From: Crocosphaera subtropica ATCC 51142 | GTDB taxonomy: Bacteria > Cyanobacteriota > Cyanobacteriia > Cyanobacteriales > Microcystaceae | DNA length: 32,000 nt | Direction: 5' to 3' | Assembly (NCBI RefSeq): GCF_000017845.1 | Contig: NC_010546.1 | Coordinates: 2,700,001 to 2,732,000, forward strand | Shown: positions 1 to 32,000 of the stretch, piece after piece | Numbering within the stretch: the first letter of the stretch is position 1 | How the letters are laid out: each line of letters opens with the position of its first letter | Notes under the pieces: generated by a model | What the model saw: only the letters and a program-made list of their open reading frames with translations | What the model was told of the DNA's origin: nothing | Databases searched by the model: none | Translations under genes and position numbers: made by a program

Positions 1-392
1 TTTCTTTACTAGATGGGGCGCAAACCTTACTGCCGGTGGCTTCTATTTATCATCTGGGGTTAGTCAGAGATGAAGAAACCTTAGAAAATACTTGTTATCT
101 GAATAAATTACCCGAAAAATTTGCCCCCAATACCCAAATTATTATTTTAGAACCCATGTTAGCCACGGGAGGGTCAATTATGACCGCTATGCAAGAAATT
201 GCCCAACGGGAGGCCGATATTAGTTTAGTTCGTATTATTTCGGTGGTGGCCGCCCCCCCTGCTTTGCAACAATTAAATACACATTATCCCAATTTGAACG
301 TCTATACCGCTATTATTGATGAAGGGATTAATGAGCAAGGTTACATTGTTCCTGGTTTGGGAGATGCAGGGGATCGCGCTTTTGGAACCTAG
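1..392 (+). CDS. upp: uracil phosphoribosyltransferase, C-terminal part (5' end outside window)
   Basis: The frame is open from nt 3 to the TAG at 390-392; the track ORF merely starts at an internal GTG at 36. It has the PRPP-loop-like ILEPMLATGGS and the family-typical C-terminus YIVPGLGDAGDRAFGT. Confidence 0.85.
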   Translation, partial: SLLDGAQTLLPVASIYHLGLVRDEETLENTCYLNKLPEKFAPNTQIIILEPMLATGGSIMTAMQEIAQREADISLVRIISVVAAPPALQQLNTHYPNLNVYTAIIDEGINEQGYIVPGLGDAGDRAFGT

Positions 393-453
393 GATGTAAC
401 TAGCATTAATCCTAAAAAAAATTACTAATAGATTAATATTTAGGTCAATTCTT

Positions 454-753
454 ATGAGTCAACGAGATGGATTTGCAAGCGGATTTTTAACCGGAACAAT
501 TGTCGGTGGCATTGTCGGGGGAATCATCGGAGCAGTGGTTTCGTCTCGTCTTGATAATAATGAAGAAGACGGAGATTCCTCCTTGTTTCAATCGGAAAAA
601 CGAGAAAAGTTAAACTCTGAAGAAAGCATTGAAATGGCCCGCCATCGTTTAGAAGATAAAATTGCTCAACTGAATCATGCTATTGATGATGTTCGCCAAC
701 AACTTGGCCCGGTGGACAAACATTCCTTAGAACAAGAAACCTCATCAGATTAG
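454..753 (+). CDS. YtxH-like small protein (Gly-rich N-terminal membrane helix plus charged coiled tail)
   Basis: 99-aa ORF. The N-terminus GFASGFLTGTIVGGIVGGIIGAVV is followed by an acidic/helical tail, as in YtxH-type general stress proteins. Confidence 0.55.
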   Translation: MSQRDGFASGFLTGTIVGGIVGGIIGAVVSSRLDNNEEDGDSSLFQSEKREKLNSEESIEMARHRLEDKIAQLNHAIDDVRQQLGPVDKHSLEQETSSD

Positions 754-782
754 CCCCTCTTAAGGAAACAGCCTCAGTAACT

Positions 783-801
783 GATAATTCTCATCAATAC
801 C
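783..801. promoter_or_regulatory. weak Fur-box-like site upstream of futA
   Basis: GATAATTCTCATCAATACC matches 14 of 19 positions of the classical Fur box GATAATGATAATCATTATC (hand alignment). It lies ~200 nt upstream of the futA coding start. Confidence 0.3.
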
Positions 802-962
802 TATGTAGGTCATCGATTTGTCAAAGATTGATGACCTAGATTCTATTATCTTTAAATTCTTCTAAACAAACTATACAAAGGTTATTTTAGTCATTTTTTC
901 TGACCTATAACCTTATCCTTTAGGAAAATTTTTTCTTTAACTATCAATAATAATTTTCAATA

Positions 963-2114
963 GTGCTACAATACGTCAGGCGAATAATAAGAATATATCT
1001 AAATCTATTGACCGTGAGTAAGTTATCGAGACGACTATTTTTGAGTGGAAGTACCGCATTAACCGTTGTGGGAGTCAGCCAACTGATGACCAGTTGTGGT
1101 AATAACAACAACAGCAATAATGCCCCAGAGAATACTTCGAGTCCCTCTGCAACCGAAACCACAGGAGAAGTTAACCTTTATTCTTCTCGTCACTACAACA
1201 CAGACACAGAGTTGTATGAAGGGTTTACCCAGGAAACCGGCATTAAAGTTAACCTAGTCGAAGGCAGTGCAGACGAACTGATCGAACGCATTAACAGCGA
1301 AGGGGAAAACACCCAAGCGGATATTTTAATGACCGTCGATGTAGCGAGACTATGGCGGGCCGAGGAAGCTGGTATTTTTGCCCCTACCACCTCAGCTATT
1401 TTAGAAGAGAGAGTTCCTGCATCGTTGCGGAACCCAGAGGGGTTATGGTTCGGGTTTACTAAACGAGCTAGGGTGATCATGTATAACCAAGATAAGGTTA
1501 ATCCTGAAGAATTATCCACCTACGAAGACCTAGCCGACCCAAAATGGAAGGGTAGAATCATTATTCGTCCTTCTAGCAATATTTACAATCAATCTTTGGT
1601 GGCTTCCTTAATTGAAACTCATGGAGAAGAACAAACCGAAGAATGGGTTAAAGGGTTTGTGGCTAACTTTGCTAGACCCCCTCAAAGTAATGATACTGGA
1701 CAAATTAAAGACGTGGCCGCAGGGGTAGGGGATATTACCTTAGCTAATACCTATTATCTCGCTCGTATGGCCAAAGACGATGATCCGGCCATGCAAGAAG
1801 TGGTCGAAAAAGTTAAAATCTTCTTTCCTAACCAAGACGGAAGAGGGGCCCATGTGAATATTAGTGGTGCCGGGGTGGTTAAAAATGCCCCCAATGCCGA
1901 AAATGCCGTTAAATTCTTGGAATATTTAACCACTGATACCGCACAAGAGTTTTTTGCCAAGGGTAACAATGAGTATCCTGTGGTTGAAGGGGTAAGCGTT
2001 GATCCAGTTTTAGACAGTTTTGGGTCTTTTAAAGCAGATGATACGAATATCGCTGCATTTGGTCCCAATTTAGCCACTGCTGTCCAAGTGATGAACCGTG
2101 GCGGGTGGCAGTAG
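963..2114 (+). CDS. futA: Fe(III) ABC-transporter periplasmic substrate-binding protein (FutA/IdiA family), Tat-type signal plus lipobox
   Basis: Twin-arginine signal SRRLFLSGSTAL and lipobox LMTSCG. The mature part (VNLYSSRHYNTD...RIIIRPSSNIYNQSL...ANTYY) is typical of FutA/IdiA/SfuA. There is no in-frame ATG before the signal peptide, so the start must be non-ATG (GTG 963, TTG 1008 or GTG 1014; 1008/1014 most plausible). Confidence 0.85.
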   Translation: MLQYVRRIIRIYLNLLTVSKLSRRLFLSGSTALTVVGVSQLMTSCGNNNNSNNAPENTSSPSATETTGEVNLYSSRHYNTDTELYEGFTQETGIKVNLVEGSADELIERINSEGENTQADILMTVDVARLWRAEEAGIFAPTTSAILEERVPASLRNPEGLWFGFTKRARVIMYNQDKVNPEELSTYEDLADPKWKGRIIIRPSSNIYNQSLVASLIETHGEEQTEEWVKGFVANFARPPQSNDTGQIKDVAAGVGDITLANTYYLARMAKDDDPAMQEVVEKVKIFFPNQDGRGAHVNISGAGVVKNAPNAENAVKFLEYLTTDTAQEFFAKGNNEYPVVEGVSVDPVLDSFGSFKADDTNIAAFGPNLATAVQVMNRGGWQ

Positions 2115-2166
2115 TTGAGTTCGGGGTTCAGGGTTAATGTATCTCCTAGTCTCCTGACTTAAATGC

Positions 2167-2187
2167 GGGCTTAATATCATTAAGCCC
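2167..2187 (+). terminator. 9-bp stem hairpin downstream of futA (no U-tract)
   Basis: GGGCTTAAT-atc-ATTAAGCCC is a perfect stem, 53 nt after the futA stop. It is not followed by a T-run, so a terminator role is uncertain. Confidence 0.3.
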
Positions 2188-2225
2188 CTACTGACGGCTA
2201 ACTCCTCTGAAAAAGATACATGACA

Positions 2226-2244
2226 TATAATGATAATCATTATC
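2226..2244. promoter_or_regulatory. near-consensus Fur box overlapping a TATAAT -10 element, upstream of the porin gene
   Basis: TATAATGATAATCATTATC matches 18 of 19 positions of the GATAATGATAATCATTATC consensus. Its first six nt are TATAAT. It ends 25 nt before the porin ATG at 2269. Confidence 0.65.
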
Positions 2245-2268
2245 AATTTTGCCAGTGTGAGGAATGAA

Positions 2269-4020
2269 ATGATTAACCGTTTTTTTTTATTGAATCCTAT
2301 AATCCTAGGGTTAGGAATGATTTTGTTTTCTGCGTCCACAACTCAAGCGTTACCTCAGCAAGACTCGGCTTTTCGGGAGTCCCGTGATGATTTTTTGCCC
2401 CGTTCGGGAACGATGTTCCTAGAAGAAAAAAAAACCTCACCTCTTCCTAAGTTACCTAAACCTGATCGCCACTTTCAATTAAGACAGTCTCGCGATGGCT
2501 TTTTGAACCCGGCCAGTCGTCGTCAAGGTTCGGTGTCTCAAGTTACCAGTGTTTCGGAATTACAAGACATTTCCCCTACCGACTGGGCCTATGAAGCTTT
2601 ACGCAGTCTTGTAGAACGGTATGGCTGTATCGTCGGTTATCCTGACCGTACCTTTCGGGGCAATAGGGCTTTATCCCGTTACGAATTCGCTGCCGGCTTA
2701 AATGCCTGTATGAATACCATAGAACGATTAATCCAGGAAAATGTTGCCGTTTTACGGGAAGACATCGAAAAATTAAAACGGTTAGCCCAAGAATTTGAAC
2801 AAGAATTGATCGCTTTGGGCGCAAGGTTGAGCAATTTAGAGGAACGGGTCGCTTACCTTGAAGATCATCAGTTTTCCACCACCACTAAGTTAACTGGGGA
2901 GTTTGTGGTCGGTTTAACCGGTATTACCAGTGGACAAAGAGACGGAGGCAGCGAAGAAATTAACAAAGTGACTAACTTCGGTTACAGGGGACGACTGGAA
3001 TTAAATACCACGTTTGATGGCAATGATTTGCTCTACACCCGTCTCGCAACTGGCACTGTACCCGCCTATTCTGACATCACAGGGACGTTTGAAGGAGAAT
3101 TAGGCTTTTCCCAACCTGACGGGAGTGATCTTGCCGTAGAACTGATTATTTACGAGTTTGACCTGGCAGAAAATATCAGGATGTTTGTGGAACCGGTTGG
3201 GGGTGCGTTTGATGACTTTGTGCCAACAGTCAACTTTTTAGACGGTGACGGGGCGTTTGGTGCCATTTCTGCCTTTGGGAGTCGTAACCCCATCTATTAC
3301 ATGGGTGAAGGTCCAGGAATTGGCTTTCAGGGTCGTTTATTTGAGGTATTTGAGTGGAGTGGGGGTTATTTAGCTACCGATGGTAATGATCCCTCCTTGG
3401 GGGCAGGGATGTTTAATGGTCCTTATGGGTTAATAGGACAATTTGCTTATGAACCCAGTGATCGGTTAAAAGTAGCGTTTACCTATGTTCATGGTTACAA
3501 TAATTTGGACTCCGGAACAGGAACCCTTCGCTCCAATTTTCAAACTTTTGTCGAAGAAGAATTTGAGCAGTCTGTAAATACGGTTAATAATTCCTACGGA
3601 ATGGAATTTACTTGGCGTATTTTTGACAGGTTTGTGTTAGGTGGTTGGGGTGGTTTTACCAGTACGAGAACTCTGGGTGCTATTGATATTGGTGAAGAGT
3701 TTGATGTGATTCAACGGGGTAAGTTAGATATTTGGAATTGGGCGGTAACATTAGCTTTTCCTGATGCGTTTAAAGAAGGGGATACGGGAGCCATTATTGT
3801 CGGGATGGAACCGTGGGTTTCTAAGGCCGATATTAATTTTCCCGATGATTTAAGAAAAACGGATCAAGATAGTTCTTTTCATATTGAAGCCATTTATCAA
3901 TATCCTATTAATGACAACATTGTAATTACCCCTGGCATTATTGTTATTACTGAGCCTGATTTTGATGATCGAAATGAAGCGTTAGTGATTGGTACAATTC
4001 GCACAACTTTTACCTTTTAA
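2269..4020 (+). CDS. outer-membrane porin, SLH domain plus coiled coil plus OprB-type beta-barrel (cyanobacterial Slr1841/SomA-like)
   Basis: Start moved from the track's 2230 to ATG 2269, which has GAGGAA 5 nt upstream and a signal peptide MINRFFLLNPIILGLGMILFSASTTQA. The SLH motif is DISPTDWAYEALRSLVERYGCIVGYPDRTFRGNRALSRYEFAAGLNACM. This is followed by a heptad coiled coil, then an aromatic/Gly-rich barrel ending in ...IRTTFTF. Confidence 0.85.
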   Translation: MINRFFLLNPIILGLGMILFSASTTQALPQQDSAFRESRDDFLPRSGTMFLEEKKTSPLPKLPKPDRHFQLRQSRDGFLNPASRRQGSVSQVTSVSELQDISPTDWAYEALRSLVERYGCIVGYPDRTFRGNRALSRYEFAAGLNACMNTIERLIQENVAVLREDIEKLKRLAQEFEQELIALGARLSNLEERVAYLEDHQFSTTTKLTGEFVVGLTGITSGQRDGGSEEINKVTNFGYRGRLELNTTFDGNDLLYTRLATGTVPAYSDITGTFEGELGFSQPDGSDLAVELIIYEFDLAENIRMFVEPVGGAFDDFVPTVNFLDGDGAFGAISAFGSRNPIYYMGEGPGIGFQGRLFEVFEWSGGYLATDGNDPSLGAGMFNGPYGLIGQFAYEPSDRLKVAFTYVHGYNNLDSGTGTLRSNFQTFVEEEFEQSVNTVNNSYGMEFTWRIFDRFVLGGWGGFTSTRTLGAIDIGEEFDVIQRGKLDIWNWAVTLAFPDAFKEGDTGAIIVGMEPWVSKADINFPDDLRKTDQDSSFHIEAIYQYPINDNIVITPGIIVITEPDFDDRNEALVIGTIRTTFTF

Positions 4021-4090
4021 TAGCTTAGAAGTGTTATAAAAAAATGAATTCATCTTAGTCTATCTAACTCAAAATAAACGGCTTGAAAAT

Positions 4091-4114
4091 AGAGAGAATT
4101 TATAAATTCTCTCT
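4091..4114. promoter_or_regulatory. perfect 24-bp palindrome between porin and feoA (operator or AT-rich hairpin)
   Basis: AGAGAGAATTTATAAATTCTCTCT is identical to its own reverse complement. It lies 71 nt after the porin stop and 37 nt before the feoA ATG. No flanking T-run. Confidence 0.4.
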
Positions 4115-4150
4115 AACCCCAAAAAATTAACTCTTTTCTCAGAAAAAACA

Positions 4151-4399
4151 ATGAACAAAATTGTGAGAACTTATCTAAGAGAACTGCCAGTCGGTGCCAT
4201 CGGTTATATTGTCGGATATGACAAAATTTTTAAAGGCTATCAAGGTAAATTGTTAGCCATGGGATTGACCCCAGGTACTCAATTTATTGTCATTCGTCAA
4301 GCTTCAAAATATTGGCCAATAATCTTAGAAGTTCGAGGAAATTTAATCAAATTAACCCAACCTGAAGCTGATGCTTTATGTATTGAAGAAGAAGACTAA
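4151..4399 (+). CDS. feoA: FeoA-domain protein (SH3-like), no feoB nearby
   Basis: 82-aa ORF. LRELPVGAIGYIVGY...LLAMGLTPGTQFIVIRQA...PIILEVRGNLIKLTQPEADALCIE matches the FeoA fold pattern. Confidence 0.8.
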   Translation: MNKIVRTYLRELPVGAIGYIVGYDKIFKGYQGKLLAMGLTPGTQFIVIRQASKYWPIILEVRGNLIKLTQPEADALCIEEED

Positions 4400-4401
4400 T
4401 T

Positions 4402-5412
4402 ATGTCACAAGTTTCACCCCATTTACCGTTTAATCCTTTAAGTCGTCGCCAAATTTTACAAGGGTCATTAACCTTGTTAGGACTGGGTTTGGCAGGAGGA
4501 ACGATAGGATTAAGACATTTATTGAATCAAGTTAATTCTACTGTTAAAATTCCTGAAATTGAACTGAATAATAATCCCATTTTAGACAATCCGTTTAATC
4601 CCATGACCATCCTTAGAGAGTTTGATTATGGTACAGTTAAACAGGAAAAGGGGCAACGGATTCGGGAATTTGAAGTGACGGCAAAAAGTAGTTTATTGCA
4701 TCTTAATAGTACCTTAAATTTTATTACTTGGAATCTTAACGATCGTGTTCCTGGCCCCACGTTAAGAGCAAAAGAAGGGGAAAAAATCCGCATTATTTTT
4801 CATAACGAAGACGGTCATTCCCATACCCTACATTTTCATGGGACACATCCATCAGAAATGGACGGAGTAACCCCTATTCGTCACGGAAAAACTGCTACTT
4901 ATGAATTTGAAGCTAAACCCTTCGGAGTGCATCTTTATCATTGTCATGTTGCTCCAGTTACTCGCCACATTAGTAAAGGGTTATATGGTATGTTTATTGT
5001 TGATCCGCCTTCCCCTCGTCCCTCGGCTGATGAAATGGTTATGGTATTAGGGGGATACGATATAAATAATCAACAAAAAAATGATGTTTATGCCTTTAAT
5101 GGCATACCTAATTATTATCGAGATTATCCCATTCCTATCTATCAGAATCAATTAATTCGACTCTATATTTTGAATATGATTGAGTTTGATCCAGTGGCAA
5201 CCTTTCATATTCATGGCAATATGTTTAAAGTGTATCGTACCGGTCGCAGTTTAACCCCAGATGAAGAAACTGATATGATTACAATGGGAACGGCAGAACG
5301 TCATATTTTAGAATTTTCTTATCAGTATCCTGGGGAATTTATGTTTCATCCTCACCAAGATATGATAGCTGAATATGGATGTTTAGGTAAATTTAAGGTT
5401 TTGGAAAGCTAA
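4402..5412 (+). CDS. Tat-exported two-domain cupredoxin / multicopper oxidase, NirK-like
   Basis: Tat motif SRRQILQGSLTLLGLGLAGG. Copper-ligand-like motifs: HTLHFHG; YHCHVAPVTRHISKGLYGM (Cys-His...His...Met spacing as in type-1/type-2 Cu sites of NirK); HIHG; FHPHQDM. The ATG is 2 nt after the feoA stop. Confidence 0.75.
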   Translation: MSQVSPHLPFNPLSRRQILQGSLTLLGLGLAGGTIGLRHLLNQVNSTVKIPEIELNNNPILDNPFNPMTILREFDYGTVKQEKGQRIREFEVTAKSSLLHLNSTLNFITWNLNDRVPGPTLRAKEGEKIRIIFHNEDGHSHTLHFHGTHPSEMDGVTPIRHGKTATYEFEAKPFGVHLYHCHVAPVTRHISKGLYGMFIVDPPSPRPSADEMVMVLGGYDINNQQKNDVYAFNGIPNYYRDYPIPIYQNQLIRLYILNMIEFDPVATFHIHGNMFKVYRTGRSLTPDEETDMITMGTAERHILEFSYQYPGEFMFHPHQDMIAEYGCLGKFKVLES

Positions 5413-5467
5413 GTTATATATAATTAGAATCAATTCAGAGAAAATAAGTATTAAATAAGGAGTAACG

Positions 5468-6235
5468 ATGAAAAAAATAAGTTATTTATCTTTTCTTTTT
5501 TTAGTCCCTTTTGCTGTTACTTTGACCAGTTGTAGCACTCCCTCAGAAAATAAAGATACTACTCAAACTTCTGCCCCAGAAGTTGTTGAAACAAAAACAG
5601 AAGAGGGAGACACAGACTATTTAACCAGTTTAGGGTTAATGAAAGGTCATTTGATGGTAGCTAAAGACTTAATGGAACAAGGAAAATATGAAGAAGCAGA
5701 ACCCCATGTTGGCCATCCTGTTGAAGAGTTATATGGCACTATTGAACCTGAACTCAGTAAACGCAATGTTACTGATTTTAAAATGACCTTAAATCAGTTT
5801 CATGATGGTATTAAAACCAATCCTAAATCCGAAAAAATGAAGGAATTATATGAAAATTCCATGACAGCGATAGATCAGGCGATCGCAGCCGTTCCCACAG
5901 AAAAATTACAATCTCCTGAAACGGTTTTGCCTGTGATTAACGGACTTTTAGCTACCGCAAATGCAGAATATCAAGCAGCGATCGCCAACAACAAATTTGT
6001 AGAATTAATCGAATATCAAGATTCCATGGGATTTGTTGCTTATGCAGAGGAAATCTATCAACCCATTGCTGACACCATGAGTCAACAATATCCCGAAAAA
6101 CACGAAGTGATCACCACAAGTTTAGCAGAATTAAAAACAGCTTGGCCCTCGGTTAATGCACCAGAAACTCCAGTGATGTCCCCTGAAAAAGTCAATGAAT
6201 TAGTGACAAAAATCCAAGAAAGTAGTACACTATAA
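5468..6235 (+). CDS. lipoprotein of unknown function (all-helical; HxxE-containing)
   Basis: AAGGAG Shine-Dalgarno 6 nt upstream. Signal plus lipobox MKKISYLSFLFLVPFAVTLTSC. The mature part is Glu/Lys-rich and helical, with HVGHPVEE. Confidence 0.7.
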   Translation: MKKISYLSFLFLVPFAVTLTSCSTPSENKDTTQTSAPEVVETKTEEGDTDYLTSLGLMKGHLMVAKDLMEQGKYEEAEPHVGHPVEELYGTIEPELSKRNVTDFKMTLNQFHDGIKTNPKSEKMKELYENSMTAIDQAIAAVPTEKLQSPETVLPVINGLLATANAEYQAAIANNKFVELIEYQDSMGFVAYAEEIYQPIADTMSQQYPEKHEVITTSLAELKTAWPSVNAPETPVMSPEKVNELVTKIQESSTL

Positions 6236-6276
6236 TCGAATTTAGGATGATCTGTTGCCCTAACCTAAAGTAGATT

Positions 6277-6316
6277 GATACAGGCTTATTATTGAGCAAT
6301 AAGCTGTATCAGTTTT
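6277..6316 (+). terminator. hairpin plus T-run between convergent genes
   Basis: GATACAGGCTTATT-attgagc-AATAAGCTGTATC (13 bp stem, one bulged G) followed by AGTTTT. It sits between the lipoprotein stop (6235) and the stop of the minus-strand gene (6325). Confidence 0.45.
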
Positions 6317-6324
6317 CCCCAACA

Positions 6325-6699
6325 TTAATGGTTCATACAACTACCATCTTCTTTATGGGGAGTCGGTTCTAATGTTACGATATTACCTTTCATTACTCCC
6401 TGAATCGCTGTTAAGGGATCGGTTTCTGAAGTAATATAAACTGTAATGCCACGACGACTTAAACGCTCTTTTAAGCCAACTCCGGCTTCTCCTGTAATTA
6501 AGATACTCTGATCTAAAGGATGAGGAGTGATATCATCATCGTGAAGATCGTGGAATGTGGGTTGAGTTTCAGGAACTTCTAACTTTTCGAGTAAAGTTGG
6601 TTCAACCTCTTGAGTCGCTTCATAAACTAAGAACTTACGAGCGCGACCGGTTTTCCCTGTAATGGTCTGAAAATCATCACTCACAAGGGCAAACTTCAT
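6325..6699 (-). CDS. NifX/NifB-type dinitrogenase FeMo-cofactor biosynthesis domain protein
   Basis: MKFALVSDDFQTITGKTGRARKFLVYE resembles the N-terminal signature of the NifX-NifB family (MKIA..S.D......HFG.A..F.IYE). Confidence 0.6.
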   Translation of the reverse strand: MKFALVSDDFQTITGKTGRARKFLVYEATQEVEPTLLEKLEVPETQPTFHDLHDDDITPHPLDQSILITGEAGVGLKERLSRRGITVYITSETDPLTAIQGVMKGNIVTLEPTPHKEDGSCMNH

Positions 6700-6838
6700 G
6701 GCTAATTTACCTATTTTTTAGTCTATTTTTAGTTTAGAAATATTAGCACGGGATAATTTATAAACTGTTAAAAATAAGAAAAAATTAACGGGGAAGCCTC
6801 TCGACCTCCCCGTTTAATGCTTATGATTCAATACTTGT

Positions 6839-7129
6839 TTATCCTAAGCCAAGTTCTTCTGCTAAACGTAACGACATTGAGTCGGCTCGGTCAATTTGTT
6901 TTTGCTGACGACGCAAGATTAACCAGCGTGACTTCTCTTTAATAGCATCGTCTGAAGTTGGGTTATTGTCGTATTTTACACCCCGCCAAGTCAAGTTAGC
7001 ATTGGGTTGAAGCGTAACTGAATTATGGTGATTACGAAACCGCCAATCATGCTCTTGGCTTGAAGTAGAAGCGAGTTCTACTGTAGGGGGATTATAATCA
7101 TAGCTAACACCACGATAAGTAAGTTGCAT
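6839..7129 (-). CDS. DUF4278-family cyanobacterial protein
   Basis: MQLTYRGVSYDYNPP... and an internal second LTWRGVKYD repeat are the hallmark of DUF4278. Confidence 0.7.
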   Translation of the reverse strand: MQLTYRGVSYDYNPPTVELASTSSQEHDWRFRNHHNSVTLQPNANLTWRGVKYDNNPTSDDAIKEKSRWLILRRQQKQIDRADSMSLRLAEELGLG

Positions 7130-7434
7130 CCTCGTTGCCTCCGAATAGTTGTCATGGTTGTGATCGGTAGGCGCGTTCCTTCAGGAAAAATCCTTACTTC
7201 CGTCCCTCCATTGTTGATGAATGTCTGCTGGAAAGGATGAACGATTTATTTCTTTTCTGTATCTATTGTTACAGATTTTTTTGAGAATGTCAAGTAATGA
7301 GACTTCATATGAGTATAAGCAATCTTGATAGTCAAATGACAAAGCCCTTGATTGTCAAGCTTTCATCATAAAAGTTTATGTAGTCTTAATATTTTGTTAC
7401 ATTATAGAGGTAGTAACTTCACACACAAGTCTTT

Positions 7435-7776
7435 ATGTTTACTATTCCAGCACCCTTCAAAAATAGATCAGAAGTTTCTGACCTCAAAGAACGCCTTGAC
7501 TGGGGCGAACCCGCCTTAACCATCATTGACGTTAGAGATCGAGAAGCTTTTAATCAGAGTCATATTACTGGCGCTGTTTCTCTTCCTATGGATGAATTAG
7601 TCAATAGAGCCTTAAATAACTTTGAACTGATTCGTGACATTTACATTTACGGCGCAACAGAAAAGGAAACAGCCTTAGGGGTTACCAAACTTCGCCTTGC
7701 TGGATATAAAAAGGTCGCTGAATTAGTTGGCGGTTTAAATGCTTGGAAAGCTTCTGGTTATCCCGTTGAAGGATAA
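7435..7776 (+). CDS. single-domain rhodanese-homology protein lacking the catalytic cysteine
   Basis: LTIIDVRDREAFNQSHITGAVSLP ... IYIYGATEKETA ... GGLNAWKASGYPVE has the rhodanese fold pattern. The whole 113-aa protein contains no Cys. Confidence 0.8.
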   Translation: MFTIPAPFKNRSEVSDLKERLDWGEPALTIIDVRDREAFNQSHITGAVSLPMDELVNRALNNFELIRDIYIYGATEKETALGVTKLRLAGYKKVAELVGGLNAWKASGYPVEG

Positions 7777-7802
7777 TTAACTAACTTTTAGATAAAGAAT
7801 GA

Positions 7803-7835
7803 CTACCTCAGATAATCCGTCTGGGGTAGGTTTTT
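7803..7835 (+). terminator. rho-independent terminator after the rhodanese gene
   Basis: Stem CTACCTCAGA / TCTGGGGTAG (10 bp including one G-U), 7-nt loop, then G plus TTTTT. Confidence 0.55.
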
Positions 7836-7853
7836 GTTGCGGGAACTAATTTT

Positions 7854-7884
7854 CTGAGGGGTGCGTAGAATTTGCCCAGCTATA
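7854..7884 (+). repeat. left copy of 31-bp imperfect direct repeat (pseudo 3' end of larB)
   Basis: CTGAGGGGTGCGTAGAATTTGCCCAGCTATA versus 10957..10987 CTGAGCGGTGCGTAAAATTTGCCCTGCTAAA: 27 of 31 identical by hand alignment. On the minus strand it reads IAGQILRTPQ, compared with ILAGQILRTAQ at the real larB C-terminus. Confidence 0.55.
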
Positions 7885-7894
7885 CCGCTATGCG

Positions 7895-7919
7895 AAAGGC
7901 AAAAGGCAAAAGGCAAAAG
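7895..7919. repeat. heptamer tandem repeat (AAAAGGC x3 plus partials), STRR-like
   Basis: gAAAGGC AAAAGGC AAAAGGC AAAAG, read directly; immediately inside the left islet boundary. Confidence 0.6.
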
Positions 7920-8011
7920 TAGGCCAGAAAAGAGTTTCAGGGGTTGTGAATGTCCTAACAAAAATGCGTAGTGCTATAAAATCATTGTTTTCAAGTAGGT
8001 TAGCCAATGTT

Positions 8012-8037
8012 CACCCTACACTTTTGTGTTTAGGGTG
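8012..8037 (-). terminator. possible terminator hairpin downstream of the 891-aa gene
   Basis: CACCCTA(A)ACAC-aaaa-GTGTAGGGTG on the minus strand, 45 nt after the stop at 8082. There is no clear U-tract. Confidence 0.3.
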
Positions 8038-8081
8038 GTAAGGTTCACTCTATCTTAAATTTGATTGAGTTAAATAATATC

Positions 8082-10757
8082 TTATAAAGTTTGTCTCGTT
8101 TTAATTTGTTTTATAATGGTGTTTGTGCATGGTCTAAGGGCAGCCTTCTCATTATCTAAGGCCACAACAGGATTATAAGAACTAGTGTATCCTGCCAGTA
8201 AATCTGATGGCAAAGTCACTCTAATGTTTTGACCATTTTTATCAGTTAAAACCTCACTTGTCTTAGGATCGATCAGATATTGAGGCATTATAATAAATAC
8301 TCCTTTTCGTGTTTTTTTCCCCATAAACAGTCCTAGTTCAAAAATGACATTATCTCTGGCTACTTTTTCCTCTCGGCCTCTTGAGAGCCTATCATCATCA
8401 GGAGCTAAAATAAATATCCCAAAATCATATTTATTGACAACATCTTCTAAAGATTCTAGGGGTGTTTGCAGTCCAAATGCCCCAAAACTATCACTATCTT
8501 TCCATAATACAGGATGAATATTTGGGTCTTCAGCTAAAAGTTGAACAACAGTATTAGCAATATTTAGATACTCTGAAGACGAACCAATAAAAACTTTAGG
8601 GGGTATTTGTGACATTGTTTTTCGTGCTGATGATTTTGTTCCCTTTCCCAATGATATATCAAGGTGGAGGAATTTCGCAAGCTGATTCAATTGTAAATCC
8701 TCTTGAATAATTATGTGTTCTAAATTCTTGCCAATTTGTATTACAGCATCGGAATGCACTTGTATTAAACTTTCTTTAATTAATACTAAGGCTTCACTTT
8801 CTTCCTTTTTTGTAAGTCTATATGATTTATAAGAAATCTCTGATATTTTAGGATCTTTTTTGCCCTTTGGTAATTGCTTCCAAAAATGTATAGCATAATC
8901 CTTTGCTTTTTCTAGCAACTCATTTTTTGTACTACCTATACTTTTATTATTACTATGTTTGAGTATCTCCCTAAAAGGTATAAATAAACCACTGAAAGAA
9001 GTTTTAGTTCTTGTGATTTTTTCCTTTTCATCTAACAATTCATTAAAAACTTGGTCAGACATAGCAATAGCATTTAGCCAAGCGTCTAAAGCATAATTAC
9101 CCATAAGACCTTCCACAGTTCCCCACTCAGAGTAAAATCCACCATCTAATTTAGGAAGTTTAACTGAATGCTCACGAAATAAGTCTTGAGCATTTTTAGG
9201 TTTATTTTTATATTCCTTCGCATTCAATCGATATAATAGGCCTAATGTAGTAACATTCGTTGCATTATAGTCTTTCTTAACGACAGCTTTTGCTAGATCA
9301 ATTGCTAAGTTTTTAAATTCTCTTCTTTTCTGTGATGTTAAATTTTTCTCTTCGTCTACTTTATAAAAAAAATATTTGGACAAAGTATTCCATTCTGTGA
9401 GTTTTTGAGGCTCACTATCTTTAAAAACGTCAAAAGTATTTTCGAGTAATTCTGAATAAAGATCAAGAATGAAAATACGGAATATATTTCTATGTTCTTC
9501 CAATATTTCTAAAGAGATTTTTGCAATTAGAGGATGACGAGTTAAAACAGAACTCCCTGCATAAGAACTAGATAGCAATGGAATTTCTTGTCCTAAGTAT
9601 TCCAAAATGTCTATCTGAAGCTCTCTAATTTTACAATTAAATATTTTGGCTAAAGTCCCTTGATAAAGAATGTCTTTTTCCTCTGCATGAATAGCAGCAA
9701 TATAGGCAAAAACTTCGAGCAATTTTCTTGGATGTTCTTTATCATTAATTATGATAGGAGTCTTATAAAGTTTTGAACATAAGTCATATAGTCGATTTTT
9801 TAATTCTTGAGTCCCGTAAAGAACTGCAAGAACTCCTCCAAATAAAGTTCTATCTTCCATTGATTCAGATACTTTTCCTTGTTCACGATTAGCCGCATTT
9901 AAAAATTTTTCTGCTAGATGATTAATGGTTTCCTTACTAATATTATCATTACTTTCTATTCCTTGTATTTCTAGTCCTTTGGGAAGATACTCTATCCAGT
10001 TTTCTACGATTTTTATCGCATCATAATTAGATAAACCCTCAATTCGATAAGGATGAGCAAAATATCCTGGATATTGTGACCAATACTGACGTTGGGCTAA
10101 TTTAAAGTCTATAGTGCGACAACAGAATAAGAAACGAAAACATACATTTTTATCTTTTTTTTCTAGCTCTAGGTAATCAATAACTTTTACAATTTCTTCA
10201 AAAATTTGTTCTGCATGATCGGAAACAATAATCACATTCTTTTTCCCTCTATTATCGTGATTTTTATCTTTATCTTCAATGATATAATCTACTAATTTAA
10301 TTAAAGATTTAGAAGTTGATGGAGGTGTAGCAATATTGGATTCTTGTCGCCAATAACCTCTCCAATCTCTGTCACCAGACCTTTTGCGAAGTAAAAGCTC
10401 AACAGATTGCATCAACACTGTTGTTTTTCCCTCTCCTGTTGCCCCTGTAATCCATTTAACATTTACTCTCTCTCTGCTTTCAGATTCTATAATGTCATTA
10501 ACAATGTTCTCAACAATTTCTCTTGATGGAATACGTAGAGAAGTGATTTCCAACCAATCGGGTTTATACCCTTGAAAATAACTAATAATCCTGTCATCTA
10601 AATATTTTTTGTAATCTTCTTCAAATTCTTTATAATCTTTTTTATAATCCTTTTTATAATCTTTTTTGTCATCTAGTAGGACGTTCTTTAAACTTTGATA
10701 TGTTATTTTAGTCCAGTCTTGTGACCAGTTTAGGTTTTCTCCTACATTATTCTCCAT
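8082..10757 (-). CDS. 891-aa P-loop NTPase (STAND-like) with C-terminal TIR-like domain (PF10137 / CAP12-Pycsar-effector type); candidate anti-phage protein
   Basis: Walker A GATGEGKT is at aa 105-112 (nt 10422..10445, verified by back-translation). Walker-B-like NVIIVSD ends at D180. The region aa ~230-710 is helical. In aa ~721-865, KVFIGSSSEY...YDFGIFILAPDD...ARDNVIFELGLFMGKKTRKGVFII...LPSDLAG-like closely follows the pattern of the 'nucleotide-binding protein containing TIR-like domain' family. E807 (nt 8337..8339) sits in the FELG motif. Confidence 0.8.
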   Translation of the reverse strand: MENNVGENLNWSQDWTKITYQSLKNVLLDDKKDYKKDYKKDYKEFEEDYKKYLDDRIISYFQGYKPDWLEITSLRIPSREIVENIVNDIIESESRERVNVKWITGATGEGKTTVLMQSVELLLRKRSGDRDWRGYWRQESNIATPPSTSKSLIKLVDYIIEDKDKNHDNRGKKNVIIVSDHAEQIFEEIVKVIDYLELEKKDKNVCFRFLFCCRTIDFKLAQRQYWSQYPGYFAHPYRIEGLSNYDAIKIVENWIEYLPKGLEIQGIESNDNISKETINHLAEKFLNAANREQGKVSESMEDRTLFGGVLAVLYGTQELKNRLYDLCSKLYKTPIIINDKEHPRKLLEVFAYIAAIHAEEKDILYQGTLAKIFNCKIRELQIDILEYLGQEIPLLSSSYAGSSVLTRHPLIAKISLEILEEHRNIFRIFILDLYSELLENTFDVFKDSEPQKLTEWNTLSKYFFYKVDEEKNLTSQKRREFKNLAIDLAKAVVKKDYNATNVTTLGLLYRLNAKEYKNKPKNAQDLFREHSVKLPKLDGGFYSEWGTVEGLMGNYALDAWLNAIAMSDQVFNELLDEKEKITRTKTSFSGLFIPFREILKHSNNKSIGSTKNELLEKAKDYAIHFWKQLPKGKKDPKISEISYKSYRLTKKEESEALVLIKESLIQVHSDAVIQIGKNLEHIIIQEDLQLNQLAKFLHLDISLGKGTKSSARKTMSQIPPKVFIGSSSEYLNIANTVVQLLAEDPNIHPVLWKDSDSFGAFGLQTPLESLEDVVNKYDFGIFILAPDDDRLSRGREEKVARDNVIFELGLFMGKKTRKGVFIIMPQYLIDPKTSEVLTDKNGQNIRVTLPSDLLAGYTSSYNPVVALDNEKAALRPCTNTIIKQIKTRQTL

Positions 10758-10941
10758 TCTAATAGATTTAGATATTATGGTTTATAAAAATTAATACCTA
10801 ACACTTTTCAGTTTCGGTTACTAAAGTATAGTTTATCACATAGAGTACAATGGCTAGTTTAGTAGGTTGGATAGAAAAACGAAACCCAAAAATACAGAGA
10901 ACTAGCCTCAAAATTGTCCTTGAATACAGTAGGTTATTGAA

Positions 10942-11712
10942 TTAAGAATTTAGTCGCTGAGCGGTGCGTAAAATTTGCCCTGCTAAAATAGCTGCTCCAA
11001 AACCATTATCAATATTAACCACACCAATTCCCGTTGCACAGGAATTTAACATCGTTAATAAAGGGGCAACTCCTCCGAAGCTGGTTCCATAACCTACACT
11101 GGTAGGGACACCAATGACTGGACAATCCACCATACCAGCTACCACACTGGGTAAGGCTCCTTCCATACCAGCTACCACAATAATTACATCTGCTTGACTC
11201 AATAAATTTCGATGACTCAACAAGCGATGAATACCAGCAACCCCCACATCCCAAAGGCGTTGAGTTTCAAAGCCACAGAATTGAGCCGTCACCGCTGCTT
11301 CCTCAGCCACCGGTAAATCCGCCGTACCTGCCGTTAGGATCGAAATGACTCCTGACCCCTGAGAAGGCAGTTTGCCAGTTTGTAGGACGCAAATACGGGC
11401 AGTGGGATAGTAAATGAGAGATGGGATCTCCCCTTCGAGTTGTTCTGCGATCGCTTTTTCAATACGAGTAGCCATGACCACAGGAGAGTGGCGAGCCATA
11501 GTCGTCATAATTTGTATAATTTGTTCTGGGGTTTTCCCTGGTCCCCAAATGACTTCAGGAAACCCTGTTCTCAGATGACGATGGTGATCAACTTTAGCAA
11601 AGTCTGCCACCGGTTCAAAGTTGAAATGTTTCAGCTTTTCGAGGGCAAGATCGGGGCTGATTTCGCCTGTGGCGATAGCATTTAAAAGTTCTTGCAGCGC
11701 GTCAGGGTTCAT
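10942..11712 (-). CDS. larB: LarB / CpmA family (PurE-like) nickel-pincer cofactor biosynthesis protein
   Basis: The N-terminal helical part (DLALEKLKHFNFE..DFAKVDHHRHLRTGFPEVIWGPGKT) is followed by a PurE-like half (VISILTAGTADLPVAEEA...IIVVAGMEGALPSVVAGM...VIGVPTSVGYG). Confidence 0.8.
   Translation of the reverse strand: MNPDALQELLNAIATGEISPDLALEKLKHFNFEPVADFAKVDHHRHLRTGFPEVIWGPGKTPEQIIQIMTTMARHSPVVMATRIEKAIAEQLEGEIPSLIYYPTARICVLQTGKLPSQGSGVISILTAGTADLPVAEEAAVTAQFCGFETQRLWDVGVAGIHRLLSHRNLLSQADVIIVVAGMEGALPSVVAGMVDCPVIGVPTSVGYGTSFGGVAPLLTMLNSCATGIGVVNIDNGFGAAILAGQILRTAQRLNS
10957..10987 (+). repeat. right copy of 31-bp imperfect direct repeat (inside the last 15 codons of larB)
   Basis: See the left copy at 7854..7884: 27 of 31 identity, same orientation, same reading frame relative to the encoded peptide. 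Confidence 0.55.
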
Positions 11713-11928
11713 TCAATATCCATGTCCATTATCCATTCTCTATTATCGCTCATTGTTTGTTGATTCACTTCAGTTGATACAGATAGCTCTATCCAAGACA
11801 GTGTAAACTTAGAAAATAGGGCTTTTAGTTAGTAATGACTTTGAGCTAGACAAACTTGGTTAAATGGAAATCCCACGCACTGAATTGCTGTGGGACTGTT
11901 AATGTGATGCTAACTTTGAGGATAGGTC

Positions 11929-12330
11929 ATGGAATTAGAATTTCCTGAAGATTTAAGATATTTAGATAGTCATGAGTACATTCGATTAGATGGAGAAATT
12001 GCAACCATTGGCATTAGTGCTTATGCTATCGAGCAGTTAGGGGATCTTGTCTTTCTAGAATTGCCCGAAGTAGGAGACTCCCTAGAAAGAGGAAGCAGCT
12101 TTGGTTCGATTGAGTCAGTGAAAGCAGCAGAAGACCTTTATCCCCCCGTCTCAGGAACGGTCATTGATCGGAACGAAGCGATGATCGAAACCCCAGAGGT
12201 CATTGCTGATGATCCCTATGGGGACGGATGGCTGCTCAAAGTTCGGGTTGAAAACCCAGATGATGAATTAGAAGACACCCTATCGGCTCACGACTATCGT
12301 GCCATGCTTGAAGGGGAAGAGGGCATCTAA
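11929..12330 (+). CDS. gcvH: glycine cleavage system protein H
   Basis: [41 protein letters not shown] and the lipoyl-lysine motif [10 protein letters not shown]. Confidence 0.9.
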
Positions 12331-12450
12331 AACAAACACAGCGAACCTGTCTACCTTACCGTTGTTGTTTGAGAAGTTAACCTATTCTTAATTCTGTACT
12401 GCTCAAGATAGGGTGCCTTTGAAACGACAGCAAAAACCATGCAGAAGTCA

Positions 12451-12564
12451 CTAGGTGACAGGGGTTGCTGTAATCATCAAGTAAAGTAACACTGCTAAAA
12501 AGAGAACACAGAGTTTAACGATTAAGTAAGTAATACTATCAGGATATAGGAATGTATTTATCAT
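12451..12564 (-). CDS. possible 37-aa single-TM peptide (not in ORF track)
   Basis: Hand-translated: MINTFLYPDSITYLIVKLCVLFLAVLLYLMITATPVT. The ATG is preceded by AGGAGGAAAGTC, a strong Shine-Dalgarno with a 6-nt spacer. It lies in the otherwise empty gcvH-downstream spacer. Confidence 0.3.
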   Translation of the reverse strand: MINTFLYPDSITYLIVKLCVLFLAVLLYLMITATPVT

Positions 12565-12666
12565 GACTTTCCTCCTAGGGAAATACTCTTTGCTTAGTCT
12601 TCTCCCTGTCTTTATTCTCTCGTAAAAATAAAACTTCGTTACACAAATTCAGTAAAAATTTATAAT

Positions 12667-12978
12667 ATGGTAATCGAGTGGCTTAAATTTCAGGTTTCTC
12701 CTGAATCTAGAGATATTTTTATTCAATTAGATAATGAAATTTGGACTCCTGTTTTGGCAGAGTTTCCAGGTTTTTTAGGAAAAGAAGTCTGGATATCCCC
12801 TAATATACCCCAAGAAGTTACTCTGATCATTCGTTGGGAAACCCGTGAACAATGGAAAGCAATTCCTCAAACTCTTTTAGAAGAAACAGAACAGAAATTT
12901 GCTCAACGAATGCAAGATCATCCTTATGAAATGATTGAAGTAAGAGAATATCAAGTTAGAAAATTTCCTAATTCTTAA
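12667..12978 (+). CDS. small conserved hypothetical protein (ABM/Dabb-fold-like)
   Basis: 103-aa ORF with good coding appearance. MVIEWLKFQVSPESRD...FLGKEVWISP...IRWETREQWKAIP resembles small monooxygenase-like cyanobacterial proteins. The product call is tentative. Confidence 0.5.
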   Translation: MVIEWLKFQVSPESRDIFIQLDNEIWTPVLAEFPGFLGKEVWISPNIPQEVTLIIRWETREQWKAIPQTLLEETEQKFAQRMQDHPYEMIEVREYQVRKFPNS

Positions 12979-13159
12979 AGTTGATTATTAACCCATAAAA
13001 TCAAGGCGATCGTACGTCCTTATTAAAAAGGCTGATTGATAATAACAGAAAATATTTTAGTCCCTTAATAATGAGCGATCGCAAAGGTTCCCCAAGTCCC
13101 ATAAAATGTAACCAGTAGAAAACCCATCAAACTATTTGGTTGAACGCAGAGGAACTTTT

Positions 13160-14065
13160 ATGAAAATAGCCATCTTGTCCCAAGATGCTTCCTTATACTC
13201 AACAAGAAGACTCAAAGAAGCAGGAGAAGAATTAGGACATGAAATGCGTGTCGTTAACTATCTTCGCTGTTATATGAATATTACTTCCCATAAACCTGCC
13301 GTTTACTACAACGGTAAACTCCTAGAAAGTTTTGATGCAGTGATTCCTCGCATTGCTGCTTCTAAAACTTTTTATGGTACAGCCGTCGTCCGTCAATTTG
13401 AAGTGATGGGCGTGTTTAGTGCCAATGAATCACAAGCCATTTCTCGCTCCCGTGATAAACTGCGTTGCTTACAAATTTTAGCAAGGGATGGCATCGGTTT
13501 ACCCGTCACAGGATTTGCCCATGCAACCCAAGACATCGAAGGGTTACTGGACTTTGTGGGTGGTGCGCCGGTGGTTATTAAACTACTCGAAGGAACCCAA
13601 GGAATAGGGGTGGTTCTCGCAGATACCAATAACGCAGCCAAATCAGTGATAGAAGCCTTTCGTCAGTTAGATGCGAACATTTTGGTACAAGAGTTTATTA
13701 AAGAGGCTGCGGGGGTTGATTTACGCTGTTTTGTAGTTGGGGGAAAAGTGGTTGCTGCCATGAAACGGAAAGGCGCAGAAGGAGACTTCAGATCCAACCT
13801 GCACCGAGGGGGAAAAGCGGATATGGTTAAATTAACCCCAGAAGAAAGAACGACCGCCGTGAGGGCTGCAAAATCTATGGGCTTAAAAGTTGCAGGAGTC
13901 GATATGTTACGCTCCAATCATGGCCCAGTGGTGATGGAAGTAAACTCTTCTCCTGGAATAGAAGGTATAGAAAAAGCATCTGGTATTGATGTGGCCAAGA
14001 AAATCATCGAATTTTTAGCCAAAAATGCTCCTTCTGGGAGTACCCGCGATCGCATTCAGTTTTAG
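13160..14065 (+). CDS. rimK: RimK-family ATP-grasp alpha-L-glutamate ligase
   Basis: Start moved to ATG 13160 (MKIAILSQD...); the track start at 13136 is TTG. ATP-grasp motifs: [52 protein letters not shown]. Confidence 0.85.
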
Positions 14066-14149
14066 GGATCATCTAACGGGAAGTGTGGGAAAAATGTTGA
14101 TCGTTTCTCCCCCTGCCTCCTCTGCTCCAAAATTCAATTTTAACGAATC

Positions 14150-15103
14150 ATGACCAACCCGACTTTAGAAATTGGTGGAGTGGCGATCGCTCCTGGCCAA
14201 AAAGAACGTTTAGAGATTCCAGTTGCCCAACTTCCTACCCGAACCACTATTTCTTTGCCTGTGGTGGTGATCAATGGTCAATATCAAGGTCCAAGATTGT
14301 GGTTAAGTGCAGCGATTCATGGGGATGAAATCAACGGAGTTGAAATTATTCGACAGATTTTAAGCAAAATTAAGGCTAAATATTTATATGGAGCTATTAT
14401 TGCTGTTCCTGTGGTTAATGTATTTGGATTTATTGAACAGTCTCGTTATTTACCTGATCGCCGTGACTTAAACCGCTCTTTTCCTGGTTCTCCTCAAGGA
14501 TCGTTGGCTTCCCGTTTAGCTCATTTATTCATGACGGAAATTGTTAACCATAGTACCCACGGCATTGATTTACACACAGCAGCCCAACCAAGGATTAACT
14601 TACCTCAAATTCGAGCCAATTTACTGGATACGGAAACCTATCGCTGCGCCCAGGCTTTCGGCGCACCATTGATGATTCATGCCACCACCCGTGATGGTTC
14701 CCTGCGTCAAGCAGCTAGTAAACAGGGTATTCCCGTGTTGTTATACGAAGCAGGGGAAGCGTGTCGTTTTGATCCACAAGCCATTGATATTGGAGTCAGA
14801 GGGATTCTGCATGTGATGGATCTCTTGGAGATGTATACCCACCCTCTCACGGAGGATCTGCCATCCCCTTCCCTAGAAATAGAGAAAACAAAATGGGTTA
14901 GGGCATCTCGTGGGGGATTACTACATCTAGAAGTCAAATTAGGGGATAAAATCGAAAAAAAACAGCTTTTGGCGATTATTACTGACGCATTTGGCGAAAC
15001 AAAAGCAAAAATTCGTTCTCCTGATCAGGGTGTGGTTATTGGCCAAGTTCAAAATCCCTTGGTGAATCAAGGGGACGCAATCGTTCATCTGGCTTTAGCT
15101 TAA
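14150..15103 (+). CDS. succinylglutamate desuccinylase / aspartoacylase (AstE/AspA) family zinc deacylase
   Basis: The zinc motif AIHGDEINGVE, DLNRSFPG, and a later HGIDLHT are typical of the family. It is commonly paired with rimK. Confidence 0.8.
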   Translation: MTNPTLEIGGVAIAPGQKERLEIPVAQLPTRTTISLPVVVINGQYQGPRLWLSAAIHGDEINGVEIIRQILSKIKAKYLYGAIIAVPVVNVFGFIEQSRYLPDRRDLNRSFPGSPQGSLASRLAHLFMTEIVNHSTHGIDLHTAAQPRINLPQIRANLLDTETYRCAQAFGAPLMIHATTRDGSLRQAASKQGIPVLLYEAGEACRFDPQAIDIGVRGILHVMDLLEMYTHPLTEDLPSPSLEIEKTKWVRASRGGLLHLEVKLGDKIEKKQLLAIITDAFGETKAKIRSPDQGVVIGQVQNPLVNQGDAIVHLALA

Positions 15104-15144
15104 ATCTCGAAAGAAGCCCCACGCCATAAATACTAAAAGTAAAA

Positions 15145-17325
15145 TTAAATATTAATGCTTTGAGGAATATTGGTCGGGAGTAAACATTCGTAAGGAAATA
15201 AACGCTCACTACTTTGATTGCGTTGATGAATAATCGTATGAGCTTGGTTAAGTTTTCGATGAAAGGTGTCTAAGGCAGTTTGAAGGGGTTGAGAATTAGA
15301 AAAAGCTGAAGAAGAATAATGTCCTAACTGGGTATAGTAAACTGAGCCTAATAAATAGAGAATATTAATTTGACTTTGGGCTTGAGATAAAGAGGGTAAA
15401 CCATCAAGAAAACTTTGGGTTTCCTTAACATGGGTAGGAGGAGGTGAATAACGGGCTAGAGGGAATCCCGGTACATACGTCATTAAGGTTTTTTGAGGAA
15501 AGTTAACCGCAGCGTGTTGTGCGCTAGCAGTAAAAATGAGGGTGGAGAGGACTTGACTTAAATAATCTTTGGTGTTGATATGACCAAGAGAATCTTCACC
15601 AAAATTAGATAATCTTCCCCCATTAATCGAAGCTAAGGTGGTTGCCCAATGTTGTAAGGCTTGATCAGAGGCAACGGCAGCATCATGAGTGTAGTAAATA
15701 GAAACATAATCCTTGACCCAGGTATGAATAGCATCCCAAATTAACTGGCCATCATCTCGGTAGGGATAGATAGGTAAAGTATGGGGGTTATCAACCCTAC
15801 GATTCACTAAATTTTGCGGAAAATTAATGGCGTTGAAATTGAAGAGGTAACTCTGAGTACCTTGACTGCTCAAGGATTGATCACTTCCAATACTAGAAGC
15901 TAACAGTGAATCAACGGTTCCTCCTGGAGCCACTAAAAAAGCATGGGCCCCGTAATTAATGACCACAGTTCCTTCTAAATGGGGAATCAACAAATTCCTG
16001 AGAGGATGCTCCTCTGGTAAGTTATATGTAGGAACAGCAAAAGCTTCAACCACTAAATGGGTTCGACCCAAATGGGAAATCAATTCATGATAATTACAAT
16101 CTGCCATCTGTACAATATTTTTGGCACTCATCCAAGGTTCCCCTTGGCTATCAGTATCTAAGGGAGTAAAAGTTGTCCATTGCTCACTCATCGCTGTCTT
16201 TCGATAAGTAATGGCCACTGGAAATAAACAACGGGTCGCATTGGCTTCTGGAGGAACGGCAAAAAAAGCGATGGGAGCGCAAATATACTTCTGTTGAACT
16301 AGCTCTTGATTAATGTAATTCCCGTTCACCAAGCTGTTCAAGATTCCATAATCAGAAACATACAGTCTTTGAGACTCTATCACCTCAGCTAGAGAATCAA
16401 CAACTCCAAATTTAGCAGCGATCGCACTGTACTGATCTGGAGATACTGGACAAGACCCATGTTGTTGGTCAAACCCTTGCAGTACCAAAGGGTTAGCTCC
16501 AGCCACTTGTAAATAAGCAAAAATGCGATCGTCTCTAAAAACATCAGCAATGAGAGGCTTTTCAATGATTTGATACAAGCGATTGTAGTCATCAAGGGTC
16601 AAAGACTCAGGGGACTGAGCTAACTCAGGTTGGGGAACATCAGCGATTTCTGCCATTTTTGTGGCATATTTGAGAATATTTTGTAGACTCACAATGATAG
16701 AAGTCTCGGTTGATCTTTGACGAAATAGTTTCGCTATTTTTTCATCAAAGTCAAGCAATTGATTGCTTAGAAGTTCTATTAACCCTCTTTTTTCATGAAT
16801 TGAGTTAAATGGCTGATAGTTTTCTTCCAGTTGAGAGTCTAAGTTAAATTTTTGGTCAAGTTGTCTCAAATTGATTTCTAAGGTTTTAACACAAGCTTCA
16901 AGCTTATTCTGGTTTTCTGACTCTTCAAAATCGGCTTCAATTGAATCTAAATTATTACTAATCTCAGAGAAATTTTGTTTAAATATTGAGACTGACTCCT
17001 CATTTTTCTCAAGATAGTCATTAATGATAGTAATCAGAACCCTATAAATAACTTTAACAACCCAAATTAGATTGGGAAATGAACCTTTAGGGAAGTTAGG
17101 GAGAGGAATCCCTAATATTTTTTCTATCACTTCACTTTCAGGAACGTTAGTAATAGATAAAGGCGGAAGATAACTATAGTTATATTTATAACTGTCGTTA
17201 GAAAAATAACGCTGTTGGATATATAAACCTAATAAAATTATTGCTAATTTTAGGGGAGATAAGGATTTTTTCCTATCGGATAAGATCCCTAAAGCTTGTT
17301 TATTTTCATCTTGATTCATCGTCAT
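15145..17325 (-). CDS. iron lipoxygenase with a non-PLAT helical N-terminal extension
   Basis: Iron-ligand motifs: HELISHLGRTHLV (H413 at nt 16087..16089, H418 at nt 16072..16074; verified), HAAVNFPQ, and the C-terminal IPQSINI ending in Ile. These correspond to soybean-type HQLMSHWLNTH / HAAVNFGQ / PNSISI. Confidence 0.9.
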   Translation of the reverse strand: MTMNQDENKQALGILSDRKKSLSPLKLAIILLGLYIQQRYFSNDSYKYNYSYLPPLSITNVPESEVIEKILGIPLPNFPKGSFPNLIWVVKVIYRVLITIINDYLEKNEESVSIFKQNFSEISNNLDSIEADFEESENQNKLEACVKTLEINLRQLDQKFNLDSQLEENYQPFNSIHEKRGLIELLSNQLLDFDEKIAKLFRQRSTETSIIVSLQNILKYATKMAEIADVPQPELAQSPESLTLDDYNRLYQIIEKPLIADVFRDDRIFAYLQVAGANPLVLQGFDQQHGSCPVSPDQYSAIAAKFGVVDSLAEVIESQRLYVSDYGILNSLVNGNYINQELVQQKYICAPIAFFAVPPEANATRCLFPVAITYRKTAMSEQWTTFTPLDTDSQGEPWMSAKNIVQMADCNYHELISHLGRTHLVVEAFAVPTYNLPEEHPLRNLLIPHLEGTVVINYGAHAFLVAPGGTVDSLLASSIGSDQSLSSQGTQSYLFNFNAINFPQNLVNRRVDNPHTLPIYPYRDDGQLIWDAIHTWVKDYVSIYYTHDAAVASDQALQHWATTLASINGGRLSNFGEDSLGHINTKDYLSQVLSTLIFTASAQHAAVNFPQKTLMTYVPGFPLARYSPPPTHVKETQSFLDGLPSLSQAQSQINILYLLGSVYYTQLGHYSSSAFSNSQPLQTALDTFHRKLNQAHTIIHQRNQSSERLFPYECLLPTNIPQSINI

Positions 17326-17348
17326 TTGTCTCTAATTAATGGCAAATA

Positions 17349-18728
17349 TTAGTGGCTAGTTAGTCCCAATTGAGAGCGACGTACTTTTCCCACAATCCTG
17401 ATGACATCGGTTAAGGTTTCTAGAGCTAAGTCTTTTCCTGGACAGATTCGTCCAGCATGGCGATCGCCCACGGAATGAAATCCCATGTGATAGGGGCAAA
17501 GATTTTCCCGTTGTGGTTGAAATTCGTAGGGAGTTGCTCCCCAGACGGTTTCTGTGAGCATTCCTAAAATCATGGGGATAAGAATAATAGTGCCTGGGGG
17601 AAAGGTTCTTGTTTTCCCTGCGATTGTGGTTGTAAAAGAGTCCGTTGCCACTCGGTGGGAGGCACTAACGGGTGTGAATAAACGACCACATTCTAATAAA
17701 AAAAGCTTAATACTTGAAGGGTTATCGAGATCAAGCCGATCCCAATAAGCTGTGACATCAATTTCACTGGTTTTAAGACCTTTGTATGGGGGAAGACTTT
17801 GATAACCCATAGCCGTTCGTCCTAGATGTAGAGGGCCTTGCAACGCAGCAATACTCATCAAGGCTACCATCAGTTTGGCTAATTCCCGTCGGGTCATGTT
17901 ATTGTACTTGGGATTATTTTCTTGGAAATTAGCAAGAACAGGAGATTTTTCATAAATCGTCCCCACCGCTTCGATCATTCCAGGAATTTCACTCCATCCC
18001 AAGAGATTAAACCTTTCTAAAATGCGACTAGCAGCGAAATAGTGTAAGGTTCCTCGTCTGGTATAGTGAAAATTGGTAAGGGCGGCAATACTACTGTCAT
18101 CATGAGGATCAATGGCAAAGATAACGTAGTGAAGGTATCTGATCAAAAAGCTCATTAAGCCCCGATTCTCATCAATAAAAAACCCTTCTAATCGATTTTC
18201 ACTAGCTAATTCTCTATAATCAGCCCCCAAGGTTTCTAATAACTCTCGTCCTACGGGATCATGTTGACGGACTTTCATCTCATCCGTAAAAAAGTAATCT
18301 TCAACACAGTGACGAAAGGCATCATGATCATTTCCTTCTGTCCCCGTATCTGAGAGGGAAATAAGAAACACATTCCGCCCTCCTATATCAATTTGTGGGC
18401 AGTGACGGGCAGACAGGGGAGATATACCCAAATACCAAGTCCGTGCTTGAGGAGAGGTCAGATTAGTTTCTATGGTTTTAAAGTCTGCTAAGACTACCTG
18501 TCCAGCACAACAAAACGTTGATCCCAATTTACGCTTTTTCATATCTAGGTAAACGGGATAGCTAAACAGGAAGTTTGCCAGAAATCCCTCTAAAAAACCG
18601 ATAATCGGCAATAAAGTTAAGCTAACAAAATTTTGAGGATTCTCTATAGCCCAAGCCTGAAAACGATTAAGAATTCTGTCTAACAGATTTGGTTTCAGGG
18701 ACACAGAAGATTGATTAGTGGAGTTCAT
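17349..18728 (-). CDS. CYP74-clan-like cytochrome P450 (candidate allene oxide synthase / hydroperoxide lyase / divinyl ether synthase)
   Basis: Heme-thiolate loop FHSVGDRHAGRICPGKDLAL (Cys429 = nt 17442..17444). The C-x-G-K-D pattern and the lengthened loop are as in plant CYP74 (..NKQCAGKDFV). ExxR is present in LLECGRLFTPV. N-terminal PIIGFLEGF...KRKLGSTF resembles CYP74 P..G...D...KY.STVFR. The stop is 23 nt upstream of the lipoxygenase start. Confidence 0.7.
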   Translation of the reverse strand: MNSTNQSSVSLKPNLLDRILNRFQAWAIENPQNFVSLTLLPIIGFLEGFLANFLFSYPVYLDMKKRKLGSTFCCAGQVVLADFKTIETNLTSPQARTWYLGISPLSARHCPQIDIGGRNVFLISLSDTGTEGNDHDAFRHCVEDYFFTDEMKVRQHDPVGRELLETLGADYRELASENRLEGFFIDENRGLMSFLIRYLHYVIFAIDPHDDSSIAALTNFHYTRRGTLHYFAASRILERFNLLGWSEIPGMIEAVGTIYEKSPVLANFQENNPKYNNMTRRELAKLMVALMSIAALQGPLHLGRTAMGYQSLPPYKGLKTSEIDVTAYWDRLDLDNPSSIKLFLLECGRLFTPVSASHRVATDSFTTTIAGKTRTFPPGTIILIPMILGMLTETVWGATPYEFQPQRENLCPYHMGFHSVGDRHAGRICPGKDLALETLTDVIRIVGKVRRSQLGLTSH

Positions 18729-18898
18729 TGGCTTAAGTCCCGATTGTAAGCCTATTCTAGCAAAGGGATGGACGGTACACAGAAGTGCTTAACATTCTCT
18801 AATACAACCTGAGTTCGATATAAAAATAAAAAAATCTATAGATAACTTGTCAAAATAAGAAGTCTCAAACCCCGATTCCCTCGTTAAAACAATCCTAA

Positions 18899-18934
18899 CT
18901 CCGTTGCGTAGCACGACGTAGTCGCACTCCGAAC
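18899..18934 (+). repeat. 36-bp repeat, left copy (inverted relative to 23775..23810)
   Basis: The reverse complement GTTCGGAGTGCGACTACGTCGTGCTACGCAACGGAG versus GTTTGGAGTGCGACTAAGTCGTGCTACGCAATGGAG gives 33 of 36 identical. Confidence 0.7.
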
Positions 18935-18997
18935 CCCTAACACCGAACTTAGGTTAATACAGTCAACCTAATTTTTTAGCCTCCTACCTCCGAGAGA

Positions 18998-19162
18998 TCA
19001 ATCACCAAAAAACCAAGTAAACAGGAGTAAAACCATAATTAAAAGACTTAAGTTCAACAAAGAGCCTAAACTGCTCAATAGGTGAATGGGGATAATGACC
19101 AACGTATAAGCTGCAAACCAACTGACCACAAAAAAAAATAACACCACAATGACAAGAAACAT
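18998..19162 (-). CDS. possible 54-aa two-TM hydrophobic peptide (not in ORF track)
   Basis: Hand-translated: MFLVIVVLFFFVVSWFAAYTLVIIPIHLLSSLGSLLNLSLLIMVLLLFTWFFGD. GAGAGGGATC precedes the ATG. Confidence 0.3.
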   Translation of the reverse strand: MFLVIVVLFFFVVSWFAAYTLVIIPIHLLSSLGSLLNLSLLIMVLLLFTWFFGD

Positions 19163-19502
19163 GATCCCTCTCTAGTTCAGTAATATAAAGGTTTTAAGAC
19201 AATTGCTTAATATTTGTTTACAGAAAAACAGCATTTTTTTTAATAATATGTAATAAATAATGACACAAAGGCATTGTATAAAATTAACTTGAAGGGGACA
19301 CAAGTAGAGATGAACGTCATCTTGAAAACCTCTGATAATTCTGAGACGACTATCTAGTTTTCTCAGGTTTCTTAAGAAAACTTTTGTAAGGGGCTTAGGA
19401 AACCGCAGAAATTGTGACCTGTATCTACAGCACAATCCCATCTGATGGAAGTCCTTTGTTCTACCCAACTCAACTTATTAAGTCAAGTAGGAGATTAATT
19501 CA

Positions 19503-20021
19503 ATGTTTGACGCATTTACCAGAGTTGTTTCTCAAGCTGATGCCCGTGGTGAGTTCCTATCCACCTCCCAGCTTGATGCTCTGAGCCAAATGGTAGCTGA
19601 AAGCAACAAGCGCATGGATTCCGTTAACCGCATCACCAGCAATGCTTCCACCATCGTTTCCAACGCTGCTCGTGCTTTATTTGCTGAGCAACCTCAATTA
19701 ATCAATCCCGGTGGAAATGCTTACACCAGTCGTCGTATGGCTGCTTGCTTACGGGACATGGAAATCATCCTACGCTACGTTACCTACGCTACCTTCAGTG
19801 GAGACGGCAGTGTACTCGAAGATCGTTGCTTAAATGGTCTTCGTGAAACCTATGTTGCGTTAGGTGTTCCAGGTGCTTCCGTTGCTAACGGCGTTCAAAA
19901 AATGAAAGAAGCAGCCCTCGAAATCGTTAACGATCGCAACAATATCACCCAAGGAGATTGTAGTGCCATCGTATCTGAAATCTCTGGATACTTTGATCGC
20001 GCTGCTGCTGCTGTTGCTTAA
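19503..20021 (+). CDS. cpcB: C-phycocyanin beta subunit
   Basis: [20 protein letters not shown]..., chromophore cysteines in [10 protein letters not shown] (Cys82) and QGDCSAI (Cys153), 172 aa. AGGAGA Shine-Dalgarno upstream. Confidence 0.95.
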
Positions 20022-20118
20022 AGATTAGCCTTGTAAGTGGTCAATAAGCAATTTCGTACACGATTTCAACACCGTATTCTAGGAAAACTTAGCAAAACAA
20101 TCGGGAGATACAAAAACC

Positions 20119-20607
20119 ATGAAAACCCCTTTGACTGAAGCCGTCGCTGCTGCTGATTCCCAAGGACGTTTCTTAAGCAGCACTGAAATCCAAACTGCTT
20201 TCGGACGTTTTCGTCAAGCTTCTGCCAGCTTAGAAGCAGCTAAAGCTCTAACCAGCAAAGCAGACTCCTTAATCAGTGGTGCTGCCAACGCAGTTTATCA
20301 GAAGTTCCCTTACACCACCCAAATGCAAGGGCCTAACTACGCTGCTGATCAACGTGGTAAAGATAAGTGCGCTCGTGACATCGGTTACTACCTCCGTATG
20401 GTTACTTATTGCTTAGTAGCTGGTGGAACCGGCCCTATGGATGAGTACCTCATCGCTGGTATCGATGAAATCAACCGCACCTTTGACTTATCCCCTAGCT
20501 GGTACGTTGAAGCTCTCAAGTACATCAAAGCTAACCACGGTTTAAGTGGAGATCCTGCTGTAGAAGCCAACTCCTACATTGATTACGCAATTAACGCACT
20601 AAGCTAG
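20119..20607 (+). CDS. cpcA: C-phycocyanin alpha subunit
   Basis: [23 protein letters not shown]..., Cys84 in [13 protein letters not shown], 162 aa. Confidence 0.95.
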
Positions 20608-20626
20608 TCATCTAGAAAGTGCTAAT

Positions 20627-20688
20627 GACCTGGAAAAGCGGGAGGTTGTTGGCTAATCACAGTTAGCAATCCTCTGTTTCTCCAGGTC
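20627..20688 (+). promoter_or_regulatory. long imperfect intercistronic stem-loop after cpcA (partial terminator / mRNA 3'-end stabiliser)
   Basis: GACCTGGA...TCCAGGTC is the outer 8-bp stem. Further AAA/TTT, GGAGG/CCTCT and TTGGCTA/TAGCAA pairing gives about 22 bp in total, with an 8-nt loop, followed by TTGTTG. Confidence 0.45.
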
Positions 20689-20731
20689 TTGTTGTATCTA
20701 ATATGCCATTAGCATTGTTAGGAGGTTAAAA

Positions 20732-21553
20732 ATGACCAGTTTAACAGCAGCGCAACGGTTAGGTTTTGAACCTTTTGTGAATATGGCTCCTGTGGAGTTG
20801 CGAGGAAATTGGACAGAAGAGCAAGCAGAAGTAGCGATTCGTGCTGCGTATCGTCAGGTACTCGGTAACGATCATCTGATGTCTTGTGAGCGACTCTTGA
20901 GTGCAGAATCTTTACTGAGAAATGGTGCCATTTCCGTCAAAGATTTTATCAGAGCGATCGCTCTGTCTGAGCTATACCGCAATAAATTTTTCCATAGCAA
21001 TCCCCAAAATCGCTTTATCGAACTCAATTATAAACATCTATTAGGTAGGGTTCCCTACGACCAATCGGAAATCGCCTATCACAGCGATCTATATCATCAA
21101 GAGGGATACGAAGCAGAAATTAATTCTTATATCGACTCTCTTGAATATCAAGAAAACTTTGGTGATAGAATCGTACCCTATTGTCGAGGGTTTTCAAGTC
21201 AGCGCAATCAAAAAACCGTTGGCTTTAGTCGGACCTTTCAACTCTATCGAGGATACGCTAATAGCGATCGCGCTCAAGGCAATAGTCATCAAGGTAAGTT
21301 AATTCAAGAAGTCGCCCGCAATAGTGCTTCCCCTGTGTACATTGGTGAGACAGCAGAAGTCTTATGCGGTGTGTCTGGTGGCAACCGTGACCAAGTCTAT
21401 CGCCTGAGAGTGGTACAAAAAGGAGTCATAGGGACAAAAACCCAACTACGTCGTAGTTGTCGAGAATACCTTGTTCCCTACGAACAGCTATCCAATAAAT
21501 TACAGCAAATCAACCGTCAAGGTGGCAAGGTAATCAATATTACCCCTGCTTAA
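20732..21553 (+). CDS. cpcC1: phycobilisome rod linker polypeptide (PBS-linker domain plus CpcD-like C-terminus)
   Basis: [20 protein letters not shown]..., [31 protein letters not shown]-terminal YRLRV...[32 protein letters not shown] Shine-Dalgarno upstream. Confidence 0.9.
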
Positions 21554-21654
21554 CCTATGCTGAACTTGAACGATGAGGGTTAATGGAAGTTAGCCCTTAT
21601 CCTCAATGTCCCTGTATCAATATCAATGGTAAATCAGAGAAAGGAGAACTAACA

Positions 21655-22542
21655 ATGCCAGTGACAACAGCAGCTTCTCGTCTCGGGACATCCGCTTTTG
21701 AGGAAACCTCTCCGGTAGAACTCCGTCCCGACTGGAGAAAAGAAGATGCCCAAGGGGTGATTCGTGCAGTCTATCGCCAAATTTTTGGCAACGACTACAT
21801 CATGAAGTCCCAACGTCTAATCAGTGCAGAATCATTGCTCTGTAATGGTTCGATTAGTGTCAGAGAGTTTGTGCGTTCTGTAGCCAAATCAGAACTGTAT
21901 AAAGAAAAATTCTTCTATAACAATTTCCAAACTCGCACCATCGAACTTAATTATAAGCATCTCTTAGGACGCGCTCCCTATGACGAGTCTGAGTTTGCTT
22001 ATCACCTCGATTTATATCAAACTCAAGGATTTGATGCTGATATCGATTCTTACATCGACTCAGGGGAATATCAAGAGAACTTTGGGGAAAATATCGTTCC
22101 TTATTATCGGGGATTTAATAACCAAGTCGGACAAAAAACCGTTGGTTTTACGCGGATGTTCCGTCTCTATCGCGGTTATGCCAATAGCGATCGCGCTCAA
22201 TTAGAAGGTAACACCGTTCGTTTAGCTACCGAATTAGGGCAAAATGGTTCCTCTGCTGTCGTTGGACCTTCTGGTGCTAACGACGGTTGGGCTTATCGTC
22301 CTTCTAAAGACGGTGCGACCCCCAATCAACAAGTATTTGGTGGAACCCTCGCCTTTGGGAATGAGGACAACAGAACCTATCGAGTTGAAATTTCTGGTAT
22401 CGGCGCAAGGGGAGCGAAAAACTATCCCAGTGTTCGTCGTAGTAGCCGTGCGTTGATTGTTCCTTACAAAGAATTATCAGCAACCCTACAACGCATTAGC
22501 CGTTCTGGAGGAAAAGTAGCGAGTATTACTCCTGCTGACTAG
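21655..22542 (+). CDS. cpcC2: phycobilisome rod linker polypeptide, second paralogue
   Basis: Start moved from the track's 21583 to ATG 21655 (AAGGAG at 21641..21646). It has the same domain signature as cpcC1 ([15 protein letters not shown]..., [18 protein letters not shown], ...[11 protein letters not shown]). Confidence 0.9.
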
Positions 22543-22622
22543 AAATAAGAAGTTTTTTCGCAACTTCTTATGCTATAACTTGATCCAAAATGAGTCAATA
22601 ATCGTTTAGGAAATTCTTTGTC

Positions 22623-22859
22623 ATGTTAGGTCAATCAGCATTAGTGGGATCAGCCAGTAACCCGTCTGCCAGTCGTGTCTTCGTTTATGAAGTGACTGGT
22701 CTTCGTCAGAATGACACCAACGATAAAAATAGTTATCCTGTGCGTCGCAGTGGTAGCGTTTTTATCAAAGTGCCTTACAGTCGTATGAACGAAGAAATGC
22801 AACGCATTACCCGTATGGGTGGTACCATCGTCAATATTACCCCTGCAACTGAATCATAA
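22623..22859 (+). CDS. cpcD: small rod-capping linker CpcD
   Basis: 78 aa; RVFVYEVTGLRQ...VPYSRMNEEMQRITRMGGTIVNITPA is the CpcD domain. Confidence 0.9.
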   Translation: MLGQSALVGSASNPSASRVFVYEVTGLRQNDTNDKNSYPVRRSGSVFIKVPYSRMNEEMQRITRMGGTIVNITPATES

Positions 22860-22866
22860 AGTTGTA

Positions 22867-23724
22867 ATGGTGGATTATTCCGAAGATAACAAGGCTATGG
22901 GATCGTCGACAGGTCAAGGATCTGCCGATGACCCCGCCTATACCATTGAACAAGCGTTATCCAATTTGCAACAAACCGATGACCCCAGTGCGCGGTATTA
23001 TGCAGCTTGGTGGATCGGGCGGTTTCGAGTCAATGAACCGACGGCCATTGAAGCATTGTTAACAGCATTAGAAGATGAAAGCGATCGCTCTCCCGATGGG
23101 GGTTATCCTTTACGACGTAACGCAGCTAAGGCGTTAGGAAAACTAGGGGATGTTTCGGTGGTACCAGCGTTAATCCATGCCTTAAATTGTAGTGATTATT
23201 ATGTCAGAGAATCGTCCGCCCAGTCTTTGGAAATGTTAGGGGATGAGCGAGCCATTCCAGGGTTGATTCGTTTGTTAGATGGAGGGGTAGAGGCAGCCCA
23301 ACAGGTAGAAGGAAAACCCCATCTTAGCGAACCTTACGAAGCGATTTTAGAAGCCTTAGGGACGTTACAGGCAAAAAACGCCGTTAGTTTAATTGAACCG
23401 TTTGTAAACCATTTTGTGCCAAAGGTGCAATTTGCAGCAGCAAGAGCATTATATCAATTGACTGAGAATCCTATCTACGGGGAAAGATTAGTTAAAGCAT
23501 TACAAGAAACAACATTACAGGTGCGTCGATCGGCTTTAATGGATTTAGGAGCGATTGGTTATTTAGGAGCAGTGGATGCGATCGCTAACACCTTAGCAGA
23601 AAATAGTTTAAAATTAATTTCTCTCAAGGGCATTTTAGAACATCATTTAACTCAGCAACCAATAAAACAAGAATTAGATGATGATCTAGTTCATTTGATG
23701 AATGTAATGGATTCATTACTCTAA
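22867..23724 (+). CDS. cpcE: phycocyanobilin lyase subunit CpcE (HEAT-repeat)
   Basis: Start moved to ATG 22867, 7 nt after the cpcD stop. YTIEQALSNLQQTDDPSARYYAAWWIGRFRV, SPDGGYPLRRNAAKALGKLGD and YYVRESSAQSLEMLGD are CpcE hallmarks. Confidence 0.8.
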   Translation: MVDYSEDNKAMGSSTGQGSADDPAYTIEQALSNLQQTDDPSARYYAAWWIGRFRVNEPTAIEALLTALEDESDRSPDGGYPLRRNAAKALGKLGDVSVVPALIHALNCSDYYVRESSAQSLEMLGDERAIPGLIRLLDGGVEAAQQVEGKPHLSEPYEAILEALGTLQAKNAVSLIEPFVNHFVPKVQFAAARALYQLTENPIYGERLVKALQETTLQVRRSALMDLGAIGYLGAVDAIANTLAENSLKLISLKGILEHHLTQQPIKQELDDDLVHLMNVMDSLL

Positions 23725-23774
23725 AAAATGATAATGAATTCAGTCAGAAATATGCTTTGAGTCCAATGACGTGA

Positions 23775-23810
23775 GTTTGGAGTGCGACTAAGTCGTGCTA
23801 CGCAATGGAG
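23775..23810 (+). repeat. 36-bp repeat, right copy (inverted relative to 18899..18934)
   Basis: See 18899..18934: 33 of 36 identity in inverted orientation. Confidence 0.7.
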
Positions 23811-23951
23811 CTACTATAAAGTATAGTCTTCAAAGAGATTTCATATCACGTCTTCATAGAGTCTCTTCCGTCGAACTCAGGTAGGGAATGGGAAATAGGC
23901 AATGGTAAGGATACCAACACCTTACCACAACACCGCAATTAATTAAATTGA

Positions 23952-25868
23952 TTAATTGATTCCCTTGGATAAAGCCTTTACATGACTGATAATACCCTGG
24001 GGATCGAGTCCTTGATAGGGATATTGTTCCCATAAACCGCCACAGCCTTCTTGATAGGTTCCTAAATGGGCATATTTAGGACAATAACCTCGTTCTAATA
24101 ACCAAGTCCCGAAACGGCTACCCAGGCCAGTACGACGGTTAAAGGCTTCAACCACCATCACGAAAGGAGATTGACCGACTTTTTTCATCATCTCTTCATC
24201 TACCATATTTAAAGTCGATTTATTGATTAAACCCACATCTAAACCCTCTTGCTTGAGCTTTTCTACTGCATCTAAAGCACGATAGAGACATTCCCCAAAA
24301 CTAACCACATAACCGGCGCTTCCTTCCCGAATAACCTCATCTTTTCCAGGGGTAAACTGATAATCATCTCCATAGAGTTTATTACCATTGCTATCTAAAA
24401 GATGGGGAACCTTAGAACGAGTGGAAAAGATAAACCGCAACCCTGGATCATTAAACACTGCTTTAACACAGGCGATCATCTGTCCGGGATCAGCAGGAAA
24501 ATAAAGACGGGTTTGATCCCCTTCTTCGAGGCCGTTGTCAGCGAACATATTATTGAGGCCAAAATGACAGGTATTATCGGCCATGTCATCGATCCCTGCA
24601 TGAGAAAAATGACATAAGACATTAGACCCGTTGAGGCGTGCCATACTAATTTCAGAAATACACATTTCTAAAAAAGCACTGAAAGTGGCATAAATTCCTT
24701 GTTTTCCTTCCTCCATACCAAACCCTGCGGCGGCCGAAAAATTCCCCCGTTCCATCACACCGCCACTGACAAAGATATCAGGATAAGCTTTACGAATCTG
24801 TTTTAAACCGCAAGATCCTTCTAAATCATTATCAATACACAAAATCTTCTCTTTGCGTTGTTGGTCGCTCATGGAATCTAAAATAGAAACCACCGTATCC
24901 CCGAAAATATTACGGTTTGATCCCACTTCTTCGGTTGATCCCATATAAGTGTAGGGATTTTTCGCTTTAGCAATGCTCTTGAGATAATCGATCGCTTCTT
25001 TATGGCCTCGGTTTTCTAAATAGGCGATCGCAGCATCGACGGGAATCACGTCATGGCCTTCGGGGGTTCCTTCAATTCCTTCCACTCCGACAGACATTTT
25101 ACGCTTATTAATCACGGCCATGGGACCATCGTTGCTAATGGCCCGATAAATGCGATCGTAGAGACTTTCGATGTCTTCCCCTTCCCCTGTAAAGGTAGTT
25201 AGTCCGTGGCCTTCTAAAGTACGGGCCACATCAAAGCCTTTTTGATATTCAGAAGGATGGCCAGCAATGGTGACATCATTATCATCGATGATGAGTTTAA
25301 CATTGAGATTTTGAGACACAGCTAACCGCGCTGCTTCTGCGTCGTTTCCTTCTTGTTGGGAACCATCAGATCCTAAACAGAAGACAATTTTATCAGGGTT
25401 AGCCATTGCTATCCCATTCACATAAGGCCACATATGACCCAAACGTCCCGAACTAAACTGAACCCCAGGCGTTAAACCCAGTTCTGGGTGTCCAGGAAGT
25501 TTTGAATAAGCTTCGCGGTAATGGAGAAGTTTCTCGGCCGGTAGTTGACCTCGTAAGGTTGACATTAGGTATTGAGTGGCGACTCGGTGGCCTGCTTCAT
25601 CGAAGAAAATAGGCACAAATTTATTTGGCGCACCTCTGAATAAACCATCAAGTATCATCACTTCAGGAACGGTATCATAAGGGCCACCAGTATGGCCACC
25701 GACTCCTTTGGCTGCGCCGGTTGCGGTGAAGAAAATAATTACATCTCGACACAGTTGAATATTGTTGGTGAGGATTTCTTTTTGTTGTTGGCTTAACTTG
25801 GGTTGAGTGGGATCTAGATTTAAGGGTTGATAAGCGGTTAAGTCGATAGGAAAGGTCTGAGTTGCCAT
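23952..25868 (-). CDS. transketolase-family thiamine-diphosphate enzyme (divergent paralogue, 638 aa)
   Basis: ThDP GDG-x-N motif: GSDGSQQEGNDAEAARLAVSQNLNVKLIIDDNDVTIAG. N-terminal GGHTGGPYD is in place of the canonical SGHPGAPMG. The Pyr and C-terminal domains are fused as in Tkt. Confidence 0.75.
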   Translation of the reverse strand: MATQTFPIDLTAYQPLNLDPTQPKLSQQQKEILTNNIQLCRDVIIFFTATGAAKGVGGHTGGPYDTVPEVMILDGLFRGAPNKFVPIFFDEAGHRVATQYLMSTLRGQLPAEKLLHYREAYSKLPGHPELGLTPGVQFSSGRLGHMWPYVNGIAMANPDKIVFCLGSDGSQQEGNDAEAARLAVSQNLNVKLIIDDNDVTIAGHPSEYQKGFDVARTLEGHGLTTFTGEGEDIESLYDRIYRAISNDGPMAVINKRKMSVGVEGIEGTPEGHDVIPVDAAIAYLENRGHKEAIDYLKSIAKAKNPYTYMGSTEEVGSNRNIFGDTVVSILDSMSDQQRKEKILCIDNDLEGSCGLKQIRKAYPDIFVSGGVMERGNFSAAAGFGMEEGKQGIYATFSAFLEMCISEISMARLNGSNVLCHFSHAGIDDMADNTCHFGLNNMFADNGLEEGDQTRLYFPADPGQMIACVKAVFNDPGLRFIFSTRSKVPHLLDSNGNKLYGDDYQFTPGKDEVIREGSAGYVVSFGECLYRALDAVEKLKQEGLDVGLINKSTLNMVDEEMMKKVGQSPFVMVVEAFNRRTGLGSRFGTWLLERGYCPKYAHLGTYQEGCGGLWEQYPYQGLDPQGIISHVKALSKGIN

Positions 25869-26020
25869 GATTAATTATCTTTTTTAGTGTGTTTTCGTCG
25901 GTCTTTTGGAGATCAGTAGATCACAAACATCCTCATCTTGGCGTGGTAGAGGAGTGGGAAGTGAAAGAGATAAAAATAAATCAAAAAAAAGACTTATTTG
26001 CTTATATTTAACTCAAAATC

Positions 26021-26049
26021 CTCTCCCTGCTCCCATTCTCCCTGCTCCC
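26021..26049. repeat. C/T-rich direct repeat (CTCCCTGCTCCC x2)
   Basis: CTCTCCCTGCTCCC ATTCTCCCTGCTCCC, in the glgC-downstream / transketolase-upstream spacer. A related CCCCTGCCTCCTCTGCTCC lies near 14110. Confidence 0.5.
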
Positions 26050-26090
26050 TTGCAGCCTTTAGCAACAAGTTTTCGATCTACTGAAGCTAA

Positions 26091-27380
26091 TTAAATGACC
26101 GTATCGTGGGGAATGACTGCATCCTTTACAACGGTGATAATGTTACTGCGAATATAAAAGCCTTGGTCTTCTTTTTCGGCTTCACTGACATTATCTTTGT
26201 TAATAATTTTGACGTTGCAGCCAATACGCGCATTTTTATCAATAATGGCGTGGTCAATGGTGGTATTAGATCCGATCCCGATGGGAATGTTTTCTAAGGA
26301 GCAATCTCCTTCGTTTTCAAAATCAGATTGATAATAATCTGCTCCCATGAGTAAGACATTTTTGATAGTGCAACCCGAATCAATTCTCGAACGAATACCG
26401 ATGACAGAGTTTTCGATATAGCAGTCTTTTAAGACACAACCCTCACTAATCATTGACTGGATGACTTCACATTTTAGCTGTTTAGTAGGGGGTAAATAAC
26501 GCGCTCTGGTGTAAATAGGAGCCGCTTTATCATAAAAGCTAAAGGAGGGGTTCGGCTGTTTGGCTAGGGCTAAATTTGCGTTAAAAAAGGCTTCGATGGT
26601 TCCGATATCTTCCCAATAATCATTGAAGAGATAGGCTTGTATATTTAGGTCTTTGATGGCGTTGGGAATGATTTCCTTACCAAAATCGGTACAGTCTGGC
26701 TGTTGTTTGAGTAAATCGATTAATACTTCTCGTTTGAATAAATAAATCCCCATTGAGGCAATATAGGGCTTCATTTTAGCTTCTTGTGCCGAAAGTCCGA
26801 GGGTTTTGGTATCCACTTCCATCCGTTTGAGATCATCCCCTTTGGGTTTTTCTTGGAAGTCAATAATACGGCCAGTGTTATCAATCTTCATTAAACCAAA
26901 ACTAGAGGCTTGTTTTTCATCCACAGGTAGCACCGACAAGGTTATATCTGCATTGGTTTTGCGATGATGTTGGATAAAGTCACGATAGTCCATGCGATAT
27001 AAATGATCCCCTGAGAGAATCAAATATTCGTCCGCTTCTGCTCTATCAAACAGCCATAAATATTGTCTCACTGCATCGGCGGTTCCTTGGAACCAATTCA
27101 TATTTTCTGGGGTTTGTTGGGCTGCTAATATTTCTACAAATCCTTGCTGAAATCCAGAAAAATTGTAAGAACGGGAAATATGTTGGTTTAATGAAGCGGA
27201 ATTAAACTGGGTTAATACATATATTTTGAGAAGATTAGAATTAATACAATTACTGATAGGAATATCAATCAATCGATGTTTTCCGGCTAGAGGAACCGCA
27301 GGTTTGGCTCTTGTTTTGGTTAGGGGATAAAGTCTTGTTCCTGCGCCACCACCGAGGATAATTGAAAGTACGTTATTCAT
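26091..27380 (-). CDS. glgC: glucose-1-phosphate adenylyltransferase
   Basis: [41 protein letters not shown]..., [11 protein letters not shown], 429 aa with a C-terminal left-handed beta-helix region. Confidence 0.95.
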
Positions 27381-27701
27381 AAATTTCTCCTAGTTAATTT
27401 TTTTCTTGTAACAGTCGCAGCAAAGGTCAATACTGTCTATTATTGTCTAACCTACATATAAAGCTAGTTTTACGATCTGATTTGTATACTTTTGCTATAT
27501 GCTTTATTCTCAATCATGAGTAAGATAATTTTTGGTTTAAGATTTACCATAGTTTTATCGGTGTTGTCAAATGGCTCAAAAAATTATTAACTGAGCTAGA
27601 AAATTTTACCGGCAATGTATTAGAAAATACACCTTTTGGAAGATGTTGTTATTAACGTTATATTGATCAATAGATAGAGGACAGTATGGATAATATTGAT
27701 T

Positions 27702-28397
27702 ATGGAAGGCAAACAAGTTTTATTAACCGGAGGAACCGGAGGATTAGGATTAGGGGTAACGCCAGAAGTGGTTAAACGAGGGGCAAAAGTAACCATTCCC
27801 TATCGAGATGAAACAGAGGTTAAGCGTCTTAAAGATAAATTGTCTCCGACAGATTTTGAGAAAATTCGTTTTGTTAAAGCCAATTTACTAGAGGAAAACG
27901 TAGTTAAACAGTTAGTAAATGACTTAAATAGAGTTGATGTTTTGATCCATCTTGTGGGTGGTTTCTCTATGGGAAAAACTCATAAACAATCATACGAAGA
28001 CTGGAAATCGACTATTGATTTAAACCTGAACAGCACTTTTTTACTCTGTAAATATTGTTTAGGTGCAATGTATCAATCAGGATATGGCAGAATTGTCACT
28101 GTCGGATCCCGTGGTGCCGTGCAACCGGATGCAAATCTAGGGTCTTATTGTGCCTCTAAAGCCGGTGTGGTGGCTTTAACCCAGTCTATTGCAGAAGAGA
28201 CAAAAGAGCTTAATATTACCGCTAATAGCGTGCTTCCTAGTGTTATTGATACCCCTGCTAACCGAGAAGCAATGGGAGACGATAATGTGTCAAATTGGGT
28301 TTCTCCTCATTCTTTAGCGCAGGTTATTTGTTTTCTGGCCTCAGAAGCAGCAAAAGATATCAGGGGTTCGGCTATTCCTGTTTATGGACAAGTTTAA
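27702..28397 (+). CDS. short-chain dehydrogenase/reductase (SDR)
   Basis: The track start at 27696 is TTG; an ATG is at 27702. Cofactor motif LTGGTGGLG and catalytic YCASK (Y-x3-K). Confidence 0.85.
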   Translation: MEGKQVLLTGGTGGLGLGVTPEVVKRGAKVTIPYRDETEVKRLKDKLSPTDFEKIRFVKANLLEENVVKQLVNDLNRVDVLIHLVGGFSMGKTHKQSYEDWKSTIDLNLNSTFLLCKYCLGAMYQSGYGRIVTVGSRGAVQPDANLGSYCASKAGVVALTQSIAEETKELNITANSVLPSVIDTPANREAMGDDNVSNWVSPHSLAQVICFLASEAAKDIRGSAIPVYGQV

Positions 28398-28552
28398 CTA
28401 ATATCTTGCATCTTCGATTACATGACTTCGTTTTTCTTTGGGATGACTTTTGTTATTCTTCTGCTAGAGTGATGAAAGAGGGATAAATTCCTTCTTCGCT
28501 AGAGGTTAACCTACGTTCATTTACCATTGATGAATTTCTCAAAACTTTTAAG

Positions 28553-29032
28553 TTATTTCCTTGGTTTCTTTTCAAAATATTGTTGATGATAGTCTTCTGC
28601 TAAATAGTAATCAGATGCTGGCTTAATTTCTGTCACAATATCTTTCTCATAGTGACCAGAATTGTCTAGTTTAACTTTAGACTCTCTAGCTATTTTTTCT
28701 TGGTCTGGGTTATGGTAAAAAATTACTGAACGATACTGTTCTCCTCGATCCGGTCCTTGACGGTTAAAACTGGTGGGATCGTGAATCTTCCAGAAGGTTT
28801 CTAATAGTTGTGGATAACTGATTATTGTCGGATCATATTCCACTTGTACCACCTCTGCATGACCAGTTACCCTAGCACAAACATCTAAATAAGATGGGTT
28901 TGGCCAATGTCCTCCCATATAACCAACAGAGGTAGAAACAACTCCTTTCAACCGGCGAAAAGCGGCTTCTACACCCCAGAAACAACCGGCTGCAAATGTT
29001 GCTTTTTCCATAGAATCATTATTCATTATCAA
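28553..29032 (-). CDS. msrA: peptide-methionine (S)-S-oxide reductase
   Basis: ATFAAGCFWGVEAAF active-site motif; HAEVVQVEYDP; HDPT..NRQG.D.G.QYRS. Confidence 0.9.
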   Translation of the reverse strand: MIMNNDSMEKATFAAGCFWGVEAAFRRLKGVVSTSVGYMGGHWPNPSYLDVCARVTGHAEVVQVEYDPTIISYPQLLETFWKIHDPTSFNRQGPDRGEQYRSVIFYHNPDQEKIARESKVKLDNSGHYEKDIVTEIKPASDYYLAEDYHQQYFEKKPRK

Positions 29033-29036
29033 TTAC

Positions 29037-29411
29037 TTAGGTACTTCTCCGGCCTAATTCATAAACACCGCAAGCGATACAAGCCAAAATTCCCATACTA
29101 ATTGACCAACTTTGACCTAATCCTAATTCTACTCCCCAATTGCATAATCCCCCAAGAATAAAAAAGGGAATAATGCTAAAAAGAGACGCATAAAAAGCAT
29201 TTTGAGACTCCCTTGCGTCACGAGTTTTATCAAATTCTTCTTGAGAAATATAAAGCGATCGCTCAGCAAAATTAAACCAACGATTTAACCCTTCAATAAT
29301 ACCGTCTCTAATAGAAGAAAGCCCTAAATAAAGAGATAAAGACCATAAGCAAGTACCGGCAATAACAACAGTATTAATAGAAAAGCGAAAGGGAATAAAA
29401 TCAACAACCAT
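29037..29411 (-). CDS. integral membrane protein of unknown function (about 3-4 TM), upstream of msrA in the same operon
   Basis: 124-aa ORF with hydrophobic segments. Its stop is 4 nt before the msrA start. Confidence 0.55.
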   Translation of the reverse strand: MVVDFIPFRFSINTVVIAGTCLWSLSLYLGLSSIRDGIIEGLNRWFNFAERSLYISQEEFDKTRDARESQNAFYASLFSIIPFFILGGLCNWGVELGLGQSWSISMGILACIACGVYELGRRST

Positions 29412-29641
29412 GACTAATATAAACTGTTTATTAACAAAGGATTAACAGTTTCTAGATTTTAACAAAATTGCTGAAAAATTAACAAAAAGCTAGACATCGC
29501 TGTCTTAATAGTAAATCCTAACTACTAATTGATAACTGATAATATCCCCTTGTCGTTCCAGCAAGTTTCGTTCAAAATAGCTATCATGCAACCAAAGTGT
29601 AACTTTTGGTGTTTCCGTGATTTGGTGTGAGTAGTGTGATC

Positions 29642-30277
29642 ATGCAACATTTCAAATATGGTAGACGTAGGCTGAAAGGACTTCGTTCCTCATCTCGTTG
29701 GTTGGTATCTCTAGGGATAGTTGCGTTAATGGTTCCTGTGAGTATCAATGGTTGGCAACAGTCTCCTTCTCAGGCTCAATATCTTCCAGCCACCAATTCG
29801 ACCAATACCTGGCAATATGCTTCATTTCCCGTCGAAAATTTCCAAACCTATACTTCTGGATATGGTTATCGAACCTCTCCCATTACCGGAAAATCTCAAT
29901 TTCATCGGGGGTTAGATATGGCTGCACCCTTAGGGAGTTATGTCCGTAACTGGTGGGGAGGACGGGTAGTTGCGCTTTCGGATCATACCGCTTGTGGAAC
30001 CATGATTACCATTCAATCTGGACAATGGACGCACATCTATTGTCATTTGATGGGAACGGTAGAAGATAGTTCCCAAGGCCGCTATTTTGTCGATAGGGAA
30101 GGGGGACTGGTTCTGTGGTTGGGTCAAGATGTTCCTGCTGGTGCGAGAATTGGTCGCGTCGGTATGACAGGACGAACCACAGGGCCTCATCTTCATTGGG
30201 GGTTAAAGTATGGGGGAGAATATCTCGATCCTGCTTTAGTTTTACAAGAGATGTATGGGGGTCAAGCTTCTTCGTAG
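29642..30277 (+). CDS. M23-family (LytM-type) metallopeptidase
   Basis: HRGLDMAAPLGSYV (HxxxD), GRVGMTGRTTGPHLHW (HxH). The track start at 29627 is GTG; the first ATG is at 29642. Confidence 0.85.
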   Translation: MQHFKYGRRRLKGLRSSSRWLVSLGIVALMVPVSINGWQQSPSQAQYLPATNSTNTWQYASFPVENFQTYTSGYGYRTSPITGKSQFHRGLDMAAPLGSYVRNWWGGRVVALSDHTACGTMITIQSGQWTHIYCHLMGTVEDSSQGRYFVDREGGLVLWLGQDVPAGARIGRVGMTGRTTGPHLHWGLKYGGEYLDPALVLQEMYGGQASS

Positions 30278-30404
30278 CAATAGAACTAATTTACTCTATA
30301 TTTCGACTGATATCACATAATGGTAACTTTATGTGATTTTTTTTACATATTTTTACAGTAAGAATTGTTAACATAAAAAAAAGTGAAAAGAATGGTGAAT
30401 TAAT

Positions 30405-30878
30405 ATGAGTTTAAAAGAAGGAATATCGCTACAAACACTTGAAGCTATACAAGAGGGGACAGCGCAATTTTATACGCCACAGTCCAGTGATGAAACGATG
30501 TTAGTGCAGGTTCCTCGTCATAGTGTTAGTGACTTGTTTGTGCATCATTTTCAAACGGATCAATTATTAGTAGTTAAAGGGAGTTTTATATTAGTTGCTC
30601 TCTATAACAAGCAATATCATTATTATCCTTTAAGTGAGGATAAACCTGAAGTGATTACTATTCCTCCTGGTATTCCTCATAGTGCCATCAATGTGAGTTT
30701 GCAAGACTGTGTAATGGTTAATGCTGTTTTACGTCATGGAGAGTCCCATCCTTTAGATTATCGACCCATGAAACCCCCTTTTCCTTATGATTTTGAAACA
30801 ATTAATACTATGTTAGAAACCTTGGAACAGGTGAAGCTTGATAAGAAGAATAACCCCCTAGTAGTAGAAGCATCCTAG
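30405..30878 (+). CDS. cupin-fold-like hypothetical protein
   Basis: 157-aa ORF. HHFQTDQLLVVKGSFILV ... IPPGIPHSAINV resembles a cupin two-motif arrangement. The product call is weak. Confidence 0.45.
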   Translation: MSLKEGISLQTLEAIQEGTAQFYTPQSSDETMLVQVPRHSVSDLFVHHFQTDQLLVVKGSFILVALYNKQYHYYPLSEDKPEVITIPPGIPHSAINVSLQDCVMVNAVLRHGESHPLDYRPMKPPFPYDFETINTMLETLEQVKLDKKNNPLVVEAS

Positions 30879-30961
30879 AGGTTGATTTTAAAAGATTTTT
30901 AGTGAACAAACATTAATATAGCAATTCCCATATTTGTGAGGTACAAAGTTTTCTAGTTTTG

Positions 30962-30986
30962 GGAGTCAGGAGTCAGGAGTCAGCAG
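30962..30986. repeat. heptamer tandem repeat (GGAGTCA x3 plus partial), STRR-like
   Basis: GGAGTCA GGAGTCA GGAGTCA GCAG, read directly in the intergenic spacer. Confidence 0.6.
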
Positions 30987-31026
30987 TTGAATTTTAGGTG
31001 TACCTTATGAGTTCGGGAAACGCTAT

Positions 31027-31061
31027 ATAAAAAGTTAGGGACAACAAAAAAATTGTCCCTA
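31027..31061 (-). terminator. rho-independent terminator of the carotenoid oxygenase gene
   Basis: Perfect 9-bp stem TAGGGACAA / TTGTCCCTA with an 8-nt A-rich loop, starting 8 nt after the stop. On the minus strand it is followed by AACTTTTTAT. Confidence 0.55.
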
Positions 31062-31068
31062 GTCTACA

Positions 31069-32000
31069 TTATATAAAAACCTCAGATGTCCAGTTTCCGT
31101 GGAGTCCGTAAGGAATATGATGTTTCAGATGTAGAGTGGCGATCGCTTCTTTCTCTATATTCTCCCCATCTAAAATAACGATATCAGAACGATGTTTATC
31201 ACCGTCATAAACCATCACTAAAATCCATCCTTCGTCTTCATTAGTTGCATTAGGTTTAGGGACAAAAATAGGTTCTCCAACATAACCTTGTGGGGCGAAA
31301 GAATGTAACTGTTTTTTTCCTGTTAATAAGTCTAATTTTAGGATAGCTTGTAACGGTGCATTTCCTTGCTCTTTATGTGCTGTTCCGATGAATAAATAAC
31401 GATAGTTTTTCCCGACATAATTGGGATTAATATCGGAAAATTCACAACAACGACTTTCGAGCATTTTTTTGTCAACCGTTTCCCTATCTAGATCAATTTT
31501 AAACCGCCAGATTTGTCCAGGATCTAAACTTTCAAAATCAGTTTCTTTGTAGTCAGTATCAGGTTTAACTTGAGGAAGAGAATCATAACAAATTGAATCT
31601 AAGTAAATATTATTATCTTTTTCAAAAGCATTAATATGATGAAAAACAAACCCTGCATTTGTTTCTAATATTTTCATTTTTTCATCCGTTGAAGTTCGGG
31701 GAATAACAATCAATTTACTGTTTTTTTGAGGATGAAAGTTGACACATTCTCCAGCACCTTTAAAGCCTAAAATATAGGGCAAAGGATTAAAAGTAACAGG
31801 GTTTTGTAAGAAGAGACAATAATGAGGGGTAATAGCAAAATCATGGATAAAAGAAAACCCAGGAACTGTATGGGAATGACGACGTAATAAGCAACCATCT
31901 GGACCAAATTCATAGATAGTAATTTTACTGGAAAGTCCTGGTTTAATGGAGAAATTAACTAAGCAAGGTTGACCGTTATCAAACTCAGAAGCAGGATCAA
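31069..32000 (-). CDS. carotenoid / apocarotenoid cleavage oxygenase (RPE65/CCD family), C-terminal part; 5' end outside window
   Basis: The track ORF starts at a TTG (31780..31782). The frame stays open upstream, reading ...SFIHDFAITPHYCLFLQNPVTFNPLPYILGF (hand-translated), so the gene runs to the window edge. His-ligand contexts: HDFAIT, HHINAFE, and HGNW near the C-terminus. Confidence 0.9.
   Translation of the reverse strand, partial: DPASEFDNGQPCLVNFSIKPGLSSKITIYEFGPDGCLLRRHSHTVPGFSFIHDFAITPHYCLFLQNPVTFNPLPYILGFKGAGECVNFHPQKNSKLIVIPRTSTDEKMKILETNAGFVFHHINAFEKDNNIYLDSICYDSLPQVKPDTDYKETDFESLDPGQIWRFKIDLDRETVDKKMLESRCCEFSDINPNYVGKNYRYLFIGTAHKEQGNAPLQAILKLDLLTGKKQLHSFAPQGYVGEPIFVPKPNATNEDEGWILVMVYDGDKHRSDIVILDGENIEKEAIATLHLKHHIPYGLHGNWTSEVFI

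Follow-up and report, generated by a model that had tools for sequence, protein, structure and literature searches.

Two similar copies of the 3′ end of larB flank an AT-rich islet in the 32,000-nt stretch of Crocosphaera subtropica ATCC 51142 DNA analyzed here (the window), raising the question of whether DNA from elsewhere entered the gene and supplied it with a replacement end and, if so, by which route. That such an insertion took place we consider at the very least highly probable; for the route we can offer only a tentative preference.

Two copies of the larB 3′ end flank the islet

The larB gene (10942..11712, minus strand) belongs to nickel-pincer cofactor biosynthesis. Its 256-aa product (NCBIfam NF033503 LarB equivalog, Pfam AIRC) scored 296.8 bits against the equivalog model (cutoff 175) and is intact, yet 12 residues short of the 268-aa form found in relatives, which ends …QRISSRNKNLPQIDYPG or …QKISSRNNNLPQTNYLE. 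Its nearest relatives, named Crocosphaera sp., are 93% identical. A sequence-only reading had reported 31-bp direct repeats at 7854–7884 (CTGAGGGGTGCGTAGAATTTGCCCAGCTATA) and 10957–10987 (CTGAGCGGTGCGTAAAATTTGCCCTGCTAAA), with 27 of 31 positions identical in the same orientation. Coordinates and sequences were exact and both copies are real, but the repeat is longer: a repeat search extended the pair to 57 nt ungapped (7826–7882 and 10929–10985), and removal of a 94-nt MITE together with one copy of its TA duplication adds 4 nt (7979–7982) to the left repeat, giving a full duplication of 61 nt with 46/61 identical positions (75%). The worry that the 31-mer might be a dispersed repeat proved unfounded, as no further copy with ≤3 mismatches is present in the window, nor in 100 shuffles. 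Likewise, the best match to the 61-mer elsewhere in the 32-kb window was only 30/61 (maximum of 34/61 in 50 shuffles).

The right copy (copy A, 10929..10989, minus strand, stop at 10942–10944), rightly read earlier as the end of larB, is the larB-type 3′ end that now closes the gene (…ILAGQILRTAQRLNS*), as seen from the repeat search and alignments. The larB reading frame passes seamlessly into it, which argues for recombination within homology rather than random insertion. Homology of copy A to the ancestral tail runs 13 nt beyond the stop codon and ends at AACCTAC. The left copy (copy B, 7803..7882, minus strand, resuming at 7979–7982 past the MITE) is the displaced ancestral end (…AGQILRTPQKISSRNKNLPQTDYLR*), of which 7826–7882 and 7979–7982 are duplicated in copy A. 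As had been noted, it stays open on the minus strand, reading IAGQILRTPQKISSRNKNLPQTDYLR* up to a stop codon at 7803–7805 within the hairpin that ends the rhodanese gene. Copy B aligns with the true larB tail, stop codon and intergenic region of four related contigs (L088, L092, L094 and L098), and is by these alignments evidently the orthologue of the relatives' long larB tail, stop codon and shared hairpin, which counts for an insertion. By our own counts on the alignment, its tail is 86% identical to L088 and L094, and copy B as a whole is 82–86% identical to the relatives; since the tail is native-like, the repeated AACCTAC was not the crossover point. Copy B also has one Ala>Pro change of its own; close relatives have Ala at this position, and most other cyanobacterial LarB ends seen have a small residue there (Ala, Gly or Ser).

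The longest identical block between the copies is 9 nt. Mismatches number 3 in the conserved part of ∼30 nt (count on alignments) and ∼11–12 in the 28-nt tail (counted by eye on the alignment). Two species of the clade differ in the same way, and this pattern rules out a target-site duplication, as does the fact that copy A is another larB end, matching up to AACCTAC. The 28-nt tail of copy A is 64–79% identical to those of relatives, with L092 the closest (counted by eye). Because the copies differ like the larB ends of two species, copy A is foreign, albeit from the same genus-level clade.

The MITE within copy B (7883..7976) was recognized by its TA target duplications (7881–7882 and 7977–7978), an imperfect 11-nt terminal inverted repeat at its ends and related copies in L094 (1770–1864, 86% identity) and L102 (83%). 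Its interior is a tandem repeat, (AAAGGCA)x3.6, and the orthologous site in L101 is cleanly free of it. TA-duplicating MITEs of this family are active in the clade, which also has an IS630-type (DDE_3) transposase. The first 94 nt beside copy B are a resident-type MITE outside the foreign insert, and this MITE landed later, in the already dead copy B.

Related contigs retain the empty site

The gene on the far side of copy B (7435..7776, plus strand) encodes a 113-aa rhodanese-domain protein (Pfam PF00581, E = 8.7e-17). Its orthologues adjoin larB in L088, L092, L094, L095, L098 and L099. In at least six related contigs (L088, L092/L093, L094, L095–L097, L098 and L099) the site is empty: larB is directly convergent on the rhodanese gene with a stop-to-stop gap of 27–165 nt, most of them having the long larB tail …QRISSRNKNLPQIDYPG*. 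These empty sites count for an insertion and bear out the proposal that both genes once converged on one shared hairpin, as does the alignment of the left copy with the relatives' tail, stop, hairpin and rhodanese 3′ end. The hairpin and T-run, found by a terminator scan (7803..7829, followed by GTTTTTGTTG), is a presumed bidirectional terminator, presumably common to both genes ancestrally, and includes the ancestral larB stop. Its sequence is kept in eight relatives, but as these show no compensatory change the fold is unproven. None of the relatives found is closer than genus level (80–84% nucleotide identity), and the polarity of the insertion therefore rests on parsimony.

The insert is compact and compositionally foreign

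The foreign part spans 7983–10928 (2,946 nt) and has the lowest GC content and the most deviant tetranucleotide usage of the window. The earlier impression of an AT-rich islet was accurate: GC content is 32.1% over 7885–10928 against 40.5% in the remaining window (47% in larB), of all 3,044-nt windows in the 32 kb the one with the lowest GC begins at 7901, and windows outside the islet have a mean of 0.407 (sd 0.022, minimum 0.361). Tetranucleotide distance is 0.366 for the islet versus ≤0.285 elsewhere in the window, and none of the 16 HIP1 sites in the window lies inside the insert (0/16). The islet's limits as first drawn needed correction, however: 7983–10928 is indeed foreign, but the 94 nt next to the left copy are the MITE, whereas the right copy is foreign too. 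Similarly, the 891-aa gene is the only gene of the interval, as claimed, but not its only content, the MITE having been missed.

The insert consists of this gene flanked by 171 nt and 99 nt only. Its left end, the 3′ flank of the gene (7983..8081, minus strand), contains a hairpin (8012–8037) and the 9-mer AGTAGGTTA (7994–8002), and similarity and motif searches of both flanks revealed no similarity of this one to any relative except for ∼12 nt beside the MITE in the L102 match. The left flank also aligns weakly with the larB end (p 0.003–0.35, with the start chosen post hoc) and is possibly a decayed third copy of that end, judging from this alignment. At the right end, the 5′ flank and presumed promoter region (10758..10928, minus strand) showed no similarity to relatives. 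A terminator scan of the minus strand found no terminator-like site from larB to the 891-aa gene; its position between larB and larB's old terminator would let the gene be transcribed both from its own promoter and by read-through out of larB. All three occurrences of the 8-mer AGTAGGTT in the window are in the insert's two arms, including those at 10861–10868 and, across the junction, at 10928–10935. At its termini the insert has an inverted repeat matching at 9/10 positions (p ∼0.002 when the comparison is limited to the ends), which is not significant as a free local alignment (p 0.27); these end motifs were noticed post hoc.

The islet contains no integrase, excisionase or transposase, in agreement with the sequence-only reading, and nor does the rest of the 32-kb window, which has no tRNA either. 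Among 80 other larB loci none had a second larB end downstream of the gene, nor did one flank an island in ∼12 close relatives, and there is thus no sign of a larB-targeting element family. Searches of viral, plasmid and protein databases yielded no copy of the cassette or its gene, and the phage collection contained no copy of the larB end.

The insert carries a single defense-type gene

The only gene of the insert (8082..10757, minus strand; Pfam PF25199, 1.3e-30; PF10137, 2.7e-23) has a GC3 of 0.21 against a mean of 0.33. Its 891-aa product combines an nSTAND5 P-loop NTPase (residues 59–224), a helical region, matched by family homologues as far as about residue 605, and, at the C terminus, a TIR domain of the Cap12/PycTIR type (residues 721–824). 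It matches the PADLOC TIR effector and PycTIR models, and the TIR domain matches PDB chains 8jsj (PycTIR) and 9lmq/7un8 (Cap12) at ∼1e-11 with the RDNVxFE(L/F/I)G motif aligned. Among 1.84 billion representatives, the best matches are 30–35% identical over residues 45–605 only, and none of the best 150 proteins matches both the NTPase and the TIR module. No cyclase, cNMP-binding or STING domain was found, so the protein is not Pycsar or CBASS. By analogy with the families it belongs to, the helical region may sense an invader, upon which the NTPase would oligomerize and the TIR domain would destroy NAD+, resulting in abortive infection.

The route of the insertion

Taken together, 2,946 nt of AT-rich foreign DNA entered the last ∼20 codons of larB and brought its own larB-type end of ∼61 nt from another member of the genus-level clade. 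larB now closes in the foreign copy A, at 256 instead of 268 aa, and the native end is stranded 3 kb away, still joined to the hairpin that ends the rhodanese gene. The earlier proposal of an integrating element that supplied a replacement end therefore stands as far as the insertion and the substitute end are concerned; integration of an element is only one of two mechanisms giving this footprint, neither of them proved.

We slightly favor site-specific integration of a compact cassette without an integrase, consisting of a gene-end mimic, 171 nt, the gene and 99 nt. It would have recombined with the chromosome within short larB homology, upstream of the variable tail, catalyzed by a site-specific recombinase that acted in trans or has since been lost, as for a cis-mobilisable element. 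Integrative elements, those of cyanobacteria among them, normally use attachment sites of ∼40 nt and leave a partial copy of the gene on either side (10.1101/2020.12.28.424599). The composition, deviant exactly over the insert and including the absence of HIP1 sites, counts for this explanation, as do the compactness, the inverted termini and the repeated AGTAGGTT. The absence of recombination genes counts against this route. So do the 9-nt longest identical block and 75% identity, since recent site-specific integration often shows a long identical core, as well as the lack of a larB-targeting family or of a cassette copy in databases, the post hoc nature of the end motifs, the native-like tail of copy B and the fact that the homology-anchored route described below predicts the same gross structure. 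Site-specific integration thus falls a little short of being probable, and the same holds for the full account of insertion by this route.

A real, if somewhat doubtful, possibility is homology-facilitated illegitimate recombination, or a similar homology-anchored event, with linear chromosomal DNA taken up from a cyanobacterial relative that already had the STAND-TIR gene just downstream of larB. One end would have recombined homologously inside larB, with the illegitimate junction of the other at 7982/7983, lying 61 nt upstream of the end of donor/recipient homology; copy A and some upstream larB would be donor DNA and copy B entirely native. Such an event needs neither a recombinase nor a missing integrase, and has been proposed for orphaned 3′ ends at T6SS and Rhs loci (PMC5361080). 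It is further favored by the tail of copy A, clearly a larB tail of the same clade and hence from a relative, and by the native-like identity of all of copy B. Affinities of larB to different relatives shift along its length, suggesting that recombination is common within the clade; gene order around larB varies greatly from one relative to the next, making a donor with another downstream neighbor plausible; and the larB tail is disrupted in further lineages (L089/L090, L098 and L101). However, the 3′ part of larB, the region most similar to L088 and L094, shows no abrupt change in identity or affinity that would betray a donor tract, and an anchor at ∼80–84% identity would be inefficient. The process is also reported to occur orders of magnitude less often than ordinary homologous recombination (PMC5361080), requires an earlier, unexplained insertion at AACCTAC in the donor, and does not predict a cassette ending 99 nt past the stop codon, inverted termini or a repeated 8-mer.

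Transposition, with the gene as cargo of a non-autonomous transposon mobilized in trans through its own inverted termini or the IS630-type/MITE system, is very improbable. It would account for the 9/10 inverted repeat, and the clade has the MITE family and transposase mentioned above, with one MITE abutting the insert. Yet the target duplications made by transposition are short and identical, unlike the 61-nt repeat with its 25% divergence, and transposition would not restore a seamless larB frame with a foreign gene end. Moreover, the larB side of the insert has no MITE or IS end, and no target duplication flanks the inverted termini.

Even less credible is an islet ancestral to the clade and precisely deleted in relatives via the larB-end copies. 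The 61-nt direct repeat could in principle mediate deletion, and the distance of all relatives leaves polarity to parsimony. This scenario needs at least six independent precise losses, each leaving a B-type tail, and is at odds with the strongly deviant, unameliorated composition, with a copy B that is still open to the ancestral stop and close to the relatives, and with searches that found no homologue of the gene above 35% identity anywhere. Finally, despite the modest identity of the copies, a chance match or assembly artefact without any insertion is refuted by the shuffles, by the independent orthology of copy B to real larB tails and by several independently assembled contigs (runs SRR26036484-89), one of which (10.9 kb) spans the whole structure while shorter ones carry one junction each.

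Comparison with known systems

Integration at the 3′ end of a housekeeping gene with supply of a substitute end is known from e14 and phage 21 at icd of E. coli. There, too, incoming DNA with a diverged 3′-end copy keeps the target gene intact, the original end survives as a fragment beyond the element, and relatives have an empty site. However, e14 and phage 21 encode an integrase and are much larger, whereas the larB islet has a single cargo gene, no recombinase and 9-nt identity blocks. Cis-mobilisable elements (CIMEs) are att-flanked islands without recombination genes, for example the ICESt1-related elements at the 3′ end of fda in Streptococcus thermophilus. The larB islet resembles them in the direct repeats at a housekeeping gene's 3′ end around cargo, in having no integrase inside and in a mobility that would need an enzyme supplied in trans. 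For CIMEs both the exact att core and the integrative element that goes with it are known; the islet has no known counterpart of either, its repeat is only 75% identical, and no second example was found. The term CIME is used in reviews (e.g. PMC5704250).

Within cyanobacteria, tycheposons and their degenerate remnants in Prochlorococcus islands (10.1101/2020.12.28.424599) are likewise site-specific elements with cargo or defense genes that leave partial target copies on both sides and, on decay, remnants without an integrase. Tycheposons target tRNA or tmRNA genes and have tyrosine recombinases and replication modules (10.1101/2020.12.28.424599), whereas the larB islet lies in a protein gene of a different cyanobacterial order and has no hallmark genes. 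Displacement of gene 3′ ends by homology-facilitated illegitimate recombination, leaving orphaned 3′ regions at T6SS effector and Rhs loci (PMC5361080), similarly has its homology anchor in a conserved upstream gene and an old 3′ part that persists downstream as an orphan. In the T6SS and Rhs cases the selected cargo is the variable end (toxin plus immunity gene), whereas at larB the gene end is incidental and the cargo an unrelated defense gene.

The cargo protein, too, is built from familiar parts. Its NTPase and helical module is homologous to that of nSTAND5 proteins, a clade of NLR-like STAND NTPases of bacteria, and its TIR domain aligns with the solved structures of Cap12 and PycTIR, which represent a type of TIR NADase effector, including the RDNVxFE(L/F/I)G motif. 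In nine of the ten nSTAND5 family members examined the NTPase module follows an N-terminal region, which in seven of the ten is a recognizable effector-type domain (Metallophos, DUF4062 or TIR_2); unlike in these members, the effector of the 891-aa protein is C-terminal and comes from another TIR family. The event at larB is thus a well-documented case of an already familiar kind.

Duplication of the larB 3′ end

Both 31-mers that a first, sequence-only reading had placed at 7854–7884 and 10957–10987 were found exactly there, in direct orientation and identical at 27 of 31 positions. The repeat itself stands, but its length of 31 nt does not: a repeat search paired 7826–7882 with 10929–10985 over 57 nt (74% identity), and taking out a 94-nt MITE that splits the left copy extended this copy by another 4 nt. 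The resulting duplication of the larB 3′ end measures 61 nt (7826–7882 plus 7979–7982 versus 10929–10989), with 46 of the 61 positions identical. Perfectly identical blocks between the copies are 8, 9, 8, 5 and 7 nt long, which suffices for an overlap region of 6–8 nt, without a long identical core. Elsewhere in the window, the best match to the 61-mer was 30/61, shuffled sequences (n = 50) never exceeded 34/61, and the 31-mer had no further copy.

The right copy (copy A) is the end of larB, as had been claimed, and terminates an intact 256-aa ORF that passes the NCBI equivalog model for LarB (NF033503, 296.8 bits with a cutoff of 175). The left copy (copy B) remains open, again as claimed, up to a stop at 7803–7805, and reads ...IAGQILRTPQKISSRNKNLPQTDYLR before it; the stop is enclosed by a hairpin (7803–7829) that sits after the convergent rhodanese gene (7435–7776, plus strand). 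Differences between the copies and identities of their tails were counted on nucleotide alignments with related contigs and loci (designated L088–L102). Within the conserved ∼30 nt (...LAGQILRTAQ), copies A and B show 3 differences, and within the 28-nt tail about 11–12, a pattern like that between L088 (GCA_051439645.1) and L092 (Crocosphaera sp. Alani8), which show 3 and 9 differences in the same two parts. The copy B tail shares 86% identity with L088 and L094 (80–82% for the adjacent native rhodanese region) and is still terminated by the ancestral stop. The copy A tail has 64–79% identity to relatives, is most like that of L092, and ends at a premature TAA. From these alignments it follows that the copy B tail is native and that the copy A tail entered as part of the foreign DNA, its donor or earlier host being a member of the same genus-level clade. 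Copy B carries one private non-synonymous change, Ala to Pro, at a site where close relatives have Ala and where most of the other LarB ends seen from cyanobacteria have a small residue, which fits a dead fragment.

Related contigs carry the empty site

A GTDB scan with LarB, using one genome per species, returned only distant relatives (76% identity or less) without synteny and was of no use in locating an empty site. Empty sites were obtained by a protein search of a large collection, combined with exact-protein look-ups of the encoding contigs. This collection contained LarB proteins with 88–93% identity, named Crocosphaera sp. The C-termini of the relatives' proteins fall into classes, several of them being 268 aa long and ending in ...AGQILRTAQRISSRNKNLPQIDYPG or ...QKISSRNNNLPQTNYLE, and this tail of the 268-aa form is what the left fragment of the window encodes. 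In L088, L092/L093 (both Crocosphaera sp. Alani8), L094, L095–L097, L098 and L099, larB directly adjoins the convergent rhodanese gene, with 27–165 nt between the stops and a rhodanese product of 113 aa (119 aa in L095–L097). The next genes in L088 are those of the window, encoding a DUF4278 protein, a 124-aa protein, an OprB porin and a solute-binding protein. In nucleotide alignments, copy B and the relatives are collinear through the larB tail, stop codon, hairpin and rhodanese 3′ end; copy A matches their larB tail only up to AACCTAC (window position 10929) and is unrelated past there. Since copy B is collinear with the larB–rhodanese junction of the relatives, the ancestral order that had been predicted, with larB and rhodanese convergent on a shared hairpin, does exist and is present in at least six related contigs.

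Look-ups of identical proteins for LarB, rhodanese, GcvH and DUF4278 returned only the runs SRR26036484-89, all of them islet-bearing and without strain-level polymorphism. A metagenome scan for larB-end variants yielded three new contigs (one empty site, one IS-disrupted rhodanese gene and one larB truncation), and no second island was found among them. The convergent pair is kept in six relatives (L088, L092, L094, L095, L098 and L099), and the outer genes on both sides differ in almost all of them; a functional link between larB and rhodanese, for example sulfur supply for synthesis of the nickel-pincer cofactor, is conceivable. The shared hairpin is located within the larB coding tail. Its sequence is conserved, but a covariation analysis revealed no compensatory pairs.

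Composition and boundaries of the insert

The foreign part comprises 2,946 nt (7983–10928), arranged as gene-end mimic, 171 nt, gene and 99 nt. Composition was computed for 7885–10928, an interval that takes in most of the MITE, and the check that had been proposed, of GC and tetranucleotide content, showed both to be deviant. GC content was 32.1% versus 40.5% in the rest of the window, and the lowest-GC stretch of islet length within the 32 kb starts at 7901. The tetranucleotide distance was 0.366 versus at most 0.285 elsewhere, the runner-up (0.285) being the highly expressed phycocyanin operon. GC3 of the islet gene was 0.21 versus a mean of 0.33. Sixteen copies of the HIP1 octamer GCGATCGC lie in the window (5879 to 31146; 0.12 expected by chance), none of them in the islet, which is weak evidence of foreign origin because just about 1.5 copies would be expected there. 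The longest HIP1-free gap (5985–11447) encloses the islet. Heptamer tandem repeats in or near intergenic regions of the window (TATCCAT, CTCCCTG and GGAGTCA at 11717–11747, 26023–26050 and 30962–30987) are reminiscent of STRRs, the cyanobacterial short tandemly repeated sequences. Searching 7300–12000 against Rfam gave no match at E up to 1. The interval had been described as holding only an 891-aa gene; this is indeed its sole gene, but the 94-nt MITE, also present there, had been missed.

The insert termini (motif pair TGTATTCAAG / CTTGAAAACA) form a 9/10 inverted repeat at 7986–7995 and 10919–10928 (TGTATTCAAG / TGTTTTCAAG), with p about 0.002, significant only when the comparison is confined to the extreme ends. 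The 8-mer AGTAGGTT has three copies in the 32-kb window (7994–8001, 10861–10868 and 10928–10935), all in the non-coding arms of the islet, and the last straddles the right junction. Both the inverted termini and these repeats are post hoc observations. In the circle that we reconstructed, which would read ...CTTGAAAACAATG, a single 61-nt larB-like segment and TGTATTCAAGG..., AACCTACT is spaced at about −73, 0 and +67 nt; in the correspondingly restored empty site, larB would be continuous into ...AACCTACCCCAGACGGATTATCTGAGGTAG. The arm of the ancestral hairpin (7825–7832) is GGTAGGTT, and the outer arms of this hairpin in relatives are AATAACCTAC and GTAGGTTAT. The insert arms resemble larB ends at a borderline level only. 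The 3′ flank of the 891-aa gene (about 8003–8061) aligns weakly to the larB end, from ATTT(T/A)AG to TAACCTAC, and this borderline match, selected post hoc, could be a third, decayed larB-end copy from an earlier event.

A MITE and other disruptions of the larB tail

The 94 nt adjoining copy B (7883–7976) are flanked by TA duplications (7881–7882 and 7977–7978), have termini forming an imperfect 11-nt inverted repeat (8/11 matching) and contain an internal heptamer repeat, (AAAGGCA)n. Copies occur at other sites in L094 (1770–1864, 86% identity) and in L102 (5601–5693, 83%), and the orthologue of the L094 site is cleanly empty in the metagenome contig L101. Inverted termini, TA duplication, several copies and an empty site together define a TA-duplicating, IS630/Tc1-mariner-like element, and these 94 nt are a MITE and not foreign insert DNA. 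It is later than the islet, or was carried on the incoming arm, because landing before the islet would have destroyed larB. In L102 (1–208), the C-terminus of an IS630-type transposase (Pfam DDE_3) lies at a TA in the rhodanese gene and interrupts it, and the contig ends inside the IS; the MITE may be tied to this transposase.

Insertions of about 110–165 nt interrupt the larB tail at the same spot, to within a few nucleotides, in L089 (10769–10943, equal to L090 8715–8889) and in L098 (2864–2999), cutting LarB to 257 and 264 aa, respectively, and the old tail end (...CCCAGAC...GGGTAG) is still recognisable downstream. As they are 73% alike over 82 nt, these insertions probably form a second small repeat family. 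In L101 (1–1200), larB is reduced to its last ∼23 codons and the tail, which remain beside the rhodanese gene; their upstream neighbour is unrelated, presumably a type-2 IPP isomerase judging by its N-terminal sequence alone. Here larB seems to have been largely deleted, with its hairpin-bearing end kept. Given the tail insertions in two other lineages (L089/L090 and L098), the larB tail looks like a recurrent insertion site. With the defence islet described here, small insertions in two other lineages and a truncation in a fourth, the C-terminal tail of larB, dispensable and overlapping the hairpin shared with rhodanese, would be a recurrent site of landing or breakage in this clade.

The islet encodes a putative STAND/TIR defence protein

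The 891-aa gene (8082–10757, minus strand) is the only ORF of at least 60 aa in the islet with family support. Its N-terminus consists of about 58 aa of KDYKK-rich low complexity, followed by an nSTAND5 NTPase domain (residues 59–224; PF25199, E 1.3e-30; Walker A GATGEGKT) and a helical region. NTPase and helical region together align over residues 45–605 to proteins of 30–35% identity. The C-terminal part is a TIR domain of the Cap12/PycTIR type (residues 721–824; PF10137, E 2.7e-23), which matched the PDB chains 8jsj, 9lmq and 7un8 at about 1e-11 and whose RDNVIFELG segment aligned with the corresponding catalytic-motif region of the solved PycTIR and Cap12 structures.

With the nSTAND5 family the protein shares a P-loop STAND NTPase followed by a helical sensor-type region, but the effector is N-terminal in most members examined and C-terminal here. 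In most of the NTPase relatives that we examined, the module follows an N-terminal region, and 7 of 10 have a recognisable effector-type domain there (Metallophos, a calcineurin-like phosphoesterase; DUF4062; or TIR_2). Where most of these relatives have their effector domain, the islet gene has tandem 12-nt and 21-nt repeats (10601–10667) encoding the KKDYKKDYKKDYK low-complexity N-terminus. No protein matched both the NTPase and the TIR module in the best 150 hits of 1.84 billion representatives, and a word-indexed protein search gave one match at 29% identity. A PF10137-type TIR NADase domain is shared with Pycsar and CBASS effectors, which differ in having a cyclic-nucleotide sensor and an adjacent cyclase. 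In the 891-aa protein, neither Pfam nor NCBIfam detected such a sensor (bit scores of 61–62 versus a cutoff of 450), and the islet holds no cyclase or CD-NTase gene beside it. As both are lacking, the gene is not part of Pycsar or CBASS. By domain content, the gene is predicted to encode a STAND/TIR protein that is NLR-like and belongs to a known superfamily; its domains are arranged in an unusual order. About 1.8 billion representative proteins include no close relative of it, and it is a candidate anti-cyanophage system. No terminator-like site was found on the minus strand between larB and the gene, so read-through from larB with termination at the old hairpin is plausible.

Origin of the insert

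The interval had been stated from sequence to lack an integrase or transposase, and no recombinase was found in any of the 31 ORFs of the window. The 32 kb contain no integrase, transposase or tRNA, including no integrase gene within the islet beside a repeat, and the rest consists of ordinary chromosomal genes (cpc operon, glgC, msrA, gcvH and others). Among otherwise ordinary housekeeping neighbours, a 726-aa lipoxygenase-family gene (Pfam PF00305) adjoins a 459-aa ORF without family match (15145–17325).

The larB frame passes seamlessly into copy A, and the join was therefore made by recombination within homology. The central claim of the sequence-only reading, an insertion at the larB 3′ end that brought a replacement end, is real and essentially right. 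AACCTAC as a crossover core is ruled out, since the copy B tail is native-like and the copy A tail is not; with a native tail in B and a foreign one in A, the crossover would have taken place upstream of the tail.

We slightly prefer a route in which a circular cassette, composed compactly of the gene-end mimic, 171 nt, the gene and 99 nt, would have integrated in a site-specific or Campbell-type manner, using a recombinase provided in trans or since lost. The preference derives from features noticed post hoc: from the tight bounds of the insert around one gene, from termini forming a 9/10 inverted repeat and from the three AGTAGGTT copies in the arms, one of them across the junction. It is tempered by the missing recombinase, the lack of a long identical core and the failure to find a second instance: none of the 80 fetched larB loci had a second larB end, IMG/VR contained neither the junction (23-mer) nor the cargo protein, plasmids lacked the islet DNA and gave only TIR-domain matches to the cargo, phages matched the larB end only by chance, and the protein searches yielded no other cassette copy. 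The spaced AACCTACT pattern had 89 matches in IMG/VR that resembled tandem-repeat arrays, many on giant-virus contigs, and was uninformative. On balance, integration of a cassette is a plausible account, if one that falls short of probable.

Possible as well, though more doubtful, is homology-facilitated illegitimate recombination with the chromosome of a relative that already had the gene downstream of larB, a model also put forward to explain orphaned 3′ ends at T6SS and Rhs loci (PMC5361080). Such an exchange would suit the fluid gene order around larB in the clade, the repeated disruption of its tail in other lineages and the affinities of larB itself, which is 80–84% identical to all relatives in a star-like pattern with local affinities shifting along the gene; no step indicating a donor tract or mosaic was seen near its 3′ end. 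Yet it predicts neither the tight boundaries nor the inverted termini and AGTAGGTT copies. Transposition is very unlikely: simple transposition and a target-site duplication are both excluded by the seamless frame into copy A, and the duplication also by the tails, which differ between A and B at about 40% of positions while B stays 86% identical to relatives. Ancestral presence with repeated loss in the relatives is more improbable still, and the likelihood of a chance match is negligible.

Comparison with known systems

With site-specific integrative islands of the tyrosine or serine recombinase type, the islet has in common the direct repeats that duplicate a 3′ end, the substitute end and the empty site in relatives. 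It differs from self-mobile integrative elements in having no integrase and hence fails as one. Like CIMEs, it has att-like repeats around cargo without recombination or transfer genes; assigning it to them would call for a cognate element, and exact-protein look-ups returned the same locus alone. Decayed tycheposon-type remnants are similar too in having no recombinase, and the logic of such degenerate elements, on which the preferred cassette route relies, is documented in cyanobacteria (10.1101/2020.12.28.424599).

It is unlikely that the islet represents a hitherto undescribed class of cyanobacterial defence cassettes that have structured ends, carry a single gene and no recombinase, and home to a gene end via a ∼60-nt mimic. 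The mimic would be flanked by short inverted termini and three evenly spaced AACCTACT copies, and a recombinase encoded elsewhere would move the cassettes in trans; if true, these cassettes would be functionally analogous, within the chromosome, to integron cassettes or CIMEs, with immune genes as their cargo.

The type of event is already familiar. Classical elements enter a protein gene at its 3′ end and provide a substitute end. The locus is a clean comparative-genomics example of a lone immune gene entering a cyanobacterial chromosome with no mobile-element genes nearby, riding a short mimic of a housekeeping gene end so that the host gene is undamaged; its structure works as in the classical elements, with a substitute end that keeps larB intact and relatives in which the site is empty.

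Follow-up and report, generated by a model that had tools for sequence, protein, structure and literature searches.

STAND/NLR receptors of bacteria, plants, and animals are understood to carry an N-terminal effector and a C-terminal sensor, and oligomerization of the NTPase clusters the effectors. Among bacterial members, the nSTAND3 clade provides the NTPase of Avs5, a proven SIR2-based, NAD-depleting defence (bioRxiv 10.1101/2025.07.08.663546). TIR domains of the Cap12/PycTIR type are turned on by oligomerization, and the residues of the NAD pocket in SfSTING are F6/S10/W33/R78/N80, with E84 as the catalytic glutamate (PMC9402430). In the window analysed here, a stretch of 32,000 nucleotides from Crocosphaera subtropica ATCC 51142, Pfam and PADLOC searches revealed a single ORF with an nSTAND5-type STAND NTPase, followed by a helical putative sensor and a C-terminal CAP12-type TIR. 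These features suggest, with a probability of about 0.6, a horizontally acquired, one-gene, Avs-like antiviral nSTAND5 receptor that uses a C-terminal CAP12/Pycsar-type TIR NADase as a death effector in abortive infection. The features of the gene were as follows (window coordinates).

8082..10757, minus strand: complete ORF of 891 aa with an ATG start (ORF listing; Pfam and PADLOC matches)
10584..10757, minus strand: N-terminal 58 aa, no effector domain (alignment A1; translation check)
10632-10667, minus strand: low-complexity (KKDY)3 tract, aa 31-42 (translation check)
10086..10583, minus strand: nSTAND_NTPase5 P-loop domain, aa 59-224 (Pfam PF25199)
10422-10445, minus strand: Walker A motif GATGEGKT with K111 (motif check)
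10209-10235, minus strand: Walker B motif VIIVSDHAE with D180 and an unusual H181 (motif check)
9468..10085, minus strand: helical and winged-helix part of the STAND module, ~aa 225-430 (AF2, Foldseek)
9534-9545, minus strand: family-invariant LTRH motif with R407 and H408 (family residue census)
8664..9467, minus strand: helical, TPR-like putative sensor region, ~aa 431-698 (family profile, core HMM, alignment A1)
8607..8663, minus strand: linker, aa 699-717, HLDISLGKGTKSSARKTMSQ (junction DNA; ends of relatives)
8094..8606, minus strand: CAP12/Pycsar-type TIR, aa 718-888 (Pfam, PADLOC, PDB sequence matches, AF2/Foldseek)
8337-8339, minus strand: codon of E807, the putative catalytic Glu, within FELG (alignment to SfSTING E84)

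Two Logan assemblies, SRR26036488 and SRR26036489, each contained the identical 891-aa ORF, and, therefore, the fusion is not an assembly artefact of the window. The initial annotation had proposed a P-loop NTPase from a Walker A lysine (K111) and a Walker B aspartate (D180); both were located at these residues, and the profile search gave a strong match of PF25199 (nSTAND_NTPase5) to aa 59-224 (106.6 bits, cutoff of 34; E 1.3e-30). The term "orphan", on the other hand, had to be abandoned for the NTPase, which clearly belongs to Pfam nSTAND5, a large and already named family whose core HMM covered query aa ~41-698 at E 6e-145. In a residue census of 190 nSTAND5 members, K111 and D180 were each found in 187, the sensor-1-like R214 of the NTPase domain in 175, R407 in all 190, and H408 in 186, and all five residues were retained in the 891-aa protein. 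The histidine of LTRH may be the counterpart of the nucleotide-contacting His of MHD motifs. Two other positions deviated: the second acidic residue of Walker B (position 181) was D/E in 150/190 members and H, as in the query, in 2/190, while the near-invariant Trp at position 218 was Phe, as in the query, in 1/190 members. The NTPase cycle may be altered by these two deviations.

The AF2 model had a pLDDT of ~90 over aa 50-500 and of ~85-95 in the helical/winged-helix part (~aa 225-430). A Foldseek search of the full-length model against PDB gave a STAND/NLR-like result, with SAMD9 as the best match (E 5e-10), followed by Apaf-1, Dark, and NRC3; the helical/winged-helix part also matched ORC/Cdc6. 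No solved structure related in sequence to the NTPase module was found, and matches of the nSTAND5 family profile in PDB were limited to TPR and generic P-loop proteins. The stretch between the NTPase and TIR, initially described as ~480 aa of helical, repeat-like sequence, was all-helical in the AF2 model (DSSP). TPR proteins were matched by the family profile at profile positions ~365-465, and the region ended in the family C-terminal motif (LQLNQLAKFL, aa 688-697), with the core HMM reaching ~aa 698. Since AF2 confidence was low for aa 515-610 and 671-716, the fold of the sensor and the placement of the TIR relative to the NTPase are not defined by the model. At the other end, the 58 aa preceding the NTPase contained a linker motif (DWTKIT) matching GWxxI of the nSTAND5 family (alignment A1), and the low-complexity (KKDY)n tract reported previously, the three copies of which (aa 31-42) form a tandem repeat with a 12-nt period at 10629-10667.

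Relatives were collected by an exhaustive phmmer search; a whole-protein word index had returned one match, with low-complexity words apparently swamping the candidates. The best-scoring relative was 32% identical. The NTPase and helical core (aa ~45-698) was common to nSTAND5 relatives at 25-35% identity, with the shared motifs GxxGEGK[ST]T, hhhhSD, FLLxxRDxDW, LTRH, and C-terminal L.F..LA..L. The NTPase belongs to a widespread STAND family with swappable N-terminal effectors: the typical member has a metallophosphoesterase-nSTAND5-helical sensor structure of ~940 aa, and the 62 N-terminally extended relatives included 41 with Metallophos, 4 with SIR2_2, 3 with caspase, 3 with DUF4062, 1 with HD-CE, and 1 with trypsin domains. 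The domain order had been called unusual, and the relatives bore this out; extra domains were N-terminal in 72 genomic relatives and ~125 database representatives, nearly all of which ended with the core and stopped being translated at about the linker (0-50 aa past the core), whereas the query, alone when compared with the 72 genomic relatives, continued into a 193-aa C-terminal extension with the TIR and had no N-terminal effector. Neither the 72 genomic relatives nor their surroundings yielded a PF10137-type TIR, and JGI metagenomes and IMG/VR yielded no close full-protein relative and one TIR-only match. No second protein joining nSTAND5 and a PF10137 TIR was found; because the exact 891-aa protein is absent from the 15-billion-protein collection, which explains the missing self-match, this negative result does not extend to every public read. 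A literature search of limited reach also found no precedent for a STAND protein with a C-terminal TIR.

An apparent TIR at the N-terminus of P0088 was dismissed, as the match was weak, local, and confined to the Metallophos domain of this relative. The N-terminal DUF4062 domains of relatives showed no pairwise similarity to the TIR of the query. In keeping with a family that resembles defence STANDs, five nSTAND5 relatives were located on IMG/VR viral contigs. PADLOC analysis of 130 neighbours of 38 relatives, for which there was no baseline, detected scattered mads, HEC-06, WYL, PDC-S03, BrxH, and DpdF, none of which was dominant, and gave no demonstration that the family is enriched in defence islands. 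Some effector-less relatives stood alone amid housekeeping genes, suggesting that the core may serve a role without a fused effector.

The assignment of the C-terminus to the TIR-like PF10137/CAP12 type was confirmed by several methods. PF10137 (CAP12-PCTIR_TIR) matched aa 721-824 with 82.7 bits (cutoff of 24.7; E 2.7e-23), TIR-effector models of CBASS and Pycsar in PADLOC spanned aa 718-888 with E values down to 3e-29, and sequences of Cap12 and PycTIR in PDB matched at E 2e-12 to 1e-11. NCBIfam Cap12 equivalogs scored 61-62 bits, below their cutoff of 450, and no STING, SAVED, or cNMP-binding domain was detected by Pfam in the 891-aa protein. The TIR model (pLDDT 89) was closest to TIR-STING (TMq 0.60, 30% identity, E 7e-10), while the TIR of SARM1 was a distant fold match. 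F723/S727/W752/R801/N803/E807 aligned with F6/S10/W33/R78/N80/E84 of SfSTING, and E807, the FELG glutamate to which attention had been drawn, was invariant in 116 TIR relatives together with F723, S726, S727, W752, R801, D802, N803, G809, and G813. The domain carries the conserved NAD-pocket residues and catalytic Glu, and, therefore, is a putative NADase.

TIR chemistry is diverse, and the next structural neighbours of this domain after TIR-STING were nucleoside 2'-deoxyribosyltransferases, DNPH1, and ThsB. This leaves some room for a TIR that does not deplete NAD+, but produces a signalling nucleotide for an effector elsewhere, in the manner of Thoeris or plant TIRs, or hydrolyzes another nucleotide or nucleoside, like its fold relatives of the 2'-deoxyribosyltransferase and DNPH1 types. 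We consider this to be unlikely because the pocket residues of SfSTING are conserved, no partner effector is present on the 3.1-kb insert described below or nearby, and the closest relatives in sequence and structure, Cap12 and PycTIR, are NAD+-depleting terminal effectors (PMC9402430).

The gene had also been described as solitary and more AT-rich than its neighbours. Its GC content was 0.318 (GC3 0.21), against 0.405 for the remainder of the window and 0.38-0.47 for the adjoining genes. The neighbours in the window encode LarB, GcvH, rhodanese, DUF4278, RimK, and similar proteins, and no cyclase, partner gene, or further defence gene was found among the window genes around the ORF. Promoter and terminator scans of the locus revealed nothing distinctive. 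A comparison with related genomes located the gene on inserted DNA between larB and a rhodanese gene.

7435..7776, plus strand: rhodanese gene (Pfam-level annotation, gene order)
7826..7882, no strand assigned: attR-like repeat, the displaced original larB 3' end, reading ...AGQILRTPQKISSRNKNLPQTDYLR and stop on the minus strand (repeat and LarB comparison)
7883..10928, no strand assigned: inserted DNA, ~3.05 kb, or ~3.1 kb with one repeat copy, GC 0.32 (BLASTN/alignment against empty sites)
10929..10985, no strand assigned: attL-like repeat, the present larB 3' end, encoding ...AGQILRTAQRLNS and stop (direct repeat D1, alignment A5)
10942..11712, minus strand: larB (nickel-pincer cofactor biosynthesis), the insertion target (Pfam AIRC)

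In three Crocosphaera relatives, reached via 268-aa LarB variants and P0268, the site was empty, and the rhodanese gene came immediately after larB: L086 and L087 by BLASTN/alignment and L095 at the level of gene order. The two convergent genes were separated by 28-64 nt in the relatives versus 3.17 kb here. The larB product was 93% identical to that of Crocosphaera sp. The two copies of direct repeat D1 (57 nt) were imperfect, with 74% identity to each other; the attR-like copy shared 86% identity with the genuine larB terminus at L086, a Crocosphaera MAG locus, and matched the 268-aa LarB variants P0270, P0272, and P0278, while the attL-like copy was either supplied by the insert or converted to the insert's copy. 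In the case of the LarB homologues P0267, P0269, P0274, and P0279, the neighbourhoods differed or the contig ended just past larB, and exact-sequence look-ups of the rhodanese gene gave matches in the same organism only. The insert carried the 891-aa gene only, the sole other ORF of at least 60 aa being antisense and overlapping. No integrase or recombinase was found among its ORFs, and no tRNA or Rfam family was found in or near it. The gene was acquired horizontally on a cargo-only cassette integrated at the larB 3' end. A syntenic core gene would have contradicted the defence assignment in the initial annotation; the gene is an insertion, missing from three close relatives, and, thus, accessory.

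The metabolic genes on both sides and co-orientation downstream of larB might still suggest that the host uses the protein as a signal-transduction ATPase for housekeeping, with no role in conflict. This is highly improbable: the insertion polymorphism at the same site in three close relatives effectively refutes it, and the foreign composition, TIR domain of the NADase type, and membership in a family with swappable toxic effectors also argue against it. A conflict or cell-death module not directed at phages is easier to envisage, either as an addiction module for the cassette, which persists without mobility genes, or as a death switch triggered by stress or kin in a colony-forming cyanobacterium; the earliest descriptions of STAND-effector systems were of general conflict or apoptosis-like systems enriched in multicellular and social prokaryotes (PMC7159879, PMC8195603). 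However, there was no hint of an antitoxin or regulator in the locus, and the experimentally characterized bacterial death-effector STANDs in the literature consulted sense phage proteins (PMC13581612; bioRxiv 10.1101/2025.07.08.663546), which makes this reading rather improbable.

The nSTAND5-TIR architecture is a singleton, and this would also fit an evolutionary accident, in which an effector-less nSTAND5 core lost its stop codon and read into a downstream TIR gene, leaving an inert, decaying, or permanently silent product. Besides the unique architecture, His181 and Phe218 depart from near-invariant residues of the family, no integrase is left on the insert, and M715 followed by KVFIGSS resembles the N-terminus of a stand-alone TIR protein; M715 may be the remnant start codon of a TIR gene that used to be separate. 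However, the 891-codon ORF is intact although stop codons easily arise at 32% GC, and the protein has lost none of its nucleotide-binding residues and none of the ten invariant TIR residues. Moreover, both halves of the gene are similarly low in GC (0.31 and 0.35), and, therefore, the fusion predates the transfer. We regard a decaying product as improbable, and favour a functional antiviral receptor.

In such a receptor, the resting state would be a nucleotide-bound, auto-inhibited monomer, on the pattern of Avs, NLR, and SAMD9-like STANDs. The helical TPR-like region (aa ~431-698) would bind a ligand arising from infection, most probably a protein of phage origin, and release the NBD-HD-WHD module for ATP binding via K111, D180, R214, and H408, the motifs of which are present, followed by oligomerization. 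The oligomer would gather the C-terminal TIRs; CAP12-type TIRs are active NADases only once TIR-TIR packing has completed the active site, and the pocket residues and E807 are conserved in the query. The depletion of NAD+ would then halt the infected cell, namely, abortive infection.

More tentatively, the C-terminal TIR may represent a different activation geometry for a bacterial STAND immune receptor, in which the effector is attached where the sensor binds its ligand and not at the NTPase end, with the receptor delivered by a one-gene, integrase-less cassette aimed at the 3' end of larB in marine diazotrophic cyanobacteria; this is possible, but doubtful. TIR assembly would then proceed by sensor-proximal contacts or by the sensor C-terminus folding back onto the NTPase, making the protein the bacterial equivalent of NLRP1/CARD8- or SARM1-like layouts. 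With an effector after the sensor and none at the N-terminus, the protein is a natural experiment on whether the position of an effector matters and whether the sensor C-terminus sits near the interface of the oligomer. At 2.7 kb, the gene is compact, K111, H408, and E807 are clear targets for mutation, and close relatives with the normal order are available for swaps. Crocosphaera is a marine nitrogen fixer of ecological importance, and the locus documents variation between its lineages in a gene of the defence type; the cassette may be tracked in metagenomes because the insertion site is precisely defined.

Among animal proteins, NLRP1/CARD8 and SARM1 are comparable by analogy only. The effector of NLRP1/CARD8 is likewise C-terminal to a repeat/sensor region, and the CARD of NLRP1 follows NACHT-LRR-FIIND and is activated by proteolysis; the TIR NADase of SARM1 likewise follows an ARM-SAM sensor region and is activated by oligomeric packing with NMN/NAD sensing. 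Apart from the TIR and STAND folds, nothing in sequence relates them to the query, in which no counterpart of the proteolysis or NMN/NAD sensing was seen. SAMD9-like STANDs (Avs6, Avs9, and human SAMD9) are linked to the query by SAMD9 as the best PDB fold match of the model. The TIR shares the PF10137 subfamily with Cap12 (TIR-STING)/PycTIR (~30% identity, TMq 0.60, with the NAD pocket and catalytic Glu conserved); however, the upstream module is a STAND NTPase, not a cyclic-nucleotide sensor, and no cyclase (CD-NTase/pyrimidine) was found among the window genes. PADLOC models for PDC-S35 matched aa 636-831 (E 3e-10 to 4e-8), but the match was carried by the TIR alone, the same models matched all free-standing PF10137 proteins tested, and PDC-S35 proteins are ~230-280 aa in length without a STAND module. 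The architecture had not been recognized as a named defence system, and this agreed with PADLOC 2.0.0 (Avs1-5 models), in which no model matched the NTPase or sensor part at E<=1. Avs5 (AVAST type 5; SIR2-nSTAND3-TPR) and the query are both single-protein STANDs with a helical-repeat sensor and an effector of the NAD-destroying type (predicted in the query), but differ in that the effector of Avs5 is an N-terminal SIR2 and that of the query a C-terminal TIR. The query had no Pfam match to nSTAND3; nSTAND3 and nSTAND5 are related Pfam families, the relative P0120 matched both, and some nSTAND5 members carry SIR2_2, the effector class of Avs5. The order of canonical Avs proteins (N-terminal effector, NTPase, and C-terminal sensor) was not found here, with 58 domain-free aa before the NTPase and the effector after the sensor. 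The NTPase-helical core is similar to that of nSTAND5 relatives (PF25199), in which the variable domain is N-terminal, whereas the effector of the query is C-terminal. The nSTAND5 NTPase family and CAP12-type TIR are both known already, and the unusual feature is the placement of the effector-type domain after the sensor.

The gene for the window protein, which joins a STAND NTPase and helical region to a C-terminal TIR domain, and the repeat around it are located as follows:

8082-10757, minus strand: STAND-TIR gene, an ORF of 891 aa
7826-7882 and 10929-10985: direct repeat of 57 nt (74% identity) bracketing the STAND-TIR gene

The initial annotation had read this ORF as a candidate anti-phage NTPase-TIR fusion, and the observation stands: the feature is real and was read correctly. 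On translation, Walker A (GATGEGKT; K111), Walker B (VIIVSD; D180), the KKDY tract (three copies at aa 31-42), and FELG (E807) were all found at the positions assigned to them. The reported AT-richness was also evident: the GC content of the gene was 31.8% (GC3, 21%) versus 40.5% in the rest of the window and 38-47% in neighboring genes, and both halves of the gene were low (0.31 and 0.35). An identical 891-aa ORF was present in two independent Logan assemblies. The neighbors were larB, gcvH, a rhodanese gene, DUF4278, rimK, an aspartoacylase-like gene, a lipoxygenase gene, and a phycocyanin operon; neither a cyclase nor a partner gene nor any other defense gene was found among them in the window, in line with the gene having been described as solitary. 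The lipoxygenase (726 aa; 15145-17325, minus strand) is an enzyme uncommon in bacteria, and adjoins a 459-aa protein without a Pfam match (17349-18728, minus strand). Elsewhere in the window, a two-domain multicopper oxidase (4402-5412) adjoins a predicted lipoprotein of 255 aa (5468-6235, plus strand), which has a signal peptide followed by Cys and no Pfam match.

Since Pfam placed aa 59-224 in nSTAND_NTPase5 (PF25199; E 1.3e-30), the label "orphan" was incorrect for the NTPase, and the profile match anticipated for this region was significant. Searched exhaustively with phmmer, 1.84 billion cluster representatives yielded 5021 matches, the best of which was only 32% identical; the matches over aa ~45-605 were proteins of ~600-1240 aa, usually with ~350 residues ahead of the homologous region. 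The family motifs, defined from an alignment (A1) in which the query was compared with 23 relatives lacking an effector and from a census covering 190 members, were GxxGEGK[ST]T (K111 kept in 187/190), hhhhSD (D180 in 187/190), FLLxxRDxDW (R214 in 175/190), the invariant LTRH (R407 in 190/190 and H408 in 186/190), and the family-terminal L.F..LA..L (aa 688-697 of the query). We infer that the LTRH His corresponds to the MHD-like His of a winged-helix domain. All of these motifs were retained in the query, with departures at two positions: the second acid of Walker B (10209-10235), D or E in 150 members (79%), is His181, and Phe218 occupies a position that is Trp in 189/190 members. These two substitutions may point to altered ATP hydrolysis.

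No solved structure was sequence-related to the NTPase module. The mean pLDDT of the full-length AF2 model was 72, with ~90 over aa 50-500 and <50 at aa 515-610 and 671-716; the putative sensor region is modeled with low confidence. The top PDB fold match of this model was human SAMD9 (E 5e-10), followed by the AAA+ proteins TRIP13 and ORC/Cdc6, Apaf-1, Dark, and the plant NLR NRC3, and the nSTAND5 family profile matched TPR proteins 3' of the NTPase module.

The C-terminus matched PF10137 (E 2.7e-23), the TIR-like family expected for it. The PADLOC models for CBASS and Pycsar TIR effectors covered aa 718-888 (E down to 3e-29), and a PDB sequence search returned Cap12 TIR-STING (9lmq and 7un8) and PycTIR (8jsj) with E 2e-12 to 1e-11. 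When aa 700-891 were modeled alone (pLDDT 89), the model superposed on TIR-STING (TMq 0.60, 30% identity); remoter fold matches were nucleoside 2'-deoxyribosyltransferases, ThsB, and the TIRs of SARM1 and RPS4. F723, S727, W752, R801, N803, and E807 aligned with F6, S10, W33, R78, N80, and the catalytic E84 of SfSTING, respectively, residues described as its NAD+ pocket (PMC9402430). The glutamate previously proposed as conserved thus falls on a catalytic residue. Among the 116 closest PF10137 proteins, F723, S726, S727, W752, R801, D802, N803, E807, G809, and G813 were invariant, and the catalytic motifs of the window protein are intact.

Among GTDB species representatives, 72 nSTAND5 loci from many phyla were detected. 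In nearly all of them, the family core HMM ended 0-50 residues before the ORF end, and the window protein alone carried a 193-residue C-terminal tail; tails in the L059 locus (152 aa) and the relative P0120 (301 aa; matching both nSTAND5 and nSTAND3) had no domain assignment. Of 62 relatives with N-terminal extensions, 41 had Metallophos by Pfam, 4 SIR2_2, 3 caspase, and 3 DUF4062, while HD-CE, trypsin, NNH5, and an FAD oxidoreductase occurred in one each. The domain order is as unusual as had been claimed: effectors of the relatives are N-terminal with the core nearly always at the ORF end, whereas the TIR of the window protein follows the core. The swapping of N-terminal effectors within the family is a pattern typical of defense STANDs. 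Defense-island association of the family was not demonstrated by PADLOC on the neighbors of 38 members. Two effector-less nSTAND5 genes (L020 and L069) stand alone among housekeeping genes (WecG, carboxyl transferase, and DUF72), and five distant relatives (L090-L094; 22-26% identity) come from IMG/VR contigs predicted to be viral. Three actinobacterial genomes each have, directly upstream of an nSTAND5 gene lacking an effector and on its strand, a 225-292-aa ORF without a Pfam match (L039:2824-3696, L043:9033-9908, and L055:9198-9872), which could be a separately encoded, undescribed effector.

The NTPase-TIR architecture was a singleton in the searched collections. None of the 150 best phmmer matches contained both halves; a true relative with both modules would have ranked above all of these. 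PF25199 was absent from all 120 top-ranking TIR relatives, an HMM built for the query-type TIR had no match in ORFs within 10 kb of the 72 loci, and no close relative of the query was found in JGI metagenomes or IMG/VR. Coverage of the protein collection is incomplete because the query itself is missing from it.

The junction reads ...LQLNQLAKFLHLDISLGKGTKSSARKT-M715-SQIPPKVFIGSS. The nSTAND5 relatives end at about this point, and some free TIR proteins begin a few residues ahead of the FIGSS strand. Within the linker (8607-8633), Met715 is located five residues ahead of the first TIR strand, similar to a free-standing TIR start, and no convincing ribosome-binding site was found upstream of it. 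Met715 may be left over from an earlier arrangement as two genes, or may serve as an internal start; an origin of the fusion by read-through of two such genes is plausible.

The gene is foreign and insertion-polymorphic. Its insertion into larB was newly found here and lies partly beyond the coordinates considered in the initial annotation. The repeat copy at 10929-10985 forms the present larB 3' end. The other copy, at 7826-7882, lies in the spacer that follows the STAND gene; translated on the minus strand it gives ...AGQILRTPQKISSRNKNLPQTDYLR*, with which the 268-aa Crocosphaera LarB variants end, and it represents the native larB end after displacement. As a result of the insertion, LarB (10942-11712, minus strand; 93% identical to Crocosphaera sp. 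LarB) ends ...RTAQRLNS at 256 aa, versus the native 268 aa ending ...ISSRNKNLPQTDY... In a Crocosphaera MAG (GCA_051439645.1; L086), larB is followed by 28 nt, a convergent rhodanese gene, DUF4278, and a 124-aa FeMo-co-like gene, which is the window order minus 3.1 kb. The larB-rhodanese adjacency was also found in Crocosphaera sp. Alani8 (L087; 54-nt gap) and a Logan assembly (L095; 64-nt gap). With this junction empty in three Crocosphaera relatives, the STAND gene is not a syntenic core gene. BLASTN placed L086 1386-2152 on window 11712-10946 and L086 2113-3781 on window 7882-6185; these placements overlap, and ~40 nt of L086 therefore occurs twice in the window. A four-way alignment bounded the repeat from TAGC[A/T]GGGCAAATT to AACCTAC (also written TAGCWGGGCAAATTYTACGCACC...AACCTAC). 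Since the larB-side copy was nearer to the Alani8-type larB end than to the native type, the cassette seems, from this alignment, to have brought a mimic of the larB end that derives from a related lineage. ORF listing and tRNA and Rfam scans detected no integrase, tRNA, or Rfam element in the insert. Inside the insert, at 7895-7919 and directly beside the attR-like repeat copy (7826-7882), is a perfect heptamer tandem repeat, (AAAGGCA)x3.6 on the plus strand (TTTGCCT when read on the minus strand). This heptamer array may represent an STRR-type repeat of cyanobacteria, or else belong to the recombination site.

Judging from Avs, NLR, and SAMD9-like STANDs, and from TIR-STING, an infection cue would be bound by the helical region, and the NTPase module would bind ATP and oligomerize. 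The clustered C-terminal TIRs might then complete the active sites of each other, with NAD+ depletion leading to abortive infection. The NADase of SfSTING turns on only once filament packing lets a neighboring TIR complete the active site (PMC9402430). A conserved C-terminal helix of Avs7 touches the NBD, and AlphaFold models of Avs5 suggest that the repeat domain folds back onto the ATPase (bioRxiv 10.1101/2025.07.08.663546). If the family C-terminal motif behaved likewise, the C-terminal fusion could, speculatively, be positioned near the exit of N-terminal effectors.

Among known systems, identity with Cap12 or PycTIR was rejected because the window protein lacks the cyclic-nucleotide sensor and the cyclase, and its scores were under the equivalog cutoffs (61-62 bits with the NCBIfam Cap12 models, far under 450). 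It is also not a member of the PADLOC Avs families, and differs from the canonical Avs domain order in that the TIR comes after the sensor. The nearest analogies for an effector in this place are NLRP1/CARD8 and SARM1. The protein belongs to the nSTAND5 clade of STANDs and has a PF10137 TIR. In Avs5, a defense proven to deplete NAD through SIR2, the NTPase belongs to the sister Pfam family nSTAND3 (bioRxiv 10.1101/2025.07.08.663546). The window protein itself most probably acts in the manner of an Avs5-type NAD-depleting STAND. It can be described as a putative immune receptor of the STAND type in which the order of domains, with a TIR effector, is inverted, carried on a precisely delimited one-gene insertion.

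Follow-up and report, generated by a model that had tools for sequence, protein, structure and literature searches.

A P450-fold protein encoded beside a cyanobacterial lipoxygenase as a probable hydroperoxide-converting enzyme outside CYP74

Two adjacent minus-strand genes in the 32,000-nucleotide stretch of DNA analyzed here (the window) raise the question of what a P450-like protein does beside an iron lipoxygenase (LOX). The first-pass annotation had read them as a CYP74-clan-like P450 followed by a LOX. We consider it probable that the pair is an operon for a two-step oxylipin pathway in which the P450-like step is performed by a hydroperoxide-converting heme-thiolate enzyme outside CYP74. 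The ORF calls and the spacer are as follows.

15145..17325, minus strand: downstream gene, iron lipoxygenase, 726 aa (Pfam PF00305 and PDB matches)
17326..17348, minus strand: intergenic spacer, 23 nt (read directly from the sequence)
17349..18728, minus strand: upstream gene, P450-fold protein, 459 aa (ORF, AF2/Foldseek, and conservation in cyanobacteria)

The P450-like gene and the LOX gene form a tight two-gene, same-strand unit with the P450-like gene upstream, and the ORF coordinates agree with the 23-nt distance first reported (29 nt if the LOX begins at its second ATG, as in the public gene call of 724 aa). No promoter-like or terminator-like sites were found in the spacer. Each gene carries one HIP1 site (GCGATCGC; positions 16418 and 17460). 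HIP1 occurs 16 times in the window versus 0.12 expected by chance, and the two copies in the 3.6-kb pair (1.8 expected) equal the window average density, so the pair looks compositionally native. Both sites had been correctly reported; at average density, they say little about the long residence in the genome that had been read from them. The neighbors of the pair are RimK, an AstE/AspA-like protein, and the cpc operon.

As had been proposed, the downstream gene encodes an iron lipoxygenase. Its product matched Pfam PF00305 over aa 262 to 706 (E = 2.7e-54; 185.3 bits; cutoff, 23.6), and 54 solved LOX sequences in PDB matched at E ≤ 1e-3. The best solved relatives were Pseudomonas aeruginosa LOX (4g32/4rpe; 1.4e-89) and then 5med/5mee/5mef (1.1e-79), i.e., 569-aa chains deposited as arachidonate 15-lipoxygenase; we take 5med to be the Cyanothece mini-LOX CspLOX2.

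15148..16602, minus strand: LOX catalytic domain, aa 242 to 726 (span of PDB matches)
16057..16089, minus strand: metal-ligand motif HELISHLGRTH, aa 413 to 423 (read from the translation)
15493..15516, minus strand: metal-ligand motif HAAVNFPQ, aa 604 to 611 (read from the translation)
15148..15150, minus strand: codon of the C-terminal Ile726 (...SINI; read from the translation)
16603..17325, minus strand: N-terminal extension, aa 1 to 241 (hydrophobic segment at aa 25 to 36)

All of the previously quoted LOX motifs were located, and the protein has the pattern H-x4-H-x4-H, H-x3-N, and C-terminal Ile carboxylate, the ligand roles presumably being those of His499, His504, His690, Asn694, and Ile839 in soybean LOX-1. 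The N-terminal extension had no match in PDB or Pfam and no homolog among the LOX partners of related loci, whose N termini range from 0 to ~360 aa.

The upstream protein had no match in Pfam or NCBIfam at E ≤ 1, the Pfam P450 model included. It falls below the gathering threshold of that model (PF00067; 22.8 bits), so that fold, motifs, and transitive homology are what place it in the P450 superfamily; the distant family members P0210, P0243, and P0133 exceed the threshold (28.3, 29.7, and 24.4 bits, respectively). Searching PDB with the AF2 model (pLDDT, 75.9; pTM, 0.77), Foldseek returned 936 matches at E ≤ 1e-3, and the best 50 of the 936 were all P450s (TM, 0.42 to 0.54; 12 to 18% identity; probability, 1.00). 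Model confidence is low at residues 91 to 132 and 412 to 428, so the active-site geometry is not readable from it.

17421..17483, minus strand: Cys-ligand (heme-thiolate) loop GFHSVGDRHAGRICPGKDLAL, aa 416 to 436, with Cys429 (conservation; alignment with BM3)
17505..17522, minus strand: PERF-like meander FQPQRE, aa 403 to 408 (aligns with FRPERF of BM3 and FVPERF of AtAOS, the Arabidopsis allene oxide synthase [AOS])
17682..17693, minus strand: K-helix ExxR motif ECGR, aa 346 to 349 (aligns with ExxR of BM3, CYP11A1, and AtAOS)
17811..17891, minus strand: predicted I-helix, aa 280 to 306 (DSSP helices 280 to 295 and 297 to 306)

The P450 motifs quoted in the first-pass annotation were found at aa 346 to 349 (ECGR), around Cys429 (GDRHAGRICPGKDLAL), and at aa 65 to 72 (KRKLGSTF). 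In a broad alignment of 53 sequences, R427 and C429 are invariant, as are E346 and R349 (53 of 53), and F417, G421, P430, and G431 reach 90% conservation or more. The Cys loop aligns with that of BM3 (FGNGQRACxG), relative to which it has 2 extra residues, and the meander residues F403 and R407 (F403-x-P-x-R407) are invariant in the cyanobacterial alignment. The protein has a P450 fold with conserved Cys, ExxR, and meander elements, which bears out the earlier view of it as a P450-fold protein with a predicted heme-thiolate site.

The protein is part of a family that is small and distinct, with 245 cluster representatives in a set of 1.84 billion proteins. It has more than 200 cyanobacterial homologs (54 to 81% identity; mean column identity, 68%), and further family members occur in dinoflagellates, diatoms, and green algae. 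Some distant members have a Cys loop extended by up to ~20 residues. The cyanobacterial family profile matched no P450 in PDB; a broadened profile matched solved P450s (best E = 2.3e-11), the best 60 sequences scoring 27.9 to 46.3 bits. From these comparisons, the family is most likely a deeply divergent, unnamed, and uncharacterized P450-fold lineage separate from CYP74. The Pfam P450 model misses it, and P450 surveys using that model would thus overlook it.

At the predicted I-helix, SIAALQGPLH replaces the oxygen-activation motif (A/G)Gx(D/E)T(T/S). The acid-alcohol positions correspond to L296-Q297 or Q297-G298 in profile alignments to CYP11A1 and BM3, which are of low confidence here and differ in register by one residue; A294 and G298 are the only positions conserved family-wide. 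In both registers, the aligned residues lack the acid-alcohol pair that O2 activation requires, and the family does not conserve such a pair. This observation bears on whether the protein is an ordinary redox-partner-dependent monooxygenase, which would draw on O2 and a ferredoxin encoded elsewhere to hydroxylate or epoxidize the fatty acid or what the LOX makes of it. Its P450 fold with all core motifs fits such an enzyme, ferredoxins are abundant in cyanobacteria, and the top PDB profile matches are monooxygenases (e.g., BcmD, CYP11A1, CYP24A1, and BM3). However, this likeness is mostly limited to the generic C-terminal core, neither an acid nor Thr/Ser occupies the I-helix positions, and the LOX fusions described below have neither a reductase nor a ferredoxin domain. 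No ferredoxin or reductase gene is among the neighbors of the pair; cyanobacteria encode many ferredoxins at other sites in the genome, so that the missing local redox partner counts for little. Some genuine O2- or H2O2-using P450s also have no acid-alcohol pair. Overall, we regard a monooxygenase as unlikely.

The genomic context of the family points instead to the LOX. A LOX gene lies within 6 kb of the P450-like gene in 27 of 80 loci, representing 24 of 41 cyanobacterial taxon labels, in three arrangements (P450-like gene before LOX, LOX before P450-like gene, and convergent). These LOX partners vary in length, from mini-LOXs of 548 aa up to forms of 839 aa, and share only 33 to 46% identity with the window LOX, indicating that the linkage persists as the LOX diverges or is replaced. 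Natural fusions extend this pattern. P0210 (1085 aa), from a bacterial contig of 70% GC, is a P450-like::LOX fusion in a single uninterrupted ORF; two proteins from green algae, P0186 of Tetraselmis striata (1130 aa) and P0265 of Cymbomonas, combine P450-like, PLAT, and LOX parts; and P0162 (747 aa) is a family member with a LOX domain. The cyanobacteria-only profile covers P0186 (E = 2e-45) and P0210 (E = 2e-28) over nearly its full length, and none of these fusions contains a reductase or ferredoxin domain. Linkage to LOX in many cyanobacteria, together with fusions in algae and bacteria, strongly supports functional coupling.

The remaining 17 of the 41 taxon labels (Microcoleus, Okeania, Trichodesmium, and others) had no LOX within 6 kb, and the enzyme may therefore use other hydroperoxide sources or differ in role there. 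Furthermore, a conserved ~181-aa beta-barrel protein adjoins the P450-like gene in 42 of the 80 loci, replacing the LOX or alongside it, and P0195 is an in-frame barrel::P450-like fusion. These observations, and the higher conservation of the P450-like protein than of its LOX partners, would fit a primary role independent of LOX, i.e., turnover of nonenzymatic thylakoid lipid hydroperoxides (in detoxification or signaling) or a barrel-partnered reaction, with the LOX linkage being secondary. Such a role still predicts a lipid-hydroperoxide substrate and overlaps our main explanation, but the bacterial and green-algal LOX fusions and the three independent gene orders speak for a direct link in those cases that do have a LOX; as the primary role, it appears improbable.

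The "CYP74-clan-like" label was not supported by comparison with a verified member. Against the broad profile, Arabidopsis AOS (CYP74A) scored 21.1 bits, whereas at least 60 other solved P450s reached 27.9 to 46.3 bits; AtAOS did not match the cyanobacterial profile. In an hhalign comparison with the family, AtAOS reached a probability of 93.5% over 104 C-terminal columns (20% identity); in a further one, it stood at 93.8% (score, 60.2), behind BM3 at 96.0% (score, 70.9). No CYP74 structure was among the best 50 of the 936 Foldseek matches. A closer relationship to CYP74 than to other P450 clans was thus not supported by profile, hhalign, or fold comparison. By the nomenclature rule, a CYP74 protein shares 40% identity or more with another member of that family (PMC10813956); the 20% identity over 104 columns and the missing AtAOS match in the cyanobacterial profile place the window protein outside the family.

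Structure papers on CYP74A describe a Cys-ligand loop insertion of ~9 residues in the CYP74 clan. The window protein does not have this long insertion, its Gly-to-Cys segment being 5 residues shorter than that of CYP74A and 2 longer than that of BM3. The catalytic Asn321 of AtAOS falls opposite the conserved Ala294 in a greedy hhalign alignment of a low-confidence region, with Gln297 one turn on. Two motifs had been taken as signs of CYP74. C-x-G-K-D is indeed common to the window protein and verified CYP74A, but its K-D is variable in the family (K/R, then D/G/A/E/T), the wider consensus being CPGR; KRKLGSTF aligns with the generic P450 A-helix/beta1 region (K-x-G-x-I-F) of BM3 and of AtAOS equally. 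A CYP74 enzyme identity is not supported, given the P450s that outscore AtAOS, the short Cys loop, the tentative alignment of Ala with the catalytic Asn, and the unconserved K-D. A true, merely diverged CYP74-clan enzyme (AOS, hydroperoxide lyase, or divinyl ether synthase) would share the LOX partnership, the missing I-helix acid-alcohol pair (a CYP74 trait), and C-x-G-K-D and could accommodate the C-terminal hhalign match and the long loops of distant members; even so, it is very unlikely.

Least probable of all is a noncatalytic or non-heme P450-fold protein, such as a LOX chaperone or a sensor of lipid or heme, to which the score under the Pfam threshold and the ill-defined model near the Cys loop could be ascribed. 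More than 50 very divergent members share an invariant Cys429 and R427, both ExxR residues, and the Arg of the meander, as expected of a working heme-thiolate site.

We therefore return to the two-step pathway. In the first step, the LOX would add oxygen to a polyunsaturated fatty acid, giving a fatty-acid hydroperoxide. In the second, this hydroperoxide would directly serve the P450-like heme-thiolate enzyme as its substrate and also as its oxidant. As in CYP74 enzymes, prostacyclin and thromboxane synthases, and the fungal dioxygenase-linked P450s, the O-O bond would be broken at the ferric heme and the radical so formed would be rearranged; O2, NAD(P)H, and a redox partner would all be unnecessary. 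Candidate products are an allene oxide, an epoxy alcohol, a hemiacetal or aldehydes, or a divinyl ether. The conserved LOX linkage in three gene orders, the natural fusions, and the missing acid-alcohol pair support this use of LOX-made hydroperoxides, the part of the original proposal that stands apart from its CYP74 identity. From such sequence-level evidence, we infer heme binding, hydroperoxide turnover, and independence from a reductase. The protein is most likely a self-sufficient heme-thiolate enzyme isomerizing or cleaving fatty-acid hydroperoxides, and it probably converts those made by the LOX into further signaling or defense lipids.

Hydroperoxide-converting hemoproteins are coupled to LOX or another dioxygenase in known pathways of plants (CYP74), fungi (dioxygenase [DOX]-P450), and corals and certain cyanobacteria (catalase-related AOS). 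No report of a P450 partnered with a cyanobacterial LOX turned up in the literature that could be searched. We tentatively suggest, as a possibility somewhat short of an even chance, that the lineage is a new, independently evolved hydroperoxide-transforming class that provides the "missing" lyase-, AOS-, or epoxyalcohol synthase-type step in cyanobacteria and possibly, after transfer to lineages with plastids, in dinoflagellates, diatoms, and prasinophyte green algae, with the ~181-aa barrel protein as a third component in many cyanobacteria. If the activity is real, the family offers concrete candidate genes for the steps downstream of LOX, one more independent origin of hydroperoxide-isomerizing hemoproteins, and new reductase-free biocatalysts for fatty-acid valorization.

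Among known systems, P. aeruginosa LOX (4g32) and the 5med LOX are, of the solved proteins, most closely related to the catalytic domain of the window LOX; the window LOX differs from both in its unique 241-aa N-terminal extension with a hydrophobic segment. The P450-like protein resembles CYP74 (AtAOS; PDB 2rch) as a P450-fold, predicted heme-thiolate protein that would act downstream of a LOX and has no acid-alcohol pair, and presumably in using a fatty-acid hydroperoxide as substrate and oxidant. It differs in showing no specific sequence or fold affinity to CYP74, in its shorter Cys loop, in Ala for Asn321 (tentative alignment), and in an N-terminal helical region with an invariant FQxW motif. 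We know of no CYP74 genes fused to LOX. Prostacyclin synthase (CYP8A1) and thromboxane synthase (CYP5A1), which need neither O2 nor a reductase to isomerize a lipid (endo)peroxide, belong to the mechanistic class proposed here; they are animal enzymes acting on PGH2 and showed no specific similarity to the window protein, as neither was among the best 60 profile matches or the best 50 of the 936 fold matches.

In fungal dioxygenase-P450 fusions (linoleate diol synthases, 8R/9S-DOX-AOS, and EAS), a self-sufficient P450 is coupled to a hydroperoxide-making dioxygenase (PMC13049297). The family described here is similar in that a putatively self-sufficient P450 is coupled or fused to the enzyme supplying its hydroperoxide substrate. 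The fungal DOX, however, is a heme, COX-like enzyme and no non-heme-iron LOX; it precedes the P450 in the domain order, and the P450 domains are recognized by standard models. For cyanobacterial LOXs, reviews name no partners other than catalases (PMC11719350, PMC13049297). The catalase-related AOS::LOX systems (coral Plexaura homomalla, PDB 3dy5; Anabaena; Acaryochloris) likewise have a hydroperoxide-transforming hemoprotein adjoining the LOX or fused to its N terminus, with the hemoprotein-then-LOX order seen in P0210 and P0186, and homology links the LOX domain of the coral protein to the window LOX (E = 9e-61). The hemoprotein of those systems has a catalase fold with a Tyr ligand, whereas the partner in the window has a P450 fold with a predicted Cys ligand.

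The pair consists of two minus-strand genes separated by 23 nt, or by 29 nt when the spacer is measured from the second ATG of the lipoxygenase (LOX) gene, which is the start used in one public gene call. Neither promoter-like nor terminator-like sites were found in the spacer.

Window 17349..18728, minus strand: P450-like gene (459-aa ORF)
Window 15145..17325, minus strand: LOX gene (726-aa ORF)
Window 16603-17325, minus strand: N-terminal extension of the LOX (aa 1-241), without a Pfam or PDB match and with a hydrophobic segment at aa 25-36

The motifs cited for both proteins in the first-pass annotation were all found at the expected residues. Its identification of the downstream gene as an iron LOX was confirmed by a match to Pfam PF00305 (E=2.7e-54), by matches to 54 solved LOX sequences (best, Pseudomonas aeruginosa LOX [1.4e-89] and the 569-aa chains of 5med [1.1e-79]), and by a complete metal-ligand pattern (H-x4-H-x4-H, H-x3-N, and C-terminal Ile). 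Homologues of LOX aa 1-241 were not detectable in Pfam, in the PDB, or among the LOX partners at related loci, whose total lengths run from 548 aa (mini-LOXs) to 839 aa and whose N termini differ widely in length.

The upstream protein matched nothing in Pfam or NCBIfam at E<=1, and when searched alone against the PDB with phmmer it aligned only to the heme loops of BM3 (a P450 monooxygenase) and CYP21, at marginal E values (0.2-0.7). It has >200 close homologues (54-81% identity) distributed across cyanobacterial orders, some of which are annotated as "cytochrome 450" and none of which carries a precomputed Pfam domain; mean column identity was 68% in a 30-sequence alignment of the cyanobacterial proteins. 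When 1.84 billion cluster representatives were scanned exhaustively with HMMER, only 245 relatives were recovered; the family is therefore a small isolated lineage outside the mainstream P450 cloud. Its members outside the cyanobacteria occur in dinoflagellates (Polarella, Biecheleria, Pelagodinium, and Effrenium; about 500 aa with N-terminal extensions), diatoms (Attheya, Nitzschia, and Bacillariaceae), prasinophytes, and Myxococcota, and none of these bears a CYP family name.

A profile built from the cyanobacterial proteins only did not find any P450 in the PDB. P450s became significant only once distant members from the exhaustive search had been added to the profile (53 sequences), which matched solved P450s down to E=2.3e-11; three distant family members also passed the Pfam P450 threshold. 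The AlphaFold model (pLDDT, 75.9; pTM, 0.77; weak at residues 91-132 and 412-428) matched 936 PDB chains at E<=1e-3, and the best 50 of the 936 were all P450s (TM, 0.42-0.54; 12-18% identity). E346 and R349 of the ExxR motif, R427, and C429 were invariant in the 53 sequences, and F417, G421, P430, and G431 were nearly so. On the basis of these fold matches, broad-profile matches, and invariant residues, the protein is a genuine, deeply divergent member of the P450 superfamily with an intact predicted thiolate-ligand site, and the original reading of the upstream gene as a P450 with an ExxR motif and a Cys loop holds.

Its further labeling as CYP74-clan-like does not. Arabidopsis allene oxide synthase (AtAOS), whose sequence agrees with PDB 2rch at every position of residues 33-518, served as the CYP74A reference. 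HMM scores, hhalign comparisons, the ranking of fold matches, and the length of the Cys loop all led us to reject a CYP74 affinity. AtAOS did not match the cyanobacterial profile and scored 21.1 bits against the broad one, compared with 27.9-46.3 bits for the best 60 solved P450 sequences. In hhalign comparisons with the family, BM3 performed better than AtAOS, for which the confident alignment was confined to the generic C-terminal core, and the best 50 of the 936 fold matches included no CYP74 structure. The loop that had been described as extended (the conserved Gly-to-Cys segment) is 2 residues longer than that of BM3 and 5 residues shorter than that of CYP74A. The C-x-G-K-D pattern is indeed common to the window protein and AtAOS, but its K (K/R) and D (D/G/A/E/T) positions vary within the family, and the consensus in the wider family is CPGR. 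The KRKLGSTF segment, proposed as another CYP74 parallel, aligns with BM3 and AtAOS alike, in an A-helix/beta1 region that is generic to P450s. In a low-confidence alignment, the conserved Ala294 faces the catalytic Asn321 of CYP74A. These profile and model comparisons argue that the protein has no specific CYP74 likeness. CYP50918A1 is from Plasmodiophora (PMC10813956).

We searched for LOX genes within 6 kb of the P450-like gene in 80 loci (one-genome-per-species contigs; 41 taxon labels). A LOX gene was present at 27 of these loci, corresponding to 24 taxon labels. The P450-like gene precedes the LOX gene in Crocosphaera and Nostocales and follows it in Elainella, Pegethrix, Chamaesiphon, Waterburya, and others; the two are convergent in Xenococcus, Dapis, a Nostoc metagenome-assembled genome (MAG), and others. 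Few bacterial genomes carry a LOX gene, from which we infer, as a judgment and not as a computed statistic, that the linkage is far more frequent than chance adjacency. Identity between the LOX partners and the window LOX is only 33-46%, and even a Crocosphaera MAG with an 81% identical P450-like protein has a LOX within this range. Conservation is much higher in the P450-like protein than in the LOXs encoded near it, a hint that the role of the P450-like protein is not tied to any particular LOX. A locus from a MAG labeled Tatlockia sp. (Legionellales; JACCVJ010000234.1, L046) combines the P450-like gene of cyanobacteria (57% identity) with a convergent LOX gene, arranged almost exactly as at the Nostoc MAG locus L052, and likely reflects binning contamination.

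No LOX was found within 6 kb under the remaining 17 of the 41 taxon labels (Microcoleus, Okeania, Trichodesmium, and others). Beside the P450-like gene at LOX-less loci, where another dioxygenase or a redox partner was sought, nothing was conserved except the barrel protein described below; the neighbors included petB/petD, glyQ, rlmN, a WD40 protein, a sigma factor, and one patatin lipase. The last, in an Aulosira sp. MAG (L039, 7546-10656, plus strand), is a 1036-aa patatin-like phospholipase (PF01734, E=1.4e-14) encoded directly downstream of the P450-like gene, and it could release fatty-acid substrates.

Among the distant family members are natural fusions in which the P450-like domain comes first and the LOX second.

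L081 4141-7398, plus strand: P0210, a 1085-aa P450-like::LOX fusion encoded without interruption by a single ORF (bacterial metagenomic contig, 70% GC)

P0210 is flanked by LysR, TauE, and DUF188 genes, and a homologue search from it returned nothing beyond P0210 itself. P0186 (Tetraselmis striata, 1130 aa) and P0265 (Cymbomonas tetramitiformis) combine P450-like, PLAT, and LOX domains, and P0162 (747 aa) likewise contains a LOX domain. The cyanobacteria-only profile matched P0186 (E=2e-45) and P0210 (E=2e-28) almost from end to end. A reductase domain was absent from the fusions.

Monooxygenase P450s carry an acid-alcohol pair in the I-helix (D-T in CYP11A1; E267-T268 in BM3), whereas the window protein lacks it, having L296-Q297 or Q297-G298 at these positions depending on the alignment register; only A294 and G298 are conserved there family-wide. 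LOX linkage, LOX fusions, and this active-site logic (taken together with the lack of a flanking ferredoxin or reductase gene) constitute three independent lines, so that the earlier proposal of action on LOX-made hydroperoxides without O2 or a reductase appears well supported at the sequence level. In the proposed route, the LOX would generate a fatty-acid hydroperoxide, which would bind at the ferric heme of the P450-like enzyme; the O-O bond would be cleaved, and the resulting radical would be rearranged to an allene oxide, an epoxy alcohol, a hemiacetal or aldehydes, or a divinyl ether. The P450-like step would need neither O2, NAD(P)H, nor a redox partner. The same chemistry is established for CYP74, CYP8A1/CYP5A1, and fungal DOX-linked P450s (PMC10813956, PMC13049297). 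The sequence data do not discriminate between these product classes.

In other genomes, a barrel protein of about 181 aa adjoins the P450-like gene at 42 of the 80 loci, including the two examples below and 40 further loci; it is absent from the window.

L014 5211-5765, minus strand: barrel protein gene
L044 7570-8115, plus strand: barrel protein gene

The protein is found only in cyanobacteria and has no Pfam domain. Its AF2 model is a high-confidence beta-barrel (pLDDT, 93). In a comparison with allene-oxide-cyclase-like and other known folds, the matches were only weak and of the lipocalin/nitrophorin type (best E=0.004; TM, about 0.37), and we therefore left the protein without a fold assignment. 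In Microcoleus, its gene directly follows the P450-like gene at nearly all loci, and at L010, L011, L012, and L016 it lies between the LOX and P450-like genes on the LOX strand. A metagenomic protein (P0195) is an in-frame fusion joining the barrel to the P450-like N terminus. This intervening position and the fusion suggest that many cyanobacteria have a three-component system (LOX, P450-like protein, and barrel protein), only two components of which are present in the window organism.

In the window, the pair looks compositionally native: its G+C content is unremarkable, and HIP1 (GCGATCGC), with 16 copies in the window versus 0.12 expected, occurs within the pair at the average density of the window (two sites). 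The HIP1 sites reported in both genes are present and give weak evidence of the long residence read from them. The neighbors of the pair are RimK, an AstE/AspA-like protein, and a divergent cpcBA-linker operon; no ferredoxin or reductase gene flanks it.

Window 19503-23724, plus strand: phycocyanin operon (cpcB, cpcA, two rod linkers with CpcD domains, and a HEAT-repeat PBS lyase), divergent from the pair across a 774-nt intergenic region (18729-19502)
Window 13136-15103, plus strand: RimK-type ATP-grasp ligase gene, then a succinylglutamate desuccinylase/aspartoacylase-like (AstE-like) gene, convergent with the LOX gene (41 nt between the stop codons of the latter two)
Window 8082-10757, minus strand: gene for an 891-aa protein that combines a STAND NTPase domain (nSTAND_NTPase5) with a TIR effector domain of the CAP12/Pycsar type

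The last gene looks like an anti-phage defense gene; no part of the window has a lower GC content than the stretch containing it (0.31-0.33 versus about 0.40), and this segment was possibly acquired.

Reviews describe only mini-LOXs and catalase-related partners for cyanobacterial LOXs (PMC13049297, PMC11719350), and full-text searches outside subscription-only papers found neither a P450 described as the partner of a cyanobacterial LOX nor any account of a P450-LOX fusion. A LOX combined with a hydroperoxide-converting hemoprotein is a known kind of system; what appears new is the lineage of the P450-like hemoprotein, together with the fusions and the barrel partner of that lineage.
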